A stretch of DNA of 64,000 nt, from IMG/VR virus record IMGVR_UViG_3300009376_000002. One strand, given 5' to 3'. This document shows positions 1 through 64,000 of this stretch, one piece after another. The number at the start of each line of letters is the position of its first letter. The stretch's first letter is position 1. The position numbers and the translations under genes were made by a program. A model generated the notes under the pieces. That model searched no databases. It saw only the letters and a program-made list of their open reading frames with translations, and was not told where the DNA came from. The stretch comes from an uncultured virus (IMG/VR IMGVR_UViG_3300009376_000002). Lineage: Duplodnaviria; Heunggongvirae; Uroviricota; Caudoviricetes.

Positions 1-2
1 CT

Positions 3-2678
3 ATTAATTTTTCCCATTTTGTACCAAAAGAACCCACAGATGGTATTCAACCAGTTAGTCTCGATCTAGAAGTTGATTCTACTAAGGTAAAAGCCCCCGG
101 TTACGACCTCTACCAACCAGGGGATTTTGGTAATGTTGCACAAGATCTTGAGTTTGTTTTTACGATCCTTAGATCCTCAGGGGAAGAAGGTGACAAGATC
201 GGCCCCCCAATTCCAGGGGTTTCTTTTTCAAAGCCCTATGACATGGACGAAGATCTAGATGCTTATTATATCGCTAGACATCCCGTAAAGATCACTGCTG
301 CAGCGACCTCTTATGACCAGACTTTAGTTACACTTTATAAATCGGCTACTTGCAATGCAGAGTCTGCTGCAGTATTCAGGAGGGTAATATCTCCTGACGG
401 TGAACCCAGCAGCTTTCAATTCGTAACCAATGTTGACTTTTCGGGAGAGAACGATACTTTAATTGACGAGAGCTATACAGTTTCCTTTGTCGATGGCAAC
501 CCAACATCAAATCCAGATGTACCTTTCGGAGTAATTGATAACACTTTTGCGTACCAATATCGGGTAATTCCTATCGGGCAGAGGAAGGCCCCGTCTTACG
601 TTTACAGAGATTCTTTCACGACGCCAATAACTCAAGCCAGTGTCTCTATCGGTGACAATTTTAGAATTCTTCCTGTTTTTGCTCGAGGTGTACACCCGAG
701 AAACGGAGCTGCAGACGTAATAGGTTACCAGCTCACAGATGATAATTTTTTATCACCAAGTGCCCCAATGGTGAAGTCAACTTCAGATCTAGCTATTGTC
801 TCTTACAGGGCACCTGATTCTGTTGGAGGAATAACAGTTGTTGTGTCGGGCAGAAAGAATAGCCAGACACCCGCTGCAATCGATTTTGTCAGAAGAGATT
901 TGTCGAAGAACGAACTAAGATTTACACTTATTAGCACTGTCACTAATTCAACACAAAACTCACGTCAAATGATCCCAGGCGGCCTCCGGGAAGGTGAACG
1001 ATTTACGCTAAGCTATGATGATACGAACGTAGTCGATGGGCACACTTACGAATATGCAGTTAGGACTTATACACGTTCAGGCATAACTCAGCTGTCAGAA
1101 GACAAGACTAATGCAACTTACTTTGATCCTAGGCTCCTCGGATCGGAAGACCTTAGCCTAGAAGTTACCTCATCTCCTTCGCTGGATGATAGCGGTAATG
1201 CAGTAATTGATTTCGATGTATTTGTTCCGCAAAATGTTATTTCTCTTCTCGAGTCCCTTCTGAATAATCGCATAGGTGATCGAGAATCTCCCTTTGCACA
1301 AGATATCATTAATCAAAGAAGAAACTTGTCGCCCCAGCCTGTACCTGTCATTAGGCGTCTCAATCTAGTGACAGGCGAAGAAGTCTCTTTTAAGCTAATG
1401 GGCAGTACAGCTAAAATGTTTGATCTAACTGATAGCGGCACCGCTAACACAACACAGAATAGGTTTTCTTATCGATTCACAGACGATTCGGTTTCACCTG
1501 GAGGCGAATATCAATATGAAGTCTTAGTTAATTTGCGTGACCCGCTTAGCGTGACTGATGAGATAACTTCTGTAGTTGAGAGAACTCGACAACCGTACTT
1601 GTTTCAATCTTGCAAGATACACAACCCGCTATTTGTCAAGAGGGGAATTCTTCCCCCGACAGAAAGAGGACAAAATAAAATTCTACAAAGAAATATCAAC
1701 ACAGGAAGAGATCGACTCTTGAATCTGCTAACACCGGCAGATACATGGGATCTGGGAAGAACTAGTTTACATAGCCTGGTGCCCAATTCTCCTCTCGTCA
1801 TCCCGGAGACGGGAACAGATATTAGTAGCCCGAAAGTTCAGACTACAAAAATAGGAGAAGCAACAGTAACCTGGAGCATCAAGGGAAGAAATTCTGATAT
1901 CGACCACTTTAGCGTCTTTGCAATCGATGCATATGAGGATAATGAAAGAAATATATTGACTAAAAAATCATTGGTTGCTAACATTCCTGCACAATTAGGG
2001 TACAATTTTATTGTGGCCAGCAAGATGCCCAGGCTCAAAGAGGAAGATCGACGACAATTTACTCTCCCGCTAAGCATGACAATTGATATTCTCGATCTCC
2101 AGCGCTCGGTCGACCGACACGAAGTTTCTGTGAGTAGATCTTACCAGATTGTTACTGTAAATTCAAAGGGCTCTATAAGCAACGTTAGTGAGACAGAAAA
2201 AACTGAGATCTGGAGTTCTAGACTGAAAAGATTCACCACAAATTCAGGTAGAGAACTAAAATTTGTGACGCCGCCTGCTAACGTTTTTGAAGGGAAAGAA
2301 GCTCCCGGGAACGGTATGTCAATTCAAGATCAAGCTAGAGAATTTGCTGAAGCAAGACCTCGTGAAGGCGGCAATAAAGGTATCAATAATAATATGGTCC
2401 AATTCGACAATTATGTCGCAGGACAAAATAACAACGGCATGAGGGACGGAGCTCCTTACGCCCAAGATAATCGCAATATCGATAACAGAAGACAAGATAA
2501 TAGAAATGCAAAGTTAGACCAGGATGCCCCTAGATTTGGGGCTAATTTACCCGGGATGAACCAGGCACCACCAGATCAGAATAAAAGAGGTGGTCCGCAA
2601 GTCTCACCCGGAGAGCTGGATAAGAATAGGAATGGCGGTCAAAAGGTTCAAGCAGGTAATTTCCGGTGGGGAGGCTAG
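3..2678 (+). CDS. Large hypothetical protein with FN3/Ig-like beta segments, probably virion-associated; 5'-truncated by the window edge
   Basis: The frame of the ATG at 243 is open back to position 3. FN3-like strings YDDTNVVDGHTYEYAVRTY and FTDDSVSPGGEYQYEV. N/G/Q-rich low-complexity C-terminus. Confidence 0.55.
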   Translation: MNFSHFVPKEPTDGIQPVSLDLEVDSTKVKAPGYDLYQPGDFGNVAQDLEFVFTILRSSGEEGDKIGPPIPGVSFSKPYDMDEDLDAYYIARHPVKITAAATSYDQTLVTLYKSATCNAESAAVFRRVISPDGEPSSFQFVTNVDFSGENDTLIDESYTVSFVDGNPTSNPDVPFGVIDNTFAYQYRVIPIGQRKAPSYVYRDSFTTPITQASVSIGDNFRILPVFARGVHPRNGAADVIGYQLTDDNFLSPSAPMVKSTSDLAIVSYRAPDSVGGITVVVSGRKNSQTPAAIDFVRRDLSKNELRFTLISTVTNSTQNSRQMIPGGLREGERFTLSYDDTNVVDGHTYEYAVRTYTRSGITQLSEDKTNATYFDPRLLGSEDLSLEVTSSPSLDDSGNAVIDFDVFVPQNVISLLESLLNNRIGDRESPFAQDIINQRRNLSPQPVPVIRRLNLVTGEEVSFKLMGSTAKMFDLTDSGTANTTQNRFSYRFTDDSVSPGGEYQYEVLVNLRDPLSVTDEITSVVERTRQPYLFQSCKIHNPLFVKRGILPPTERGQNKILQRNINTGRDRLLNLLTPADTWDLGRTSLHSLVPNSPLVIPETGTDISSPKVQTTKIGEATVTWSIKGRNSDIDHFSVFAIDAYEDNERNILTKKSLVANIPAQLGYNFIVASKMPRLKEEDRRQFTLPLSMTIDILDLQRSVDRHEVSVSRSYQIVTVNSKGSISNVSETEKTEIWSSRLKRFTTNSGRELKFVTPPANVFEGKEAPGNGMSIQDQAREFAEARPREGGNKGINNNMVQFDNYVAGQNNNGMRDGAPYAQDNRNIDNRRQDNRNAKLDQDAPRFGANLPGMNQAPPDQNKRGGPQVSPGELDKNRNGGQKVQAGNFRWGG

Positions 2679-2687
2679 GTAGCAAAA

Positions 2688-5600
2688 ATGGGTGGTAAAA
2701 ATAACGCGGGAGTTCCAAAAGGCATCGGCAAAGGCGGGCATGGAAACCCACCTGTAGTCACCAATAAGCAGACTCAAAATAACAATAAAGGCGGAAAAGG
2801 CGCCGGCAAAGGCGGAGGCAAAGGCGCAGGTAAAGGCGGCGCCGGCGGCCAGGATGGTGAAGATGCAAATAACGAAGTAGACGCCGACGCAATCGCCAAT
2901 AACATGGCCCGCTTTCAAGCCGGAATGCAAGCCCAGGCCATAACAGATAGAAGTGATATTGCAAGAGGCGCACTGGCTAACCAGACAACCCAGTCCTCGC
3001 TATCTTTTGCACCTGAATTACAGGAACCCATAGCAGTTGATAAGCAAGATGGCATAAGCTTGGTGGAGCTTGATGGAAGTGAGTTCCCTGTTCACGAACG
3101 AGGAATCTCCATTCGGAAGCCTGAATTAGTCGCTGTGTTTAATTTTGAGCCCGTATTTTCAGGAAACAGAGTCCACGGCAATCCCGGGAATGCTGAGCGC
3201 CTCTTGACTGATGCAGGAAAATTTGTCGATGCACAAGTGAACGCCAGAAAGATAAGAATAAGTGACATTGAGGTGCTTTTCAACGAGCTCTCTGAAGATC
3301 CTGAAAGTCCGTCGGGAAAAATCACGCAAAATATGATTGAAATCTTGGAGGGGAAGATCAGCGAAGTCAACCAGGACTTTGCAACGATAGACTCTGCTTC
3401 TAAGAGCGTGAGCATGTTCTTGGACGCCTTGAATTTAAAGAATCCAAGTGAATCTATAGCTAAAAAATTCCTGGAGATTAGGAAGGCCAGGTTTGAGAGA
3501 AACCCGCTTCTTCTTCCTGACAAATTTATAAGAGAGATGGATTTTCGAACTATCTTAAAGAAAAATCATGGTTTTACCGATGAGCAAATTAACGCCTTTT
3601 CGTCTACTAAGCTTTTTCTCTATTTTCTTTACGACATCAGATCTCTTCTTATGGGCCCGATTGAGAACCCAAATTATCCACTTCCCTACAGGGGAATAGG
3701 AAAGCTAGCGGATCGTCGACTCAATGACATTCCAGAGGGACGCGATGTATTCTTACCCAGGACACGCATTGGTGGCCATCCCAATTCTAAAACGCTTTTT
3801 GCAGTTCCTTTGATTGACGCTACAGACGGATATGGAAGAGGTGCATTTGGAAGCGGAATATGCTCCCTGAGTGTTGCCGGCTTGACCGACGAAGGCAACA
3901 AGACAAGCTTCCTGGGTCAAATCACTCAAAACAGAGATATTTCAAAGGTCGGCGTTCAGGCAACTACGAAAGAATTGTATAACGCTACACTTGAAGGGGT
4001 AGGGGCCGGCCTCATCGCGTCCACAATATGCACTGATCTAGCATTCTCTTCTGCGCTGGGTAATGATGAATTCGTCCAGGGCCTAAAGGCTTCATTCCCC
4101 GCCCGGTCTGTAACAACTCGCGTTGCTGATAGGATAGCGCCCGTCCTACCGTCAGTTGCGGGAACAATCCAGAACCAGGGCGGCGTTTCACTTCTAGCTT
4201 CTGACCGAACAACTTTGCTAGGAACGACGTTTTATGATGACCCGGGCGGTGAAGAAGGTACGATCGACGCATCAAAACCTGTAAAGATTTTTGATCCTAG
4301 CGAACCAGGGCCCGTTGTGAACGGAGCCCAAAAGATACGCACAAATACCCCGTATAATAAGTTCTTGAAACCTGTCATAAATGCTTCAAACCAAAACCAG
4401 GCTGACTCTGGGGATAAGACTCTCAAAGGGTTTTTAGATCAAGTTCCTGGAACGTTCAATTCCGCCGCTGCAGCAATGGATTACATGTACGCCACAGATG
4501 ATCCAATATTAAATCCGAGAGCATTATTAAAGAGAGTGCTAACAAACATTCGGAACAGAATACCGGACCTTAACATAACCGGTCCTCTTGACCCAGATAA
4601 AAGCTTAACTTTGGGTCCTGCGATCGACTTTTGCTTGTTGTCACAAGGGTTCAAGGACGCAACGATGAAAACCGAAATATCCATCCTGAACACCGGAATG
4701 GTCGGCTACAGCGGCCCCGGCAGTAGGGAATACCATGTGCATAAGACCAATGATCTTCTTACCATGTTCCTGATCTCCTTGTCAAGAACATACTCAGGAC
4801 AAGGAAAGTATTCCGGGGTTTTGCCTGTCGCAAACGAGCAGGAGACAGCGAATTTTTCTAGAATTAACATGTTGCTAGCAAAGTACATTCATCTTAATCT
4901 GTTCAACGCATTCCGCGCGCCAAAGCATGAGCTTGCTGTAGCATCTGGTGACCTTGCAATCGAAAACGGCAGACAGGTCCGAATCAACCCTAAATTAGAT
5001 TTCACTGAAAATATTAAAGCGTATCCTTCTCCGACTTTAGGCGTCACCAAGCCAGACTTTGAAGGAAAGTCCTTCTCACCGTCAAGAAACTCAGACGGCC
5101 TTAAATACACTAACTGGAAAGAGATACAGGCTAAGCTTAAGTACTATGAGGATAATGTAAACACACCTGGCGATGTGGATGACGGTGGCGTACGCCTCTA
5201 CAAGATACCGCTGGGCCAACTTGTTGTCCTTTATGGGCACCTTGCCCCCAACACCCGAGGAGCCCAGTATGGTGCCGGCAACGCCGCCCCGCCGGCTTTA
5301 CCATTTGGATCTCTCGTTGCCACCGATGCCAACAGCACCACACCAATCAGAAGATTCAAGGGGTTTGATGTTAAGTCGCGACTACAAAGAATTACAGGCG
5401 AAGCTTACGATAGATCCATATTCAAAGACATCATTGAAGACATGGATGTGCTCTTCGAGGCAGCCATTAGTAGGGGGCCTATAGTTGATGGAACTACGGG
5501 AAGAATGATATCGTCTGGCGTTGACCCGGCTTACTTAATTTCGCTTTTAATATCAATGTATGGGCACATAGTGTTTGATCTTTTGGGAATACACTTTATC

Positions 5601-7328
5601 CCCCAGGCTGCGCACTCAGGACGAGGAGATTCTCATACGGACGGCAGAAACTGGGCAATCCGCAGTACTTGGACAGGTGCAGAAGGTTCTCTTACAGAGG
5701 CCGGTGACTGCCTTGCAGTTATGTCTATTAGGAATATTGTAAAGACACGAGAGTTCATAAATGAGCTTATTGATTTCGTTGACAACAATGTTAGTCCGGA
5801 CCCAGGCAAGCCTTTCGGGATCTTTCTAAGACAGTTCGATAAGATCGTAGGACATAACCAGGCTGTTACCCTCGATAGCATCGATTTCTTCCGGGCCCTA
5901 GGAGATCAGCTACAGTCATCAGGTGAAAACTTTCTGTCGTCTTTCCTGGGATCAAATCAGCAGACTGGAAATGAAGACTCGCTTGAAAGGGTGAGAAATA
6001 TTCTACCTCTCGCAATTCAGCCTACACAGCTCGTGTCGATGAAAAGCCAGCTGAAAGCAATCGAAGCAAAATCAGGTCTTGATCGATACTTTGATGACTT
6101 TTTTGTCGGAAGATCACAAGAAAATTTCATGTATACACTTTTATCTGACACAGCACCAAACAGATTTTTACCGAGTGGCCAACAGCTAGATTTGTCCCCA
6201 GCTACTGGAGGCAACTTAGATATAGTAACAGTAGGCATTCCGCAAGGGTTCACTGAAAATATCTTGCAGACAAACTCAGTCGATGATCCCAATGGGTTCA
6301 ATGAAAGAAAAGTGGATGTGTACGTTTTTGTCAGGGATCATATTGTCGGCAGCGGCATTAACATTTATCCGGGAAAATGGACTTTTGATTTAGGACTCTT
6401 TTTCAATAAAGCCTCAGATCCTGTTGACACCAACTCGGAAACCCGTCCTGAGATGACAACCGAGCAGGGGATAGAATTCTATAACACCGTAACAGGGAGG
6501 CCGTTTCCAAGCGCCGAATTCGCCCTAAAGAACAACGTGACTCTCAGGCGAATAAAAATTGACAATCCCACTCCTGAGATTGTCAGTCGACCGGAAGATG
6601 TAGAGAAGCAGAAGATTTTTGACAATCACGTCTATGACCAGCTTGCAAAAGTCTACATAAAGATCACAACCGGGATGGAGGTCACAGAAGAAAGCTTTTT
6701 GCTAGATTCTTCACTCGAGCAAAAGGCTGCGCTAGAACCAGATCTTTCGACTCTTAGATCCCTTTTAAATACACATCTCTCGAAGCTTCTTGGTAGGGAA
6801 GTAACTTTTGACGACTATCTTGCAGGAAACAGGAAGTTTAGGGAGCTTCTTCAAAGGCTAGAGACAGGCAAAAAGACAACTCAGATTGTTGATGAAATAA
6901 GAGCCAGAGTAGAGGGGTCAACTCCTGAGCAAGATATGCTCTCTTCTGAGGACATGGTTGCTTTTTCAAGGATGATATCTCCCAAGAATCCCATAATTAC
7001 TCCCGGATTAATGAGAGAGAAAGTTGTATCCCCGAGGGTTTTTGAAAGAGTTTTCTGTCTTTTCATTGATCCCGACAAGGTAAGAGGAGTTGCGCCTAAA
7101 AATAGCGGAGCTATTGCAAATCAAGTTAGAGAAATGTACTCAGGTACGGCAGGTATAGATCCGGTCCGAGGAAACGGTGCAGCCCTTAAATACGATGAAG
7201 CTAGGCTCACTGGACCATTAAACAATATTCCAAGAGCAAGAGCTTATGAGGTTTTAGTTGTCCCGCACGGAACACCTGTTGTGGCAGAAAACGCTCCTGA
7301 GCTTCTCTCCGACTTTAGAGATTATTAA
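2688..7328 (+). CDS. 1546-aa hypothetical protein with Gly/Lys-rich N-terminus
   Basis: Long uninterrupted ORF, tightly packed with neighbours; no recognisable catalytic motif. Confidence 0.6.
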   Translation: MGGKNNAGVPKGIGKGGHGNPPVVTNKQTQNNNKGGKGAGKGGGKGAGKGGAGGQDGEDANNEVDADAIANNMARFQAGMQAQAITDRSDIARGALANQTTQSSLSFAPELQEPIAVDKQDGISLVELDGSEFPVHERGISIRKPELVAVFNFEPVFSGNRVHGNPGNAERLLTDAGKFVDAQVNARKIRISDIEVLFNELSEDPESPSGKITQNMIEILEGKISEVNQDFATIDSASKSVSMFLDALNLKNPSESIAKKFLEIRKARFERNPLLLPDKFIREMDFRTILKKNHGFTDEQINAFSSTKLFLYFLYDIRSLLMGPIENPNYPLPYRGIGKLADRRLNDIPEGRDVFLPRTRIGGHPNSKTLFAVPLIDATDGYGRGAFGSGICSLSVAGLTDEGNKTSFLGQITQNRDISKVGVQATTKELYNATLEGVGAGLIASTICTDLAFSSALGNDEFVQGLKASFPARSVTTRVADRIAPVLPSVAGTIQNQGGVSLLASDRTTLLGTTFYDDPGGEEGTIDASKPVKIFDPSEPGPVVNGAQKIRTNTPYNKFLKPVINASNQNQADSGDKTLKGFLDQVPGTFNSAAAAMDYMYATDDPILNPRALLKRVLTNIRNRIPDLNITGPLDPDKSLTLGPAIDFCLLSQGFKDATMKTEISILNTGMVGYSGPGSREYHVHKTNDLLTMFLISLSRTYSGQGKYSGVLPVANEQETANFSRINMLLAKYIHLNLFNAFRAPKHELAVASGDLAIENGRQVRINPKLDFTENIKAYPSPTLGVTKPDFEGKSFSPSRNSDGLKYTNWKEIQAKLKYYEDNVNTPGDVDDGGVRLYKIPLGQLVVLYGHLAPNTRGAQYGAGNAAPPALPFGSLVATDANSTTPIRRFKGFDVKSRLQRITGEAYDRSIFKDIIEDMDVLFEAAISRGPIVDGTTGRMISSGVDPAYLISLLISMYGHIVFDLLGIHFIPQAAHSGRGDSHTDGRNWAIRSTWTGAEGSLTEAGDCLAVMSIRNIVKTREFINELIDFVDNNVSPDPGKPFGIFLRQFDKIVGHNQAVTLDSIDFFRALGDQLQSSGENFLSSFLGSNQQTGNEDSLERVRNILPLAIQPTQLVSMKSQLKAIEAKSGLDRYFDDFFVGRSQENFMYTLLSDTAPNRFLPSGQQLDLSPATGGNLDIVTVGIPQGFTENILQTNSVDDPNGFNERKVDVYVFVRDHIVGSGINIYPGKWTFDLGLFFNKASDPVDTNSETRPEMTTEQGIEFYNTVTGRPFPSAEFALKNNVTLRRIKIDNPTPEIVSRPEDVEKQKIFDNHVYDQLAKVYIKITTGMEVTEESFLLDSSLEQKAALEPDLSTLRSLLNTHLSKLLGREVTFDDYLAGNRKFRELLQRLETGKKTTQIVDEIRARVEGSTPEQDMLSSEDMVAFSRMISPKNPIITPGLMREKVVSPRVFERVFCLFIDPDKVRGVAPKNSGAIANQVREMYSGTAGIDPVRGNGAALKYDEARLTGPLNNIPRARAYEVLVVPHGTPVVAENAPELLSDFRDY
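2787..2849 (+). repeat. Imperfect ~12-bp coding repeat (KGxG)n
   Basis: aaaggcggaaaaggcgccggcaaaggcggaggcaaaggcgcaggtaaaggcggcgccggcggc. Confidence 0.7.
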
Positions 7329-7339
7329 GGAGCAGACTT

Positions 7340-9382
7340 ATGGCCAATGCAAACTTCGCAGAGATATCAGATGCTGCTCACATCTTTAAGATGGCCAGCC
7401 CTCTTGTTTTTGATAATTTAAGCACAGAGATACCCGTAGGTACCCAGCCTACCGAATTTGTTTATAATCACTATGTCTTCGATGAGTCTGTTGATGATGA
7501 TGCAAAAGCAGCAAAGTCCATTAAAGATCCAGATCCGAATGCTAAGCCAAGATTTGTAAGGCTTAGTTTTGGAATGCCTGCAGGAATTCCTGTCGACAAC
7601 AGGTACACTCTAGACGGCCTCAAAAAACACCTCCTGTACAATCCACCCATCCAGGATCCCCCGCCGTACGATCCCGATGCTATTGAGGCCGAAGTAGTTG
7701 AAGGGCGATTGCAAGTTTCTTCAAGAATGATCGCAAACGAGATAAGCCTCCAGGCTAAGCCTAATTTTGCAAAGTTAGATTTGCAAGACTTAAATGCTGA
7801 CACAAAGCTTTACAACCTTGTCAATACTTCTGCGCAAAAGAGAATTGCGCAAGAGAATCAAAGAGTACAAAATGATGTTGATGCGCTAAAAGAAAACTTT
7901 TTGTCTAGGAATTTCCAGAGCCAAACTGATCTGGTAAAGGTGCTAAAGCGACAAGTTCCAGCATCTGAAGATTTTATATCGAAAGCTATGCATAACCTCG
8001 CAGAGTTAAATGAGACTTACATAGACGAAGAGGAACAAAAGCAAATAGTGCAAGATAATTTCGAAGCTGTAAAGAGAGCTCGATTCACGCCTCAAATATC
8101 TATGAAGTTTATCTCAAGCCTCGTGTCGTCAGCAGTCACCGATCCGATAGGAACATATTCTGAAGAGCTAACGCCGCTCCAGGGCATAGCTTCGCAAGCT
8201 CAATCTCGAGCTATAAGCGAGTACATGCCACTAAGCCCGGGATCAGATAAGACTACTGCTAGCATCGCGGCCCCCAATCTAATCCAAAACCCACCCGACG
8301 CGGGCCCAAGAGCGGTCGCCAAGTGGCAACTGTATGCTTTGAAAATGTATTTCGCAGGATACATCATCCGAAAGAATGAGATCTTACCTGATAATTTTGT
8401 TGTTGAGAAAGAAGTGATAATGCTCAGCGCAGCACCACCCGGGACTTCACAGGCTAAGGAGTACATTGACTTTAAGGTTGCCTACGGTAGAAATTACACG
8501 TATACAGTTGAAGCTCTTTATGCTGCGACTTATCAAGTACCGTACGTGACAGATCAAGATGCCGGAAAAGGCGTAGACGATATAGCTACTGACTCAAATG
8601 CACTCCGTCAAGCTTTCTTTGTTTCTTCCCGGCGATCTAGGGCAGCATTCGTAGAGACGATAGAGAACATTCCACCTAAGCCACCGGAATCCATGCGAAT
8701 AATGTGGGATCAACAAAGCCAAGGGTCTTTGATAACATGGAATATGCCTGCTAATCCACAGCGAGACATAAAGCGCTTCCAGGTCTTGAGAAGATCTTCC
8801 ATCCAGGATCCGTTCGAATTGCAAATTGAGATTGATTTCGACCAGTCTGTTATCAAGTACCCGACGGTTGAAAGCGTTTCAAGAGAGCTTAAGATAAAAT
8901 CAAAGGCGCCAATCTTCCATTACATCGACAAGAATATCGACAAGGGAAAACCTTTCATTTATACACTAAGAAGCATAGATGCTCACGGGATGATATCGCA
9001 GTACTCCGAGCAAATATCAGTCAAATATAACCGGTTTACTAACAGGCTTGATGCAGCCCTCATTTCAACTCGAGGTGCATCAGCTCAATATCCTAATTTT
9101 AACCTTATTAGCAGAATGTTCAGCCCAACTATTAAAGATTCTAATCACACAAGAATGAAAATTTATTTTGATCCTGAATACTTAAGATTAACCAATGAGG
9201 CCCCGGGACAACAAGATCCGGAAGATGTGACACCAAAACTTTTTAATTTTGAGGGTGATGGAGGTCAAGAGCCTAGATCGAGATTTCAATTGCAAGTTCT
9301 AAATGTCGATTTACAGCAAAGTGAAACAATAGATATACTTATACCGTGCAGTAATTCTGCAAGACAAAAGTATAAACTGTAG
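7340..9382 (+). CDS. Hypothetical protein with FN3-like domains, probably virion-associated
   Basis: AAGGAG RBS upstream. FN3-like strings YIDFKVAYGRNYTYTVEA, PPKPP...ITWNMP, YIDKNIDKGKPFIYTLRSID. Confidence 0.6.
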   Translation: MANANFAEISDAAHIFKMASPLVFDNLSTEIPVGTQPTEFVYNHYVFDESVDDDAKAAKSIKDPDPNAKPRFVRLSFGMPAGIPVDNRYTLDGLKKHLLYNPPIQDPPPYDPDAIEAEVVEGRLQVSSRMIANEISLQAKPNFAKLDLQDLNADTKLYNLVNTSAQKRIAQENQRVQNDVDALKENFLSRNFQSQTDLVKVLKRQVPASEDFISKAMHNLAELNETYIDEEEQKQIVQDNFEAVKRARFTPQISMKFISSLVSSAVTDPIGTYSEELTPLQGIASQAQSRAISEYMPLSPGSDKTTASIAAPNLIQNPPDAGPRAVAKWQLYALKMYFAGYIIRKNEILPDNFVVEKEVIMLSAAPPGTSQAKEYIDFKVAYGRNYTYTVEALYAATYQVPYVTDQDAGKGVDDIATDSNALRQAFFVSSRRSRAAFVETIENIPPKPPESMRIMWDQQSQGSLITWNMPANPQRDIKRFQVLRRSSIQDPFELQIEIDFDQSVIKYPTVESVSRELKIKSKAPIFHYIDKNIDKGKPFIYTLRSIDAHGMISQYSEQISVKYNRFTNRLDAALISTRGASAQYPNFNLISRMFSPTIKDSNHTRMKIYFDPEYLRLTNEAPGQQDPEDVTPKLFNFEGDGGQEPRSRFQLQVLNVDLQQSETIDILIPCSNSARQKYKL

Positions 9383-9392
9383 GAGAGACTAA

Positions 9393-10085
9393 ATGGGTTT
9401 TTTGCAGCAAGACACCAATAATATCATTTTAGATGCAGTCCTTACCAACGAGGGAAGACGACGACTCGCAGCCAACGATGGAAGCTTTCGAGTAGTTGCT
9501 TTCTCTCTCGGTGACGATGAAGTTGATTATAGTATTATTCAAAAATTTGGCAGAAATGTCGGAAGAGAAAAGATCGAGAAGAATACTCCGATTTTTGAGG
9601 CACTTACAAACGCTACTTTGGAAAGTAGAAGCAGGTTGATCACAATAGCAGACTCAAATAAAGTCTCTCTTGCAACTTATTCTCTTACAAATACGCCCCT
9701 GACCTTCAATAACGTAACAGGAACACCAGATAAGCGGCCAGATGTGCAAGCAACTCTACAAGCGCCAGATTCTTCAGACATACCCTCAGAGATACAGGAC
9801 TCTGTCCTGGTTGTCTCTGCTGATAGAAGATTTGTTCAAGTGTCCGATTTCACACCCTTCCAGACGGTTGATAATACAGATTATTATAATATTGTTGCAT
9901 CAAGTAGAGACGCAAGAACTAGCGTGTTTAGCATTCCATTCGCGCCCAAGACGCTTATTGACCAGGACTTCACTATCTACGGGAACAGCACTAACAAGAC
10001 GCAAATTAGCACGTTTGCGACAATTCAGGGAAGACAATCAGGGCTTTCCAAAACTTTCAATATAAAGCTGAACAAGACACAGTAA
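9393..10085 (+). CDS. Putative baseplate/tail-fibre attachment protein
   Basis: AGGAG RBS. N-terminus IILDAVLTNEGRRRLA...FSLGDDEVDY resembles the LTxxG start of tail-collar/fibre-anchor domains. Confidence 0.55.
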   Translation: MGFLQQDTNNIILDAVLTNEGRRRLAANDGSFRVVAFSLGDDEVDYSIIQKFGRNVGREKIEKNTPIFEALTNATLESRSRLITIADSNKVSLATYSLTNTPLTFNNVTGTPDKRPDVQATLQAPDSSDIPSEIQDSVLVVSADRRFVQVSDFTPFQTVDNTDYYNIVASSRDARTSVFSIPFAPKTLIDQDFTIYGNSTNKTQISTFATIQGRQSGLSKTFNIKLNKTQ

Positions 10086-10100
10086 TTTTAAGAGGATCAA

Positions 10101-11417
10101 ATGAAAGCATTTAGTCAAAACGATATTCAGACAGCACAGTCATTTCTGACACAGCTGGTGGATGTGATCCAAGAGGATATTTCAGGCTCAACTACACGAA
10201 GAAAATATCAGGTTTTTGTTACAGGTGGAGTAGGCCCCGGAATTACTTCTTCTCTGTTTCAAACTGTATATGATCAAGATTTTACTTTGCAAACTGCAAA
10301 CCCAGTCCTAGATTTGACTGTTGGTCTTTTTCACACAGGTTCAACAGTTTATCTTGTTAAGACAGGTGAAGAATCCACCGGCCGCCTCCTCTTTCCTTCA
10401 TCTTCTGTTATGATGAGAGAAAAGGTTGACATTTACAAAGAGATGGCAAAATCCCTTTTAGGTGATGCTGATCGAGCTTTTTACGCTCCTTTTGAAAATC
10501 AAAACGCAGACAACTCAGCAGACAACGCGCGTACAGGAAACTCCACAGGAGCCTCCGCGGGAACTGCAGAGTTTCTCGGCGGTTACGGATCGAAAACGAG
10601 GATTGACGAAGCGATCTTCATGACCTTCAAGCGCCTTTTTGTTAGAGACGGAATGAAGAAAGAGACGTTTGCTTTCAAGATGTACACGACTGCTTCCTTG
10701 AATGGAACTGATTTCGTATCAGGGACTAATCTGAGCGTCACTTCTGAGCTTGGATCAACTATCTTTACGGATGCTAATTCCTCTGACACTGACTTGAACG
10801 CTCCAGTCGGAGGTAGAGTTGGTGAGATTGTCAATTCCTCCAACACAAACAGTAAGGTCGGATTGGTATTTTATGATCGAGGTATCGTGGTTCTTGATGC
10901 GCGCAAAGTCTTGTCTGGGGCGCAGCATGTCACAGGCGTAATTGCGTCAATGAACGCCAACAATCCAAACTCCGTCGGAACAGGGAAGTCTATTATCGGT
11001 GATCCCAAAGCCGGTAAGTCTGGTAACCCAGATGCAAGATTTATTCCCGACCTGTTCGTTTCTGCTTCCGTCGACGATATTGTTGATCACTTAGCTTCCT
11101 GCAGGTTTAGTAGCGGATCTCTTACGGCAGCAACTTTCCAAAATAAGACGAGTATTAATTCTACGCTTTATTTCGCAAGGGCAAACGCAGATGAATTCAA
11201 CTACTCATCAAACACAACGTTCTTAGATACTGACGGGAACATCAATGTGATCGATGCCGCTGCAAGGCAAGATGGATCGCAAAGATCTTTCGCATTTGTA
11301 ACCAAGGTAGGGCTTCACGATGCTGAAGGTAATCTATTGGCAGTGGCAAAACTTAGTCGCCCTGTTGAAAAGAACCCAGAGAAGGACATAACGTTTAGAG
11401 TCAGGCTTGACTTCTAA
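10101..11417 (+). CDS. Putative baseplate/tail structural protein
   Basis: C-terminal FNYSSN...VTKVGLHDAEGNLLAVAKLSRPVEK...FRVRLDF, paralogous to the next gene's C-terminus. Confidence 0.55.
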   Translation: MKAFSQNDIQTAQSFLTQLVDVIQEDISGSTTRRKYQVFVTGGVGPGITSSLFQTVYDQDFTLQTANPVLDLTVGLFHTGSTVYLVKTGEESTGRLLFPSSSVMMREKVDIYKEMAKSLLGDADRAFYAPFENQNADNSADNARTGNSTGASAGTAEFLGGYGSKTRIDEAIFMTFKRLFVRDGMKKETFAFKMYTTASLNGTDFVSGTNLSVTSELGSTIFTDANSSDTDLNAPVGGRVGEIVNSSNTNSKVGLVFYDRGIVVLDARKVLSGAQHVTGVIASMNANNPNSVGTGKSIIGDPKAGKSGNPDARFIPDLFVSASVDDIVDHLASCRFSSGSLTAATFQNKTSINSTLYFARANADEFNYSSNTTFLDTDGNINVIDAAARQDGSQRSFAFVTKVGLHDAEGNLLAVAKLSRPVEKNPEKDITFRVRLDF

Positions 11418-11437
11418 GGTCTGTCCCGGAGACCAAA

Positions 11438-13927
11438 ATGTCAGTCCTGAAAGTTGGACCTGAAAATTTTGAGCTGATAACTATCCAGGCTGCTCCCAAG
11501 AATGTCTTTAAATCTGGGACCCTTGGGATAACAGGATCTGCTCCCCTTTTCGCAAGAAAATCAGATATGCTCAAAGAGGTTGTGCCTTTAGCGCCTCTTT
11601 CGCGAAGCTTCTATACAGAAAATACATTTCAGGAAGCGTTCAATGACTATCGTGATAGATCATCTCAAGCCGTTAGAGATGCGACGCCAGCCCTCACTGG
11701 AAATTTTGAAGGAGCAGCATCGGCCCTATTAGAAAAAGTAAACTCACTTAGTAAGTCTCCGTCGCAGGATATTGAATCTAAGATCATAAGGTTCGAACCT
11801 TCATTTACATTCACAGCAGATACGGGTAGAAAATTAGCTATCACCAACGGATTGATGCCAACCTACCTCCCAAGATACCCCACCTCGCAGTTTGCTTATC
11901 ACAATTATCATACTCTGAATTTTTTCACGTCGTCTCAGGTGCCAAGCTCTGCTGTGCTCCTGTACCCTAATTCAGCATCTCAAGCAGATCCCAATCAAAT
12001 CTCAGGATCTTATGTGGTGTCTGATGCGTTTACGTTTGAATTCTACATAAAGCCAAGATGTTACTTAGAACAACCAGGATCAGTTAGGGCAGGAACAATC
12101 CTTCACTTGAGCTCTACATACGCTGTTTCTTTGATCCCTGGCTCCTCAAGAGACGGCAAAAGCACACCTGATGCCTTTAGATTACAGCTCCAGCTAAGCC
12201 ACAGTGCAGATACTGAGCCTCGAAGCGCCACACCAGGCGCCTACCCGAACGACCTAGTATTCCTCTCAGATGACAATGTTTTAAAGCGGGATCACTGGCA
12301 CCACGTTGCAATTAGATGGGGAGCCAGCAATGACGGAAAGCAAGGAAATTTTTATGTTGACAACGAGTCCGCCGGCAATTTTACCGTATCATTAGCTTCT
12401 ATAGCACCCGCACCCATGGTTCACAATCCAGGCGTATTGGCGGTCGGAAATTACTTTGTAGGGTCAAATTCAGGAAACAATAGGCAGACCAGGTTTTTCA
12501 CTGCCAGAAATGCTGGCCGCGAAGGCCTTGCAATAATGGACCCTGGATCAAATGCTGAAAATCCCGTATCTTACAACTTTAATCATCCTCTTACAGCTGA
12601 GCTTCACGAAGTAAGAATATTCGACACATTCAGGTCTGACCAGGACATTGTTGACGGAAGCAAGAGAGGGATCGATCGTACTGCCCCTGGCCTGAAGTTC
12701 TATCTTCCGCCCATGTTTACAGCGCACTCCCCCAGAAGAAAACAACTCGGAGGATTTGGAGGAGTTCTCCAGACACCTTTCTTCGGCTCCCCGGGAAGTA
12801 CTACAGATCCGTTTAATATCGCTTTGTCGTATGGTGTAGGTGGACATTATCTTAATTTAGAGAATTTTACGCAAGATTTTGCAACCCGCAACTTCCCCCG
12901 GGCGATGAACTTAACAGGTGCCCAAATTACTGCAACGACACAAGCAAAGAGCTGCAATACCTTCCTTTATTCCACGGCATCTGTCAGATACAGAAATCTT
13001 TTTATGCCTCCGTGTGACAACGGTAATTTTATGCCCAATTTTGATCTGATTCGCCAGATTGAGACAGGTTCATTACCTACCGTTAAGGTGAAAACAGGCT
13101 CTAATTATTACAAGTATCGAAATGATCTTGGGGATGTAGATCTTAGCTTGATAAACCTCAGAGATCAGCTACCGTCAAGCTCTTTTGTAAATTACATAGT
13201 CGATTACTCTCCTTTCAATAAGGATGGAGATGAAGAAGTTAATAGAGATCAAAACGGCGCGATTATAAGCGATCACATCGTTCACGTGGGTTCCGGATTT
13301 GAGAACCAAATTATGGGTCCAGGACCAGGTGACATGGGAATTGACCCAGGAGAGGTCCTCACAATCTTCCAGAGAACCCGAGATGACAGCTCTAATGAAA
13401 TTGTGATGTTCGATATTAGCAATCTGTTCTATGGGTCTAGAATTAAACCTGGAACCTTTAAGATAGTTGACACAAATCAAACCGGGTCATTTGGTGCCCA
13501 GGCTATGACTCTGAGAGATGACGGTCATGGCAATCTTTATCGTGCAGACGCCAAGACAAAACACGCAACTTGGAACTCTGTAGGGAATGTCTTTTACAAC
13601 GAAGGAATTGCAATCATTAAATCACCTAACATCCCTCTGTTTGGCAAGACTGATGTTGAGGTTGAATTTAGAGGAGAGAATGAGGTTCATGTTTCTAAGC
13701 TAGACATAGTTGCGCCTGCAGGCATGATCAACTCTTCTTCGAATCCAAATTATATAGTTGCATCTTCCTCTCTCGATGCCAATGACCAAAACTCTCAGTT
13801 TGTTGCAATTACAGGCATTAATTTTCACGATGACAATCTAAACGTTATAATGAAAACGAAGTTTGCGCAACCCGTAATCAAGCGAAGTAGCGACAAGATT
13901 CTTTTTAGAACCAAACTAGATTTCTAA
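11438..13927 (+). CDS. Putative structural protein with LamG/concanavalin-like domain
   Basis: FTFEFYIKP...WHHVAIRW...FYVD...ELHEVRIFD is a LamG-type pattern; C-terminus ...FRTKLDF is shared with the upstream gene. Confidence 0.6.
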   Translation: MSVLKVGPENFELITIQAAPKNVFKSGTLGITGSAPLFARKSDMLKEVVPLAPLSRSFYTENTFQEAFNDYRDRSSQAVRDATPALTGNFEGAASALLEKVNSLSKSPSQDIESKIIRFEPSFTFTADTGRKLAITNGLMPTYLPRYPTSQFAYHNYHTLNFFTSSQVPSSAVLLYPNSASQADPNQISGSYVVSDAFTFEFYIKPRCYLEQPGSVRAGTILHLSSTYAVSLIPGSSRDGKSTPDAFRLQLQLSHSADTEPRSATPGAYPNDLVFLSDDNVLKRDHWHHVAIRWGASNDGKQGNFYVDNESAGNFTVSLASIAPAPMVHNPGVLAVGNYFVGSNSGNNRQTRFFTARNAGREGLAIMDPGSNAENPVSYNFNHPLTAELHEVRIFDTFRSDQDIVDGSKRGIDRTAPGLKFYLPPMFTAHSPRRKQLGGFGGVLQTPFFGSPGSTTDPFNIALSYGVGGHYLNLENFTQDFATRNFPRAMNLTGAQITATTQAKSCNTFLYSTASVRYRNLFMPPCDNGNFMPNFDLIRQIETGSLPTVKVKTGSNYYKYRNDLGDVDLSLINLRDQLPSSSFVNYIVDYSPFNKDGDEEVNRDQNGAIISDHIVHVGSGFENQIMGPGPGDMGIDPGEVLTIFQRTRDDSSNEIVMFDISNLFYGSRIKPGTFKIVDTNQTGSFGAQAMTLRDDGHGNLYRADAKTKHATWNSVGNVFYNEGIAIIKSPNIPLFGKTDVEVEFRGENEVHVSKLDIVAPAGMINSSSNPNYIVASSSLDANDQNSQFVAITGINFHDDNLNVIMKTKFAQPVIKRSSDKILFRTKLDF

Positions 13928-14481
13928 TGTCATTTACAATCGGGCTTGATATTTCCACCTCGTGCACGGGCATATGCGTCCTCAATAAAGATGGCCATCT
14001 CAAGATTCTTACACACTTAAAGTATCCTCCTAAGATGTCCCTGTGGGCTAAAGCAGATCTCACTAGAGAAACTTTAATGACGCTTAGAGAGCAATACAAT
14101 CTCGTGATATCCGACTTCTTTGTAGAGGAAAGTTTGCAAAAGTTTCGACCAGGACTTTCGTCAGCAAAGACTCTAACAACCCTTTCTAAGTTCAATGGGA
14201 TTGTGTGCTATCTGGGAAGAGAAGTTCTTGGATTAGACCCAGTGTCAATTAATGTTAATGCAGCAAGAAAGGCCGTCGGGCTAAAAATTCCAAGAGGATC
14301 TAATGCTAAAGATATCGTTCATAGCTGGGTATCCGAAGAGACTAGTTACGATTGGCCTACTAAGATTTTAAAGAGTGGACCTCGCAAGGGGAAGGAAGTA
14401 ATGATCAATGAGTGCTATGATATGGCTGATGCATATCTTATCGCTCGAGCAGGCCAGAATCTTGTAAATCAGGATACTTGA
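13927..14481 (+). CDS. RuvC-like Holliday junction resolvase
   Basis: IGLDISTSCTG N-terminal motif, VEE, and C-terminal DMADAY give the RNase H-fold acidic residues. Confidence 0.8.
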   Translation: MSFTIGLDISTSCTGICVLNKDGHLKILTHLKYPPKMSLWAKADLTRETLMTLREQYNLVISDFFVEESLQKFRPGLSSAKTLTTLSKFNGIVCYLGREVLGLDPVSINVNAARKAVGLKIPRGSNAKDIVHSWVSEETSYDWPTKILKSGPRKGKEVMINECYDMADAYLIARAGQNLVNQDT

Positions 14482-14491
14482 ATCTTATAAT
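14462..14491 (+). promoter_or_regulatory. sigma70-like promoter for primase
   Basis: TTGTAA (14462-14467), 18 nt, TATAAT (14486-14491); ATG at 14498. Confidence 0.6.
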
Positions 14492-14497
14492 TATTTG

Positions 14498-15466
14498 ATG
14501 AGCTTATCGACGACTGAAGAAAAGGTCTCCTTCGTAAGGAGCGTTTTCGGTAAAACCCGGCTGATGAATGACGGCATTAATGCACACGTCAGATGCCCTG
14601 AGTGCGGCAAGGGTGACAAGAAGAAATTTGTAATTAGGTTAGATAACGATTTATGCCACTGCTTTGTTTGTGGCCTTAAAGGGCGAACCCTAGCGCCCAT
14701 CCTCAAGAAGTACTTTCCAAAATATCACAGAGAGTATTGCGAGAAGTTTCTGGGAACTGATCTTGCATCTTCGCCGGATGATGTCGAGAAAGACTTAGAA
14801 GTCAGACTACCTGATGATTTCACTCTGCTTGTAGATCCTGCCATAAATCTAGGTGATCCCGATATCCGTGATGTTCTTGCTTATCTTAAGCGAAGAGGAA
14901 TGAAAAACCGGGACATGTGGTACTTTAAGTTCGGAGTCTCTGTTCACAGCGGATTCAGGAGACGCGCCATCTTTCCATCGTATGACGCGGAAGGAAAACT
15001 TAATTTCTATACAGGTCGAGACATTGACGGTGAAAGGTTTCCCAAGTACTTAAATGCGTCAGTTGACAAAAAGGAGATGGTCTTCAATGAACTGTTTATT
15101 GACTGGTCATCTGAGTTAACGATAGTGGAAGGGCCATTCGATTTAGTTAAATGCAATGATAATGCAACATGTCTTCTTGGGTCTTTTCTGGCCCGAGACT
15201 CGCTGTTATTCCAAAAGATTATTGAGCATAAGACGCCAGTACTCCTTGCCTTGGATCCTGATGCTAAGACAAAAACTATAAAAATAGCACGATCCTTGTT
15301 AGAATATGATGTGCCTGTTCGTATGCTCGATCACGGAGAGCATGACGATGTCGGTGACATGACGAAGCAAGAGTTCTCAAGGAGGAGGCAACATGCTAAA
15401 TCGTGGAACAACACACAAGGCCTGTTAGCAAAAATCCAAAATATGACACTAGGAAGCGTCCTTTAA
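14498..15466 (+). CDS. DNA primase (Zn-finger + TOPRIM)
   Basis: CPEC...HCFVC zinc-binding domain; IVEGPFD and LALDPD TOPRIM motifs; DVGDM. Confidence 0.88.
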   Translation: MSLSTTEEKVSFVRSVFGKTRLMNDGINAHVRCPECGKGDKKKFVIRLDNDLCHCFVCGLKGRTLAPILKKYFPKYHREYCEKFLGTDLASSPDDVEKDLEVRLPDDFTLLVDPAINLGDPDIRDVLAYLKRRGMKNRDMWYFKFGVSVHSGFRRRAIFPSYDAEGKLNFYTGRDIDGERFPKYLNASVDKKEMVFNELFIDWSSELTIVEGPFDLVKCNDNATCLLGSFLARDSLLFQKIIEHKTPVLLALDPDAKTKTIKIARSLLEYDVPVRMLDHGEHDDVGDMTKQEFSRRRQHAKSWNNTQGLLAKIQNMTLGSVL

Positions 15467-15469
15467 TAT

Positions 15470-18400
15470 ATGACAATAAAAGTAGCACACATAGCTGATG
15501 TTCACTTTCGCAGCTTATCAAGGCACCAGGAGTACCGTCAGGTTTTCCAGGATTTTGTGCAGCAGTGTAGAGAGCTAAAACCTGATGTTATCTACGTCGG
15601 CGGTGACATCTATCACACAAAGACACAGGGGATCTCTCCTGAGCTGATCGATGAGCTTACACACTGGATGAGAACGCTGGCAGACACAGCACCTCTTCAC
15701 ATGATCCTCGGCAACCATGATGGAAATCTTGTAAATGCCGGCCGACAGGACGCTATTACGCCCATCTTTGATGCGCTTGATCACCCCAACGCTTTCCTCT
15801 ACAAGAAATCAGGCATCTATCCAACTGGAGTCCCAGGCTATAACTGGGCAGTCTTCTCATGCTTTGACGAAGAGGGGTGGAAAGACGTCAAGCCTGTTGA
15901 GGGCGAGATCAATATCGCTACTTTCCACGGCTGTGTGGTAGGATCAAAGACAGACCAGAACTGGGAGCTTGAGGGCGATGTACCCCTTAATTTCTTTGAC
16001 CCTTACGACTTTACGATGCTGGGAGATATTCACAAGTTCCAGATCCTAAACGAGGAAAAGACCGTTGCTTACCCAGGCTCTACAGTCCAGCAAAATTACG
16101 GAGAAGACCCAGATAAAGGATTTCTCTTTTGGGATATCAGGTCACCAGATGATTTCGATCTTACGTTCCATCGCCTAACTAATCCACACCCCTTTGTCAC
16201 AGTGGATTGGCAGGGTAATGTGCGTGACACGCTGCATGAGGCCAAGAAGTATAAGAAGGGTTCACGCTTCAGATTGCGAACCACTGAGAATATTCCCCAG
16301 CTTGAGATCAAACAGATTCACAACGAGTTGAAGGTGGCCAGGAATGCCAAAGAAGTCGTTTGGAAGTTTGATCAAGGGGTCGATGCAAATGACATTGTAG
16401 ACAGTGAATCTCTTATCAAAAAGGAAGACCTTCGCGATCCTAAAGTACAGATGAAGATCTTAGGTGAATACGCGACCATCACTAAGTTTGATGACGAGGA
16501 ATGGGAAGAGATTGGGAAGCTTGTCGATCGATACATTGCACTTGCCACGCAGGATGAGGATGTGGCGCGCAACGTGAAGTGGTCTATCAAGGAAATTGAG
16601 TTTGACAATGTCTTTTCATATGGCAAAGGTAACAAGATTAACTTTGAGAACTTAAACGGTATCACTGGTATTCTTGGCAAGAACCGAAGCGGTAAATCCT
16701 CTATCGTAGGTACGCTGGTTTACACCCTTTTCAACTCCACTGATCGAGGTTCCATCAAGAACCTTCACGTGATCAACAGCCGAAAAGGTCACTGTAGTGC
16801 AAAGATGCGTTTCTCAGCCAACAACAAGCGCTACGTTGTGGAGCGCCAAAGCGTACGCAAAGAAGACAAGAAAGGCCACGTCTCAGCTATTACATCCCTG
16901 AACTTCTACCGCGAGGATCCAATGGGTAACGTGATCGAGGATCTCAATGGTGAGCAGAGAACCCAGACTGAGAAGGTTATACGTAAGATGCTAGGAAACT
17001 CTGAGGATTTCTTGATCACATCCTTAGCGACTCAAGGAAGCATGAACCACTTTATCTCTCACGGTTCATCTCATCGGAAGACTATACTTTCCAAGTTTCT
17101 CGATCTTGATATCTTTGAGCGCATGGCTGAGTTTGTCAAGCATGACTCCGCATCGATCCGAGGCAAGATGAGCAACTATCCTGAGCGTGACTGGAATGCT
17201 TCAATTGTTGCCCTTAGGAATAAGCGCCGCAAGTACGATGCACAGATCGAGGAAATAGAGCATGAACTGGCATCCTTTCGAGAAGACCAGCAAAAGCTTC
17301 AGATACAGCTAAGTAACTTTACCGAGGCTGATCTCGTCGACGAGCGTGAGGTTGATGAACAGAAGGAAGAGCTTCGAAAGGCAAAAGAAAAGTTCGATGA
17401 TCTTACAGAGAAATGTGACCAATGCGTCGACGAGATTGAAAAGCTGAGCGAACAGGTTGAGGCCATCGAGGCAGTCAAGGAGCAGTTTCCTATTTCCGAG
17501 ATTCGTGAGCAGTACGAGAACCTCCAGGATCTGGAGCGCTCCCTCACTAATCTGGAGCACCAACGCGAGGTGGCGCGCCAACTCTACAAGAGCCAAGAAC
17601 GTTCAGTGAAAATTTTAGATGAGGTCCCTTGCGGCGACCAGTTCCCCACTTGCAAATTCATTAAAGACTCACATAAGAACAGCAGGCTTATCGCCAAGCA
17701 GAAAGAGATTATCGACGAGCAGTCATCTGAACTACGAGCGATTCGACGAGCAGTAAAGAAGTTGCAGGAGCAGAATCTTAAGGAGAAGATCGACAAGTAT
17801 GACACGCTTCTTACGAGGCTGTCTGATACGGAAGTAAAGGTATCCCGTAAGCAGTCTGAGTACGATCTTTTCTCACGTGACTTGGACGTGGCTGAGGATC
17901 ATATGCTTCGATGCAAAAAAGTCCTGGTGGAGATGAAGCTTCGTGTTAATACATCAAACCTAACTGAGGCAGCTCGTAGAGTTAAGGATATGCTGGGCGA
18001 CATTAACAGCCAGATTAAAAAGAAGGACGCGCAGCGCATTTCCGCAGCAGAAATGAAAGGAAATACCGATAGCCAGATTAAAAAGCTACAGACTGAACGT
18101 GATGACTTTGCTGAACTGAGAAAAACCTGGAAGATGTATGACTTTCTCATGAAGTCCTGGTCCAAGAAGGGTATTCCCACTCAGATTATTCGAACGCAGC
18201 TTCCTGTTATCAATACAGAGATCGAGAAGATCTTAAGTAGCGTCACAGACTTTACTGTTAAGCTTGAAGCTGATAACGACTCTAACGCTCTTGATATTTT
18301 CCTAGACTATGGTGACAGCAAGCGTATTATTGAGCTGGCTTCTGGTATGGAAAAGATGATATCTTCTCTAGCAATGCGGGTGGCCTTGCTAAATGTTTCA

Positions 18401-18613
18401 TCTCTTCCGAAGACAGATATGCTCATCATCGACGAAGGTTTTGGCACCCTTGATGAGACAAATGTTGAGGCATGTAACAGGCTTTTAACTTCCCTTAAGA
18501 AGTGGTTTAAGAATATTCTTGTGATCACTCACGTTGATTCTGTGAAAGATGTCGTCGATCAAGCGATTGAGATCGGAAACAAAGGTATAGATTCCTATGT
18601 CCACCTTGAATAG
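15470..18613 (+). CDS. Fused SbcD(Mre11/gp47)-SbcC(Rad50/gp46) recombination nuclease-ATPase
   Basis: Phosphoesterase motifs IADVH, GGDIYH, LGNHD, LGDIH; then Walker A GKNRSGKS, long coiled coil, signature ASGME, Walker B IIDEGFGTLD, H-loop VITH. Confidence 0.9.
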   Translation: MTIKVAHIADVHFRSLSRHQEYRQVFQDFVQQCRELKPDVIYVGGDIYHTKTQGISPELIDELTHWMRTLADTAPLHMILGNHDGNLVNAGRQDAITPIFDALDHPNAFLYKKSGIYPTGVPGYNWAVFSCFDEEGWKDVKPVEGEINIATFHGCVVGSKTDQNWELEGDVPLNFFDPYDFTMLGDIHKFQILNEEKTVAYPGSTVQQNYGEDPDKGFLFWDIRSPDDFDLTFHRLTNPHPFVTVDWQGNVRDTLHEAKKYKKGSRFRLRTTENIPQLEIKQIHNELKVARNAKEVVWKFDQGVDANDIVDSESLIKKEDLRDPKVQMKILGEYATITKFDDEEWEEIGKLVDRYIALATQDEDVARNVKWSIKEIEFDNVFSYGKGNKINFENLNGITGILGKNRSGKSSIVGTLVYTLFNSTDRGSIKNLHVINSRKGHCSAKMRFSANNKRYVVERQSVRKEDKKGHVSAITSLNFYREDPMGNVIEDLNGEQRTQTEKVIRKMLGNSEDFLITSLATQGSMNHFISHGSSHRKTILSKFLDLDIFERMAEFVKHDSASIRGKMSNYPERDWNASIVALRNKRRKYDAQIEEIEHELASFREDQQKLQIQLSNFTEADLVDEREVDEQKEELRKAKEKFDDLTEKCDQCVDEIEKLSEQVEAIEAVKEQFPISEIREQYENLQDLERSLTNLEHQREVARQLYKSQERSVKILDEVPCGDQFPTCKFIKDSHKNSRLIAKQKEIIDEQSSELRAIRRAVKKLQEQNLKEKIDKYDTLLTRLSDTEVKVSRKQSEYDLFSRDLDVAEDHMLRCKKVLVEMKLRVNTSNLTEAARRVKDMLGDINSQIKKKDAQRISAAEMKGNTDSQIKKLQTERDDFAELRKTWKMYDFLMKSWSKKGIPTQIIRTQLPVINTEIEKILSSVTDFTVKLEADNDSNALDIFLDYGDSKRIIELASGMEKMISSLAMRVALLNVSSLPKTDMLIIDEGFGTLDETNVEACNRLLTSLKKWFKNILVITHVDSVKDVVDQAIEIGNKGIDSYVHLE

Positions 18614-18884
18614 AGAAATAACATATCATGAAGACGGCTTTGTAATAAGTAAAGAGCCTGACAATTCAACCCAACCCCTAGACTGTCCCGTATGCGGATA
18701 TTTCATGCTAACCGACACAGATTCTCATGCCTGGAACGAATACAGCTGCTGTCACGAATGCACTATCACATGGGCAGAAGGCCCAAATAAGAAAAAATGG
18801 AAATCAGGCTGGCGACCCGACCCAGAAGTGATCAGCGCAGAAGTGAAAAGACGCAGCAAGATCGTTCCTCGGTTAAAATTGTGA
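18597..18884 (+). CDS. Small zinc-finger-like hypothetical protein
   Basis: CPVC...CCHEC; overlaps the SbcCD stop as in coupled genes. Confidence 0.65.
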   Translation: MSTLNREITYHEDGFVISKEPDNSTQPLDCPVCGYFMLTDTDSHAWNEYSCCHECTITWAEGPNKKKWKSGWRPDPEVISAEVKRRSKIVPRLKL

Positions 18885-18927
18885 TTATGCGTGATAGTTA
18901 ATAACGTTCCATTGTGAGGTAATTAGT

Positions 18928-19353
18928 ATGCTTTCATCCGAAGACGTAAATGCGATTGGTCAACTAACCAATACAACCTTTGGTTACTCATCCACAGGTG
19001 AGACCACCTATCAAGTCCCGGCAGGTCGTTCAATCACTTGTAAACTAAGTGGTGAATCCGGCGAAGACCAACTTATAGTTAAGTTCGTCACTGTCATCAC
19101 TTTGCACGAATCTGAAAGAAACCTTTTAGATCCCAAGAATCCGGCAGCGCAGCAAGCAGAGCTCGAATCTATCAAGATGATAAAAGACTACACTGACAAT
19201 CTTAAGAAGTCTTATAAGGATTCGATGGATAAAAGCTTAAAGCTAAAAGAAGTTAGTAGCACAGACAGTATTGAGCTGGTAAACTACAATATTTTTAGCC
19301 CGGTGAGACAAGTATATTACAGACGAAACACGGTCTATAACGTGAGCATCTAA
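18928..19353 (+). CDS. Hypothetical protein upstream of terminase
   Basis: GAGG RBS, ATAGTTA motif at 18894, stop overlaps the TerL start (TAATG). Confidence 0.65.
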   Translation: MLSSEDVNAIGQLTNTTFGYSSTGETTYQVPAGRSITCKLSGESGEDQLIVKFVTVITLHESERNLLDPKNPAAQQAELESIKMIKDYTDNLKKSYKDSMDKSLKLKEVSSTDSIELVNYNIFSPVRQVYYRRNTVYNVSI

Positions 19354-20957
19354 TGGCTTCTAAGCCAGGAAAACAAGCTCAAGTAAAAGAGATCATCCAG
19401 TGCGGAAAAGACTCTCTTTACTTCATGCAAAAATATGTAAAGATCCAGCATCCCACTAGAGGTTTGATCTCATTTGACACGTTTCCATTTCAAGATGACT
19501 GTGTCACGCATTTTAACGATAATCGATTTAATGTTATTCTCAAGTCCCGACAGCTAGGGCTCTCCACCCTGGTCGCGGCCTACGCATTATGGATGGGGAT
19601 CTTCCAGCGAGACAAGAACATACTGGTTATTGCGACAAAGCTTTCAGTCGCTCAAAACTTCATTAGAAAAGTCAAGGTAATGCTGAGGTCACTACCTCCG
19701 TGGCTTGTATTACCTGAAGTTACCGCTGATAACAAGCAGACAATAGAGTTTAGTCACGGCTCAGTTATCAAGGCTATTCCAACCTCCGATGATGCAGGTC
19801 GTTCTGAAGCGCTGTCGCTTCTCATTATAGATGAGGCCGCATTCGTTAAGAACTTTGATACGCTGTGGATGGGTTTATATCCTACCTTATCCACAGGTGG
19901 TCGAGCCATTGTTCTCTCTACTCCAAATGGCGTGGGCGGTCAATATCATAAGCTCTACACAGAAGCAATGTTAGGTGAGAATGAGTTTAACTCAATTAAC
20001 TTACCCTGGAGCGTGCATCCAGAGAGAGATGAAGAGTGGTTCCAGAGAGAAACTCGCAACATGTCAAAGAGGCAGATTGCCCAAGAGCTTCTGTGTGACT
20101 TTGTGGCATCAGGTGAGACATTTCTTCAATCTGATCATCTTGAGTGGATTAGGGAGAATATTCGAGAGCCAAGAGAAAGAAAATTTGAAGACAGGAATTT
20201 GTGGGTCTGGGAGAACCCATTGTCTGCTCACAAGTATGTAATGTCTGCAGACGTCTCTCGAGGAGATGCAAAGGATTATTCCACATGCCACGTCATCGAT
20301 GTTACGACATCGGAAATTGTCGCTGAATACAAAGGTAAAATACCACCAGATAGATTTGGGGAAATGCTAGATGATCTAGGGCGTCAGTACAACAATGCTT
20401 TACTAGCCCCTGAAAACAACACCTTTGGCTACACTACTGTTATGAAACTAAAAGAGCTTAATTACCCTAATCTTTACTATCAAAAAGCCCGCGGTGTTTA
20501 CCTGGGAAGCTACACACCCCAGTCTGAGAAAGAAGTGGGTGGATTTTCCACGCAAGGACAGTCTCGAGTTCAAATTATTTCTAAGCTCGAAGAGATGATT
20601 CGTAACAAGATGCTTAAGACATACTCACAGCGCCTTTATGATGAGCTTAAAACCTTTGTCTGGAAAGGGCAAAAACCCCAGGCAATGAAAGGCCAGCACG
20701 ATGATCTCGTGATGAGCTTAGCGATTGGAACCTGGCTTTTCGATATATACGGAGGCGGTGGCGGATCGTCTAATTCTGACCTTAACGAAGCAATGATCGC
20801 AGCAATGTCTACGGAGTCTCGTCCTGCCTCTGATCTTTCTCAAGATAGAAGAGCACCGTTCCCTACCAACCCATTCAAACCTGTCCAGCAAGAATCGTGG
20901 GAAAAGGGTAATAAAGGGTTTGACCCTAAGAGAGATTATGACTGGTTGCTTAAATAG
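19353..20957 (+). CDS. terL: Terminase large subunit (T4 gp17-like)
   Basis: KSRQLGLST, LLIIDEAAF, LSTPNG ATPase motifs; nuclease SADVS and HDDLVMSLA. Confidence 0.95.
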   Translation: MASKPGKQAQVKEIIQCGKDSLYFMQKYVKIQHPTRGLISFDTFPFQDDCVTHFNDNRFNVILKSRQLGLSTLVAAYALWMGIFQRDKNILVIATKLSVAQNFIRKVKVMLRSLPPWLVLPEVTADNKQTIEFSHGSVIKAIPTSDDAGRSEALSLLIIDEAAFVKNFDTLWMGLYPTLSTGGRAIVLSTPNGVGGQYHKLYTEAMLGENEFNSINLPWSVHPERDEEWFQRETRNMSKRQIAQELLCDFVASGETFLQSDHLEWIRENIREPRERKFEDRNLWVWENPLSAHKYVMSADVSRGDAKDYSTCHVIDVTTSEIVAEYKGKIPPDRFGEMLDDLGRQYNNALLAPENNTFGYTTVMKLKELNYPNLYYQKARGVYLGSYTPQSEKEVGGFSTQGQSRVQIISKLEEMIRNKMLKTYSQRLYDELKTFVWKGQKPQAMKGQHDDLVMSLAIGTWLFDIYGGGGGSSNSDLNEAMIAAMSTESRPASDLSQDRRAPFPTNPFKPVQQESWEKGNKGFDPKRDYDWLLK

Positions 20958-21030
20958 CTTTACAAAACCCACAAAAGATTATATTTATTTGACGTAGTGC
21001 TCACTACCTCTAATGTAGGAGCGGCAAAGA

Positions 21031-22926
21031 ATGGCCGAAAACGATAATTTCTTTAATAGGCTCACCAGGCTCTTTAGATCTGGCCCACTTGTTAAGAGAA
21101 AAGTTAAAGCAGCGAGAGCTCCCAACATGGGAACTCTTCTCCAGCAGTTTCAAAAATCTCAAAGTCACGTTTACGCAAACGCGATCAGCGCATACGGGAT
21201 GTACGATCGCATGTCCCGATATGCCGACTTCCAGGAAATGGAAGCAACTCCTGAGATTGCATCTGCTCTCGACATCTATGCAGATGAGTCCGTATCACAA
21301 GATGAGGTCGGACGCTGCTTGCACATCTATTCAGAGAATGATAAGATTAGAAGGGTTTTAGAGGAGCTTTTTTATGACAACCTCAACATCGACTTCAATC
21401 TTAATCCATGGGCAAGAAATCTTTGTAAGTACGGGGACTTCTTTCTCTTTCTAGACATATCTCCAGAATACGGTGTCCTGAACGGGATTCCGATCCCTGT
21501 TAATGAGATCGAACGCGAAGAAGGCTTTGATCCTGATGATCCGATGGCAGTGCGATTCCGGTGGGTAACTCAAGGAAATAAGATTCTTGAGAACTGGCAG
21601 ATCGCCCACTTTAGGCTTTTAGGTAACGATGCATTTCTCCCCTATGGCTCTTCTGTTATCGAACCAGCACGAAGGATTTGGCGACAGCTTATCCTCATTG
21701 AAGATGCAATGCTTGTTTATCGCGTGATTCGTTCACCGGAACGACGGGTTTTTAAAATCGATGTCGGAAACGTTCCACCAGAAGAAGTTCAAAACTACAT
21801 GCAGCAGGCGAAGTCTGCGCTTAGAAGCTCGCAAGTTGTAGACAAAACTACGGGACGTGTCGATCTTCGCTACAACCCGCTTTCAGTTGATGAAGATTAT
21901 TTCCTTCCCGTCCGCGGCCAAGCAGATGGTACTGCTATCGATACACTTGCAGGCGGGCAGAACACCACAGCTATTGAGGATGTTGAGTACATCCAAAAGA
22001 AACTTTTTGCGGCACTTAAGGTTCCAAAGGCTTACTTGGGCTACGACGAAATGCTTAGCTCTAAAGCAACATTGGCCCAAGAAGATATTCGTTTCTCTAG
22101 GACGATCAACAAGGTCCAAAGGGTCATGATATCAGAGCTTAACAAGATCGCAGCTGTTCATCTTTATGCTAACGGCTTTGACGGAGAAGATCTTGTAGAC
22201 TTCACTCTTAAGCTTTCAAATCCATCAACCATAGCACAACAACAAAAGCTTGAGCTCTTTAGAACAAAGTTCGAAATCGCCGGCCAATCACCTGAAGGTA
22301 TGCTTTCTAGAGACTTCTTGAGAAAACGTGTTCTCGGTCTTACAAACGAAGAAATCAAGATGATTGAAGAGCAAAAAGAAGAAGATAAGATGCGTGATCT
22401 GGAGGTTGAAGCTATTACGCTTCCTGAGACTGAAGGTGAAGCTGCATCCCCTGCAGGCATTGACTTAGGCGAGGAAGAACCTGCCCCACCCGAAGAAGAA
22501 GATCTTGAGACAGCACAAGAGAAAAAGGGTGATGACTTACTTTTAGGGACTGATGATGTTCCCCAAGAGGAAGCAGAAGAAAAGCCGGCAAAATCCGAAA
22601 AGCCTGTAAAAGCAAGCTCAAATGTAAAGGGGCCCAACAAGCCACGATCAGCTAACAAAGCGTTTGATGGAAGAGTTTATCAACTGAGGCCGCAAGGTTC
22701 CCCGGGATACACAAGCTCTAAGAAAGAAAGATACATTAATAACAGTCTTGGTGACAAGGAAGCTATTAGCCCAGACTTAAGTGTTAGGTTCGAAAGTCAA
22801 GTGAATAGACAAAACCAGATGTCTGCACAGCTCAAACAGACTTTAAAAAGCCTTGAGAAAAGCATAGGTAATATAGGAAAGTCCTCTGCTTTGCTCGTTG
22901 AGGGAGATAATGATGACGAGACATAA
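21031..22926 (+). CDS. Portal protein (T4 gp20-like) with acidic C-terminal extension
   Basis: EIASALDIYADE, LIEDAMLVYRVIRSPERRVFKIDVGN, EDYFLPVR, DVEYIQKKLFAALKVP. Confidence 0.95.
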   Translation: MAENDNFFNRLTRLFRSGPLVKRKVKAARAPNMGTLLQQFQKSQSHVYANAISAYGMYDRMSRYADFQEMEATPEIASALDIYADESVSQDEVGRCLHIYSENDKIRRVLEELFYDNLNIDFNLNPWARNLCKYGDFFLFLDISPEYGVLNGIPIPVNEIEREEGFDPDDPMAVRFRWVTQGNKILENWQIAHFRLLGNDAFLPYGSSVIEPARRIWRQLILIEDAMLVYRVIRSPERRVFKIDVGNVPPEEVQNYMQQAKSALRSSQVVDKTTGRVDLRYNPLSVDEDYFLPVRGQADGTAIDTLAGGQNTTAIEDVEYIQKKLFAALKVPKAYLGYDEMLSSKATLAQEDIRFSRTINKVQRVMISELNKIAAVHLYANGFDGEDLVDFTLKLSNPSTIAQQQKLELFRTKFEIAGQSPEGMLSRDFLRKRVLGLTNEEIKMIEEQKEEDKMRDLEVEAITLPETEGEAASPAGIDLGEEEPAPPEEEDLETAQEKKGDDLLLGTDDVPQEEAEEKPAKSEKPVKASSNVKGPNKPRSANKAFDGRVYQLRPQGSPGYTSSKKERYINNSLGDKEAISPDLSVRFESQVNRQNQMSAQLKQTLKSLEKSIGNIGKSSALLVEGDNDDET

Positions 22927-23746
22927 TAAAAAAAGAAACTCTGGCCTTCTTTACGAGTTTTTAGTAAGAAAGATTTCTCGATCTTTAGTGGAGGGCGACA
23001 ATAGTAGCGCCAACATTTCTAAGAATATTCTAAAAAAATATTTTTCTACTGGGACCGAAGTTCACAAAGAGTACAGGCTTATCAATGCTCTTGTTAATGT
23101 TCCCGTAGGAAGTGAGGCTGTTGCACAAGCAGTTTTACAGGAAGCAAGAAATGCATCACGCAGGTTCGACTCTAAGATGCTGAGGACTGAGAAAGATAAT
23201 TTGATAAGAGAGATAAATCATGAATTTGGGCCTGAGGCAGTCTATGCTGAATCAGTTCCAGACTATAAGTCATATGCTACGGCTTCTACTCTTGTGAAGT
23301 ACTGGAGAGAAGAAAAGGAACTTGATCTTAGTACAGTCGTTAGATACGAAAAAGTTCTTATCGAATCTTTGGCACGCCCCCTTGAAGAAAAAATAATAGA
23401 GGAAGCAGATCCTCAAGTTGACAATCTCGTAGTCAAAGTTGCGACTGATAAGATGCAAAGAAAATATGAGACAAGACTGAATAAAACGCAATCAGATCTT
23501 ATCAATCTTTACGCAGTTGAAAACAAGCACGATGCCACGAGAGAGATGATTGAGGGCATCGTAGAAAGCACGCTGGCAAATTTAAAAGCTTACGGTGCAT
23601 CCCAAAATGAAAGTTTTGCAAGCAAGGTTCAAAGCGTATCTGAAAGCATTAGAAGCCTCAATATCGAAGAAGTCAATGATACCCTTATTGCTAAAACCCT
23701 GGAGATCGTTGAGCTAAATGAAGAATTACAGGGAGCTATAAAATGA
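22913..23746 (+). CDS. Hypothetical head-module protein between portal and protease
   Basis: GGAG at 22903 favours ATG 22910/22913 over TTG 22898. N-terminus RHNKKRNSGLLYEFLVR; predicted helical. Confidence 0.65.
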   Translation: MTRHNKKRNSGLLYEFLVRKISRSLVEGDNSSANISKNILKKYFSTGTEVHKEYRLINALVNVPVGSEAVAQAVLQEARNASRRFDSKMLRTEKDNLIREINHEFGPEAVYAESVPDYKSYATASTLVKYWREEKELDLSTVVRYEKVLIESLARPLEEKIIEEADPQVDNLVVKVATDKMQRKYETRLNKTQSDLINLYAVENKHDATREMIEGIVESTLANLKAYGASQNESFASKVQSVSESIRSLNIEEVNDTLIAKTLEIVELNEELQGAIK

Positions 23747-24366
23747 AATTATTGACCGAGTGCATGACATTTGAATATGATTCGAATCTTATTAAAGAGC
23801 AGGCGCAAACTGAGGATGGTAGATTTCTTATGAAGGGAGTTTTGCAGAAAGCAAATACTCTTAACCAGAATGGGCGAGTTTATCCCCTTGATATTCTCCG
23901 GAGAGAGGTGCAGAACTACCAGCGATTTATCGATGAAGGTAGAGCTCTTGGCGAACTAGATCACCCGGATACTTCTGTTGTTGAACTAAAGAATGTTTCT
24001 CATGTAATTCGAGAAGCACATATGGATGGCGACATCTGCTACGGAACTCTTGAGGTCCTAGATACACCGAACGGGCAAATATTAAAGAGCTTGGTTGAGA
24101 GTGGTATCAAGATAGGCATTTCTTCTCGCGGCGTAGGCTCTACGCGAAGCGAAGGCGGCCACCAAGTTGTTCAAGATGATTTCCAATTAATTTGCTGGGA
24201 TATCGTGTCAGAGCCTTCAACACCAGGTGCCTTCGTAATGAAGGAAGGTAGAGACCTAACACCGGATGAGATCGCCCAGGTTCAAGCTTATTTTGGTCCA
24301 GGAGACAAGATCAACCGGATCATGAATTCAATTTTAGAATGGAATGGAGACGCAAATGCCTCTTGA
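23743..24366 (+). CDS. Prohead core protease (T4 gp21-like)
   Basis: NQNGRVYP, ALGELDHP, VSHVI, GISSRGVGS, WDIVSEPSTPGA. Confidence 0.95.
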   Translation: MKLLTECMTFEYDSNLIKEQAQTEDGRFLMKGVLQKANTLNQNGRVYPLDILRREVQNYQRFIDEGRALGELDHPDTSVVELKNVSHVIREAHMDGDICYGTLEVLDTPNGQILKSLVESGIKIGISSRGVGSTRSEGGHQVVQDDFQLICWDIVSEPSTPGAFVMKEGRDLTPDEIAQVQAYFGPGDKINRIMNSILEWNGDANAS

Positions 24367-24811
24367 TTACCCAAACTGGGGCGCAGGTGATGTCCCATCT
24401 TACCAACTCTCAGGTGTGCCATTTGTTACATCATCAAATGGTGCTGAAGTGAGCACAACCCCAGTCAAGGTACAATTACCTGGCGTCTCAAGATTTCTAG
24501 TTATTAAAGAAACCGCAGGCCAGGATCTGAGAGTAGGCTTTTCCGTTGCTGGTGTCAACGGCACCGGAGGCGTTTCTGGCTCGGTTCCTACGAATCCAGC
24601 TGGTGGTGAGTCTGCTGCTGACAGAAGAAACTATTTTGTCGTAGAAGCTAATACTACTTCTCCCCGACTAGAGATTAGATGCAAGACCCTTTACTTCCGT
24701 CGCGACGGTTCCTCCGACGCCGGATTTTCCATCATCGCAGGAATCACACCAATAGGTACCAGCCAGTTCCCGCCTCTGACAGGATCCAGCGGATATGACG
24801 GGATCGGATAA
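24356..24811 (+). CDS. Hypothetical virion-module protein
   Basis: GGAG at 24346 favours ATG 24356; beta-rich sequence. Confidence 0.6.
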   Translation: MPLDYPNWGAGDVPSYQLSGVPFVTSSNGAEVSTTPVKVQLPGVSRFLVIKETAGQDLRVGFSVAGVNGTGGVSGSVPTNPAGGESAADRRNYFVVEANTTSPRLEIRCKTLYFRRDGSSDAGFSIIAGITPIGTSQFPPLTGSSGYDGIG

Positions 24812-25227
24812 TGAAATTGACCCGAGCTAAGCTTAAAGATCTTATAAAAGAATGCATTGTTGAAGTGCTAGCTGAAGGGCTTGGTGGAGCAACCTTGACC
24901 GAGGCTTCTGTGAAAGCAAAGCCGGCCAGAAATCATAAGAAAACACACACGCATACTCGGCGCAAGGCTTTGGATTCTATAAAATTCGACCAGCGAGTAA
25001 ATGAGGCTGCATCATCAATGACCGCAGATCCCGTAATGCAATCTATCTTTTCAGATACAGCAAAAACAACCCTTCAAGACCAGCTCCAGCACACGCATAA
25101 TTCTCCTTCCATCCCCCCGGGCGCTGATGCTGCAACACGTGCTGCAGCCCTTTCCACGCCCGAGGATCTTTTTGAAGGATCTTCTAATTGGGCTACCCTG
25201 GCATTTAATGACGGCATCAACAAATAA
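24811..25227 (+). CDS. Hypothetical protein, possible internal head protein
   Basis: TAATG coupling; N-terminal amphipathic KLTRAKLKDLIKECIVEVLAE. Confidence 0.6.
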   Translation: MKLTRAKLKDLIKECIVEVLAEGLGGATLTEASVKAKPARNHKKTHTHTRRKALDSIKFDQRVNEAASSMTADPVMQSIFSDTAKTTLQDQLQHTHNSPSIPPGADAATRAAALSTPEDLFEGSSNWATLAFNDGINK

Positions 25228-25274
25228 TTTCAAGTTTGTTTTGAGAGTATATTTACTACCGTTAGGAGAATCCT

Positions 25275-25772
25275 ATGGCACGCAATAAATTTTCTCACAA
25301 TAGCATGGGGAACCTTATAGAGGTTCGAAACCCTTCTAATCCCGGTCTTCCCGGAAATAGAAATGACGCTACGCTTAAAGAAGCTTTCGGATCTTCTCCG
25401 ATCTATTCTCCTGGTGCAGACAATACTGTTAAGAAGCAGTTTGAAAATCTAGTAATGCAAGGTGTCCTTGTAGGGGAGGGCCGCAAAGGATCTGGTTTTG
25501 GATTTTCCATTTTTAATAGAGACTTTGTCGATGCTCCTGAAGTTGAGGGAGTTGAGAAAGATAACAGTGGAGCCGCCGTGGCAAGTCCATACGTTCCTAA
25601 TGTTGCATCACCAAACTCTTCGGGACAAGTTGAAAAAGTTGTTGTTCCAAACCGACCTGCAGGCGGAGATTTTGTAGGTGACAGCTTAAGAGATCCAAAA
25701 AGCACCTCGGCAGATATTTCTAACGTGAAGATAGGTTCTTATGGTCTTGGCGTAAGCTCAAACCAGAGTTAA
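25275..25772 (+). CDS. Hypothetical protein
   Basis: AGGAG RBS and ATATTTA motif at 25249. Confidence 0.65.
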   Translation: MARNKFSHNSMGNLIEVRNPSNPGLPGNRNDATLKEAFGSSPIYSPGADNTVKKQFENLVMQGVLVGEGRKGSGFGFSIFNRDFVDAPEVEGVEKDNSGAAVASPYVPNVASPNSSGQVEKVVVPNRPAGGDFVGDSLRDPKSTSADISNVKIGSYGLGVSSNQS

Positions 25773-25781
25773 TATTTTTTA

Positions 25782-26345
25782 ATGTCAGCACTTTATGAAG
25801 CATACGTAAGCTTTCCGCGCTATGACGCACGAAGCGGGCTTGGTTATGGTGCTGCAGATTCTGCTGTAAAACCAGGCCTATCAGTCGGAAAACCGATGTC
25901 AATGCCTGGGCTCTATCCCTACAAAGAGCCTCCCACAGACGTCGATGACGACGGAGAAGACCTTCCCGCCAAGGACAAAAAGAAGGTAATTAATAAAGTG
26001 GGTGGCATTACTCGTATTAACGATCCTTTTTCTAGTAACTGGGTAGATAGAGGCGCTTTTGTTAACTGGGCAACTCGCCTTGATTTATACGAAGCAAGAA
26101 ACGCAGTAGACTTAGAGGACGTTGTAAGAGGACTCGAGGGAAGTAGTTCAACAGGTGGCATGAGTCAATTTGTTGCTATGGGAAATGGGGCGGGAATTTA
26201 TAAGACCCGGTATGGAAAAACAATAGGAATGGATATAGGCGGCAGGCCACAATCATATTCTGCGACAAAGACAACAAAGAAGATACCTCCATCTTTATCA
26301 GACTTTATCAAAGACTATCTAAGGGATGAAGATGAAGAGATCTAA
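25782..26345 (+). CDS. Hypothetical protein
   Basis: ORF fills the gap in a co-oriented cluster; no motif recognised. Confidence 0.55.
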   Translation: MSALYEAYVSFPRYDARSGLGYGAADSAVKPGLSVGKPMSMPGLYPYKEPPTDVDDDGEDLPAKDKKKVINKVGGITRINDPFSSNWVDRGAFVNWATRLDLYEARNAVDLEDVVRGLEGSSSTGGMSQFVAMGNGAGIYKTRYGKTIGMDIGGRPQSYSATKTTKKIPPSLSDFIKDYLRDEDEEI

Positions 26346-26559
26346 GAAGTTTCCCGCAGAATATGGTGTCGTTGTAAGGTCTAGACCAAGAGAAAGTACC
26401 GACAAATTAATTGCCCGTTTTAAGAGGATGTATAAGCGCTCTGGGTTACAAACTGAAGTAAGAGAAACGTATATGCAGCGCTTTATGTCAAGATCAGAGA
26501 AAAAGAGAATGAAAAAAAATAGAGCAAAGAGAAGGGCTCTGAAAAACAGCAAAGGGTGA
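26326..26559 (+). CDS. rpsU: Phage-encoded ribosomal protein bS21-like
   Basis: 77 aa, highly basic. VVVRSRPRESTDKLIARFKR...SGLQTEVRE...SEKKRMKKNRAKRR matches the bS21 pattern; lies directly before scaffold and capsid genes. Confidence 0.78.
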   Translation: MKMKRSKKFPAEYGVVVRSRPRESTDKLIARFKRMYKRSGLQTEVRETYMQRFMSRSEKKRMKKNRAKRRALKNSKG

Positions 26560-26606
26560 TTTTTTCTTCGAATAATCATATTTAACAGTGTAGATGGGTG
26601 AGGACT

Positions 26607-28028
26607 ATGACCAGTAATCTCTATGAAGAAGCCATTGCAGATGCTCGAAAGTTACGTGAGATAGCTGAGCAAAATGCTAAAAATGCGATCATTGAATCGA
26701 TAACACCAAAAATTCGTGACTTAATAGAATCCCAAATAATTGGGGACGAAGTGGATTTTGACGAATCTGATATCATAGAAGAAACAGCTGCTCAGGCTTC
26801 TCAAGATGATGATCAAGAATTCGATATGACTCCCGAAGCTGCGCAAGAGCTCAGGACCATGCTTGAAAACGATTCGCCTGAAGAGCAGGACGCTCCACCC
26901 GATCCCAATAGCGAAGAAGCTTCAATAGTTTCTTCTGCCGCTTATATCAAAGAATGCAATGAGTACATCGAGACAGTCCGCGAAGTACTCGAAAAAGTCA
27001 GGGGAACTAACCCGGCTGAACTTAATGAACAGGACTTACAAAAATATTTGGCTCTGGTCGCAATATCAGACCGAGCAGTTAATAAATTATCCGAAATGAT
27101 GGCAACCGCCGAAGGTATGCAAATCTTCGAAGGTGTCATCCAGAACTCTCAAGATCAGATTCACAACTTTAAAAAGGAGATAAAAGAAATGAAGAGATCA
27201 CTAAGGGACCTATTGTCCGAGGAAGTTATAACCATAGAGCTGGATCTCGGTGAGGATGCCGTAGTGGATTCTGAAGAAATCTCAGTTAAGGTTAAAGAAG
27301 AAGAGCCCCCACTTATCGACGCCGAAGCCGGCGAAGACGAAGAAGAGGGCGACGAAGATGTCGATGTCGAAGAAGTCGATGTCGATGTCGATGTCGATGT
27401 CGAAGAAGACAAAGTCAAAGTCGGAGAGCTTGAAGAGATGATCCTTGAGCTTGAAGAGGAAGAGGAAGAGGAAGAAGACATGGAAGAAGATGACATGATG
27501 GAAGGCCTCGACGACGACACTGTTCTTGAAATTGACGAAAACATGCTGCGCGAGGAGCTCGCTAAGATTATGCAAGAAAGCGAAGAGTCCGCAGAAGAAG
27601 TTATTGAAGAAGCCTCGGAAGAGGAAGAAGTATTAGAAGAAACGGCCGAGTCAGTCGCCACCGAGCAAAATGACGAACTCCAAGCCGAGATAGAGAGCTA
27701 TCAGAGCGCAGTTGCTGACCTCCAGTCACAACTCGCCGAGATGAGCTTGTTTAACGCGAAGCTGCTCTACACCAATAAGCTGCTAATGAATAGCGATCTC
27801 AGCCAGACCCAACGGGCACAGGCCATAGAAACGCTCGATGACGCCGCAAGCTTGCGAGAGGTGAAGCTTCTATTTAAGACTCTTACAGAGTCATTTAGTA
27901 AGCGCGCAGAGGATAAAACATCTTCTCGCAATATCGGCGGCGCAAGTCGTCCAACCAAGTCTGCATCAATGAACTTGAATGAGTCCACCGAGGCTAATCG
28001 ATGGGCATTGCTGGCAGGCATAAAGTAA
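26607..28028 (+). CDS. Prohead scaffolding/core protein (highly acidic)
   Basis: Immediately upstream of the capsid gene. EEAIADARKLREIAEQNAKNAIIE N-terminus, D/E-rich middle, C-terminal LFNAKLLYTNKL...RWALLAGIK. GAGG RBS before ATG 26607. Confidence 0.8.
   Translation: MTSNLYEEAIADARKLREIAEQNAKNAIIESITPKIRDLIESQIIGDEVDFDESDIIEETAAQASQDDDQEFDMTPEAAQELRTMLENDSPEEQDAPPDPNSEEASIVSSAAYIKECNEYIETVREVLEKVRGTNPAELNEQDLQKYLALVAISDRAVNKLSEMMATAEGMQIFEGVIQNSQDQIHNFKKEIKEMKRSLRDLLSEEVITIELDLGEDAVVDSEEISVKVKEEEPPLIDAEAGEDEEEGDEDVDVEEVDVDVDVDVEEDKVKVGELEEMILELEEEEEEEEDMEEDDMMEGLDDDTVLEIDENMLREELAKIMQESEESAEEVIEEASEEEEVLEETAESVATEQNDELQAEIESYQSAVADLQSQLAEMSLFNAKLLYTNKLLMNSDLSQTQRAQAIETLDDAASLREVKLLFKTLTESFSKRAEDKTSSRNIGGASRPTKSASMNLNESTEANRWALLAGIK
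27357..27401 (+). repeat. (GATGTC)n coding microsatellite, Asp-Val repeats in scaffold
   Basis: Two copies, a 9-bp interruption, then four copies of GATGTC. Confidence 0.8.
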
Positions 28029-28059
28029 AGAAAACTTTAAAATCTAAGGGAGATTTATA

Positions 28060-29976
28060 ATGTCTAAGTTTTCACTCGAAACGCTAGCCGAAGGAATTCG
28101 GTCGCGTCACATGGGTGAGGAGAACTCCCGCTTGGTCGAAAAGTGGTCTCGCACCGGTCTGCTCCGCGGCCTGGAATCAACAAAGCGCGAAAACATGGCG
28201 CGCCTTCTTGAGAACCAGACTGCAGAGCTTCTTCGTGAGCAAAGCACAATCGGCACAGGCGGCGGAGCTGGCACCGCTTCTGGTGACCTTCGCGGTTTCT
28301 CCAATATCGCCTTTCCAATCGTTCGTCGTGTATTCGGCGGACTTGTCGCAAATGAGCTGGTATCCATCCAGCCCATGAGCTTGCCTTCTGGCCTGCTCTT
28401 TTATCTTGACTACACCTACGGTTCTAACGTTGGTGGTGACGCATCTCTCACAACGGGCGATGCAGGAACCTACGACAAAGAAACGTATCAGCGTGGTCAA
28501 TCCATCTATAACAACCCAACTGGCAAGGGCGTACGCTCTGGTTCATTGGCAACAGGCGGTCAGTATGACTTGGTCGGTGCAACTTACTCTAAGGTGCACA
28601 GCTCCTCGATCTCACCAACCGTTATGTTTGCTGGTGCACACGGTGCAAACTCATCCTTGACATCCGGTTCGTTGTGCCATGCCACAGGTTCAGATGCTAA
28701 GTTGCTCCAATTCGATCCTCAAGTTCTTGACTTGATCGAAAACGATCCCGGTCTTGACGGTGATGGACGCTTCTGCATCGTCATTGTGGACGTCACTGAT
28801 GCACCCTTTAACAATGTCGATCTTACGAACGCCAAGGACATTTCCTTGTTCTCAGCAGTTCCTGAGGTTCGTACAGGTGTTAAAGAGCTTGGTGCTAGCT
28901 TCCAGGGCGGCAAAGGTATTCTTAACCTCCGTCGCTTGAACCAGCTTGGTACGTTTGCGAACAACAAGTTTACCGCAGATCCCATGGTAACAAGAAGCAC
29001 ATCAAATGCTGCTCTCTTGACAGTTATGTCTGGTAACTTCAGCGGTAAAATTGATGCCGGTGATGCTGCTACAGCATACCTCTCAGCATCATATGCCATT
29101 GGCCCAACATTGAATGTAGAAGACGGTTCTGGTTCTACCCTTACCATTCCTTCATTCGAATCTGATTTCGGTACTACACCTTCACCAGTGATCCCTGAAA
29201 TCGACATTAAGGTTGAGTCCATCGCAGTTACAGCTGCTACACGCAAGCTGAGAGCTCGTTGGTCGCCAGAATTGGCACAGGACCTTAACGCATACCACAG
29301 CCTTGACGCTGAGGTTGAGTTGACACAGATCCTTTCTGAGCAAGTTGCTCTTGAAATCGATCGTGAAATCCTGAATGACCTGCTTAGCGAAGCCCAGGGC
29401 GCAAACCTTTACTGGTCACGTGCTCCAGGCAAGTTCCTGAACAAGGAAACAGGCGCCGAAGTTAAGTTGAATGACAGCTTATCTGCAGGTCCTCGTTTCA
29501 CAGGCACAGTTCGCGAATGGTACGAGACCCTGGTCGAGTCCGTTATCGATGTTGCTAACACCATCCACCGCAAGACACTCCGTGGTTCCGCGAACTTCGT
29601 GGTCACCTCTCCGGATGTCTGCACAATGTTCGAAGCTTCAGTGATGTATCGCCCAAGCCTCAGCATTGACAGCGAAGGTCAGGTTTCCTCCCCATTCAGC
29701 CTCGGTGCTGAAAAGGTTGGTACCTTGAGCAACCGCTTTACGGTCTACAAGGACCCATACTTCCCTCGCAACAAGATTCTTGTTGGTTATAAGGGTGGTA
29801 GCTACCTTGAGACAGGATACGTTTATGCTCCGTATGTTCCGCTGATCGTCACACCAACGATCTTCGCGCCAGAAGACTTCACCCCTCGTAAGGGCGTGAT
29901 GACTCGCTACGGCAAGAAGATGGTTCGCGCTGACTTCTACGGTACCGTTACGGTTGCTGACTTGAACGTCATCTAA
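28060..29976 (+). CDS. Major capsid protein (T4 gp23-like)
   Basis: FPIVRRVF, VSIQPMSLPSGLLFYLD, TRKLRARWSPELAQDLNAYH, LEIDREI, YAPYVPL, FTPRKGVMTRYG. Confidence 0.96.
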   Translation: MSKFSLETLAEGIRSRHMGEENSRLVEKWSRTGLLRGLESTKRENMARLLENQTAELLREQSTIGTGGGAGTASGDLRGFSNIAFPIVRRVFGGLVANELVSIQPMSLPSGLLFYLDYTYGSNVGGDASLTTGDAGTYDKETYQRGQSIYNNPTGKGVRSGSLATGGQYDLVGATYSKVHSSSISPTVMFAGAHGANSSLTSGSLCHATGSDAKLLQFDPQVLDLIENDPGLDGDGRFCIVIVDVTDAPFNNVDLTNAKDISLFSAVPEVRTGVKELGASFQGGKGILNLRRLNQLGTFANNKFTADPMVTRSTSNAALLTVMSGNFSGKIDAGDAATAYLSASYAIGPTLNVEDGSGSTLTIPSFESDFGTTPSPVIPEIDIKVESIAVTAATRKLRARWSPELAQDLNAYHSLDAEVELTQILSEQVALEIDREILNDLLSEAQGANLYWSRAPGKFLNKETGAEVKLNDSLSAGPRFTGTVREWYETLVESVIDVANTIHRKTLRGSANFVVTSPDVCTMFEASVMYRPSLSIDSEGQVSSPFSLGAEKVGTLSNRFTVYKDPYFPRNKILVGYKGGSYLETGYVYAPYVPLIVTPTIFAPEDFTPRKGVMTRYGKKMVRADFYGTVTVADLNVI

Positions 29977-29985
29977 GCGACAATA

Positions 29986-29999
29986 GAAACTTCGGTTTC
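29986..29999 (+). other. cUUCGg tetraloop hairpin after the capsid stop codon
   Basis: GAAAC-TTCG-GTTTC. Confidence 0.65.
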
Positions 30000-30002
30000 A
30001 TG

Positions 30003-30034
30003 AAGGGGAGTCCGAAAGGGCTCCCCTTTTTTTT
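30003..30034 (+). terminator. Rho-independent terminator after major capsid gene
   Basis: GGGGAGTCC-GAAA-GGGCTCCCC followed by a T8 tract. Confidence 0.9.
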
Positions 30035-30068
30035 GTCTCTTTATTTCCTTAAGATTCCAGCACGGGAA

Positions 30069-30167
30069 CATATCTAATAGTAGGCCCGTCACATTGCATA
30101 AGGGTGAACTCGCCACCGTGCCGGAATCATGCGAACAAAATAAAGGAGAAAATTATGCCAAAGGTTA
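30069..30167 (+). repeat. 99-bp perfect direct repeat, copy 1 (promoter motif + structured leader + RBS + first codons)
   Basis: Identical to 30612-30710: catatctaatagtaggcccgtcacattgcataagggtgaactcgccaccgtgccggaatcatgcgaacaaaataaaggagaaaattatgccaaaggtta. Confidence 0.95.
30083..30136 (+). ncRNA. Candidate pseudoknotted 5'-leader RNA, copy 1
   Basis: Pairings by eye: CCGUCAC/GUGCCGG (6 of 7 bp), UUGCAU/AUGCGA crossing it, inner hairpin GGUG-AACU-CGCC. Confidence 0.45.
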
Positions 30168-30523
30168 TTATTTCTGATGATAAAGGTCTGAACCAAACCG
30201 CAGGTTCGGGGCTGGAGTCTAGGAGCGCTCACTATAGTAGCTACGGGACTACTACAGCTTTAGCAACAGGTTCTTTCCCGCTTCTTCCTGCGGGAATAGT
30301 AAACACTGTTGACAGCACTAACAACGCACATGGTGTTAGATTGCCCAACGCTGCAGGAGCAGGTCAGATCATGATCGTTAGAAATGTAGACAGTGCTCAG
30401 GACTGCGTTATTAGAAATCAAGCTGAGACAGGTGCCATCCTTGTCACGCTCGGCGAAGGTAAGACTGCTCTTTTCGTAAGTACAGCTTCTGGAAATAACT
30501 GGTCTGGAAGTCAGCTCGACTAA
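30155..30523 (+). CDS. Small putative capsid decoration/fibre protein, paralog A (122 aa)
   Basis: AAGGAG RBS then ATG 30155 (MPKVIISDDKGLNQTAGSG); follows the capsid gene; beta-rich, small-residue composition. Confidence 0.65.
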   Translation: MPKVIISDDKGLNQTAGSGLESRSAHYSSYGTTTALATGSFPLLPAGIVNTVDSTNNAHGVRLPNAAGAGQIMIVRNVDSAQDCVIRNQAETGAILVTLGEGKTALFVSTASGNNWSGSQLD

Positions 30524-30551
30524 AAGAAAACTCAAAAGTGTTATTGCAATC

Positions 30552-30577
30552 AAGGTGCTCAATCGAGCACCTTTTTT
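30552..30577 (+). terminator. Rho-independent terminator
   Basis: AAGGTGCTC-AATC-GAGCACCTT then T tract. Confidence 0.85.
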
Positions 30578-30611
30578 GTTTGAATATTTTCTTCTTTTTT
30601 AAGATCTTCCC

Positions 30612-30710
30612 CATATCTAATAGTAGGCCCGTCACATTGCATAAGGGTGAACTCGCCACCGTGCCGGAATCATGCGAACAAAATAAAGGAGAAAATTATG
30701 CCAAAGGTTA
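30612..30710 (+). repeat. 99-bp perfect direct repeat, copy 2
   Basis: Identical to 30069-30167, offset 543 bp. Confidence 0.95.
30626..30679 (+). ncRNA. Candidate pseudoknotted 5'-leader RNA, copy 2
   Basis: Same sequence and pairings as 30083-30136. Confidence 0.45.
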
Positions 30711-31144
30711 CGTATTCAGATTCGAAGGGGCTCGTCCAGACGTCAGGTGCTGGGATGGCTCTAACCGGCTTCATGCATGGTCAAAAATGCCCACAGAAGT
30801 CGGTAACAAGCACAGACACGCTTACTGTTGAAGACAGTGGCAAGTTAATTACCCTGACGGGATCAGCATTTACTTTGTCGCTGCCCAGTGTCTCAGCGGC
30901 AAAAGGATGCCACTATACGATCGTTGCTGGTCAAGCTGCGAATTATGTCCTTTCTGAGCTCGTCGGAACTGACGACAACGTTTTGACGATGGTAAGCGTA
31001 AATGCGTCTGCTACTGAAAGAGATCACGCTTTTACCACAGCTACTCTGAGTGGCGGAGCTATCGGAGACAGGTTTTACGCCGTCTCTAACGGAACTTGGT
31101 GGGTCATCACGGCCTTCGCCAATGCTGCCGTAGCCGCCGCATAA
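30698..31144 (+). CDS. Small putative capsid decoration/fibre protein, paralog B (148 aa)
   Basis: AAGGAG RBS then ATG 30698 (MPKVTYSDSKGLVQTSGAG); TLTVEDSGKLI...TLSLP...SNGTWWVI fibre/decoration-like pattern. Confidence 0.65.
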   Translation: MPKVTYSDSKGLVQTSGAGMALTGFMHGQKCPQKSVTSTDTLTVEDSGKLITLTGSAFTLSLPSVSAAKGCHYTIVAGQAANYVLSELVGTDDNVLTMVSVNASATERDHAFTTATLSGGAIGDRFYAVSNGTWWVITAFANAAVAAA

Positions 31145-31189
31145 TATAGTGGTTGACAGCTAAGACTTAGTACTGTCACACTAGAAGAG

Positions 31190-31222
31190 AAAGGCGCCCC
31201 CAAGTGGGGCGCCTTTTTTTTT
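31190..31222 (+). terminator. Rho-independent terminator
   Basis: AAAGGCGCCCC-CAAGT-GGGGCGCCTTT plus T tract; preceded by another imperfect hairpin at 31147-31183. Confidence 0.9.
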
Positions 31223-31292
31223 GTTCGTTTTTTCGTCTAGACCTAAGTCTCGTGACTTCATACTTATACTGTGAGAGTTTCTGGAGAGCCTT

Positions 31293-32465
31293 GTGGCAAC
31301 ATTCGCTAATACAACTAACCCAACACCATTCGGTGCTTTTGATAGTGACTCAGAGTTTCAATCTGAAGCAGACAAGATGGTTACTTTTGTTAAGAGGAAG
31401 CTCGGAGATGACATTCTGTCTGTCGAGTTGACCAAAAAGCAGATCTGGGCTTGTTTCGAAGAATCTTTCTTCCAGTACGGGCAGATTGTTAATGAATACC
31501 AAGCTAGGTCACAATTATCGACTTTTTTAGGGACTTCAACTGGAAGCATGTCGGGATCTGAGCAAAAGTTCCCGCATGAGACACTGCAGTTCTTAGAGAG
31601 GATGGCAGAGCCCTATGCCTTTGAAGCAGGTGTAGGAGGCTCGTACGACTCAGTCTCAGGATCGATTCAGCTAATCAAAGGCCAGCAAGATTATGACATT
31701 TACGATAAGCTACAAGATGATTCTGGAAATTTGTTGTATTCTTCGTCTCTCAATACCTACAGTTCCAAAATGAAGATTCAAGAAGTTTTCCACTTCAATC
31801 CCCAAGCAGCATATCGATTCTTCGATACAACCTCAGCTATCAATTACCTTAATAATGAATTTTCTTTTGAGTCTTTCACCCCGGAAACTATCTTTTATGT
31901 TCTCCCTGTTTTTGAAGATATCTTGAGGGCAGGGCAAATGGATGTTTCCCACCGTGTACGAAGATCTAATTATTCTTTTAAGGTGATCGGAACCAAGATA
32001 AGAATCTACCCAACGCCTTCAGGAGATCAGACTAATCGAAAACTATGGATAAGAGTGGCATTTGCACCTGACCCCCTTAACCCCTCTTACGGGGATGATA
32101 CAATATACGGTGTATCCAATTTATCCAATGTTCCCTTTGGAGATCTTACTTATTCTAACGTAAATTCAATAGGTCGTCAATGGGTAAGGCAGTATGCACT
32201 TTCTCTTTCTACAGAGCTTCTGGGCCTGGTAAGATCTAAGTTCAAATCTTTACCAATACCAAATGCAGATATCCAGCTTGATGGAGATAATCTGATATCA
32301 CAGGGAAGAGAAGATAAGAAAGAGCTGGTTACAAAGCTCCGTGAGATGCTTGATTCTCTGACGTATGATAAGATTATTGAGATGAACGCTATCAAGGCCG
32401 AGAATATACAGAAACAACTTAGAACCATTCCGATACCTAACGGTAATGCAATTACAATGGGTTAG
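31293..32465 (+). CDS. Neck/head-tail adaptor protein (T4 gp13-like)
   Basis: FVKRKLG...VELTKKQI N-terminus; WVRQYAL...LGLVRSKF..LPIP...LDG C-terminus; position after capsid; GTG start with GGAG. Confidence 0.8.
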   Translation: MATFANTTNPTPFGAFDSDSEFQSEADKMVTFVKRKLGDDILSVELTKKQIWACFEESFFQYGQIVNEYQARSQLSTFLGTSTGSMSGSEQKFPHETLQFLERMAEPYAFEAGVGGSYDSVSGSIQLIKGQQDYDIYDKLQDDSGNLLYSSSLNTYSSKMKIQEVFHFNPQAAYRFFDTTSAINYLNNEFSFESFTPETIFYVLPVFEDILRAGQMDVSHRVRRSNYSFKVIGTKIRIYPTPSGDQTNRKLWIRVAFAPDPLNPSYGDDTIYGVSNLSNVPFGDLTYSNVNSIGRQWVRQYALSLSTELLGLVRSKFKSLPIPNADIQLDGDNLISQGREDKKELVTKLREMLDSLTYDKIIEMNAIKAENIQKQLRTIPIPNGNAITMG

Positions 32466-32475
32466 GGAGAGATAG

Positions 32476-33138
32476 TTGGGACGCCTTTTTATAACGCCAA
32501 GAGAGATTGATCTTGTAAATGATCTAACCAAAGAGATCATCAAGGATGTAGTCGGTCAAAAGATTTACTACTACTCTATATCTGCAGCCAAAACCAAGAT
32601 CAGCACGCTTTATGATGAAGCACCAGAAAAGATTTTTGAGACCCCCTTGGAGTTGGACTGCTTAGTAGATTACCAAGAACCAACTTTCAAAACTGACAAG
32701 TACGGACCAGAAAAGACCCAAAATATTGAGGTGTTTATCCAGTCTAGAGATTTACTGGATAAGGAAATTAATATTCTCGTAGGAGACTTTTTCACTTACG
32801 GGACAGTCATATTTGAAATAACGTCAGTGACGACAACAAGAAATCTTTTTGGTCAGATTGAGCACAGTGACGGAATTAAGCTTATTGGCAAGCAAAGCCG
32901 CAAGCAGGTTTTCTTCACTAAGGTGCTTGGACCAACAGATGAGGAATACTCAGATCCTGATGCTGTGCAAGATACATTTGTCCAGCAACGTGGGTTTAAA
33001 GATAATGAGCTTGGGCCTACGGGTGATGTTCGATCATTGAGAGAAAAAGGTGTCCTTGCTGATCCTATCACAGGTCCTAAGCAGGTCTCTGAAAAGGGTG
33101 ACCCGCAGGATGTGGGATCTGCTTTCTATGACGAGTAA
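32476..33138 (+). CDS. Head closure/neck protein (T4 gp14-like)
   Basis: GQKIYYY...LYDEA...VGDF pattern; between adaptor and tail terminator. Confidence 0.65.
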   Translation: MGRLFITPREIDLVNDLTKEIIKDVVGQKIYYYSISAAKTKISTLYDEAPEKIFETPLELDCLVDYQEPTFKTDKYGPEKTQNIEVFIQSRDLLDKEINILVGDFFTYGTVIFEITSVTTTRNLFGQIEHSDGIKLIGKQSRKQVFFTKVLGPTDEEYSDPDAVQDTFVQQRGFKDNELGPTGDVRSLREKGVLADPITGPKQVSEKGDPQDVGSAFYDE

Positions 33139-33143
33139 ATAAA

Positions 33144-34355
33144 ATGACTGTAAGACAATCAATTACGAATCCATCTCTCAATCCTGCGAATAAGCAGGAT
33201 AGAATTAATTCTGGGCTAGAGGGACAAAACATTCCTGATGATTTTTATCTTCCTCCGTGCGGCCTAGAGGATATCGATCGAGCGCTCTTTGATCTCTTTG
33301 ACAAAGAAATACAGTTTGCTATTACACAAAATAATGAAACTAGAAAAGTACCAGTAGTCTTCGCGACGGGAGAAAGATTCGCTCTTATTAAGCGGAATGA
33401 GCCAATCAGAGATGAAAACGAGGCTCTGATTTTACCCCTCATATCCATACGCAGAACTGGCATCGACCAGGCTGCAGGCTTTGAAAGGCTTGCAGACACG
33501 GGTGACCTGGTTATTAAAAGAAGATTAAGCAAAAGAGATCCCATTTATCAAAACCTAGTAAATCCAAAAAATATTAGAAACCAAGATAATGTGAGATCCG
33601 AGGAGCATAATGCAAATGCTACCAATCCTATCTCCGCTAAGCCGGGCACTGTTAATTCTCGACGCCTCCCTGTAAAAACAGCCTCAGGAGGGCCAGTTCT
33701 TTCTAATTCTCTTGATTCTCATCACATCTATGAGATCATTACCATACCTTTTCCTCATTTCATTAACGTGAGTTACGAGGTGACATTCTGGACATCTTAC
33801 ACTCTACATATGAATAACATGATTGAGAAGCTCGTGGGATCTTACACGGGCAACAGAAATCAATTTAAGATAACTTCCGATAAGGGGTACTGGTTCGTAG
33901 CGTACCCAGACAATACAGTCACAAATCAAGATAACTTTGATGACTTCACCAACGATGAAAGAATTGTAAGGTATAGCTTTAACATGCAGGTACCAGCTTA
34001 CATCGTCGCATCAGAAAACTCAGGCGATATGCGACCATTCAGGAAGTTTGTATCTGCTCCTGATCTCGCATTCGAGGTATTCACAGCAAATGCGCCAATC
34101 GTCCAACATCCTCCTGGATTACCCGATCCTACGGGCGATATCGATCAATTTATTTTAAGCGATGTCAACAATATAAACTCTGCCGGAGATATCGTTGAGA
34201 ATGATCGATTATCGTACTTAAAAGCCCAGGCTAGAATAAGAAATCCTTTCACTGACGAGGATGAAATTGAGTATTTAAAAGTGCTCACTCAGAACCAAAG
34301 ACAGGGCGAGACAGTTGTCAGCGCCCGGATAGTTACCAAGATCGAAGATCTGTAA
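33144..34355 (+). CDS. Tail terminator/sheath stabiliser (T4 gp15-like)
   Basis: KVPVVFATGER, LPLISIRRTGI, P..INVSYEVTFWT; directly before the sheath. Confidence 0.7.
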   Translation: MTVRQSITNPSLNPANKQDRINSGLEGQNIPDDFYLPPCGLEDIDRALFDLFDKEIQFAITQNNETRKVPVVFATGERFALIKRNEPIRDENEALILPLISIRRTGIDQAAGFERLADTGDLVIKRRLSKRDPIYQNLVNPKNIRNQDNVRSEEHNANATNPISAKPGTVNSRRLPVKTASGGPVLSNSLDSHHIYEIITIPFPHFINVSYEVTFWTSYTLHMNNMIEKLVGSYTGNRNQFKITSDKGYWFVAYPDNTVTNQDNFDDFTNDERIVRYSFNMQVPAYIVASENSGDMRPFRKFVSAPDLAFEVFTANAPIVQHPPGLPDPTGDIDQFILSDVNNINSAGDIVENDRLSYLKAQARIRNPFTDEDEIEYLKVLTQNQRQGETVVSARIVTKIEDL

Positions 34356-34378
34356 GGTGATATTTGGCAGAAAGAAGC

Positions 34379-34385
34379 ATATTTA
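34379..34385 (+). promoter_or_regulatory. Putative late promoter motif ATANTTA (representative copy)
   Basis: Recurs in intergenic gaps at 18894, 20981, 25249, 26578, 31260, 34379, 37557, 40717, 42423, 53280, 63556; variant ATATCTA at 30070 and 30613. Confidence 0.7.
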
Positions 34386-34421
34386 TAGGCGTGCATAAGA
34401 GTCCTGTAGGAGACTGAACAT

Positions 34422-37400
34422 ATGGCTGAACAGACTTTTAGATCTCCCGGATTCTTTGAGCAAGAGGTTGACTTAACACAGAGAGTTCAATCACCAACGG
34501 GAACTCCGGCAGGAGTAGTTGGTACTGCTCAGAGAGGTCCGGCATTTGTTCCTGTGACCGTCGGGTCTTTTGTAGATTTCCAGACTAAGTTTGGTAATCT
34601 TGATTCCAAAAGATTCGGCCCGTACGCAGTTAACGAATTTCTCAAGAATAGAGATGCTGTTACGTACGTGCGCGTTCTCGGCGCCGGCGCAAATGATGAG
34701 ACAGAAGAAATTAATACTACCCGTGTGCAAGGAAGCGTGAAAAATGCAGGCTTCAAGATCACACCAATTACAACAGATAAAAGGCTCGGTCTTTCTACGA
34801 CACATATCCTTGCTGCTAAACACCACATTTCTGCATCAGAACAATATGGATTCCCAATTTTCACACATAACGATTCATATAATTCATCTGCAGATGCCAA
34901 TCTGGTAAGAGCAGTTATCTTCACTACAACAGACTCCAGAGTTGGTGTGTTGAGTGCATCTTTCGATGGCACCGACATGAGCGCTGCTTTTTGTAAGTCA
35001 GGCGGAGATGCTCTTGCAACGATCGGAACGTCAGGAGACTTAAAAGACAAGTTCAAGTTGTTTATCTCCTCATCTGATACTTCATTTGCAACAACCGACG
35101 GTCAACCGGGCATGAGGATTCTTACTGCTTCTCTTGATCCGAGGAACAAGAATTACATTAGAAATATTCTAAATACAGATCCTGCTCAATTCTCAACTCA
35201 AAAGCATCTTCTTTATGCTGCATTTGATGTTGAATACTGCCTGGCATCAATTTCTTCTGATGCTAATTCGGTAGGAATGCTTTCAGGATCAGCCGTGGTC
35301 TCTAATGACAATGCGGCAGGTGAAAGCTTCTTGACGGCGTTTGGTAGATACGACACCAGATACAACACGCCAAAAACAACAGATTTTATCTCCCAGCCTT
35401 TCGGCACAACAGAGTATCCTCTCTTTAGTTTTGAAACTATTGACGACGGTGCCTTTGCTGCAGGCAAATATAAGATTTCTATAGCAAACATTCGCGGGTC
35501 CCTTGACGAGAATAATCCGTACGGAACCTTCACAGTCCAGGTCCGAGCTTACAGTGACAATGACAAGTCGAAGGAAGTCTTGGAAGAATACCCACAATGC
35601 GATCTTAATCCTAATTCCGAGAAGTTTATAGGGAGAATGATCGGGGATAAAAAAGCATTCTTTAACTTTGATGCTGAGCTTGAATCAGAGAGAAAAGTAA
35701 CTGTATCGGGCAAATACCCTAATATGTCAAACGTCGTTCGAGTCGTACTCAGCGACGATGTTGTCAACGGAAATGTCCCAGCAGAAGCCTTACCTTTTGG
35801 TTTCAAGGGAATCCCAGCCCTTAAGACGAATGATAAGCTTGATGACTTTACCTCGCAGGCTGAAGTCGGATATCGCCTTGGAGGAAGAATTGGCAACGCT
35901 GCAACAGCCCTTCTCCAGGCATCGATTCTGCCGCCTGTCCCTTACACGTTTAAGTCGACAAACGGAGCAGTTAAAGACGGATCCGTTTTCTTCGTCGGCC
36001 AACAGGGAACCCAAGAAACAGTAGACAATAGAATCTACTGGGGTGCTAAAACAACTATGCTTGCAGCAGACAAGAGCGTCCAAAGTTCAGGTATTACGAA
36101 CTCTGCCCTTAAGTCAAATGCAGGAACTTCTGTGAACCTAGGTTTAAAAGATCAAGCCAAGTTCCTCGGCATTTCGAAAATGGATGTGTTGCTGACAGGA
36201 TCCCAGATCATTCCTGCCAAGGCAGGCGATCGCAAGACATTCAATAACAATAAGTTTACCCTCGCCCGCGTCGCACTTTCCCGACAGGCAGGACTTTCCG
36301 ATACAGGGGCTTACACAGATACTGAGATCACAGGAACTATCGGTTCCAACATGCTTGAAGCAGCATACATTCGTGATGCCTATGTTGATCCCACCACTTA
36401 CACAGTTTCTGACGGAACAAGGCTTAACAGAATTACATTCGCAACCCTGCTAAACCAGACGTCTTCTGTAACGTTTAATAAGTTCACGGATTACATGAAG
36501 TTTACTAACGTTTTCCACGGCGGATTCGATGGCCTTAACATCTTAGATAAGAACGCTACCAGAATGAACGATAAGTCGATTTCCCTTGATACGGGTGGTG
36601 GCGCTAATTCATCATTTACGTCTCCTGGCATGGCATCGAATATGGCAGGAGCAGGCAAAGATAACAATGCCGTTCGATCTTATAGAGCTGCCATCGACGT
36701 AATGACAGATAGGTTTGCTTCTAATATTAATATTCTGTCTATTCCAGGCGTGAGAGAAACATTTGTAACAGATCATGCAATAGACAAGGTCAAGGATTTT
36801 GGGCAAGCCCTCTACTTGATGGATATACCTGAATATGATAGCGACGGAAACAGGCTGTACGATGATTCAACAAATCGCCCAAGCGTTTCCAAGACCATCG
36901 CGAATTTCGAGGCACGTACTATTGATAGCAATACAACGGCAACGTATTTTCCAGGTGTGATTATCACGGATGATAGCAACGGATCAAGCGTTAATGTTCC
37001 TCCCTCTATAGCAGCCTTAGCTGCTCTAGGATTTAATGATCGGGTAAGCTTCCCGTGGTTCGCACCTGCAGGATTCAATCGAGGATCACTTGATTTTGTC
37101 CAGAATGTGGATGTTCGACTCTCTGCGGGAGACAGGGATTCGCTTTATGATGCACGAATTAATCCTATTGCTACTTTCCCACAGCAAGGATTCGTGATCT
37201 TTGGGCAAAAAACCCTGCAGATGGCAAAATCTGCGCTGGATAGAGTTAACGTAAGAAGAATGCTTCTTGAGGTTAAACGAATAGTTTCGCAAGTGGCAAA
37301 TGGATTTGTTTTTGAACAGAACACTCCTGCACTAAGAGCTAAATTTATTGCTGATGTATCACCTTTGCTTGCAGTAGTTCAGGCACAGAGTGGGATTGAG

Positions 37401-37553
37401 CAATTCAAAGTTGTAATGGATGACTCTAACAACACCGCTGACGATATTGAGTCTAATAGGCTGAATGGACGCATTGTGATTGTCCCGACAAGAAGTATTG
37501 AGTTTATATCAATTGACTTCGTCATAACAAATGCCGGCGTAAGCTTTGAGTAG
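34422..37553 (+). CDS. Tail sheath protein 1 (gp18-like)
   Basis: FRSPGFFEQEVD, GTAQRGPAFVP, WFAPAGFNRG, LYDARINPI, GQKT, LDRVNVRRML, PTRSIEFI. Confidence 0.95.
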   Translation: MAEQTFRSPGFFEQEVDLTQRVQSPTGTPAGVVGTAQRGPAFVPVTVGSFVDFQTKFGNLDSKRFGPYAVNEFLKNRDAVTYVRVLGAGANDETEEINTTRVQGSVKNAGFKITPITTDKRLGLSTTHILAAKHHISASEQYGFPIFTHNDSYNSSADANLVRAVIFTTTDSRVGVLSASFDGTDMSAAFCKSGGDALATIGTSGDLKDKFKLFISSSDTSFATTDGQPGMRILTASLDPRNKNYIRNILNTDPAQFSTQKHLLYAAFDVEYCLASISSDANSVGMLSGSAVVSNDNAAGESFLTAFGRYDTRYNTPKTTDFISQPFGTTEYPLFSFETIDDGAFAAGKYKISIANIRGSLDENNPYGTFTVQVRAYSDNDKSKEVLEEYPQCDLNPNSEKFIGRMIGDKKAFFNFDAELESERKVTVSGKYPNMSNVVRVVLSDDVVNGNVPAEALPFGFKGIPALKTNDKLDDFTSQAEVGYRLGGRIGNAATALLQASILPPVPYTFKSTNGAVKDGSVFFVGQQGTQETVDNRIYWGAKTTMLAADKSVQSSGITNSALKSNAGTSVNLGLKDQAKFLGISKMDVLLTGSQIIPAKAGDRKTFNNNKFTLARVALSRQAGLSDTGAYTDTEITGTIGSNMLEAAYIRDAYVDPTTYTVSDGTRLNRITFATLLNQTSSVTFNKFTDYMKFTNVFHGGFDGLNILDKNATRMNDKSISLDTGGGANSSFTSPGMASNMAGAGKDNNAVRSYRAAIDVMTDRFASNINILSIPGVRETFVTDHAIDKVKDFGQALYLMDIPEYDSDGNRLYDDSTNRPSVSKTIANFEARTIDSNTTATYFPGVIITDDSNGSSVNVPPSIAALAALGFNDRVSFPWFAPAGFNRGSLDFVQNVDVRLSAGDRDSLYDARINPIATFPQQGFVIFGQKTLQMAKSALDRVNVRRMLLEVKRIVSQVANGFVFEQNTPALRAKFIADVSPLLAVVQAQSGIEQFKVVMDDSNNTADDIESNRLNGRIVIVPTRSIEFISIDFVITNAGVSFE

Positions 37554-37589
37554 AGCATAGTTAGAAATGATGATTTGGAGATTTAGATA

Positions 37590-40500
37590 ATGGCCGAACG
37601 TACTTTTAAAAGCCCAGGCGTAAGAGCTTTTGAGATCGATAGGTCTGGGCCTACCCCAACCGGTCCAACGGGCGTTCCAGCAGGCGTAATAGGCACTGCT
37701 AAAGAAGGCCCAGCTTTCGTACCGATCACAGTTGCCGACTTCTCCGAATTTGAATCTAAGTTTGGATTTGTAGGCGGCGATGAGTTCGGACCTATCGCTG
37801 CACAAGAATGGCTCAGAAATGCTGGGTCCCTTTCTTATGTGCGAGTACTTGGAGCCGGCAACGCGAAGAAAAGGTCTTCAAGCGATGGAACGGTTACGAA
37901 CGCAGGATTTATCGTAGGCCAGAGATTACCTTTGGATTCTGGGCTTTTAGGAGACAATCCAGAAGCAAACACCGGCGGAGAAGGAGAAGGAAGAACTTAC
38001 TTCCTCGGATGCTACATGTCGCAATCCGCAGGATCAACAATCTTCTCCGATGCCGGAATAGGATCTGCTCAAAATCTTGGTACCACAGTCGCAGCTTCAG
38101 TCCTTCGTGGTGTGCTAATGGCAGCATCAGGTGTCAACCTAAGGCTTTCATGCTCAAATGGTACGATGGGCCAGGGAAACACACCAACATCAACAATGAC
38201 ATCATCAATGTCAGGCCAGGGCAACCCATCCGCTGGTTTCTTAACGGGTACAATTAACTTTTCTAACGGGTCCCCTAAGTTTACCATGCTTTTGCCTGGC
38301 CACAAAGGAAAAGATTATCCTCGAGTTCTTACAGCATCTTTAAATCCTGATGACAAAGATTACTTTGCAAACATCTTCAATAAAGATCCCCAACAAGTTC
38401 AGAAGCACGGCTACGTTCTTTACTCGCATTATGATGTATATCCAGAATATGCCGTCGTGACAGGTTCGGGAATCTTGGCAACAGGATCAAGCGTTGTGAA
38501 CGGCGCAGTGTCAGGCTTATACTCAGGAAGCTCTGATGCTGTTTTCCTCCTTACAGGAACTCAAGGGAGAAACAACGGATCTGCCGCGGCGCCAAACTTC
38601 GAAGGATTCCGTGAGAGATTCCAGGCCGCTAAGACGCCATTCATTATCTCACAAGAATTTGGTGGAACCGCCAAGGATCTCTTCCGAGTGCATCTCTTAA
38701 GCGATGGTGTCATGAAGGGCAAATCTTCAGACTCAGTGGGTGCGAACACTAAATACAAGGTTTCTATTGAGAACGTAGGTAAATCTTCAGATGAACTTAA
38801 CAAGTTCGGTACGTTCGATCTTGTCTTAAGAGACTTTTACGACAACGATGAGAATACATTCGTTTATGAGGCCTTCCGCGGCCTTAACCTTGATCCTGCA
38901 TCGACCAATTACATCGGACGTCGAATTGGCGATACCGACATGTTCTACGATTTTGATCAGGCACAGGGATCCCAAAAGCTTGTGATTGACGGAAAGTATG
39001 CTAACGTTTCTTCGCGCATAAGAGTTGAAATAGCATCTGATGTTGACAACGGTGAAATCGATCCTGAATCTCTGCCCCTAGGGTTTAGAGGTCTAGATCA
39101 CCTTGTAACCTCTGGATCAAATGTTCTTAGCGCACCTCCAAACGCAAACTTCAGCCTACAGAGAGACCCAAGCATGACGCTCAAATCAGTTGTGCAACCT
39201 CCTGTACCGCTTAGAGAGAACATCGCGATGGGTCTCGCGCCTAAGAAGGTGCCTAATAAGTCGCTTTACTGGGGCGTCCAATTCACGAAGAAAACCCTCT
39301 TAAATGAGCCCAACAAGAGCAGCGTTATTGATCCAAGCATAGTCAGCTTTACGAAATTCTTCACTGATCACGCCGTATCTGACTTCAATGTATTGACAGG
39401 TTCTAATGCAGGTCAGGCTGATGAAAGCGGCGCAATTCTAGATTGTGATAGGTTTAATAACAACAAGTTTACTTTAGAAAACCTGCAGGTCGGTACGGGA
39501 TCTGATGGTCTTGCATTAACCACGGACGCAGCTCTTGTTAACAGCTGGTCATACGCACGCGATGGAAACATCACTACGAATGCTGATGCCAAGACCCGAA
39601 GGTTTGAGGTAAACGATACAACAAGCCCGGCGGTTCGAAGGCTCTCTAAGTTTACGATGCCATTCCAGGGTGGATTTGATGGATTTAACATCTTTAATAA
39701 AAACACCGCCTTGATGAACAACAACGCCGTTAAAGGTGAGATGGATGATTCTAACAGAGGTGGAATCAACGGCCCGACAGTTGCAGCCTTTAAGAAGGCT
39801 CTGGAAGTCATGGGTGAGAAGGCTGATGTTGAGATACAGCTCTTGGCTGTTCCTGGCATTAGAGAGGCTACCGTCACAAATGATGCTATAACGACTGTAG
39901 AGGACAGATTTGATGCACTCTACATCATGGATATCGGCGAGCGTGATAACGTAAACGCAGTGGTTACTTCCTCTGTGCAAAATGTCAATGTTTCAAATAC
40001 CGTAGCATCATTCAACGACAGAGCCTTGGATTCATCCTTTGCTGCAGCATATTTCCCAGATGTTAATATGAACATCCAGGTGAAGACACTGAATCAATCA
40101 ACGAAGACTGTAGTAGCAAATTCTGCAACAGTTCGGGTTCCGCCGTCAGTTGCAGTTTTAGGTGCTTTCTCGTTCAACGATGCAGTGGCGTTCCCGTGGT
40201 TCGCTCCTGCTGGATTTGCCCGAGGATCTATGAACGCTCTATCTACTGCAGTAAGCCTAAATCAAACCAATATGGACGATTTGTACGATAAGGATATCAA
40301 CCCTATCGTTTCGTTCCCTAATAGTTCTGGCCCGGTAGTTTACGGACAGAAAACTCTGCAATCTGCAGCGTCTGCTCTTGACAGAGTCAACGTAAGAAGG
40401 CTCTTGATCGACGTAAGGCGCTCAGTTAAGCAAGTTGCACAGCAACTTATCTTCGAGCCTAATAGAGAATCAACCCTTCAAAGATTCACTGCTTTGGTAA

Positions 40501-40694
40501 CTCCAATCTTGAAGAGAGTTCAGGAAAACCAAGGTGTTGATCGATTTAGAGTTGTTATTGATTCTAGCACAACTACGCAGGCAGACATTGAAAACAATAC
40601 AGTTCGAGGGAAGATCTTCTTGCAGCCTACACGAACAGCAGAATTCATCTCGCTTGATTTCGTGGTAACAAATTCAGGAGTTGATGGACTTTAA
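37590..40694 (+). CDS. Tail sheath protein 2 (gp18-like paralog)
   Basis: FKSPGVRAFEID, GTAKEGPAFVP, WFAPAGFARG, INPI, GQKT, LDRVNVRRLL, PTRTAEFI. Confidence 0.95.
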   Translation: MAERTFKSPGVRAFEIDRSGPTPTGPTGVPAGVIGTAKEGPAFVPITVADFSEFESKFGFVGGDEFGPIAAQEWLRNAGSLSYVRVLGAGNAKKRSSSDGTVTNAGFIVGQRLPLDSGLLGDNPEANTGGEGEGRTYFLGCYMSQSAGSTIFSDAGIGSAQNLGTTVAASVLRGVLMAASGVNLRLSCSNGTMGQGNTPTSTMTSSMSGQGNPSAGFLTGTINFSNGSPKFTMLLPGHKGKDYPRVLTASLNPDDKDYFANIFNKDPQQVQKHGYVLYSHYDVYPEYAVVTGSGILATGSSVVNGAVSGLYSGSSDAVFLLTGTQGRNNGSAAAPNFEGFRERFQAAKTPFIISQEFGGTAKDLFRVHLLSDGVMKGKSSDSVGANTKYKVSIENVGKSSDELNKFGTFDLVLRDFYDNDENTFVYEAFRGLNLDPASTNYIGRRIGDTDMFYDFDQAQGSQKLVIDGKYANVSSRIRVEIASDVDNGEIDPESLPLGFRGLDHLVTSGSNVLSAPPNANFSLQRDPSMTLKSVVQPPVPLRENIAMGLAPKKVPNKSLYWGVQFTKKTLLNEPNKSSVIDPSIVSFTKFFTDHAVSDFNVLTGSNAGQADESGAILDCDRFNNNKFTLENLQVGTGSDGLALTTDAALVNSWSYARDGNITTNADAKTRRFEVNDTTSPAVRRLSKFTMPFQGGFDGFNIFNKNTALMNNNAVKGEMDDSNRGGINGPTVAAFKKALEVMGEKADVEIQLLAVPGIREATVTNDAITTVEDRFDALYIMDIGERDNVNAVVTSSVQNVNVSNTVASFNDRALDSSFAAAYFPDVNMNIQVKTLNQSTKTVVANSATVRVPPSVAVLGAFSFNDAVAFPWFAPAGFARGSMNALSTAVSLNQTNMDDLYDKDINPIVSFPNSSGPVVYGQKTLQSAASALDRVNVRRLLIDVRRSVKQVAQQLIFEPNRESTLQRFTALVTPILKRVQENQGVDRFRVVIDSSTTTQADIENNTVRGKIFLQPTRTAEFISLDFVVTNSGVDGL

Positions 40695-40748
40695 GGGACG
40701 TTTTTGTTCGATGCATATATTTATAACGTGTCACCCTAGGAGATTGTA

Positions 40749-41237
40749 ATGGCTGAGACCCTTTCTGTTGCTGAGATGCTTCCAAATAAATTTGAACCTA
40801 AGCGCCAGTTTAGGTGGGTATTTGCAATTGAAGGCATTGATGCCTTCTTGATGAAGTCAGCCGCAAGACCTACAATTTCCACTGAGTCTGTAACGCTTCC
40901 TTTTATTAATCACACTCGCTATCTTGCTGGTCGAACAACATTCGGCGACATGTCCGTGACGCTTTACGATCCAATCGCACCTTCCGGTGCGCAGCAGGTC
41001 ATGGAGTGGATTAGAACTCATTTTGAATCTGTTTCTGGCCGAGCAGGCTACGCAGATTTTTACAAGCGTGATTGCCAGATCAAGATGCTTGACCCAATTG
41101 GAACAGTTGTTGAGCTTTGGGACGTCAAAGGCGCGTTTATCACAAACGCTGAGTATGGATCTTTGAGCTATGACACTAACGATGCCGCAGAGATTTCCAT
41201 GACTCTTCGCTTTGACAACTGCGTGCTTCAATACTGA
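40749..41237 (+). CDS. Tail tube protein (gp19-like)
   Basis: FEPKRQFRW, YLAGRTTFGDMSVTLYD, WDVKGAF, LRFD; follows the sheaths. Confidence 0.9.
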   Translation: MAETLSVAEMLPNKFEPKRQFRWVFAIEGIDAFLMKSAARPTISTESVTLPFINHTRYLAGRTTFGDMSVTLYDPIAPSGAQQVMEWIRTHFESVSGRAGYADFYKRDCQIKMLDPIGTVVELWDVKGAFITNAEYGSLSYDTNDAAEISMTLRFDNCVLQY

Positions 41238-41329
41238 TACTATCACCCTAAGATAAAGCTCTTTTAGTTCTGGTCATGCTATTTAACAGATAATCTATCT
41301 GTAATACAATTCCTATACGAGGAGCTTTC

Positions 41330-42169
41330 ATGTCTAGAAATGACGTATTTAGCGCTGCAAGCGCATCAGACCCCAGAGTGGCGGAAACATTAGAGCAGGC
41401 ACAGCAGGATCTTGGATTCGATATCCCGATCGAGACTGTCCCTTTGCCTTCGCTAGGCAAGGCATATCCTCCGGATCACCCGCTGCATCTTAAAAACTCA
41501 GTTGACATTCGAGCGATGACAGCGAGAGAAGAAGATATCTTAACATCCAGAGCCTTTATTAAAAATGGTACTGTAATTACTAATCTGATTCGATCTTGCT
41601 TAACAGATAAGTCAATAGATCCGAGAACGCTCCTGTCAGGTGATCGAAACGCAATTCTTGTTGCCATTAGGATTACTGGCTACGGCGCAGATTATCATAC
41701 TAATGTTACTTGCCCTGTATGCGGAACAGCTCAAGTGCATTCTTGCGCTCTGTCCGACTTGCCAATCAGGTCGCTTGAGTCAGACCCAGTTACTCCCGGG
41801 AGAAATGAGTTTGAAGTTGTCCTCCCGGTGTCAGGTAAGAAAGTGACCCTATCTTTCCCGACAGGCTTGGACGAGGAAGAAGCACTAACTATCTCGGAGA
41901 GAAAACGAAAACAGGGGATCGTAGTAGATAATCTCGTTACAGAGAGGCTCTTTAGAGCTATTACTTCCATCCAGGGTAATACAGACAAGTCTTACATCAG
42001 CAAGTTTATCCGCAACATGCCCGCTAGGGATTCCTTAGAAATCAGGAGGTTCCTAGAGAAAAGCGAGCCTACCGTTAACATGGTGACACTCTTCGCATGC
42101 GAAGCTTGTGAGCTGCAGGAGGAAATGCCCCTACCCATGGGGGCAAACTTTTTTTGGCCTGAAACCTGA
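41330..42169 (+). CDS. Tail/baseplate hub assembly chaperone (T4 gp26-like)
   Basis: VPLPSLG, IRAMTAREEDIL, DRNAILVAIR, CPVC and CEAC, ends in FFWP; between tube and tape measure. Confidence 0.8.
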   Translation: MSRNDVFSAASASDPRVAETLEQAQQDLGFDIPIETVPLPSLGKAYPPDHPLHLKNSVDIRAMTAREEDILTSRAFIKNGTVITNLIRSCLTDKSIDPRTLLSGDRNAILVAIRITGYGADYHTNVTCPVCGTAQVHSCALSDLPIRSLESDPVTPGRNEFEVVLPVSGKKVTLSFPTGLDEEEALTISERKRKQGIVVDNLVTERLFRAITSIQGNTDKSYISKFIRNMPARDSLEIRRFLEKSEPTVNMVTLFACEACELQEEMPLPMGANFFWPET

Positions 42170-42419
42170 GGATCGTGAGCTTTTCTTAGAACAGGCATTT
42201 TTGCTTATGTACTATGGGGGCTTCACGTATTCTGAGGCATATAAGATTCCTACTCGTTACCGCGTTTGGTTCATAGATAGAATCAATAAAGAGTTTAAAA
42301 AAGCCGCAGGGACGGGAAATGAGTCATCCCGTGCATCACACAATAATGATCCAGGAAGCAGAGCTATGAGGGGTATGTCGCGACAAACAGGCCCGTCTAG
42401 GACAAGAAGATTCACTTAG
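42150..42419 (+). CDS. Second tail-chaperone ORF, probably expressed as a frameshift extension
   Basis: +1 frame relative to the upstream gene from the T7 run: FFGLKPEDRELFLEQAFLLMYYGGFTYSEAYKIP..R.WFI. An alternative ATG at 42208 has no clear RBS. Confidence 0.6.
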   Translation, partial: FFGLKPEDRELFLEQAFLLMYYGGFTYSEAYKIPTRYRVWFIDRINKEFKKAAGTGNESSRASHNNDPGSRAMRGMSRQTGPSRTRRFT

Positions 42420-42451
42420 CGCATATTTAATCTTGACTCCCGAGAACCTCT

Positions 42452-44614
42452 ATGGCCACCAAAGAACAAATAGAATTACAAAAGCAGCTCATCAGACTGG
42501 CTGAAGAATATGAGACTATTCTGCAGCGCATCCAAAGCGGAGAGATAAAAGGCAGAGTAGAAATAGAGGATGCTTACAAGCGTTTTTCTAAGCTCCAGAG
42601 AAAGGCGCAAGATGAGAGCAAGACTGATTACTCAAAGTTTCTCAAAGAAAATCCCAGGGTAAGAGACTCCTTTAACGAACTCAGCAAAGCGCAACAAAAA
42701 GCAACCGCGACATCGGATTCCTTGGGCAGAGGAATGAAAGGCCTAATGACCCAATTCGGCCCGGCAGGTCTTGGCATGGTCCTGGGCGGATCTGCTCTAG
42801 GGCTCACAAAACTCACTGGTGTTCTTAGAAAGGTCTCCGAGGGCTTTGACGGACTGTCCAAGCCTATCTTGATGTCTCGTGAGGCGATCACAAACGAGTT
42901 CGGGCAAGCTATAAACGACCAGGGTGAGTTGATGACTAACTTCGCCGGCGACGCCGCGAGGTCTCAAGAAAACCTTATGAATGAGCTTGCAAAGACCCCG
43001 CGGGGCCTTGCAGCAGCTGACCCTTACATGCGCAGCTTCTCTCAGAACTTTGCCAAAGCCCAGCAAGAACTTGTGCAACGGACCGCGAAGATGCGCCATG
43101 CCGTTGGCACTGAGATGGAGTTTTTGCAAGCCGCCTTTCGGTCTGACGCTAGCGTCAAGCAGATAGATGAACTGCGATTAGCTTTGGGTATGCAGGAAGA
43201 AGACCTGGCCTCAGTTGCAGCGCAGGCGCAGATAGGCGGAACTACTCTAGTCAGGCAAATGGCAGTCTCTGCAGAAGCAACTGACAAGATGAGTAAAAGG
43301 TATGGTGTGAATTTTGGGCTTGTCAGAAAAGCTACAAACGCTCTTCGAAAAGACTTCGGCACTTTCGGTACTTTTAGCGAGCAGCAGCTGGCAAAAGTTG
43401 CAGCCCAAGCAGTTAAGCTAGGCGTCTCTCTTGACGGCATCAAGAAGCTGACGATTCACGATAGCTTTGATACTGCAGCAGAGAAAGCCGCGATGCTCGG
43501 CCAGTCCTTCGGTATGAATATCGACGCTTTTGACCTCTTTATGGAAGAAGATCCCGCTGAGCGCCTTCGAATGATCCAAGAGGCTGCTGAGCAAGCCGGG
43601 GTCGATGTCGCAAACATGTCACGTGTCGAGATGAAACACCTAGCTGATCTTACCGGCATGGACGTCAAGGATACCATGAAAGCCCTGAGCGATTCCGGCC
43701 AGAACCTTCGAAGCCAGCTGGGTGTTGCAGAAGAAGGCAAGGTTGCGGCAGAAGATCGAGTGGCACAAAATAATCGAATGATAAGTGTCCAGGCTCGTTT
43801 AGCTGATATTATGGAGAAGGTTGCGCCTAATATCGCAACAATAGGTACTGATACCGGCGCAGACATTGCCAAGGGCCAGCTTGAACTACTTGCTGCCCAA
43901 GGAAATACTTTCCAGAAAATGGGCAATGCACAAATCAACGCCGCGGCAGCCCTTACTAAAGCATCCGGAAAATTAATTACTTTAAATCCTCTCATTCAAG
44001 AGCTGGCGAAAAATATGGGTGATTTCGCGTCTCGAAAGCTTGTGGGAGAGGGAACCAAGGCGATCACCGGCGGCCTCGCCGCAACGGATGACATGCTCAA
44101 AAAGGTCCAGGCCCAGCGGGAAGCCGGCGGAGGTCTTAGGGACGAAGCGTTCTTGAAGTCCCTGGGAGATAAGAAGCAACAGGCCTTTGCCCTCCAGATC
44201 ATTAAGGTGTTTGACACAATAGGGAACCAGGCCATCCAGACTGCAAAAAAAGCTGCAGATGCAATGTCTGCGAAAAAACCCCTTGCAGGTACAGCGGAAA
44301 ACCCGAGTCACGTCACCCTACCTACACCACTTCCCGTAAAGATAGAACCCGGAACTATCCAACAACCTCAGGCTGCAGCACGTCAAACTGCCACCGCGAA
44401 TGTTCCAGTAACCGCAGACGGAGGAAAATTAAAGGCAGGAACACCCCAAGTTTCAAGCCCCATACCTATTGACTTAACTGTGAATCTCCTCGCCAGTAAT
44501 GACGTGCTTGCTACAGCCACTGCAAATGGAACCCCTGATGGGCAAGCTGCTCCCATAGGAACCCAACTAAACAACGGTAACCGTGCTGCGAAGGCGGTGG
44601 GCGTTAGCGCTTGA
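42452..44614 (+). CDS. Tape measure protein
   Basis: 720 aa, helical and Ala/Gln/Lys-rich; follows tube and chaperone genes. Confidence 0.75.
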   Translation: MATKEQIELQKQLIRLAEEYETILQRIQSGEIKGRVEIEDAYKRFSKLQRKAQDESKTDYSKFLKENPRVRDSFNELSKAQQKATATSDSLGRGMKGLMTQFGPAGLGMVLGGSALGLTKLTGVLRKVSEGFDGLSKPILMSREAITNEFGQAINDQGELMTNFAGDAARSQENLMNELAKTPRGLAAADPYMRSFSQNFAKAQQELVQRTAKMRHAVGTEMEFLQAAFRSDASVKQIDELRLALGMQEEDLASVAAQAQIGGTTLVRQMAVSAEATDKMSKRYGVNFGLVRKATNALRKDFGTFGTFSEQQLAKVAAQAVKLGVSLDGIKKLTIHDSFDTAAEKAAMLGQSFGMNIDAFDLFMEEDPAERLRMIQEAAEQAGVDVANMSRVEMKHLADLTGMDVKDTMKALSDSGQNLRSQLGVAEEGKVAAEDRVAQNNRMISVQARLADIMEKVAPNIATIGTDTGADIAKGQLELLAAQGNTFQKMGNAQINAAAALTKASGKLITLNPLIQELAKNMGDFASRKLVGEGTKAITGGLAATDDMLKKVQAQREAGGGLRDEAFLKSLGDKKQQAFALQIIKVFDTIGNQAIQTAKKAADAMSAKKPLAGTAENPSHVTLPTPLPVKIEPGTIQQPQAAARQTATANVPVTADGGKLKAGTPQVSSPIPIDLTVNLLASNDVLATATANGTPDGQAAPIGTQLNNGNRAAKAVGVSA

Positions 44615-44627
44615 TAGGGAGTAGAAG

Positions 44628-44849
44628 TTGTCCAAGAAGATACCTATAAAGGCGCAGCAGTGGAGTCCTGCTCACGATGAGATCATGAACTCTCCAGAGA
44701 TTACGAGAATCTTACGAGAACTACCTGAAGAGAGCAGGGCTCAAGTTGAGAAGCACCTTCGAGATTATGTATCTGTCCTCGGCGGCGTGATCACGACTAT
44801 GAGCAACTTCAAAACCGCGGCCCAGCAGCAGGAGGACAAAGATGGCTGA
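44628..44849 (+). CDS. Small hypothetical protein
   Basis: GGGAG RBS, TTG start, stop overlaps the next start. Confidence 0.55.
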   Translation: MSKKIPIKAQQWSPAHDEIMNSPEITRILRELPEESRAQVEKHLRDYVSVLGGVITTMSNFKTAAQQQEDKDG

Positions 44850-47800
44850 TGATACAAAAAAGGTCCTTATACCCAAGGATAGAAATGGTGATGACCAGCT
44901 GGGTAATGACTTCACAGCTGCCAATGCCAACTATGCCGCGCTGCCGGGCTTTGGGAACGCAGGCCAAGATGATCTGCCACTAGAATCTCCCCAGCCTCTA
45001 GACAACGTACAGCAGGTAAGCTTAGGTTCTGCAAGGCAAAAGGTTTTAGATGACACCAGAATTAATCCTCGTCAACCTGGCGTAACTGATACGCTTGATT
45101 CGACATCACAGTTTCTACCAGATGAGCTTGCGCACTCCACAGTGGACAGACCGAGCACGCTTACGTTGGGCAGCATGTTCAACAAGGGCTTGCCTGGAAT
45201 TAGGAAGTCACCCGCTGTCCCACGAGCCGGCGATGCACTAAGAGATATCAGCACTGATTCGCAGTCTTTGGATCCGCAAAACGCGCCACAGGGTCGAACA
45301 GTGGCCGGAACTCCGGGGCCCGCATACGGCAACCCCGATGAACAATCCGGCGCCGGCCCAGTTGTGCAGCGCACAGTATCAGCAGTGCTCACTAGAAATC
45401 GCTTTGCTGGCATGCACAAAAGAGTTTATGCTCCGGCCAACTCAAACCCCGATGATCAAGTCGTTGGCTCTTTTCAATCTCAGGTAGGAGCTTACGATTC
45501 TGAGGCTCCCACGAATGAGCCGACTCAAGCAGGATATGCCTTCACCCTTGAGGATCTTAAGGGCACAGCCGCTCAATTAATCAGTCAAGCTGCAGGGTTT
45601 TCTACCCAGAGCAGAGAGACAAATCAAGATCAGCGATATGCTAGTGAAGGTGTCGCAGTCTCTTCTGTTCGCCCTAGGAATCTCCAGGAGGGCGATATTA
45701 CCAATGATGCCTTCATCAAGTCTAAAGCATCCACGGGAGAGTTTGATGAGCCCAATGACGGAGAGCCAATAGAAACTTTCGGACAGCTTAACACCCCAGA
45801 TTCACCTTACGCTGGAATGAATCCAGTCCAGATGAAAAGTCTTGCAGATGCTATTATTGCTGCGACAGTGCTGGCTTTGGATACGGGTGCAGAGAGATCT
45901 TTTATAGATCTGCTCACTTCTAATGCAAGTCAAGGATCTGCCCCGGGTAGCCGACCCTACACTAAGGGCAAGTTCATCGAGAATAATACATGGGGCAAAC
46001 CCGCTCTTAGGTCTGACTTAGGGTTCGCACACACTTCTTTCCCTTATGACAAGGCAATTGATGCGGGTAAGTCTTTAGTCTTTGGAATTGAGGACACTGC
46101 GATAGCTACGTCTGACATTGGTGAAAGAGCTAATCTTACTGGAAACGCCCGGGCGACCAGGGGTAATATAGCTAATAATCCCGGATTTTATGTTGTTTTC
46201 TGCAGGGCGGTCTTAAGAGACTCGCAGAATCTTCGGCAGAAGTTTGCAGAATTAGGATCCATAGCCTCGGGCGCCTCGCAGGAATCATTAGTCGCATCAG
46301 CAACGCTAGTTGAATCTTTTAGATCTTCAAAACTAGTTGCTTGCATGAACGTCTTGGCGATGACGGGAGATTCTATTTTATCCCGGGCCCAAAGCCCATA
46401 CAAAGTTGACCAAATAAAGTCCTCAGGGGACCCAGCGTTCTCTGCATTTGGTAGACCCTTAGAAGTGGGCAAAATACATTACAGGCCTTCTTCTCACGCT
46501 ATGAAAAGCAGAGATAGCGAAATTGAACCAGGTGTAAGCCCAGCTTCTATGCGTCTTGCCTGGAGGAATGCTTCTGTCCCCAGCATGTACTTGCTACCTG
46601 CAGAGATCGAGTATGGGAGTGTCCAGAACGCCCTTTCTACTCTTAGTAATGATTCACCAGCAGGTGCACACATCAGCATGGAGGGTATTACGAAAGCTGA
46701 GTCTAACGGCCGCCTGCCACAAGAGTTTGTCGAAAATCACGAGCGAACCCTCGACGCTGAATACGTTCCCTTCTATTTTCACGACCTTCGCACAGGAGAG
46801 ATAATAGCTTTTCACGCTTTCTTAGACAACCTAAGCGATAGTTTCTCAGCACGCTATAACGGTCAAAAAGCAATTGGTAGAGCAGAGGAAGTCCAGATTT
46901 ATGACTCAACTTCAAGAGATATCGGATTTTCTTTCTACGTTGCTGCAACATCCCGTGAAGATTTTAATGAGATGTGGTTTAAGATCAATAAGCTCGTAAC
47001 GATGCTCTACCCACAATACACGCAGGGAAGAGGTACAGGAGATCAATCTTTCCAGCCAAAGAGAAATCCCATTGATTTCCTGGCAGGGCTTTCCGGTGAA
47101 AACTTCATTATGCCGTTCTCGCAAGTCCAATCGGCATCTCCAATGATCCGCCTCCGGATTGGCGATGTTGTGAAAACTAACTTTTCTAAGTTTAACCTGT
47201 CTCGCCTGTTTGGGCTAGGGACTGAGCAGTTTTCTCCTGTCCCGGGTGCTTCGATAGCAAACGCAGCTACTCTGAATATCATGCGACTTCTTTTCCAAGG
47301 ATTGGGACTTTTGCACAATAATCGAGGCTCTTCAGCTGGGGCTCAAGCCGGATCAAGCGCAGTTCTTTCATCACCAGCAACTTCAATTAACTTCTTAGAG
47401 ATAATGAGGCTTCTTCGGCAAAGAGCACGCCAAAAACCTGAGGGTGTAGGTACGTTCTGGAGCAGAAGAAGCGGACTTAAAATAGGGGATGTAGTGAGAA
47501 TTAGCTTTCCAAGCGTGAGGACTCTTAATAGAGTTGACGGTTCCGGAAAGCTGTTTATTCCTTTTAAAGATGTGTATGCTAAGATTGTAACTGATCCCGT
47601 CAATAAAGATGGCGAGCTTTCGATTGATCCGAACGGAGATGTCTTCTACAAGGTGCAAGTTGCATCTTCAGCAGACATGGCCCGACTTGGAATTTATGAC
47701 GTCGGTGGCGACGCGACGTACTTGATGAATCATCATGATGCATCGCTGATACCCATGGGCCTATTCAAGGAGTTCGCGGCTGTTAATGTCGTGAGAATTG

Positions 47801-48255
47801 TAGCAGGCACCGGTGCTTACCTCGCAGGCGCTTTCTCAAGCCAGCTCTTTCTCTCTAACTTTAATAATGCAGTTGCTAGATCGTTCGATCAATCCAGCGG
47901 CAAGGGTCTTCCTGGATTTATCACACAGATGTCATTTGACTGGATTGGGAACGATGTAACGTGGGAAGTTGATCAAGGAGCAAGAGCGCCCAAGCTCGCA
48001 AAGATAACGTGCCGATTTAAACCTGTTCACGACATTGCTCCTGGTATTGATCACTTGGGCTATAACAGAGCACCAGTATACCCAGTAGGCGATGTGATGA
48101 ACGATATCGTCGGAACCTCAGGTGATATACTAGATTCCCAGCTAGCTCAAGCAGCTGGTGATGCTATCGCGCATGGGACGTCAGTCGGGGTTAACGGAGC
48201 CACTGATGGCTTAACCAAGGATATCTTGGGAATGAAGCTCGGAGATGAGTCATGA
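44842..48255 (+). CDS. Baseplate/tail-tube initiator-like protein
   Basis: FHAFLDNLSDSFSARY...IGRAEEVQIYDSTSRDIGFSF...LYPQY...SPMIRLRIGD...PGFITQMSF is a tube-initiator-like fold; follows the tape measure. Confidence 0.65.
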   Translation: MADDTKKVLIPKDRNGDDQLGNDFTAANANYAALPGFGNAGQDDLPLESPQPLDNVQQVSLGSARQKVLDDTRINPRQPGVTDTLDSTSQFLPDELAHSTVDRPSTLTLGSMFNKGLPGIRKSPAVPRAGDALRDISTDSQSLDPQNAPQGRTVAGTPGPAYGNPDEQSGAGPVVQRTVSAVLTRNRFAGMHKRVYAPANSNPDDQVVGSFQSQVGAYDSEAPTNEPTQAGYAFTLEDLKGTAAQLISQAAGFSTQSRETNQDQRYASEGVAVSSVRPRNLQEGDITNDAFIKSKASTGEFDEPNDGEPIETFGQLNTPDSPYAGMNPVQMKSLADAIIAATVLALDTGAERSFIDLLTSNASQGSAPGSRPYTKGKFIENNTWGKPALRSDLGFAHTSFPYDKAIDAGKSLVFGIEDTAIATSDIGERANLTGNARATRGNIANNPGFYVVFCRAVLRDSQNLRQKFAELGSIASGASQESLVASATLVESFRSSKLVACMNVLAMTGDSILSRAQSPYKVDQIKSSGDPAFSAFGRPLEVGKIHYRPSSHAMKSRDSEIEPGVSPASMRLAWRNASVPSMYLLPAEIEYGSVQNALSTLSNDSPAGAHISMEGITKAESNGRLPQEFVENHERTLDAEYVPFYFHDLRTGEIIAFHAFLDNLSDSFSARYNGQKAIGRAEEVQIYDSTSRDIGFSFYVAATSREDFNEMWFKINKLVTMLYPQYTQGRGTGDQSFQPKRNPIDFLAGLSGENFIMPFSQVQSASPMIRLRIGDVVKTNFSKFNLSRLFGLGTEQFSPVPGASIANAATLNIMRLLFQGLGLLHNNRGSSAGAQAGSSAVLSSPATSINFLEIMRLLRQRARQKPEGVGTFWSRRSGLKIGDVVRISFPSVRTLNRVDGSGKLFIPFKDVYAKIVTDPVNKDGELSIDPNGDVFYKVQVASSADMARLGIYDVGGDATYLMNHHDASLIPMGLFKEFAAVNVVRIVAGTGAYLAGAFSSQLFLSNFNNAVARSFDQSSGKGLPGFITQMSFDWIGNDVTWEVDQGARAPKLAKITCRFKPVHDIAPGIDHLGYNRAPVYPVGDVMNDIVGTSGDILDSQLAQAAGDAIAHGTSVGVNGATDGLTKDILGMKLGDES

Positions 48256-48548
48256 CAATTTCTCGATACTCTAGAGACGATATCATTAGCAGGGGAAAAG
48301 CTTACGGTTCTGCAGAGGGTGTCATGAGAATACGCGAAGCAGTTCGCCAGAACCGTCTTGCAGTGTCAGAAACTGTTCTTGAGCAAGCTTCGAGGCTGGA
48401 TGTCATGGCCGGCCAAAAATATGGAGATGCCTCTCTGTGGTGGGTCATCGCAGCAGCCAGTAATATAGGCTGGGGCTTGCAAGTTCCTGCGGGAACAAGA
48501 GTCTTAATCCCTAGCAGTATTGAGCAAATTGCGGAAATCGTGGAATGA
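48252..48548 (+). CDS. LysM-like baseplate wedge protein (gp53/gpX-like)
   Basis: RLDVMAGQKYGDASLWWVIAAAS...VPAGTRVLIP. Confidence 0.85.
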   Translation: MTISRYSRDDIISRGKAYGSAEGVMRIREAVRQNRLAVSETVLEQASRLDVMAGQKYGDASLWWVIAAASNIGWGLQVPAGTRVLIPSSIEQIAEIVE

Positions 48549-51418
48549 GCCGACTCAAAAACAGAAGGCTCCGAGTTGCTGCCAACGAAATTCGTAAAGG
48601 ATCCGGTATAGGCGGAATGTCCCGTGCCCTCGGAGGGAAACTTAGCCCCGTCTCCCAGTATCAAGAGGATTTAAACCAGAACATTCTTCGGCTATCAAGA
48701 GAGATCTTAGAGAATCTTGATGGAGCCCTCTTGGGGAAAGACATAAAGGTCAAGGCAGACAAGTTGTTTTCCGCCCCGGGCCAGGCCGAAGCCATAAAAA
48801 AAGGAGAGCAAAGAGCGTTTACTGCAGATAATCCCTTTAAGAGTAACTTTAATCTTTACAATGAGAATAAGGATGACTCTAGCGGAGAAGTCGCTAGCAA
48901 TTTCCAATGCTCTGATTTTGCTCCAAAAATTAGTGTGAATGTAAAGGAGCTTGGAAGCACGGGAAAAGAGAGCGAACCTGAGTATACAGTCACAGGCCTG
49001 TCATCCCAGGCAATAAAACCTCAGGATGCCCGACTCAGCGTTTTAACTGCTAAGCATTTCGAGTTTTGTCCTACGAATGCCCTGACTTCTGAAATAGAAG
49101 TTTTTGCCAATGCGATTCCAACACATGAGCTGTCGAGATGTGTGCCCTATCTGGATGTAACTTTCTTTACTGCTGCTCCCCCTACGAAGGATAAAAAACC
49201 GTTCTCCCTCAGCTTAGCCAAGGCTCTCGTAGGGGATAGCGACGTCTCAAATGAGTCAGGTACCAAGCAGCTGGCACAGTCTTATAAGGGGCCACAGGGT
49301 GAGGAGATGACCCAGTTCGGAATGGAGCTTTTCACTCTTCCTCAAACTGTTACTCCGCTCAACAGGAAAGGTCGTACAGTTCCTATACTTGACCCATTCC
49401 GCCCTCTAATGTCAATTACAAGTTTTGATGTTTCAGTTGTACCTGCTGCAGGCTTAATGGAGAAAAAGAAGGCAAAGCTTTCTATTACACTTCACGACAG
49501 ATCTCGTCTGCATGAAGTAGCAGAATTCGTTAGACCTCAAAACTATGCGGGATTAGAGCTACTGATTGAGTACGGGTGGTCTCACCCAGATTCTAGTGGC
49601 CGCAACGCTTACGGTGAGTTTCTTAACGCGATGAGAAAGAAAGAGAAATACAGGCTTTATAACTCATCCTTCTCCCTGCAGAATAACGGTGAGGTTAGCA
49701 TAACTCTTGAGCTGATAGCATTAGGTGTAATTCACACAGAGGATACTTCTATTCTCAATAATAACACGATGAAACCTATTGGACAAGCTGTTGGTAATAT
49801 CCGCGCCAAAGTTCAAGCTCAATTAAAGAAGCTGGCCAAGGGTAAAGTAAGAAAAGATATCAAGCCCCTGATATCTCTCGATGAAGGTCTTCTTAGCAAT
49901 GCGACTGTATACACTGAGGACAACCCTATTTTTGATAAACCCTTTAGTAAAAAATCTATAGGTAAAATTGCAGGTGCCACCAGCGATGACGTTGATGCCC
50001 TTGTTAAAAATCTAGAAAGCCTTAAACAATCCAGGAATCAGTTTAATACGCAGAAGAAAGTCTTAATTGAAGGTATTAAAACAACTTTGTTTAACGAAAC
50101 TGACGATCCGTTTTATCCAGAGAAACCAGATAAATTTGGCGGCGCAATTCGCCGAACAAAGGCGGCCAAGGGAGATGAGGGAAGCAGGCCTGAATACATT
50201 ACTCTTGGAAAGCTTTTCTCTTTCTTTGTAGGGCGTCCCCTTGCTTCCACTAATAACTTCTCAGAAGTCCAGTTGTTTTTCTACGCATTTAGCACAGAAA
50301 GTGGATTTCAAGGAGAAGCTGTTAAAGATAATCCTCTATCGAACTACACGATCGACCAGTTTCTTATAAAGAAAGAAGATGTAGTTCAGGTATTAGATAG
50401 AATGATGCAGAACTTAGGTACTGCAGAGATCCCGATAGAAACCTTTATGAACTACATCATAAAGACATTTGTCGTGTATCCTTTTGCACCACTCACTAAG
50501 CCCGACATGGTCGACGACGAAGTAGTGCAGGCAACTCTCGTAAAAAATGGACAGAGAAGCAACATCAGTGCTGACGCTAAAGATCCAATCCGAGAAAAGT
50601 ATAAAGCAGCTACGGAAGGATTTAGGCCCCCAAAGATCCAGGTTATGTTCGACGCTATGCCTCTTGATCCTACCAGTTCTCCCTCTAGATCAGCGGCAAA
50701 TGAAGCCACAGTTTTGAGGGTGCACATATTTGACAATCACACAGGGCGACATGCCACAATTGTTAATGGACTCAAAGCTGGAAGTGATACTTTAGATCTT
50801 TTAAAGCAAGCAAACAAAGCGCACTCAAGTGCGCTAAGATCAGGAGAAGCTGCAAAATCCGATCCCGCACAAGCTAAAAATAAATTCATGAGAGATCTGG
50901 AAGCTGCAGGCGTAAAGCTAAAGGCGATCAAGACTGGAGGCGTCCTCGATGGGTATATGTTGGATACCAGCTTTGAAAAACTTAAGAAAGTTATAAAGCG
51001 CGGTTTCCCTTCTTTGACCTACGGGGCTGATGGCTCTGTGATCACGTCGGCGCGCTTTAGCTCCTTGCAGAGTAGCGGGTACAAAAACACGATGATGAAA
51101 AGAGCAGGAAGAAACACTGAGATGACAGCTAGGGGTACACAGCCAAATGGCCTACCCCTTCAAATTCAACCTGCAGACGCTAGCATCTCCATGCTAGGGT
51201 GCCCAATAATCAGATATGCGCAACACTTTTTCGTGGATTTTGGAACAGGGACTTCAATGGACGACCTCTACTTCGTAAAGACCATAAATCACAAGATCTC
51301 CCCTGGAACATTTACAACTTCTTTAACTCTAGCGAACAGAGACGGCGATGCAGCATTCCAGAGCATGTTCAACCTTCTTAACAAGTCAATCGAGATGATC
51401 AAGGGGGCAGGTGGCTGA
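48545..51418 (+). CDS. Baseplate hub protein (gp27/late control D-like)
   Basis: LLIEYGWS; C-terminal ASISMLGCP...LYFVKTINHKISPGTFTTSLTL; follows the LysM gene. Confidence 0.6.
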   Translation: MSRLKNRRLRVAANEIRKGSGIGGMSRALGGKLSPVSQYQEDLNQNILRLSREILENLDGALLGKDIKVKADKLFSAPGQAEAIKKGEQRAFTADNPFKSNFNLYNENKDDSSGEVASNFQCSDFAPKISVNVKELGSTGKESEPEYTVTGLSSQAIKPQDARLSVLTAKHFEFCPTNALTSEIEVFANAIPTHELSRCVPYLDVTFFTAAPPTKDKKPFSLSLAKALVGDSDVSNESGTKQLAQSYKGPQGEEMTQFGMELFTLPQTVTPLNRKGRTVPILDPFRPLMSITSFDVSVVPAAGLMEKKKAKLSITLHDRSRLHEVAEFVRPQNYAGLELLIEYGWSHPDSSGRNAYGEFLNAMRKKEKYRLYNSSFSLQNNGEVSITLELIALGVIHTEDTSILNNNTMKPIGQAVGNIRAKVQAQLKKLAKGKVRKDIKPLISLDEGLLSNATVYTEDNPIFDKPFSKKSIGKIAGATSDDVDALVKNLESLKQSRNQFNTQKKVLIEGIKTTLFNETDDPFYPEKPDKFGGAIRRTKAAKGDEGSRPEYITLGKLFSFFVGRPLASTNNFSEVQLFFYAFSTESGFQGEAVKDNPLSNYTIDQFLIKKEDVVQVLDRMMQNLGTAEIPIETFMNYIIKTFVVYPFAPLTKPDMVDDEVVQATLVKNGQRSNISADAKDPIREKYKAATEGFRPPKIQVMFDAMPLDPTSSPSRSAANEATVLRVHIFDNHTGRHATIVNGLKAGSDTLDLLKQANKAHSSALRSGEAAKSDPAQAKNKFMRDLEAAGVKLKAIKTGGVLDGYMLDTSFEKLKKVIKRGFPSLTYGADGSVITSARFSSLQSSGYKNTMMKRAGRNTEMTARGTQPNGLPLQIQPADASISMLGCPIIRYAQHFFVDFGTGTSMDDLYFVKTINHKISPGTFTTSLTLANRDGDAAFQSMFNLLNKSIEMIKGAGG

Positions 51419-51448
51419 GTTATTGAAACTGCATCCGGCCTAGTAAGA

Positions 51449-51477
51449 GTGTAAATCTTGAGCTGAGTCCATATAAT
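51449..51477 (+). promoter_or_regulatory. sigma70-like promoter for PolA
   Basis: GTGTAA (51449-51454), 17 nt, TATAAT (51472-51477); shares TGTAAATC with the primase promoter. Confidence 0.6.
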
Positions 51478-51482
51478 AGCGT

Positions 51483-52673
51483 GTGAAAGTTTGCATCAAC
51501 CAGAGTATCCTAGGATCCGAACAGCACCTAGTAACTGATTTTAAGTCAGGTGCATCTTGGGTTAATGAGCCACCCGAAGATGCACTTACGGTGGGATTCA
51601 GTGACAGCGAAGAGCTTCAAGTAATATCACGCCTTTCAGGAATCTCAATACCCCGCCACCCCGACCCTAAGTTTGCAGGCCCTTTTAAGACATTTGGAAT
51701 TAAAAATATACTCTGGTCGCAAGCTTTGCCTAGGAGTGTGTACAAGAAGTACTTTCAGAATATCCAGGATGCTATCAGATTGAACGCGGACTCTGATCAA
51801 TACGATTACTTTAAAGAGAGGGTTTCAAGGCAACAGAAGCTAATCTCGTCATTGCAGCCTGCCCACATCGATGAAAAGATCTTTGCTCGAAGGTACGGAG
51901 ATCCTGCTACTGTTAATAAGTCGGTCTTGACTTCCTTCATGCCTATGAAGGGTGTGACTAAGAAAGTAGGCTACAATCTTACCGGCACCAACACAGGACG
52001 ACTCACGATATCAGAAGGCCCCCAGATTCTTACGCTTAAGGCGGAGATGAGGGATATCTTGACCTCTCGCTATGAAGGGGGAAAGATCATGCAGTTCGAT
52101 TACGTAAGCCTGGAGCCTCGCGTTGCACTCATCCTCTCCGGCCAGGATCCTATCAAAGATATCTACACTGACCTCTGCGACAAAGTTCTGGACAGCCAGC
52201 ACGGTCGACAAACTGCAAAGTTGCTGACCATTGCCACGCTGTATGGCATGGGTGTTCGCCGGGTCAAAGAGTTGATCGGGGTGAGCAAGCACACAGCGCT
52301 GGATGTTCTCAAGAATCTGGAGATCTTCTTCGGGGTGGGTGAGGTAAAAGCTCACTTGGAGGAAGAAGCAAAGTCTGGTTTTATCAAGAATCACTTTGGT
52401 AGAAACATCCGAGTTCGCAATAATGCGTCACACGTGCTCTACAACAACTATATACAATCCTCAGCGATGGATGCAGCACTCGAAGGCTTTTATCAGATTG
52501 TGCAAGGTGTAGAGAAGGAAGGCCACAAGTGTGTTCCGCTCTTTCTTTTGCATGATGCGATTATTTTTGACTGCCACCCTGAGTGCTTTGACAAGCTTGA
52601 GGATATAATGGCACCAGGGCAACAAATACCTGCTTTTAAATCGCGGCTCTACATGGGCGCGGAGGAACTATAA
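51483..52673 (+). CDS. Family A DNA polymerase, polymerase domain only
   Basis: TNTGRL, motif A DYVSLEPRV, motif B RQTAKLLTIATLYG, NNYIQS, motif C LLHDAII. Confidence 0.85.
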   Translation: MKVCINQSILGSEQHLVTDFKSGASWVNEPPEDALTVGFSDSEELQVISRLSGISIPRHPDPKFAGPFKTFGIKNILWSQALPRSVYKKYFQNIQDAIRLNADSDQYDYFKERVSRQQKLISSLQPAHIDEKIFARRYGDPATVNKSVLTSFMPMKGVTKKVGYNLTGTNTGRLTISEGPQILTLKAEMRDILTSRYEGGKIMQFDYVSLEPRVALILSGQDPIKDIYTDLCDKVLDSQHGRQTAKLLTIATLYGMGVRRVKELIGVSKHTALDVLKNLEIFFGVGEVKAHLEEEAKSGFIKNHFGRNIRVRNNASHVLYNNYIQSSAMDAALEGFYQIVQGVEKEGHKCVPLFLLHDAIIFDCHPECFDKLEDIMAPGQQIPAFKSRLYMGAEEL

Positions 52674-53275
52674 TGGATTTAGATATCGAAAAGATGCAAG
52701 CTGATTATGAGAAGTTTAAAGCTCTCACTGGAAAGACAGGCAAGCGGGCTAAACAGCTTAATGCACTGATCGATAAGCTTGGAGAACGCCTTGTGATGGC
52801 TCCCTCTTCAGAGCGCAACGAGTATTTTAACTCTTTCCCTGGGGGTCTGCTAGATCATGCACTTAAGATCCTGGAGGCTAGCTACAAGGTTGCTAAGGGA
52901 TGTGGCATCGAGGTGTCCAACGAGTCTGTGATCTTGTGTTCTTTGTTTTGTCTGATTGGGAAGGTAGGGGATGATAATCAAGATCTTTATCTACCCCAAG
53001 ACAACAAGTGGCGAAAGGACAACCTTGGTGAGAACTACAAGTTCAATGATAAACTTCGCCACATGCGAACCACACACCGAAGCCTCTACTTGCTTCAAAA
53101 GTTTGGTGTTGGGTTAAACTACGATGAGTGGATGGCTATTCTGCTTGCTGATGGTTTGACAGACGACACGCGCCTTTACTCTATGAGAGAGCCCTCACTA
53201 GCGCTCGTAATTTCCTCGGCAAACAAGCTTGTTCAGGCACGTTCTCGAGAAGATAGTATTCCAGTTCCGTTTTAA
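52673..53275 (+). CDS. HD-fold protein with degenerate metal-binding motif
   Basis: APSS...NSFPGGLLDHAL...LFCLIGKVG...RSLYLLQ...AILLADG follows the HD/YhaM-like frame but lacks the HD dyad. Confidence 0.65.
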   Translation: MDLDIEKMQADYEKFKALTGKTGKRAKQLNALIDKLGERLVMAPSSERNEYFNSFPGGLLDHALKILEASYKVAKGCGIEVSNESVILCSLFCLIGKVGDDNQDLYLPQDNKWRKDNLGENYKFNDKLRHMRTTHRSLYLLQKFGVGLNYDEWMAILLADGLTDDTRLYSMREPSLALVISSANKLVQARSREDSIPVPF

Positions 53276-53291
53276 GTCAATACTTATCTAC

Positions 53292-53957
53292 ATGGCTAAA
53301 GTAGTAAAGAGATTTAGACCGAAATACGTGAAGCGTCTGAGAGACCGCCCGTCAGGCATAGGACAGACGGGTGCTAGCGCAACTTCAGATCGTCAAAATC
53401 CACCAGACATTCATCGTCTAGGTTGGGCCCCAAGGCCCTTTCCAAGATCGGGAATGACAGGCGAGCCTAATAGTTCGATTATGGGCAGAATGGGATCTGG
53501 CACACTCTCAGCATACACTGATACTGATCGAGAAGAGTTTGAAGATCAGTCTGGCATGCCTGGAAAAGGCGGGAACTATAAGAGTGATATGACAAGACAG
53601 TATATTAGCAAACTAAAGGCGCGCCCAGTAATTGGATTACCTGTAGGCCCTATCGGAGAATCAGAGCTTCGCGAAGTAATACGAGGAATGATAGCCGATC
53701 TCAACGAAGACCCCATGGGAAGAGAAGCTTTCAATTATGAGATGCTTAGAAGCCAAGAAGAAGACGACGAAGAAGAGGACGACGAAGATGATCTTGATGA
53801 GTTCTCTGGGGCAGGTGCAGTCGCGGGATTTACACTACCTTTAGGCGCTTCCAATCACCCGTCTACCCTGAAATCTCGAGGAGATTTTACTGCCAAAATG
53901 TACGGCGGAGAGCGTGTGAGAACTATTAAATTACAGCGAATGAAATTGACTGATTAA
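53292..53957 (+). CDS. Hypothetical protein, possibly late/virion
   Basis: ATG 53292 follows an ATACTTA motif; basic N-terminus, ESELREVIRGMI, acidic tract, DEFSGAGAVAGFTLPLG. Confidence 0.6.
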   Translation: MAKVVKRFRPKYVKRLRDRPSGIGQTGASATSDRQNPPDIHRLGWAPRPFPRSGMTGEPNSSIMGRMGSGTLSAYTDTDREEFEDQSGMPGKGGNYKSDMTRQYISKLKARPVIGLPVGPIGESELREVIRGMIADLNEDPMGREAFNYEMLRSQEEDDEEEDDEDDLDEFSGAGAVAGFTLPLGASNHPSTLKSRGDFTAKMYGGERVRTIKLQRMKLTD

Positions 53958-53960
53958 TCA

Positions 53961-53989
53961 TTGAACATCCTTGCATGCTAGGTTAGAAT
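53961..53989 (+). promoter_or_regulatory. sigma70-like promoter for the ssb-recA operon
   Basis: TTGAAC (53961-53966), 17 nt, TAGAAT (53984-53989). Confidence 0.55.
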
Positions 53990-54021
53990 ACACCTGACCA
54001 TCAAGCTACAAGGAGAAAAAG

Positions 54022-54828
54022 ATGGCTATTGATTTTGATGCGATTCGTCGCAAGGTTGCTCAACTTTCTGGCAACGGACGTCGAGGCTCTGCCTTTTGGC
54101 GCCCAGAAGAGGGTGAGCACACCGTTCGGATTGTGCCCTTCACCGATAACGACGGGCAACCTTTTAAAGAGCGTTGGTTCTACTACAATGTAGGTGAGAA
54201 CCGCGGCATTCTGGCACCGAAGCAGTTCGGCAAGCCCGATCCCATTCAGGAGCTGATCAACAAGCTTCGTGATGAAGGCTCGCCCGAGTCGGCTGAGCTC
54301 TGCAAGCGCCTCTATCCCAAGATGCGTGCATACGCTCCGGTTGTTGTCCGCGGCGAAGAAGACAAGGGCACCCAGCTCTGGTCGTTCGGCAAGATGGTCT
54401 ACCAGGACATCCTCAACATTATGCTTGACCCCGACTACGGTGATATCACGGATCCTCTAGAAGGTCGTGACATCAAGGTGACCCTGTCCAAGCAGCCTGG
54501 TCAAAACTGGGCCAAGACGTCAGTCATGCCTCGAGGTAAAGCAACTAAGCTTTCCGGTGACGACGACAAGATTAAAACGTGGACTTCTACCATTCCTAAC
54601 TTGGATGAGATCTATTCTCTTGAGTCGTATGAAGAGATTGAAAAGAAAGTCAATGACTGGCTTAACGGCTCTTCAGCGGCAGACGACGACGGCATGACCG
54701 GCGGGTCCTCCACCAAGACTACAACTACAAGTGCTCCCACTACTGAAAGCACTACCAAAACCACCACTGAGTCGAAGTCATACACTTCACTCGATGACGC
54801 GTTCGCTGATCTACTCGGCGACGACTAG
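54022..54828 (+). CDS. Single-stranded DNA-binding protein (gp32-like)
   Basis: FWRP...VRIVP...PF, DYGDITDPLEGRDIKV, acidic tail LDDAFADLLGDD; AAGGAG RBS. Confidence 0.85.
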   Translation: MAIDFDAIRRKVAQLSGNGRRGSAFWRPEEGEHTVRIVPFTDNDGQPFKERWFYYNVGENRGILAPKQFGKPDPIQELINKLRDEGSPESAELCKRLYPKMRAYAPVVVRGEEDKGTQLWSFGKMVYQDILNIMLDPDYGDITDPLEGRDIKVTLSKQPGQNWAKTSVMPRGKATKLSGDDDKIKTWTSTIPNLDEIYSLESYEEIEKKVNDWLNGSSAADDDGMTGGSSTKTTTTSAPTTESTTKTTTESKSYTSLDDAFADLLGDD

Positions 54829-54836
54829 GAGAAGAG

Positions 54837-56024
54837 ATGGCAAAGAAAGCCGCAGGAAGAAAGTCAAAAGGTTCTGACGACTTCACAGCGGATCTCATCA
54901 AGTCACTGAATAAAGATCACGGAAGCAGAATTGCTTACAATCTCAGTGTTGATGAGTCGCCAACTCACGTGAAGGCTTGGGTGTCGACAGGCATCCGACA
55001 GCTGGATTACATTGTTGCTAATCGTAAGGGAGGCGGACTTCCTTGTGGCAGGATCGTAGAAATCTTCGGCCCTCCTTCGATCGGTAAATCACATATCGCC
55101 CTACAAATCGCCCGCAATACGCAGGCGATGGGCGGTGTTGTGGTTTATATCGACACAGAAAACGGCACCTCAGTGGAAAACCTGGGGCTGCTAGGTATCG
55201 ATGTTTCCAAGCGTTTCGTCTTCATTGAAACTGCTTGCACTGAAGAAGTATTTGCTGTTGCTGAGTCCACAATCGCCAAGGCAAGGGGCTTAAATAAAAA
55301 AGTTCCTATCACCATTGTGTGGGATTCAGTCGCTGCATCTTCTCCCAAAGCGGAGCTTGTAGGTGACTATGATAAGGACTCCATAGGTCTGCAAGCTCGC
55401 GCCATCTCGAAGGGTATGCGCAAGATCACACAGGTGATTGGAAACACGAACACGCTCTTTATCGCTTTGAACCAGACGAGAACGAAGATCGGTGTAATGT
55501 ATGGAGATCCTACAACTACACCGGGTGGTATGGCACTTCCTTTTCACTCGTCTGTACGAATTAAGCTCGGTGCCGGCTCCCCTATCAAAAACAAAGACGG
55601 CGATGTTGTCGGTATTAACGTGTCAGCAAAATCTATCAAGAACAAGGTAGCGCCACCGTTCAGGACTTGCCAGTTTGAGATCCACTTCGGCGTGGGTGTC
55701 AAAGAGCATGAGCAAGTCACCGATTTACTGCGATCTTCTGAAGATGTAACTGTAGATGGAAAGACATACTCAGTTGAAGGTTCAGGTGCCTGGAAGACGC
55801 TGGCGGTCTCTGATGAAAAGACCGGAGAAGTCTTAGTAGAGAAGAAGTTCACCAAGAGCGGCATGGAAGATCTACTTAAGAGCCCTGAATATAGCCCACA
55901 TATTGAGTTGATGCTGGAACACATCTTGGTAAAGAAGTTTCAGGGCAATCCTGACTTTGATACCGACTCTTACGAGGAAGTTCGAGCAGTTGCAATGGAT
56001 TTGGCGGAGAATGATCTAAGTTGA
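54837..56024 (+). CDS. recA: RecA/UvsX recombinase
   Basis: GRIVEIFGPPSIGKS, YIDTE, IVWDSVAA, LQARAIS, NQTR, TTPGGMALPFHSSVRI, KNKVAPP. Confidence 0.95.
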   Translation: MAKKAAGRKSKGSDDFTADLIKSLNKDHGSRIAYNLSVDESPTHVKAWVSTGIRQLDYIVANRKGGGLPCGRIVEIFGPPSIGKSHIALQIARNTQAMGGVVVYIDTENGTSVENLGLLGIDVSKRFVFIETACTEEVFAVAESTIAKARGLNKKVPITIVWDSVAASSPKAELVGDYDKDSIGLQARAISKGMRKITQVIGNTNTLFIALNQTRTKIGVMYGDPTTTPGGMALPFHSSVRIKLGAGSPIKNKDGDVVGINVSAKSIKNKVAPPFRTCQFEIHFGVGVKEHEQVTDLLRSSEDVTVDGKTYSVEGSGAWKTLAVSDEKTGEVLVEKKFTKSGMEDLLKSPEYSPHIELMLEHILVKKFQGNPDFDTDSYEEVRAVAMDLAENDLS

Positions 56025-56485
56025 GCCTATACATCAAAGTAAAAAAGACACATCCGGACGCAGTAATCCCGCGCCAAAAAGTTGGTGATGTGGGGTGGGA
56101 CCTTACCGCAGTCGAAGATGGAACCATTCAGCCTGGAAAAGTTGCAGTAGCACCCACAGGCTTGATGTTAGCTGAGAATCCTTTTGCTAACGATATTCAC
56201 AACCAGATCTTGCTTAAGATCGAGGGTCGAAGCGGCCTAGCTAGCAAGCACTGTGTTTTCCCAGTAGGAGGCATAATCGACCCCAGCTACCGCGGAGAGA
56301 TGGGTGTGATGCTCTACAATGGTGGAGATACTCCTTACGAGTTCAAGAAGGGTGACAGAGTTGCTCAGATTGTCGTTTATGAGGTCCATGCAAAAACTAT
56401 GAGCAATAAAACATGCTTCATGGAAGCAGACACTGTACGCACATCTGAGCGAGGTAGTAAAGGTTTTGGCTCCTCTGGAAGATAG
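56021..56485 (+). CDS. dut: Trimeric dUTPase
   Basis: All five motifs: GWDL, GRSG, GIIDPSYRGE, RVAQ, RGSKGFGSSG. Confidence 0.93.
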   Translation: MSLYIKVKKTHPDAVIPRQKVGDVGWDLTAVEDGTIQPGKVAVAPTGLMLAENPFANDIHNQILLKIEGRSGLASKHCVFPVGGIIDPSYRGEMGVMLYNGGDTPYEFKKGDRVAQIVVYEVHAKTMSNKTCFMEADTVRTSERGSKGFGSSGR

Positions 56486-57422
56486 ACCTGTCCTCATCTT
56501 CGACGCGATGAACCTGTTTCTACGTGTCTATTCGGCAAACCCGTCGATTAGCAAGCACGGTCATCACGTCGGAGGTGTGGTCGGTTTCTTAAAGTCGATG
56601 CGCAACATCATAGATCGCTTTAGCCCTAGGCAGATCTATGTTGTGTGGGAAGGCGGAGGTTCTTCTAGGAGAAGATCCATCTACCCGGAATATAAGAAGG
56701 GTAAAAAGCCAGCTCGAATGAACAAGTTTTATGAGCAGGACATTCCCGACACTCAGCAGAATCGAAATAAGCAGATTGCTAGCTTAATTAGCATGATGAA
56801 AAAGATGCCCATCTGCCAGCTCTACGTCGGTGACTGTGAGGGCGACGACGTCATTGGTTATCTCTGCAAGTATAAATTACGTGATCTGCCCAAGGTGATA
56901 GTGTCCTCAGATCAGGATTATTACCAGCTCTTAAATGATAATACAAGAATCTTTCGCCTGGGGCGCAAAGAGATCGTAACTCGCGATCACATTCCTGATC
57001 TTTTAGGTGTGAGCGCTAATAACTACTGTGTTGCTAAAGCGGCAGTCGGTGACAGCTCCGACAACATCGCCGGGATCAAAGGTGCCGGCTACAAGACAAT
57101 GGCTAAAAGATTTTCTTTCCTTGCTGACGATGAAGAAGCTGACATACAAAAAATATTTGAGTATGCTTCTGCACACGCAGAGGGAAAAATTAAAATCTAC
57201 CGAGAGATAGCGGACAACTTTGACATCTTGGAACGTAACTGGCGCCTGACATATTTAGATTCGCGAAATTTAGCGGCGGGCCAAGTGAATCAAATCGAAC
57301 AAATCGTAGATACATTTGAACCAAAGAGGAATAAGATCGGGATGATGAGAGATCTGATTGCTGAAGGCATCCAAAACTTTGACGTCGAATCGCTTTTCCT
57401 TAGCTTTACTTACCTAGATTAA
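56466..57422 (+). CDS. 5'-3' exonuclease / flap endonuclease (PolI N-domain or T4 RNase H-like)
   Basis: LIFDAMNL, YPEYK, EGDDVIG, SSDQDYYQL, GDSSDNIAGIKGAG. Confidence 0.92.
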   Translation: MAPLEDRPVLIFDAMNLFLRVYSANPSISKHGHHVGGVVGFLKSMRNIIDRFSPRQIYVVWEGGGSSRRRSIYPEYKKGKKPARMNKFYEQDIPDTQQNRNKQIASLISMMKKMPICQLYVGDCEGDDVIGYLCKYKLRDLPKVIVSSDQDYYQLLNDNTRIFRLGRKEIVTRDHIPDLLGVSANNYCVAKAAVGDSSDNIAGIKGAGYKTMAKRFSFLADDEEADIQKIFEYASAHAEGKIKIYREIADNFDILERNWRLTYLDSRNLAAGQVNQIEQIVDTFEPKRNKIGMMRDLIAEGIQNFDVESLFLSFTYLD

Positions 57423-57432
57423 GAGGTTCTAC

Positions 57433-58857
57433 GTGACACAAGAGTCCGGCATATCATTCGCGTCTTATGGAAAAGACTTCCAAGAAAAAATCGTTCAAGG
57501 ACTCCTTACAGACAGCATGTGGGCAGAACAAATGGCTGAGGTTATCGACACTCAGTTCTTTGACCTGAAGTATCTCAGGTTCCTGGCAGATCGATACTTC
57601 ACTTACCACCAGAAATACAAGGATTTTCCAACTCTTCCGCTTCTTGTCTCTATCATTCGTGACGACCTGAAGACGGGTAATGATACAATCCTCCGCGACC
57701 AGATCGTTGAGTATCTCCAGCGCATCCGCCACAATCCCAACATGGGAGATTTGGAATATGTCAAGGATAAAGCACTCGACTTCTGTCGCAAGCAAGCTTT
57801 CCGAGGCGCCCTGGAAGAAGCTGTTGATCTTATTCAGGTTGACAAGTTCGACTCGGTGATGGATCTGATGAGAAACGCCCTGTCAGTTGGTACCACACCC
57901 TCCGTTGGCCACGATTTCTTTGAAGATATGGAAGCTCGCTTCGTTCGAGTTAGTCGATCACCCATTCCAACGGGCATTGACAAGATTGATGCAAAAGATA
58001 TCCTCAACGGTGGTCTAGGCAAAGGCGAGATCGGTGTCATCACAGCACCTACAGGAGTTGGCAAGTCACACATGCTGGTAAATCTTGGATGCTCAGCTTT
58101 AAAAGCAGGATTTAACGTAATACACTATACCTTTGAGCTTACCGAGACAGGTACAGGCCTTCGTTACGATTCCAATCTTTGCCAGATCCCTAGCAACGAA
58201 GTTCAGGATCGCAAGGATGAAGTTATCGAATACTACAAGGAAAAAGGTGATCAGCTCGGAAAACTGATGATCAAGGAGTATCCTACGGGAACTGCTACCG
58301 TACAAACCCTCAGAGCGCATATAGAAAAATTAAGCTTAAAAGGATTTATTCCGCAAGTGCTGATTATCGATTACGCAGACATTATGAGATCATCCCGACA
58401 GTATGATTCAATGAGGCATGAGCTAAAGAAGGTGTATGAGGATCTCCGAAATTTAGCAATGGAAAAGAACATGCCCATCTGGACAGCGTCCCAATCTAAT
58501 AGAGACTCAGCTAACTCTGATATCGTGGGATTGGAAAACATGTCAGAATCTTACGGAAAAGCACAAGTTGCCGATGTTGTGATCTCCATATCTCGGAAGC
58601 CCGCAGAGAAATCCGAGGGTTTCGGGCGCCTGTATATTGCTAAGAACCGAGCAGGTCGGGACGGAATCGTGTTTCCTGTAAAACTCAATACAGCAATGAG
58701 CAGGTTCAGCATACTAGAAAATTCAGAAGAAATGTCCTTTATGGACGCAAAGAAAAAGAATGAAGGTGACCTGAAACATCTCTTGCAACAAAAGTGGAAA
58801 CAAGTAAGCAAAGTTGAAGTAAAAGATAATAAGGTAAAGGAAGAAGGTAAGACGTAG
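57433..58857 (+). CDS. Replicative DnaB-like helicase (gp41-like)
   Basis: Walker A APTGVGKS, IIDYAD, WTASQSNR, KNRAG. Confidence 0.93.
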   Translation: MTQESGISFASYGKDFQEKIVQGLLTDSMWAEQMAEVIDTQFFDLKYLRFLADRYFTYHQKYKDFPTLPLLVSIIRDDLKTGNDTILRDQIVEYLQRIRHNPNMGDLEYVKDKALDFCRKQAFRGALEEAVDLIQVDKFDSVMDLMRNALSVGTTPSVGHDFFEDMEARFVRVSRSPIPTGIDKIDAKDILNGGLGKGEIGVITAPTGVGKSHMLVNLGCSALKAGFNVIHYTFELTETGTGLRYDSNLCQIPSNEVQDRKDEVIEYYKEKGDQLGKLMIKEYPTGTATVQTLRAHIEKLSLKGFIPQVLIIDYADIMRSSRQYDSMRHELKKVYEDLRNLAMEKNMPIWTASQSNRDSANSDIVGLENMSESYGKAQVADVVISISRKPAEKSEGFGRLYIAKNRAGRDGIVFPVKLNTAMSRFSILENSEEMSFMDAKKKNEGDLKHLLQQKWKQVSKVEVKDNKVKEEGKT

Positions 58858-58860
58858 AAG

Positions 58861-61329
58861 ATGGCAACCTATGATGACGTTTTCTCGGAGAGTTTAGAAT
58901 ATTTTGATGGCGACGAGCTGGCAGCCTCAGTATTCGCCACCAAGTACGCATTGCAAGATACCGAAGGTAATTTCCTAGAATCAAACCCTGATCAGATGCA
59001 CCGCAGGCTCGCACGTGAGTTCGCTCGCGTTGAGGCTAAGTATGATAATCCCATGACTGAAGAGGAGGTTTACAACCTTCTAAAGGGCTTTAAGTATGTA
59101 GTCCCACAAGGATCACCAATGTCAGGTATTGGCAACTCTCACCAGATCCAGTCTCTATCTAACTGCTTTGTAGTCGATAACCCACAAGATTCGTACGGGG
59201 GCATTCTTAAGACTGATCAAGAGCAAGTTCAGATTATGAAACGACGCGGAGGCGTAGGGTTCGATATCTCTACCATCCGTCCGCAGGGGCTGAGAACATC
59301 TAATGCTGCTAAGACAACTGACGGCATCGGTGTTTTTATGGAGCGCTTTTCTAACTCCTGTCGTGAGGTGGCGCAAGGCGGTCGCAGAGGTGCACTCATG
59401 CTCACCATCTCAGTTCATCACCCTGATATTGAGACATTCATCAACATCAAGCGCGATCTGTCCAAAGTGACAGGGGCTAATATTTCAATTCGACTGACTG
59501 ATGAGTTTATGCAAGCTGTCGAGAACGACGCTGATTACGAGTTGCGCTTCCCGGTAGAACCCGAAGAAGAAAGAGTTGTAACTCAGCAAGCTTCTGCATC
59601 TAATATTTGGGATCAGATCATCGAGTCAGCACACGGGTCAGCAGAGCCAGGTTTGCTCTTCTGGGATAATGTTCTCAATTATACACCTGCGCAGATCTAC
59701 AAGGACCAGGGATTTCACACCATTAGCACCAATCCGTGCAGTGAGATCACGCTGTCAGCTTACGATAGCTGCAGACTTCTTCTCCTCAACCTGACTTCTT
59801 TTGTTGAAAATCCCTTCCAGGATAGCGCTCGTTTCGATTACGAGCTTTTTAGCGAATGCACCCAGAAGGCACAAAGATTAATGGACGATCTTATTGATCT
59901 TGAGATTGAGTGCGTTGATCGAATTATTAAAAAGATCAAGAAAGATCCGGAGTCAAAGGATGCAAAGCGTGTTGAGCTTGAACTCTGGCAGAAGATCCGC
60001 AAGGCAGCCCTCGACGGCCGCCGAACCGGCCTCGGTGTGACAGGCTTGGGTGATACCCTCGCGATGCTCAATCTCAACTACGGTTCTCCCGATAGCATTC
60101 AAGAGACAGAGGACATCTACCGCACGCTTTCCATCGCTGCTTACAAGAGCTCATGTCAGCTTGCAGCTGAACGAGGTGCCTTCCCTGTCTACAGCTACGA
60201 GCAAGAGGAGGGGCACCCCTTTATGGAGCGCCTCTTTAAAGCCTACCCACAGTTACGACATTTACACCGAGAGCACGGAAGGCGTAACATTGCCTTAACC
60301 ACCACTGCTCCGTGCGGAAGCGTTTCTACGTTAACGCAGACAACGTCAGGTATCGAACCTGCATTCATGCTCAAGTACACGAGGCGCAAGAAGATCAATC
60401 CGAATGATCCTGATGCTCAAGTTGATTTCGTGGACGATCTCGGTGATAAGTGGCAGGAGTTTGATGTCTATCACCACAACTTCAAGAAGTGGATGGACGT
60501 CACTGGTAAAGCTGAGATCAATGATAGCCCATACGCAGGATCGACCGCCAACGAGATCGTATGGGAGTCAGCAGTAGATATCCAGGCTGCAGCACAGCTC
60601 TGGGTGTGCCATGCGATCAGCAAGACGATCAATCTACCCGGGGATGTTTCTGTTGACGATGTTAAGAAAGTGTATTGGCGTGGGTGGAAGAAGGGCCTGA
60701 AGGGAGTCACAGTATATCGCGACGGTTCCCGCTCAGGTGTATTAGTATCTGATGATGCTGCAGCAAAAAACCAAGACGGTTTTTATGAGACTCCTGCCCC
60801 AAAACGCCCAGAAACTTTGACATGTGAGATTCATCACGCCTCTATCAGGGGTGAGAAATGGACCATTGTCATGGGATTGATGGACGGAAAGCCATACGAG
60901 ATCTTTGGGGGAATGGCTAACAAGATTGAGATTCCTCGATACTATAAGAAGGGAACACTCACTAAGCGCCCACGAAAGACAAAGAACTCTATTTATGATC
61001 TTCGTTTCGGTCATGAAGGAGATGAGTTTTGCATCAAGGACGTGGTTGAAGTATTTGATAATCCAAACTACTCAGCATTCACTCGAACTATCTCACTGGC
61101 TTTGCGCCACGGAGCTCCTGTTTCCTTTATGGTCGAGCAGCTCCAGAAAGACAAAGAAGCAGATATGTTCTCTTTTTCTCGAGTCATCGCTCGAGTTCTC
61201 AAGAACTACATCAAAGATGGAACTAAAGCCTCTGAAAAGACGTGCGAAAATTGTGGAGCTGAAGGGACATTAATCTATCAAGAAGGTTGTGTTACTTGCC
61301 TAAGCTGCGGCACTGGCAAGTGCGGTTAA
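58861..61329 (+). CDS. nrdJ: Ribonucleotide reductase, probably class II (B12-dependent)
   Basis: SLSNCFV, RRGALM, TNPCSEI, RRTGLG, TTAPCGS, C-terminal CENC...CLSC domain; no beta subunit adjacent. Confidence 0.88.
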   Translation: MATYDDVFSESLEYFDGDELAASVFATKYALQDTEGNFLESNPDQMHRRLAREFARVEAKYDNPMTEEEVYNLLKGFKYVVPQGSPMSGIGNSHQIQSLSNCFVVDNPQDSYGGILKTDQEQVQIMKRRGGVGFDISTIRPQGLRTSNAAKTTDGIGVFMERFSNSCREVAQGGRRGALMLTISVHHPDIETFINIKRDLSKVTGANISIRLTDEFMQAVENDADYELRFPVEPEEERVVTQQASASNIWDQIIESAHGSAEPGLLFWDNVLNYTPAQIYKDQGFHTISTNPCSEITLSAYDSCRLLLLNLTSFVENPFQDSARFDYELFSECTQKAQRLMDDLIDLEIECVDRIIKKIKKDPESKDAKRVELELWQKIRKAALDGRRTGLGVTGLGDTLAMLNLNYGSPDSIQETEDIYRTLSIAAYKSSCQLAAERGAFPVYSYEQEEGHPFMERLFKAYPQLRHLHREHGRRNIALTTTAPCGSVSTLTQTTSGIEPAFMLKYTRRKKINPNDPDAQVDFVDDLGDKWQEFDVYHHNFKKWMDVTGKAEINDSPYAGSTANEIVWESAVDIQAAAQLWVCHAISKTINLPGDVSVDDVKKVYWRGWKKGLKGVTVYRDGSRSGVLVSDDAAAKNQDGFYETPAPKRPETLTCEIHHASIRGEKWTIVMGLMDGKPYEIFGGMANKIEIPRYYKKGTLTKRPRKTKNSIYDLRFGHEGDEFCIKDVVEVFDNPNYSAFTRTISLALRHGAPVSFMVEQLQKDKEADMFSFSRVIARVLKNYIKDGTKASEKTCENCGAEGTLIYQEGCVTCLSCGTGKCG

Positions 61330-61349
61330 TTTAATTAAAAGAGGTAAAA

Positions 61350-61952
61350 TTGAAGAAGCAGGTTAAAGTTGATGGACGAATTAGCGAAGTAAAGCTAATG
61401 AACAATCCTATTGTGGTTCGGGTTAATAAATTTAATGAAGATGGTGCTAAGAAGTTCACGCAGGATATGGCGTCAGCTCATAACTCTGGTCAAAGCATCA
61501 TTCCTATCGTGATCGACTCCTACGGAGGTCAAGTTTACTCTTTGATGTCAATGATCTCAGACATCAAGTGTGCAGACTTACCTGTTGCTACCATAGTGGA
61601 AGGTAAGGCTATGTCTTGCGGAGCTGTTCTTTTCACGTTTGGAGAAGACGGTCATCGATACATGGCACCTGATGCTACGGTGATGATTCACGACGTGAGC
61701 AGCGGCGGTTTTGGCAAAGTGGAGGAACTTAAAGCTGATGCAGCCGAAGCCGATCGATTAGACCAAAAGATCTTCTCGATGATGTCACAAAACTGCGGTA
61801 AGAAAGACGACTACTTCAAGAAGATCGTCCATAAGAAAGGTCACGCCGACTGGTTCCTGGATGCTGATGAGTGCAAGAAACATAACATCTGCAATCACAT
61901 TCGTGTTCCGTCATTTACGGTTAGCATCGACGTGAATATGGAACTTGACTAG
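61350..61952 (+). CDS. clpP: ClpP-like protease subunit
   Basis: IDSYGGQV, GKAMSCG (catalytic Ser), VMIHD. Confidence 0.85.
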   Translation: MKKQVKVDGRISEVKLMNNPIVVRVNKFNEDGAKKFTQDMASAHNSGQSIIPIVIDSYGGQVYSLMSMISDIKCADLPVATIVEGKAMSCGAVLFTFGEDGHRYMAPDATVMIHDVSSGGFGKVEELKADAAEADRLDQKIFSMMSQNCGKKDDYFKKIVHKKGHADWFLDADECKKHNICNHIRVPSFTVSIDVNMELD

Positions 61953-62574
61953 CAAGCGACTAGTACTCATTGGATTTTTTCTTTTGGGGTGCGAACCAGA
62001 AGAGCACGTAGTTGATTATCCGGATCACGGCGCTCACCCCATCAAGGTTACGAGCATAGAAGAAGGTATCCAGGCTTTCTCTCTAGACGATGACTTTGTG
62101 CTAGGAAAGCTATCAGACAATCAGCTTGTTAACGTTGTCACGATTATGGATGTTGCTAAAAAGCAAAAATTTGATGAGTTTACGCTGCTGGCTATTGCAT
62201 TCCGAGAATCATCTTTCAAGACGGGACTAATATCCAGACAGGGAGATGTAGGAGTCTTCCAGATCAACGGTCGCTGGTGGTGGAAGAAACTAGGATACAC
62301 AAGTCGGGCAGACTTTACTGCAAAAAACCAAGACGTAGCTACCAGCGCAAGAAACGCGATCATTATTATAAAAAAATTTAAGAGATTCAAGACCTGTCGA
62401 GGAGATAAGGTTTTTGCCTGCTATAACGGCGGGCCAGGATGGCAACTCTCCAAGAACGTTGAAAAGATCAAAGCTTACCAGAAACGTGTTATTCGTGCCC
62501 GATACTTAATTTCGCGCCACATGAAGCGTTGGAAGCAGGAGATCAAAGGTGAGCGATCCCAACCATCCCCGTAA
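61945..62574 (+). CDS. SLT-family lytic transglycosylase with possible lipoprotein signal
   Basis: LLAIAFRESSF (catalytic Glu), GVFQI, CYNGGPG; N-terminus KR-LVLIGFFLLGC. Confidence 0.75.
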   Translation: MTSKRLVLIGFFLLGCEPEEHVVDYPDHGAHPIKVTSIEEGIQAFSLDDDFVLGKLSDNQLVNVVTIMDVAKKQKFDEFTLLAIAFRESSFKTGLISRQGDVGVFQINGRWWWKKLGYTSRADFTAKNQDVATSARNAIIIIKKFKRFKTCRGDKVFACYNGGPGWQLSKNVEKIKAYQKRVIRARYLISRHMKRWKQEIKGERSQPSP

Positions 62575-62836
62575 GTTCGGTGGGGGAAAGTTTCGTATCC
62601 ACCATGTTGTGGATGACTGGGATCTTGGGTTCTATGATGGAAGCGCAGTCAAGCTCATTCTCGAGGCAAAATTTGGCGAGCAAGAGATACAAGATATAGA
62701 AAAAGCGATAGAGTATCTTAGGCACCAAATTAGGTCGAGGGGTGAAGAGATTGAACGAGCAAATGAGGAACAGACTGCGACTTGGCGCCCTGGCTGTGGT
62801 AATTACATCGTTAGTGATACCGAATCCGACGATTGA
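62549..62836 (+). CDS. DUF3310-like small phage protein (divergent)
   Basis: NHP...LGFYDGSAVKLI...QDIEKAIEYL resembles the NHP..Y/GF..GN.IKY/EDL.KA..YL pattern. Confidence 0.55.
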   Translation: MSDPNHPRKFGGGKFRIHHVVDDWDLGFYDGSAVKLILEAKFGEQEIQDIEKAIEYLRHQIRSRGEEIERANEEQTATWRPGCGNYIVSDTESDD

Positions 62837-62938
62837 CGCCCTCTCTCGCATAGCCCTTATCGGACTTTTTGCCGACTGGGCATATCAGCTATATAAACGT
62901 TCATAAAACTTAGTATAATACGTCATTGGAGCTTTGAA

Positions 62939-63175
62939 ATGGCAAAGAAGATTTATCGTCTTGATGATGAAGTGGTCGCAGAAGTGGCCCGTTCCCTACA
63001 GCGCGCCCTGCTTACAGGCACTGACATTGTTGATCACATTCGCGCTATTGAACTTAACGTTGCTCGAGGGTCAAACATGATCGTATTAAGCCCAGAGTAT
63101 CTTGAAAGAACCCAGACAAATGACCAACGCATGGTCGACGAAGCTGAAGAATTATCTTTCGAGGGTGAAAAATAA
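62939..63175 (+). CDS. Hypothetical protein
   Basis: GGAG RBS; TATAAT at 62914-62919 upstream. Confidence 0.65.
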   Translation: MAKKIYRLDDEVVAEVARSLQRALLTGTDIVDHIRAIELNVARGSNMIVLSPEYLERTQTNDQRMVDEAEELSFEGEK

Positions 63176-63176
63176 A

Positions 63177-63545
63177 TTGGATCGTCTTGAGCAGATATTC
63201 TGGCTGCAAGAATCATTTATGAAGGTGCTCTCCGACAACAAGGAGAAGCTTCCAGAATGGCCTGTGGATCCTTCTGACAAGAAAGCCCAGCAGTTTATAA
63301 GGGATATTATCCATCGAGGCACAGAGGAGGCTTTCGAAGCTCTCCTCCACCTTAAGAACTGGAAGCCTCATAAGCACACCGAGGTCAAAGAGTTTGACAG
63401 AGATGCTTTTCTCGAGGAAATGGTAGATGATTTCACCTATAAGCTCGAAGCTCTTATTCTAATGGGGTTTACACCCGAAGACTTCTTTAAGTCATTCTGC
63501 TTGAAAAACGGCAAGAATGTTAATCGTGTAAGAGGTGATTATTAA
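63177..63545 (+). CDS. All-alpha NTP pyrophosphatase (MazG/dimeric dUTPase/dCTPase-like); start uncertain (63165 or 63177)
   Basis: EEAFEA...WKPHK...EEMVD gives two ExxE/ExxD metal-binding helices with the WK motif. Confidence 0.7.
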   Translation: MDRLEQIFWLQESFMKVLSDNKEKLPEWPVDPSDKKAQQFIRDIIHRGTEEAFEALLHLKNWKPHKHTEVKEFDRDAFLEEMVDDFTYKLEALILMGFTPEDFFKSFCLKNGKNVNRVRGDY

Positions 63546-63580
63546 GTCTTAAGTGATATTTAGTATTGCGAGAGACTATA

Positions 63581-64000
63581 ATGCCCCTTACTCGAATCCG
63601 AACAGACGATCTACTGTCAGGTTCTGTAGCTAACGGAACTTTAAATGCGACTGCGATCACCGGACAAGCTGCTGCAACGTCAGCAGATGACGCTGACTTA
63701 GTCCTAATATACGACAACGGCGCTTCTGCTCTTAAAAAGATGACGCGTGCTAATTTTACCGCAGGCCTCTCAACCACGCTTTCCGGTGCATATGACGCAG
63801 GCAGATTTATCACTGCTTCTAATGGCGCCGTTGATATTCAAGTTTCAAGTAATACAAACGCTCCAACTGAACTGCTCAGGCTTGTAGTATCAGGTAATGT
63901 AAGCGGCACCGACTCCGGGCCAAGATTATCTTTCCATGTACCGTACTCAGACACCGCTTACATAGGTGCAGCGATTGACGGAATTAAAAGTCAGACGTCA
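63581..64000 (+). CDS. Tail-fibre-like virion protein, 3'-truncated
   Basis: Open from ATG 63581 to the window end (MPLTRIRTDDLLSGSVANGTLNATAITGQAAATSADDADLVLIYDNGASALKKMTRANF...); ATATTTA motif at 63556; absent from the ORF track. Confidence 0.65.
   Translation, partial: MPLTRIRTDDLLSGSVANGTLNATAITGQAAATSADDADLVLIYDNGASALKKMTRANFTAGLSTTLSGAYDAGRFITASNGAVDIQVSSNTNAPTELLRLVVSGNVSGTDSGPRLSFHVPYSDTAYIGAAIDGIKSQTS

Follow-up and report, generated by a model that had tools for sequence, protein, structure and literature searches.

A conserved double-pseudoknot leader RNA with a helix over the start codon precedes spike-like virion genes in large uncultured phages

The DNA analysed here, a stretch of 64,000 nucleotides from an uncultured tailed phage (hereafter the window), is part of a virus record of 235,681 bases that is an estimated 70% complete and for which the closest capsid protein of a cultured phage is 45% identical. 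Our focus is an interval flanked by a gp23-type major capsid gene upstream (28060..29976; Pfam PF07068, E 6.5e-75) and a head-tail adaptor gene downstream (31293..32465; phrog_211, E 2.6e-10), the two anchors of a gene cassette; these and all other window features given below are on the + strand. Three terminator-like hairpins split the interval into two self-contained promoter-leader-gene-terminator units: an intrinsic-terminator-like hairpin with a U run 3′ of the capsid gene (30002..30035; consensus match only), one separating the two units (30552..30577; consensus match) and one at the end of unit 2 (31184..31222; consensus match). As the initial annotation had reported, positions 30069-30167 and 30612-30710 are identical over 99 bp, with no identity in the left flank and a mismatch at the very next base to the right, and the stretch occurs exactly twice in the record. 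The duplication starts precisely at the first base (-13) of a candidate late promoter box of T4 type; this promoter, an RNA of ~77 nt and the opening codons of a gene for a spike-like virion protein make up each copy. The two genes had been described as diverging after codon 4; in fact, similarity runs on at 87% over 147 nt, the proteins are homologous, and so are their families (hhalign 96%, E 4e-9).

Several further features were noted along the way. A ribosomal protein bS21-like gene (window 26326-26559; Pfam E 1.1e-5, below the cut-off) sits shortly before the genes for scaffold and capsid, and a tandem pair of tail-sheath-like genes, each of ~1040 aa and alike at the N-terminus, occupies window 34422-37553 and 37590-40694, the first of which was covered by the scan. 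A 65-base promoter-plus-gene-start repeat, 88% identical, is present at G000:C1:179411-179475 and 180098-180162, and further near-duplicate repeats at G000:C1:82497-89391. A phage tmRNA with the tag ANDDFDIYAIAA (G000:C1:34087-34408) adjoins a histone H1-like Hc1 gene, and genes for glycosyltransferases, sugar epimerases and methyltransferases form a large cluster (G000:C1:38000-62000) that possibly acts in virion or DNA glycosylation.

Gene 1 (30155..30523) encodes 122 aa with an MPKV-type N-terminal arm, and gene 2 (30698..31144) its 148-aa paralog. Both products model as a low-confidence N-terminal hairpin followed by a beta-sandwich (pLDDT 82.8 and 87.7, respectively). The best PDB match of gene 1 is a tailspike (E 9e-5), alongside a weak hit to PF25692 below the cut-off (E 0.01); the fold of gene 2 is closest to the Pa223 capsid spike (9ny6, E 5.2e-6, TM 0.55), residues 2-41 of which are the capsid anchor according to the accessible part of 10.1101/2025.06.11.659172. 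From these models, we infer that gene 1 codes for a spike- or tailspike-knob-like virion protein and that both products would be surface spikes.

The T4 late box TATAAATA occupies positions -13 to -6 (accessible part of PMC1524935), which, applied to the putative late promoters of copy 1 (30069..30076) and copy 2 (30612..30619, identical), places +1 at 30082 and 30625. Transcription of the first unit would thus start at A30082, with a conserved AGGC (30082..30085) at the 5′ end. In the homologs described below, a TATAAATA-like box is found at a fixed distance from AGGC, the predicted 5′ ends following from this spacing, and T/A is conserved at -11, -10, -7 and -6 in 79/81, 78/81, 80/81 and 80/82 members, respectively, among the matches listed. 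This fixed position is what supports the earlier reading of ATATCTA as a late promoter, since the motif alone is not enriched (8 found in the window, 6.8 expected). The reported distance of 85 nt from motif to ATG holds for both copies, and the range given for the other copies of the motif changes from 12-50 nt to 26-58 nt (six window genes). A search for sigma region 2 gave no match in the 70%-complete record. Four metatranscriptomes (shares 0.05-0.10) consist of contigs only and so are uninformative on the start; one contig of depth 2.8 covers 30005-30267, beginning upstream of the predicted start, and may be DNA or read-through.

Homologs were collected upstream of MPKV genes, where a gene-start pattern (44 loci) exposed a conserved upstream block. 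A second pattern, built on the core of the RNA and leaving 12 of its 15 core pairs free, returned at least 119 stretches with at least 86 distinct cores from viral contigs; 82 of the 86 form 11-12 of the 12 free pairs among the matches listed, and the other four, with 3-7 pairs, were dropped. The same pattern gave 73 hits in cellular genome contigs, a single one of which forms 11 pairs. This member stands upstream of an MPKV gene on L259, a contig of 3.6 kb binned with a Flavobacteriales MAG; L259 is probably a phage contig in the bin and not host evidence. Three further patterns freed other positions, and the union of the core-pattern set with two of these sets holds at least 96 distinct cores; L491 (no promoter, no model hit) and three edge loci from the independent pattern set were removed. 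With a covariance model, 28 of 33 records gave strong hits, 29 in total; the five records missed were entries that had come in through chance or unrelated matches. The capsid gene is 62-100% identical to that of the window in 26 of the 29 leader-bearing records, 100% being the window's own record, and a capsid or adaptor gene lies within 1.5 kb in 12 of the 29 leader loci. By comparison, an exact 17-base search found 19 loci, namely four near-identical phages and 15 chance matches in another gene. The covariation alignment comprises the window and 44 other members. Members of the family are related to one another, with an effective number of about 24, so counts overstate independence.

Downstream of the leader, an MPKV..KGL-type N-terminal arm is present on 71 of 82 genes among the matches listed; in the remaining 11 the first gene encodes a charged low-complexity protein lacking the arm, and an MPKV gene follows in the five such loci seen whole. 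In seven loci of this subgroup (L025, L038, L043, L049, L052, L537 and L542), genes of the MPKV type come further along in the same orientation. Spike paralogs whose N-terminus differs do not carry this leader (no covariance-model hit). In L072, L073, L078, L563 and L565, a different conserved late leader stands ahead of MG(S/T)(K/R)R(V/I)GLAR genes, a candidate for a second RNA motif.

No Rfam 15 family matches the leader: the window has zero matches at gathering score and none on the leader at E<=10, and eight homologous loci have none on the leader at E<=1. Literature searches turned up no account of this RNA. The accessible parts of PMC10085705, PMC4615214 and 10.64898/2026.09.22.753630 do not describe it, and it may be present unnamed among the 8,495 viral candidate RNAs of PMC10690425, likewise accessible in part. 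The family is thus absent from the RNA catalogues searched. Combined with the covariation set out below, this supports the view of the initial annotation that a cis-regulatory pseudoknot RNA outside the catalogues lies here.

Comparison of the members shows a nested double pseudoknot of four covarying helices, termed P1, P2, P3 and the loop pseudoknot. P1 (30086..30124; 30086-92 with 30118-24, 7 bp), already drawn by eye in the initial annotation, contains one U·C mismatch in both window copies and is paired in 98.7% of alignment cells, with two-sided changes in six of its seven pairs. P3 (30103..30117; GGUG 30103-06 with CACC 30114-17, 4 bp) is paired in 99.4% of cells and closes a 7-nt loop, L3 (30107-13). 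The loop pseudoknot (30110..30134) joins UCGC at 30110-13 to GCGA at 30131-34, a 4-bp helix whose 3′ strand is reached from P1 through a conserved 6-nt linker (30125-30); it is 98.9% paired, with two-sided changes in three of four pairs and the fourth going from C-G to A-U in L547. Taken together, these three helices are 99.0% paired with two-sided changes in 12 of 15 pairs, and their covariation of 0.646 compares with 0.241 in shuffles (0/500 reach it) and at most 0.14 in slid registers. The three unvarying core pairs had been fixed by the search pattern, and two of them vary in members found otherwise; the first pair of P1 is U-A in L045 and L036 and C-G in 16 of the 18 members where it was free. 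Copy 2 (30625..30701), being identical to copy 1, holds every element at an offset of 543 bases.

The stems upstream of these genes thus proved conserved and covarying, and we regard the conserved RNA structure as practically certain. Nested folding of the window sequence was worse than that of shuffles (z +2.27, with a program that cannot form pseudoknots), so the single sequence alone lends no support. Other parts of the original drawing had to be given up. The crossing stem UUGCAU/AUGCGA is 65.4% paired and its own pairing is no better than that of permuted partners (4476/5000), which also removes it as a conserved alternative "open" fold; the hairpin GGUG-AACU-CGCC is 71.7% paired, the real inner helix being GGUG/CACC. 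Nor does the RNA stop ~8 nt short of the ribosome-binding site; it spans that site and pairs with the start codon.

This last pairing is P2, in which the 5′ strand GCAUAA (30096..30101) meets UUAUGC (30153..30158), a segment that includes the AUG of gene 1. Among the matches listed, 80 of 82 members form at least five Watson-Crick pairs with their own initiation region, the mean being 5.89 pairs vs 4.73 after permutation (0/10,000). In the independent pattern set, a P2 complement lies downstream in 18/18 members vs 1/34 chance hits. The helix occurs as GCAUAA/UUAUGC, CAUAAC/GUUAUG, AUAAUC/GAUUAU, GUGAUC/GAUCAC and CCAUAA/UUAUGG, and it tracks codon 2, the last variant standing ahead of genes that begin with MV in L087 and L100. 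When column pairs are ranked by corrected mutual information, each of the top 15 is a predicted pair; the P2 partner in that alignment had been picked by best pairing, and the permutation and independent-pattern tests are the fair ones. By median duplex energy, P2 is weak (-4.1 kcal/mol vs -9.5 for P1).

The base of the fold is invariant: A1 and G3 of the 5′ AGGC and A1, A2, C4 and U6 of the linker are the same in 40/40 members from patterns that leave them free (L491 dropped), and A1, G3, linker C4 and U6 are also kept in divergent members. The 5′ AGGC may pair with the linker (A1-U6, G3-C4), which would extend P1 to the first base with the loop helix directly after it, a pairing that covariation cannot confirm because the bases do not vary.

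How closely is the structure tied to translation initiation? The Shine-Dalgarno (SD) sequence AAGGAG (30143..30148) lies in the loop between the pseudoknot and P2. Among the matches listed, 72 of 82 members have the SD wholly within this pre-P2 loop, and in the other 10 it overlaps P2. The loop varies from 9 to 40 nt, yet the 3′ strand of P2 begins 3-11 nt after the first SD base in all 82 of these members. P2 covers part of the AUG in 72/82 and all of it in 47 of the matches listed, its start ranging from -11 to -1 relative to the AUG. Where loops are 20 nt or longer, an anti-SD hairpin of 3-4 bp (CUC/GAG, UCCU/AGGA or UCAC/GUGA) is found in 37 of 39 members among the matches listed vs 21% of shuffled inserts; it is found in 0/43 short loops of the same set, the window included, and the SD of the window is unpaired, as is that of the 33 short-loop members that have it wholly in the loop. 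Helices begin to hinder 30S binding at about -6 kcal/mol; P2 is weak and near this range. Taken as a whole, these features suit tunable repression better than stabilisation alone. A longer protein from the upstream in-frame GTG (30104) was considered and rejected, as leaders fall in all three frames and 67 of 82 among the matches listed have an in-frame stop. A tRNA-mimic (IRES-like) reading of P2 was also set aside: its register shifts relative to the AUG, so there is no fixed tRNA-codon mimic.

The perfect identity of the two copies calls for its own explanation. L059 is 93% identical to the window up to 30210, has a different 161-aa gene and is again 97% identical from 31256; L023 carries a relative of gene 1 only, and L071 a relative of gene 2 only. 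Three units that differ by compensatory changes sit on one contig. L022, which is 95.5% identical overall, departs from the window in copy 1 at 30070, 30080 and 30151, with letters common to L059, and it is at these positions that copy 1 of the window matches its own copy 2. Most likely, the identity stems from a recent exchange between the leaders of a hypervariable cassette, by recombination or gene conversion, and conversion of copy 1 by copy 2 would be the simplest account, the direction being suggested by a comparison of three loci. The suggestion of a homology anchor for gene swapping is therefore supported as the reason for the identical copies; it does not account for the conserved structure.

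Among known RNAs, the HDV-like ribozymes are the obvious comparison. The initial annotation had seen an HDV-like order of elements; the order holds in another register, and the register then proposed, as well as the catalytic features, are absent, the GG after P1 on which an HDV register would draw not being conserved. The HDV catalytic cytosine, C75, sits in J4/2, 3-4 nt before the 3′ strand of P2; in the leader, a C is found 3-5 nt before that strand in 1 of 82 members among the matches listed, and the positions are A/G. The HDV G1 at the base of P1, adjoining the cleavage site, is also absent, P1 opening with C-G or U-A. Going by the accessible parts of PMC13635239 and PMC10879173, HDV-like ribozymes, including minimal P4-less and phage theta forms, share with the leader the strand order P1, P2, P3 and loop helix, the nested double pseudoknot, a 7-bp P1, an optional hairpin at the P4 position and occurrence in tailed phages. 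In contrast, the loop helix of the leader has 4 bp, draws on the 3′ side of L3 and follows a 6-nt linker, where HDV has a 2-bp P1.1 coaxial with P1 (PMC13635239, accessible part), although the putative AGGC-linker pairing could still let P1 and the loop helix stack. Unlike those ribozymes as the accessible text presents them, it holds the SD in its J4/2-like loop (9-40 nt), builds P2 from the start-codon region and begins at a promoter, not beside a tRNA. We do not file it as an HDV-like ribozyme because the P2-adjacent cytosine, the 2-bp P1.1 and G1 are all missing.

Other parallels concern function. In the accessible part of PMC3014915, the gene 32 leader of T4, T2 and RB69 is likewise a phage 5′ leader knot controlling translation of the adjacent gene, and P3 with the loop helix makes a pseudoknot ending 8 nt before the SD, matching the gene 32-type upstream position. 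The gene 32 knot, however, consists of two stems placed ahead of the initiation region, and the protein under its control binds ssDNA, whereas the leader has four helices, one on the start codon, and serves a virion protein that is not known to bind RNA. At T4 genes e, soc, 49 and I-TevI (same source), the SD and/or AUG is held in a helix that lowers 30S binding, as proposed here; the gene e helix arises when early transcripts read through, and transcription from the late promoter avoids it, unlike the leader, whose whole structure lies inside the late transcript. The MS2 maturation-protein leader (PMC4615214, accessible part) also closes over the ribosome-binding site of a virion gene, and translation may be confined to the time before it folds; MS2 is an RNA phage whose leader is a cloverleaf with a paired SD, and no likeness in sequence or fold was found. 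The xrRNAs of Tombusviridae and Luteoviridae, whose 5′ end is encircled by a ring of about 15-16 nt and which block 5′-3′ exoribonucleases, stall the nuclease inside a longer RNA, and the accessible part of PMC8374639 does not describe start-codon pairing. By analogy, the leader would act in the manner of the T4 initiation-region inhibitors or of the gene 32 operator, possibly combined with 5′ protection. We consider it a new, uncatalogued family within a known sort of phage leader control.

The account we favour, and think fairly probable, is that the leader is a cis-acting gate on translation initiation at the 5′ end of a late phage mRNA. With transcription starting at A30082, the G+C-rich core (P1, P3 and the loop pseudoknot) would fold first, tuck the 5′ end away and present the P2 strand; once the start codon is transcribed, P2 would close over the AUG, competing with binding of 30S and initiator tRNA. 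The leader probably limits the output of the spike-like protein. P2 may be too weak for repression unaided, and because it is marginal, a bound factor could tip it. A protein-modulated gate seems somewhat likelier than damping of a purely intrinsic or kinetic kind; the likeliest factor would be a protein able to recognise the invariant bases of the core, for instance unassembled spike or another late phage protein, and such control would match spike output to capsid supply. As for candidate partners, a RegA search gave no match, with control queries in the same search equally silent, and no known RNA-binding regulator appeared among the 150 of 182 small ORFs scanned. Phage bS21 was rejected as a required partner: it is present in 7 of the 29 leader-bearing records, and at E<=0.01 nine of 29 match, two of these weakly and inside 411-aa frames, with none in the one complete record.

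A more specific picture, which we rate as unlikely, is that a non-cleaving relative or mimic of the HDV fold holds its own 5′-triphosphate at the position of the ribozyme's cleavage site, ligand binding then closing P2. If true, this would be a phage-specific switch on an HDV-like scaffold, answering to a small molecule or a capsid-assembly protein, and would link 5′ protection of the mRNA to translation of virion spikes.

Among explanations that compete with the gate, there is a small chance that the leader is mainly a 5′-end protector, in which the knot hides the 5′ triphosphate from RppH, RNase E or RNase J, P2 does no more than complete the fold, and the result is a long-lived mRNA for an abundant virion protein. 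The RNA does begin at the predicted +1, the four bases that could seal its end are complementary, invariant and kept in divergent members, RppH and RNase E require single-stranded 5′ ends (PMC3997798, accessible part), and HDV-like folds have been proposed to shield 5′ ends without cleavage (PMC11331408, accessible part). Yet a protector would have no need to place P2 in the ribosome-binding site, where it lies in all 82 members among the matches listed, nor to add an anti-SD helix in long variants, and a plain hairpin would suffice.

Less probable again is a small-molecule or ion riboswitch whose invariant core binds a metabolite and locks P2, turning translation off. A compact pseudoknot, invariant unpaired bases, a marginal switch helix that masks the ribosome-binding site and variable additions resembling expression platforms would all suit it. 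However, the genes controlled are spike-like structural proteins with no link to a metabolite, the 73 cellular-contig hits contain just one convincing member, itself ahead of an MPKV gene, no conserved alternative pairing for the P2 strand was found in the one register tested, and no Rfam riboswitch matches.

It is improbable that the leader is instead a translation enhancer or standby scaffold, displaying the SD in a loop to recruit 30S, which then melts P2. The unpaired SD of the window and the 33 short-loop members listed would fit, as would the initiation-improving structures at T4 genes 25 and 38 (PMC3014915, accessible part); against it, P2 lies on part of the AUG in 72 of the 82 members listed, its register shifts from -11 to -1 instead of keeping to a tRNA-codon mimic, and long variants pair the SD. 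Highly improbable is a self-cleaving ribozyme, whether a divergent HDV-like one or a new class, that trims the 5′ end. The HDV strand order, 7-bp P1 and invariant core bases invite the idea, and the near-absence of the cytosine before P2 (1 of 82 among the matches listed), a P1 that opens with C-G or U-A, a loop helix that comes 6 nt after P1, the shift in L547 of the C following that helix and the 4 nt upstream of P1, if the predicted start is right, speak against it. Finally, a recent duplication or recombination anchor without RNA function, for which the identical copies, their common P1 mismatch and the swapping of the cassette among close relatives could be cited, is hardly credible, being contradicted by compensatory changes in all four helices across phages with capsids 62-86% identical and between paralogous copies in one contig (L087), and it survives just as the reason for the perfect identity.

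The leader is a well-supported addition to the RNA families of large uncultured phages with T4-like contigs, an abundant group many members of which conserve it, and presents an HDV-like double pseudoknot that apparently serves gene control instead of cleavage. At less than 80 nt, the element comes with dozens of natural compensatory variants and makes clear predictions. A shared leader of this kind would let a phage swap its surface proteins yet keep their control.
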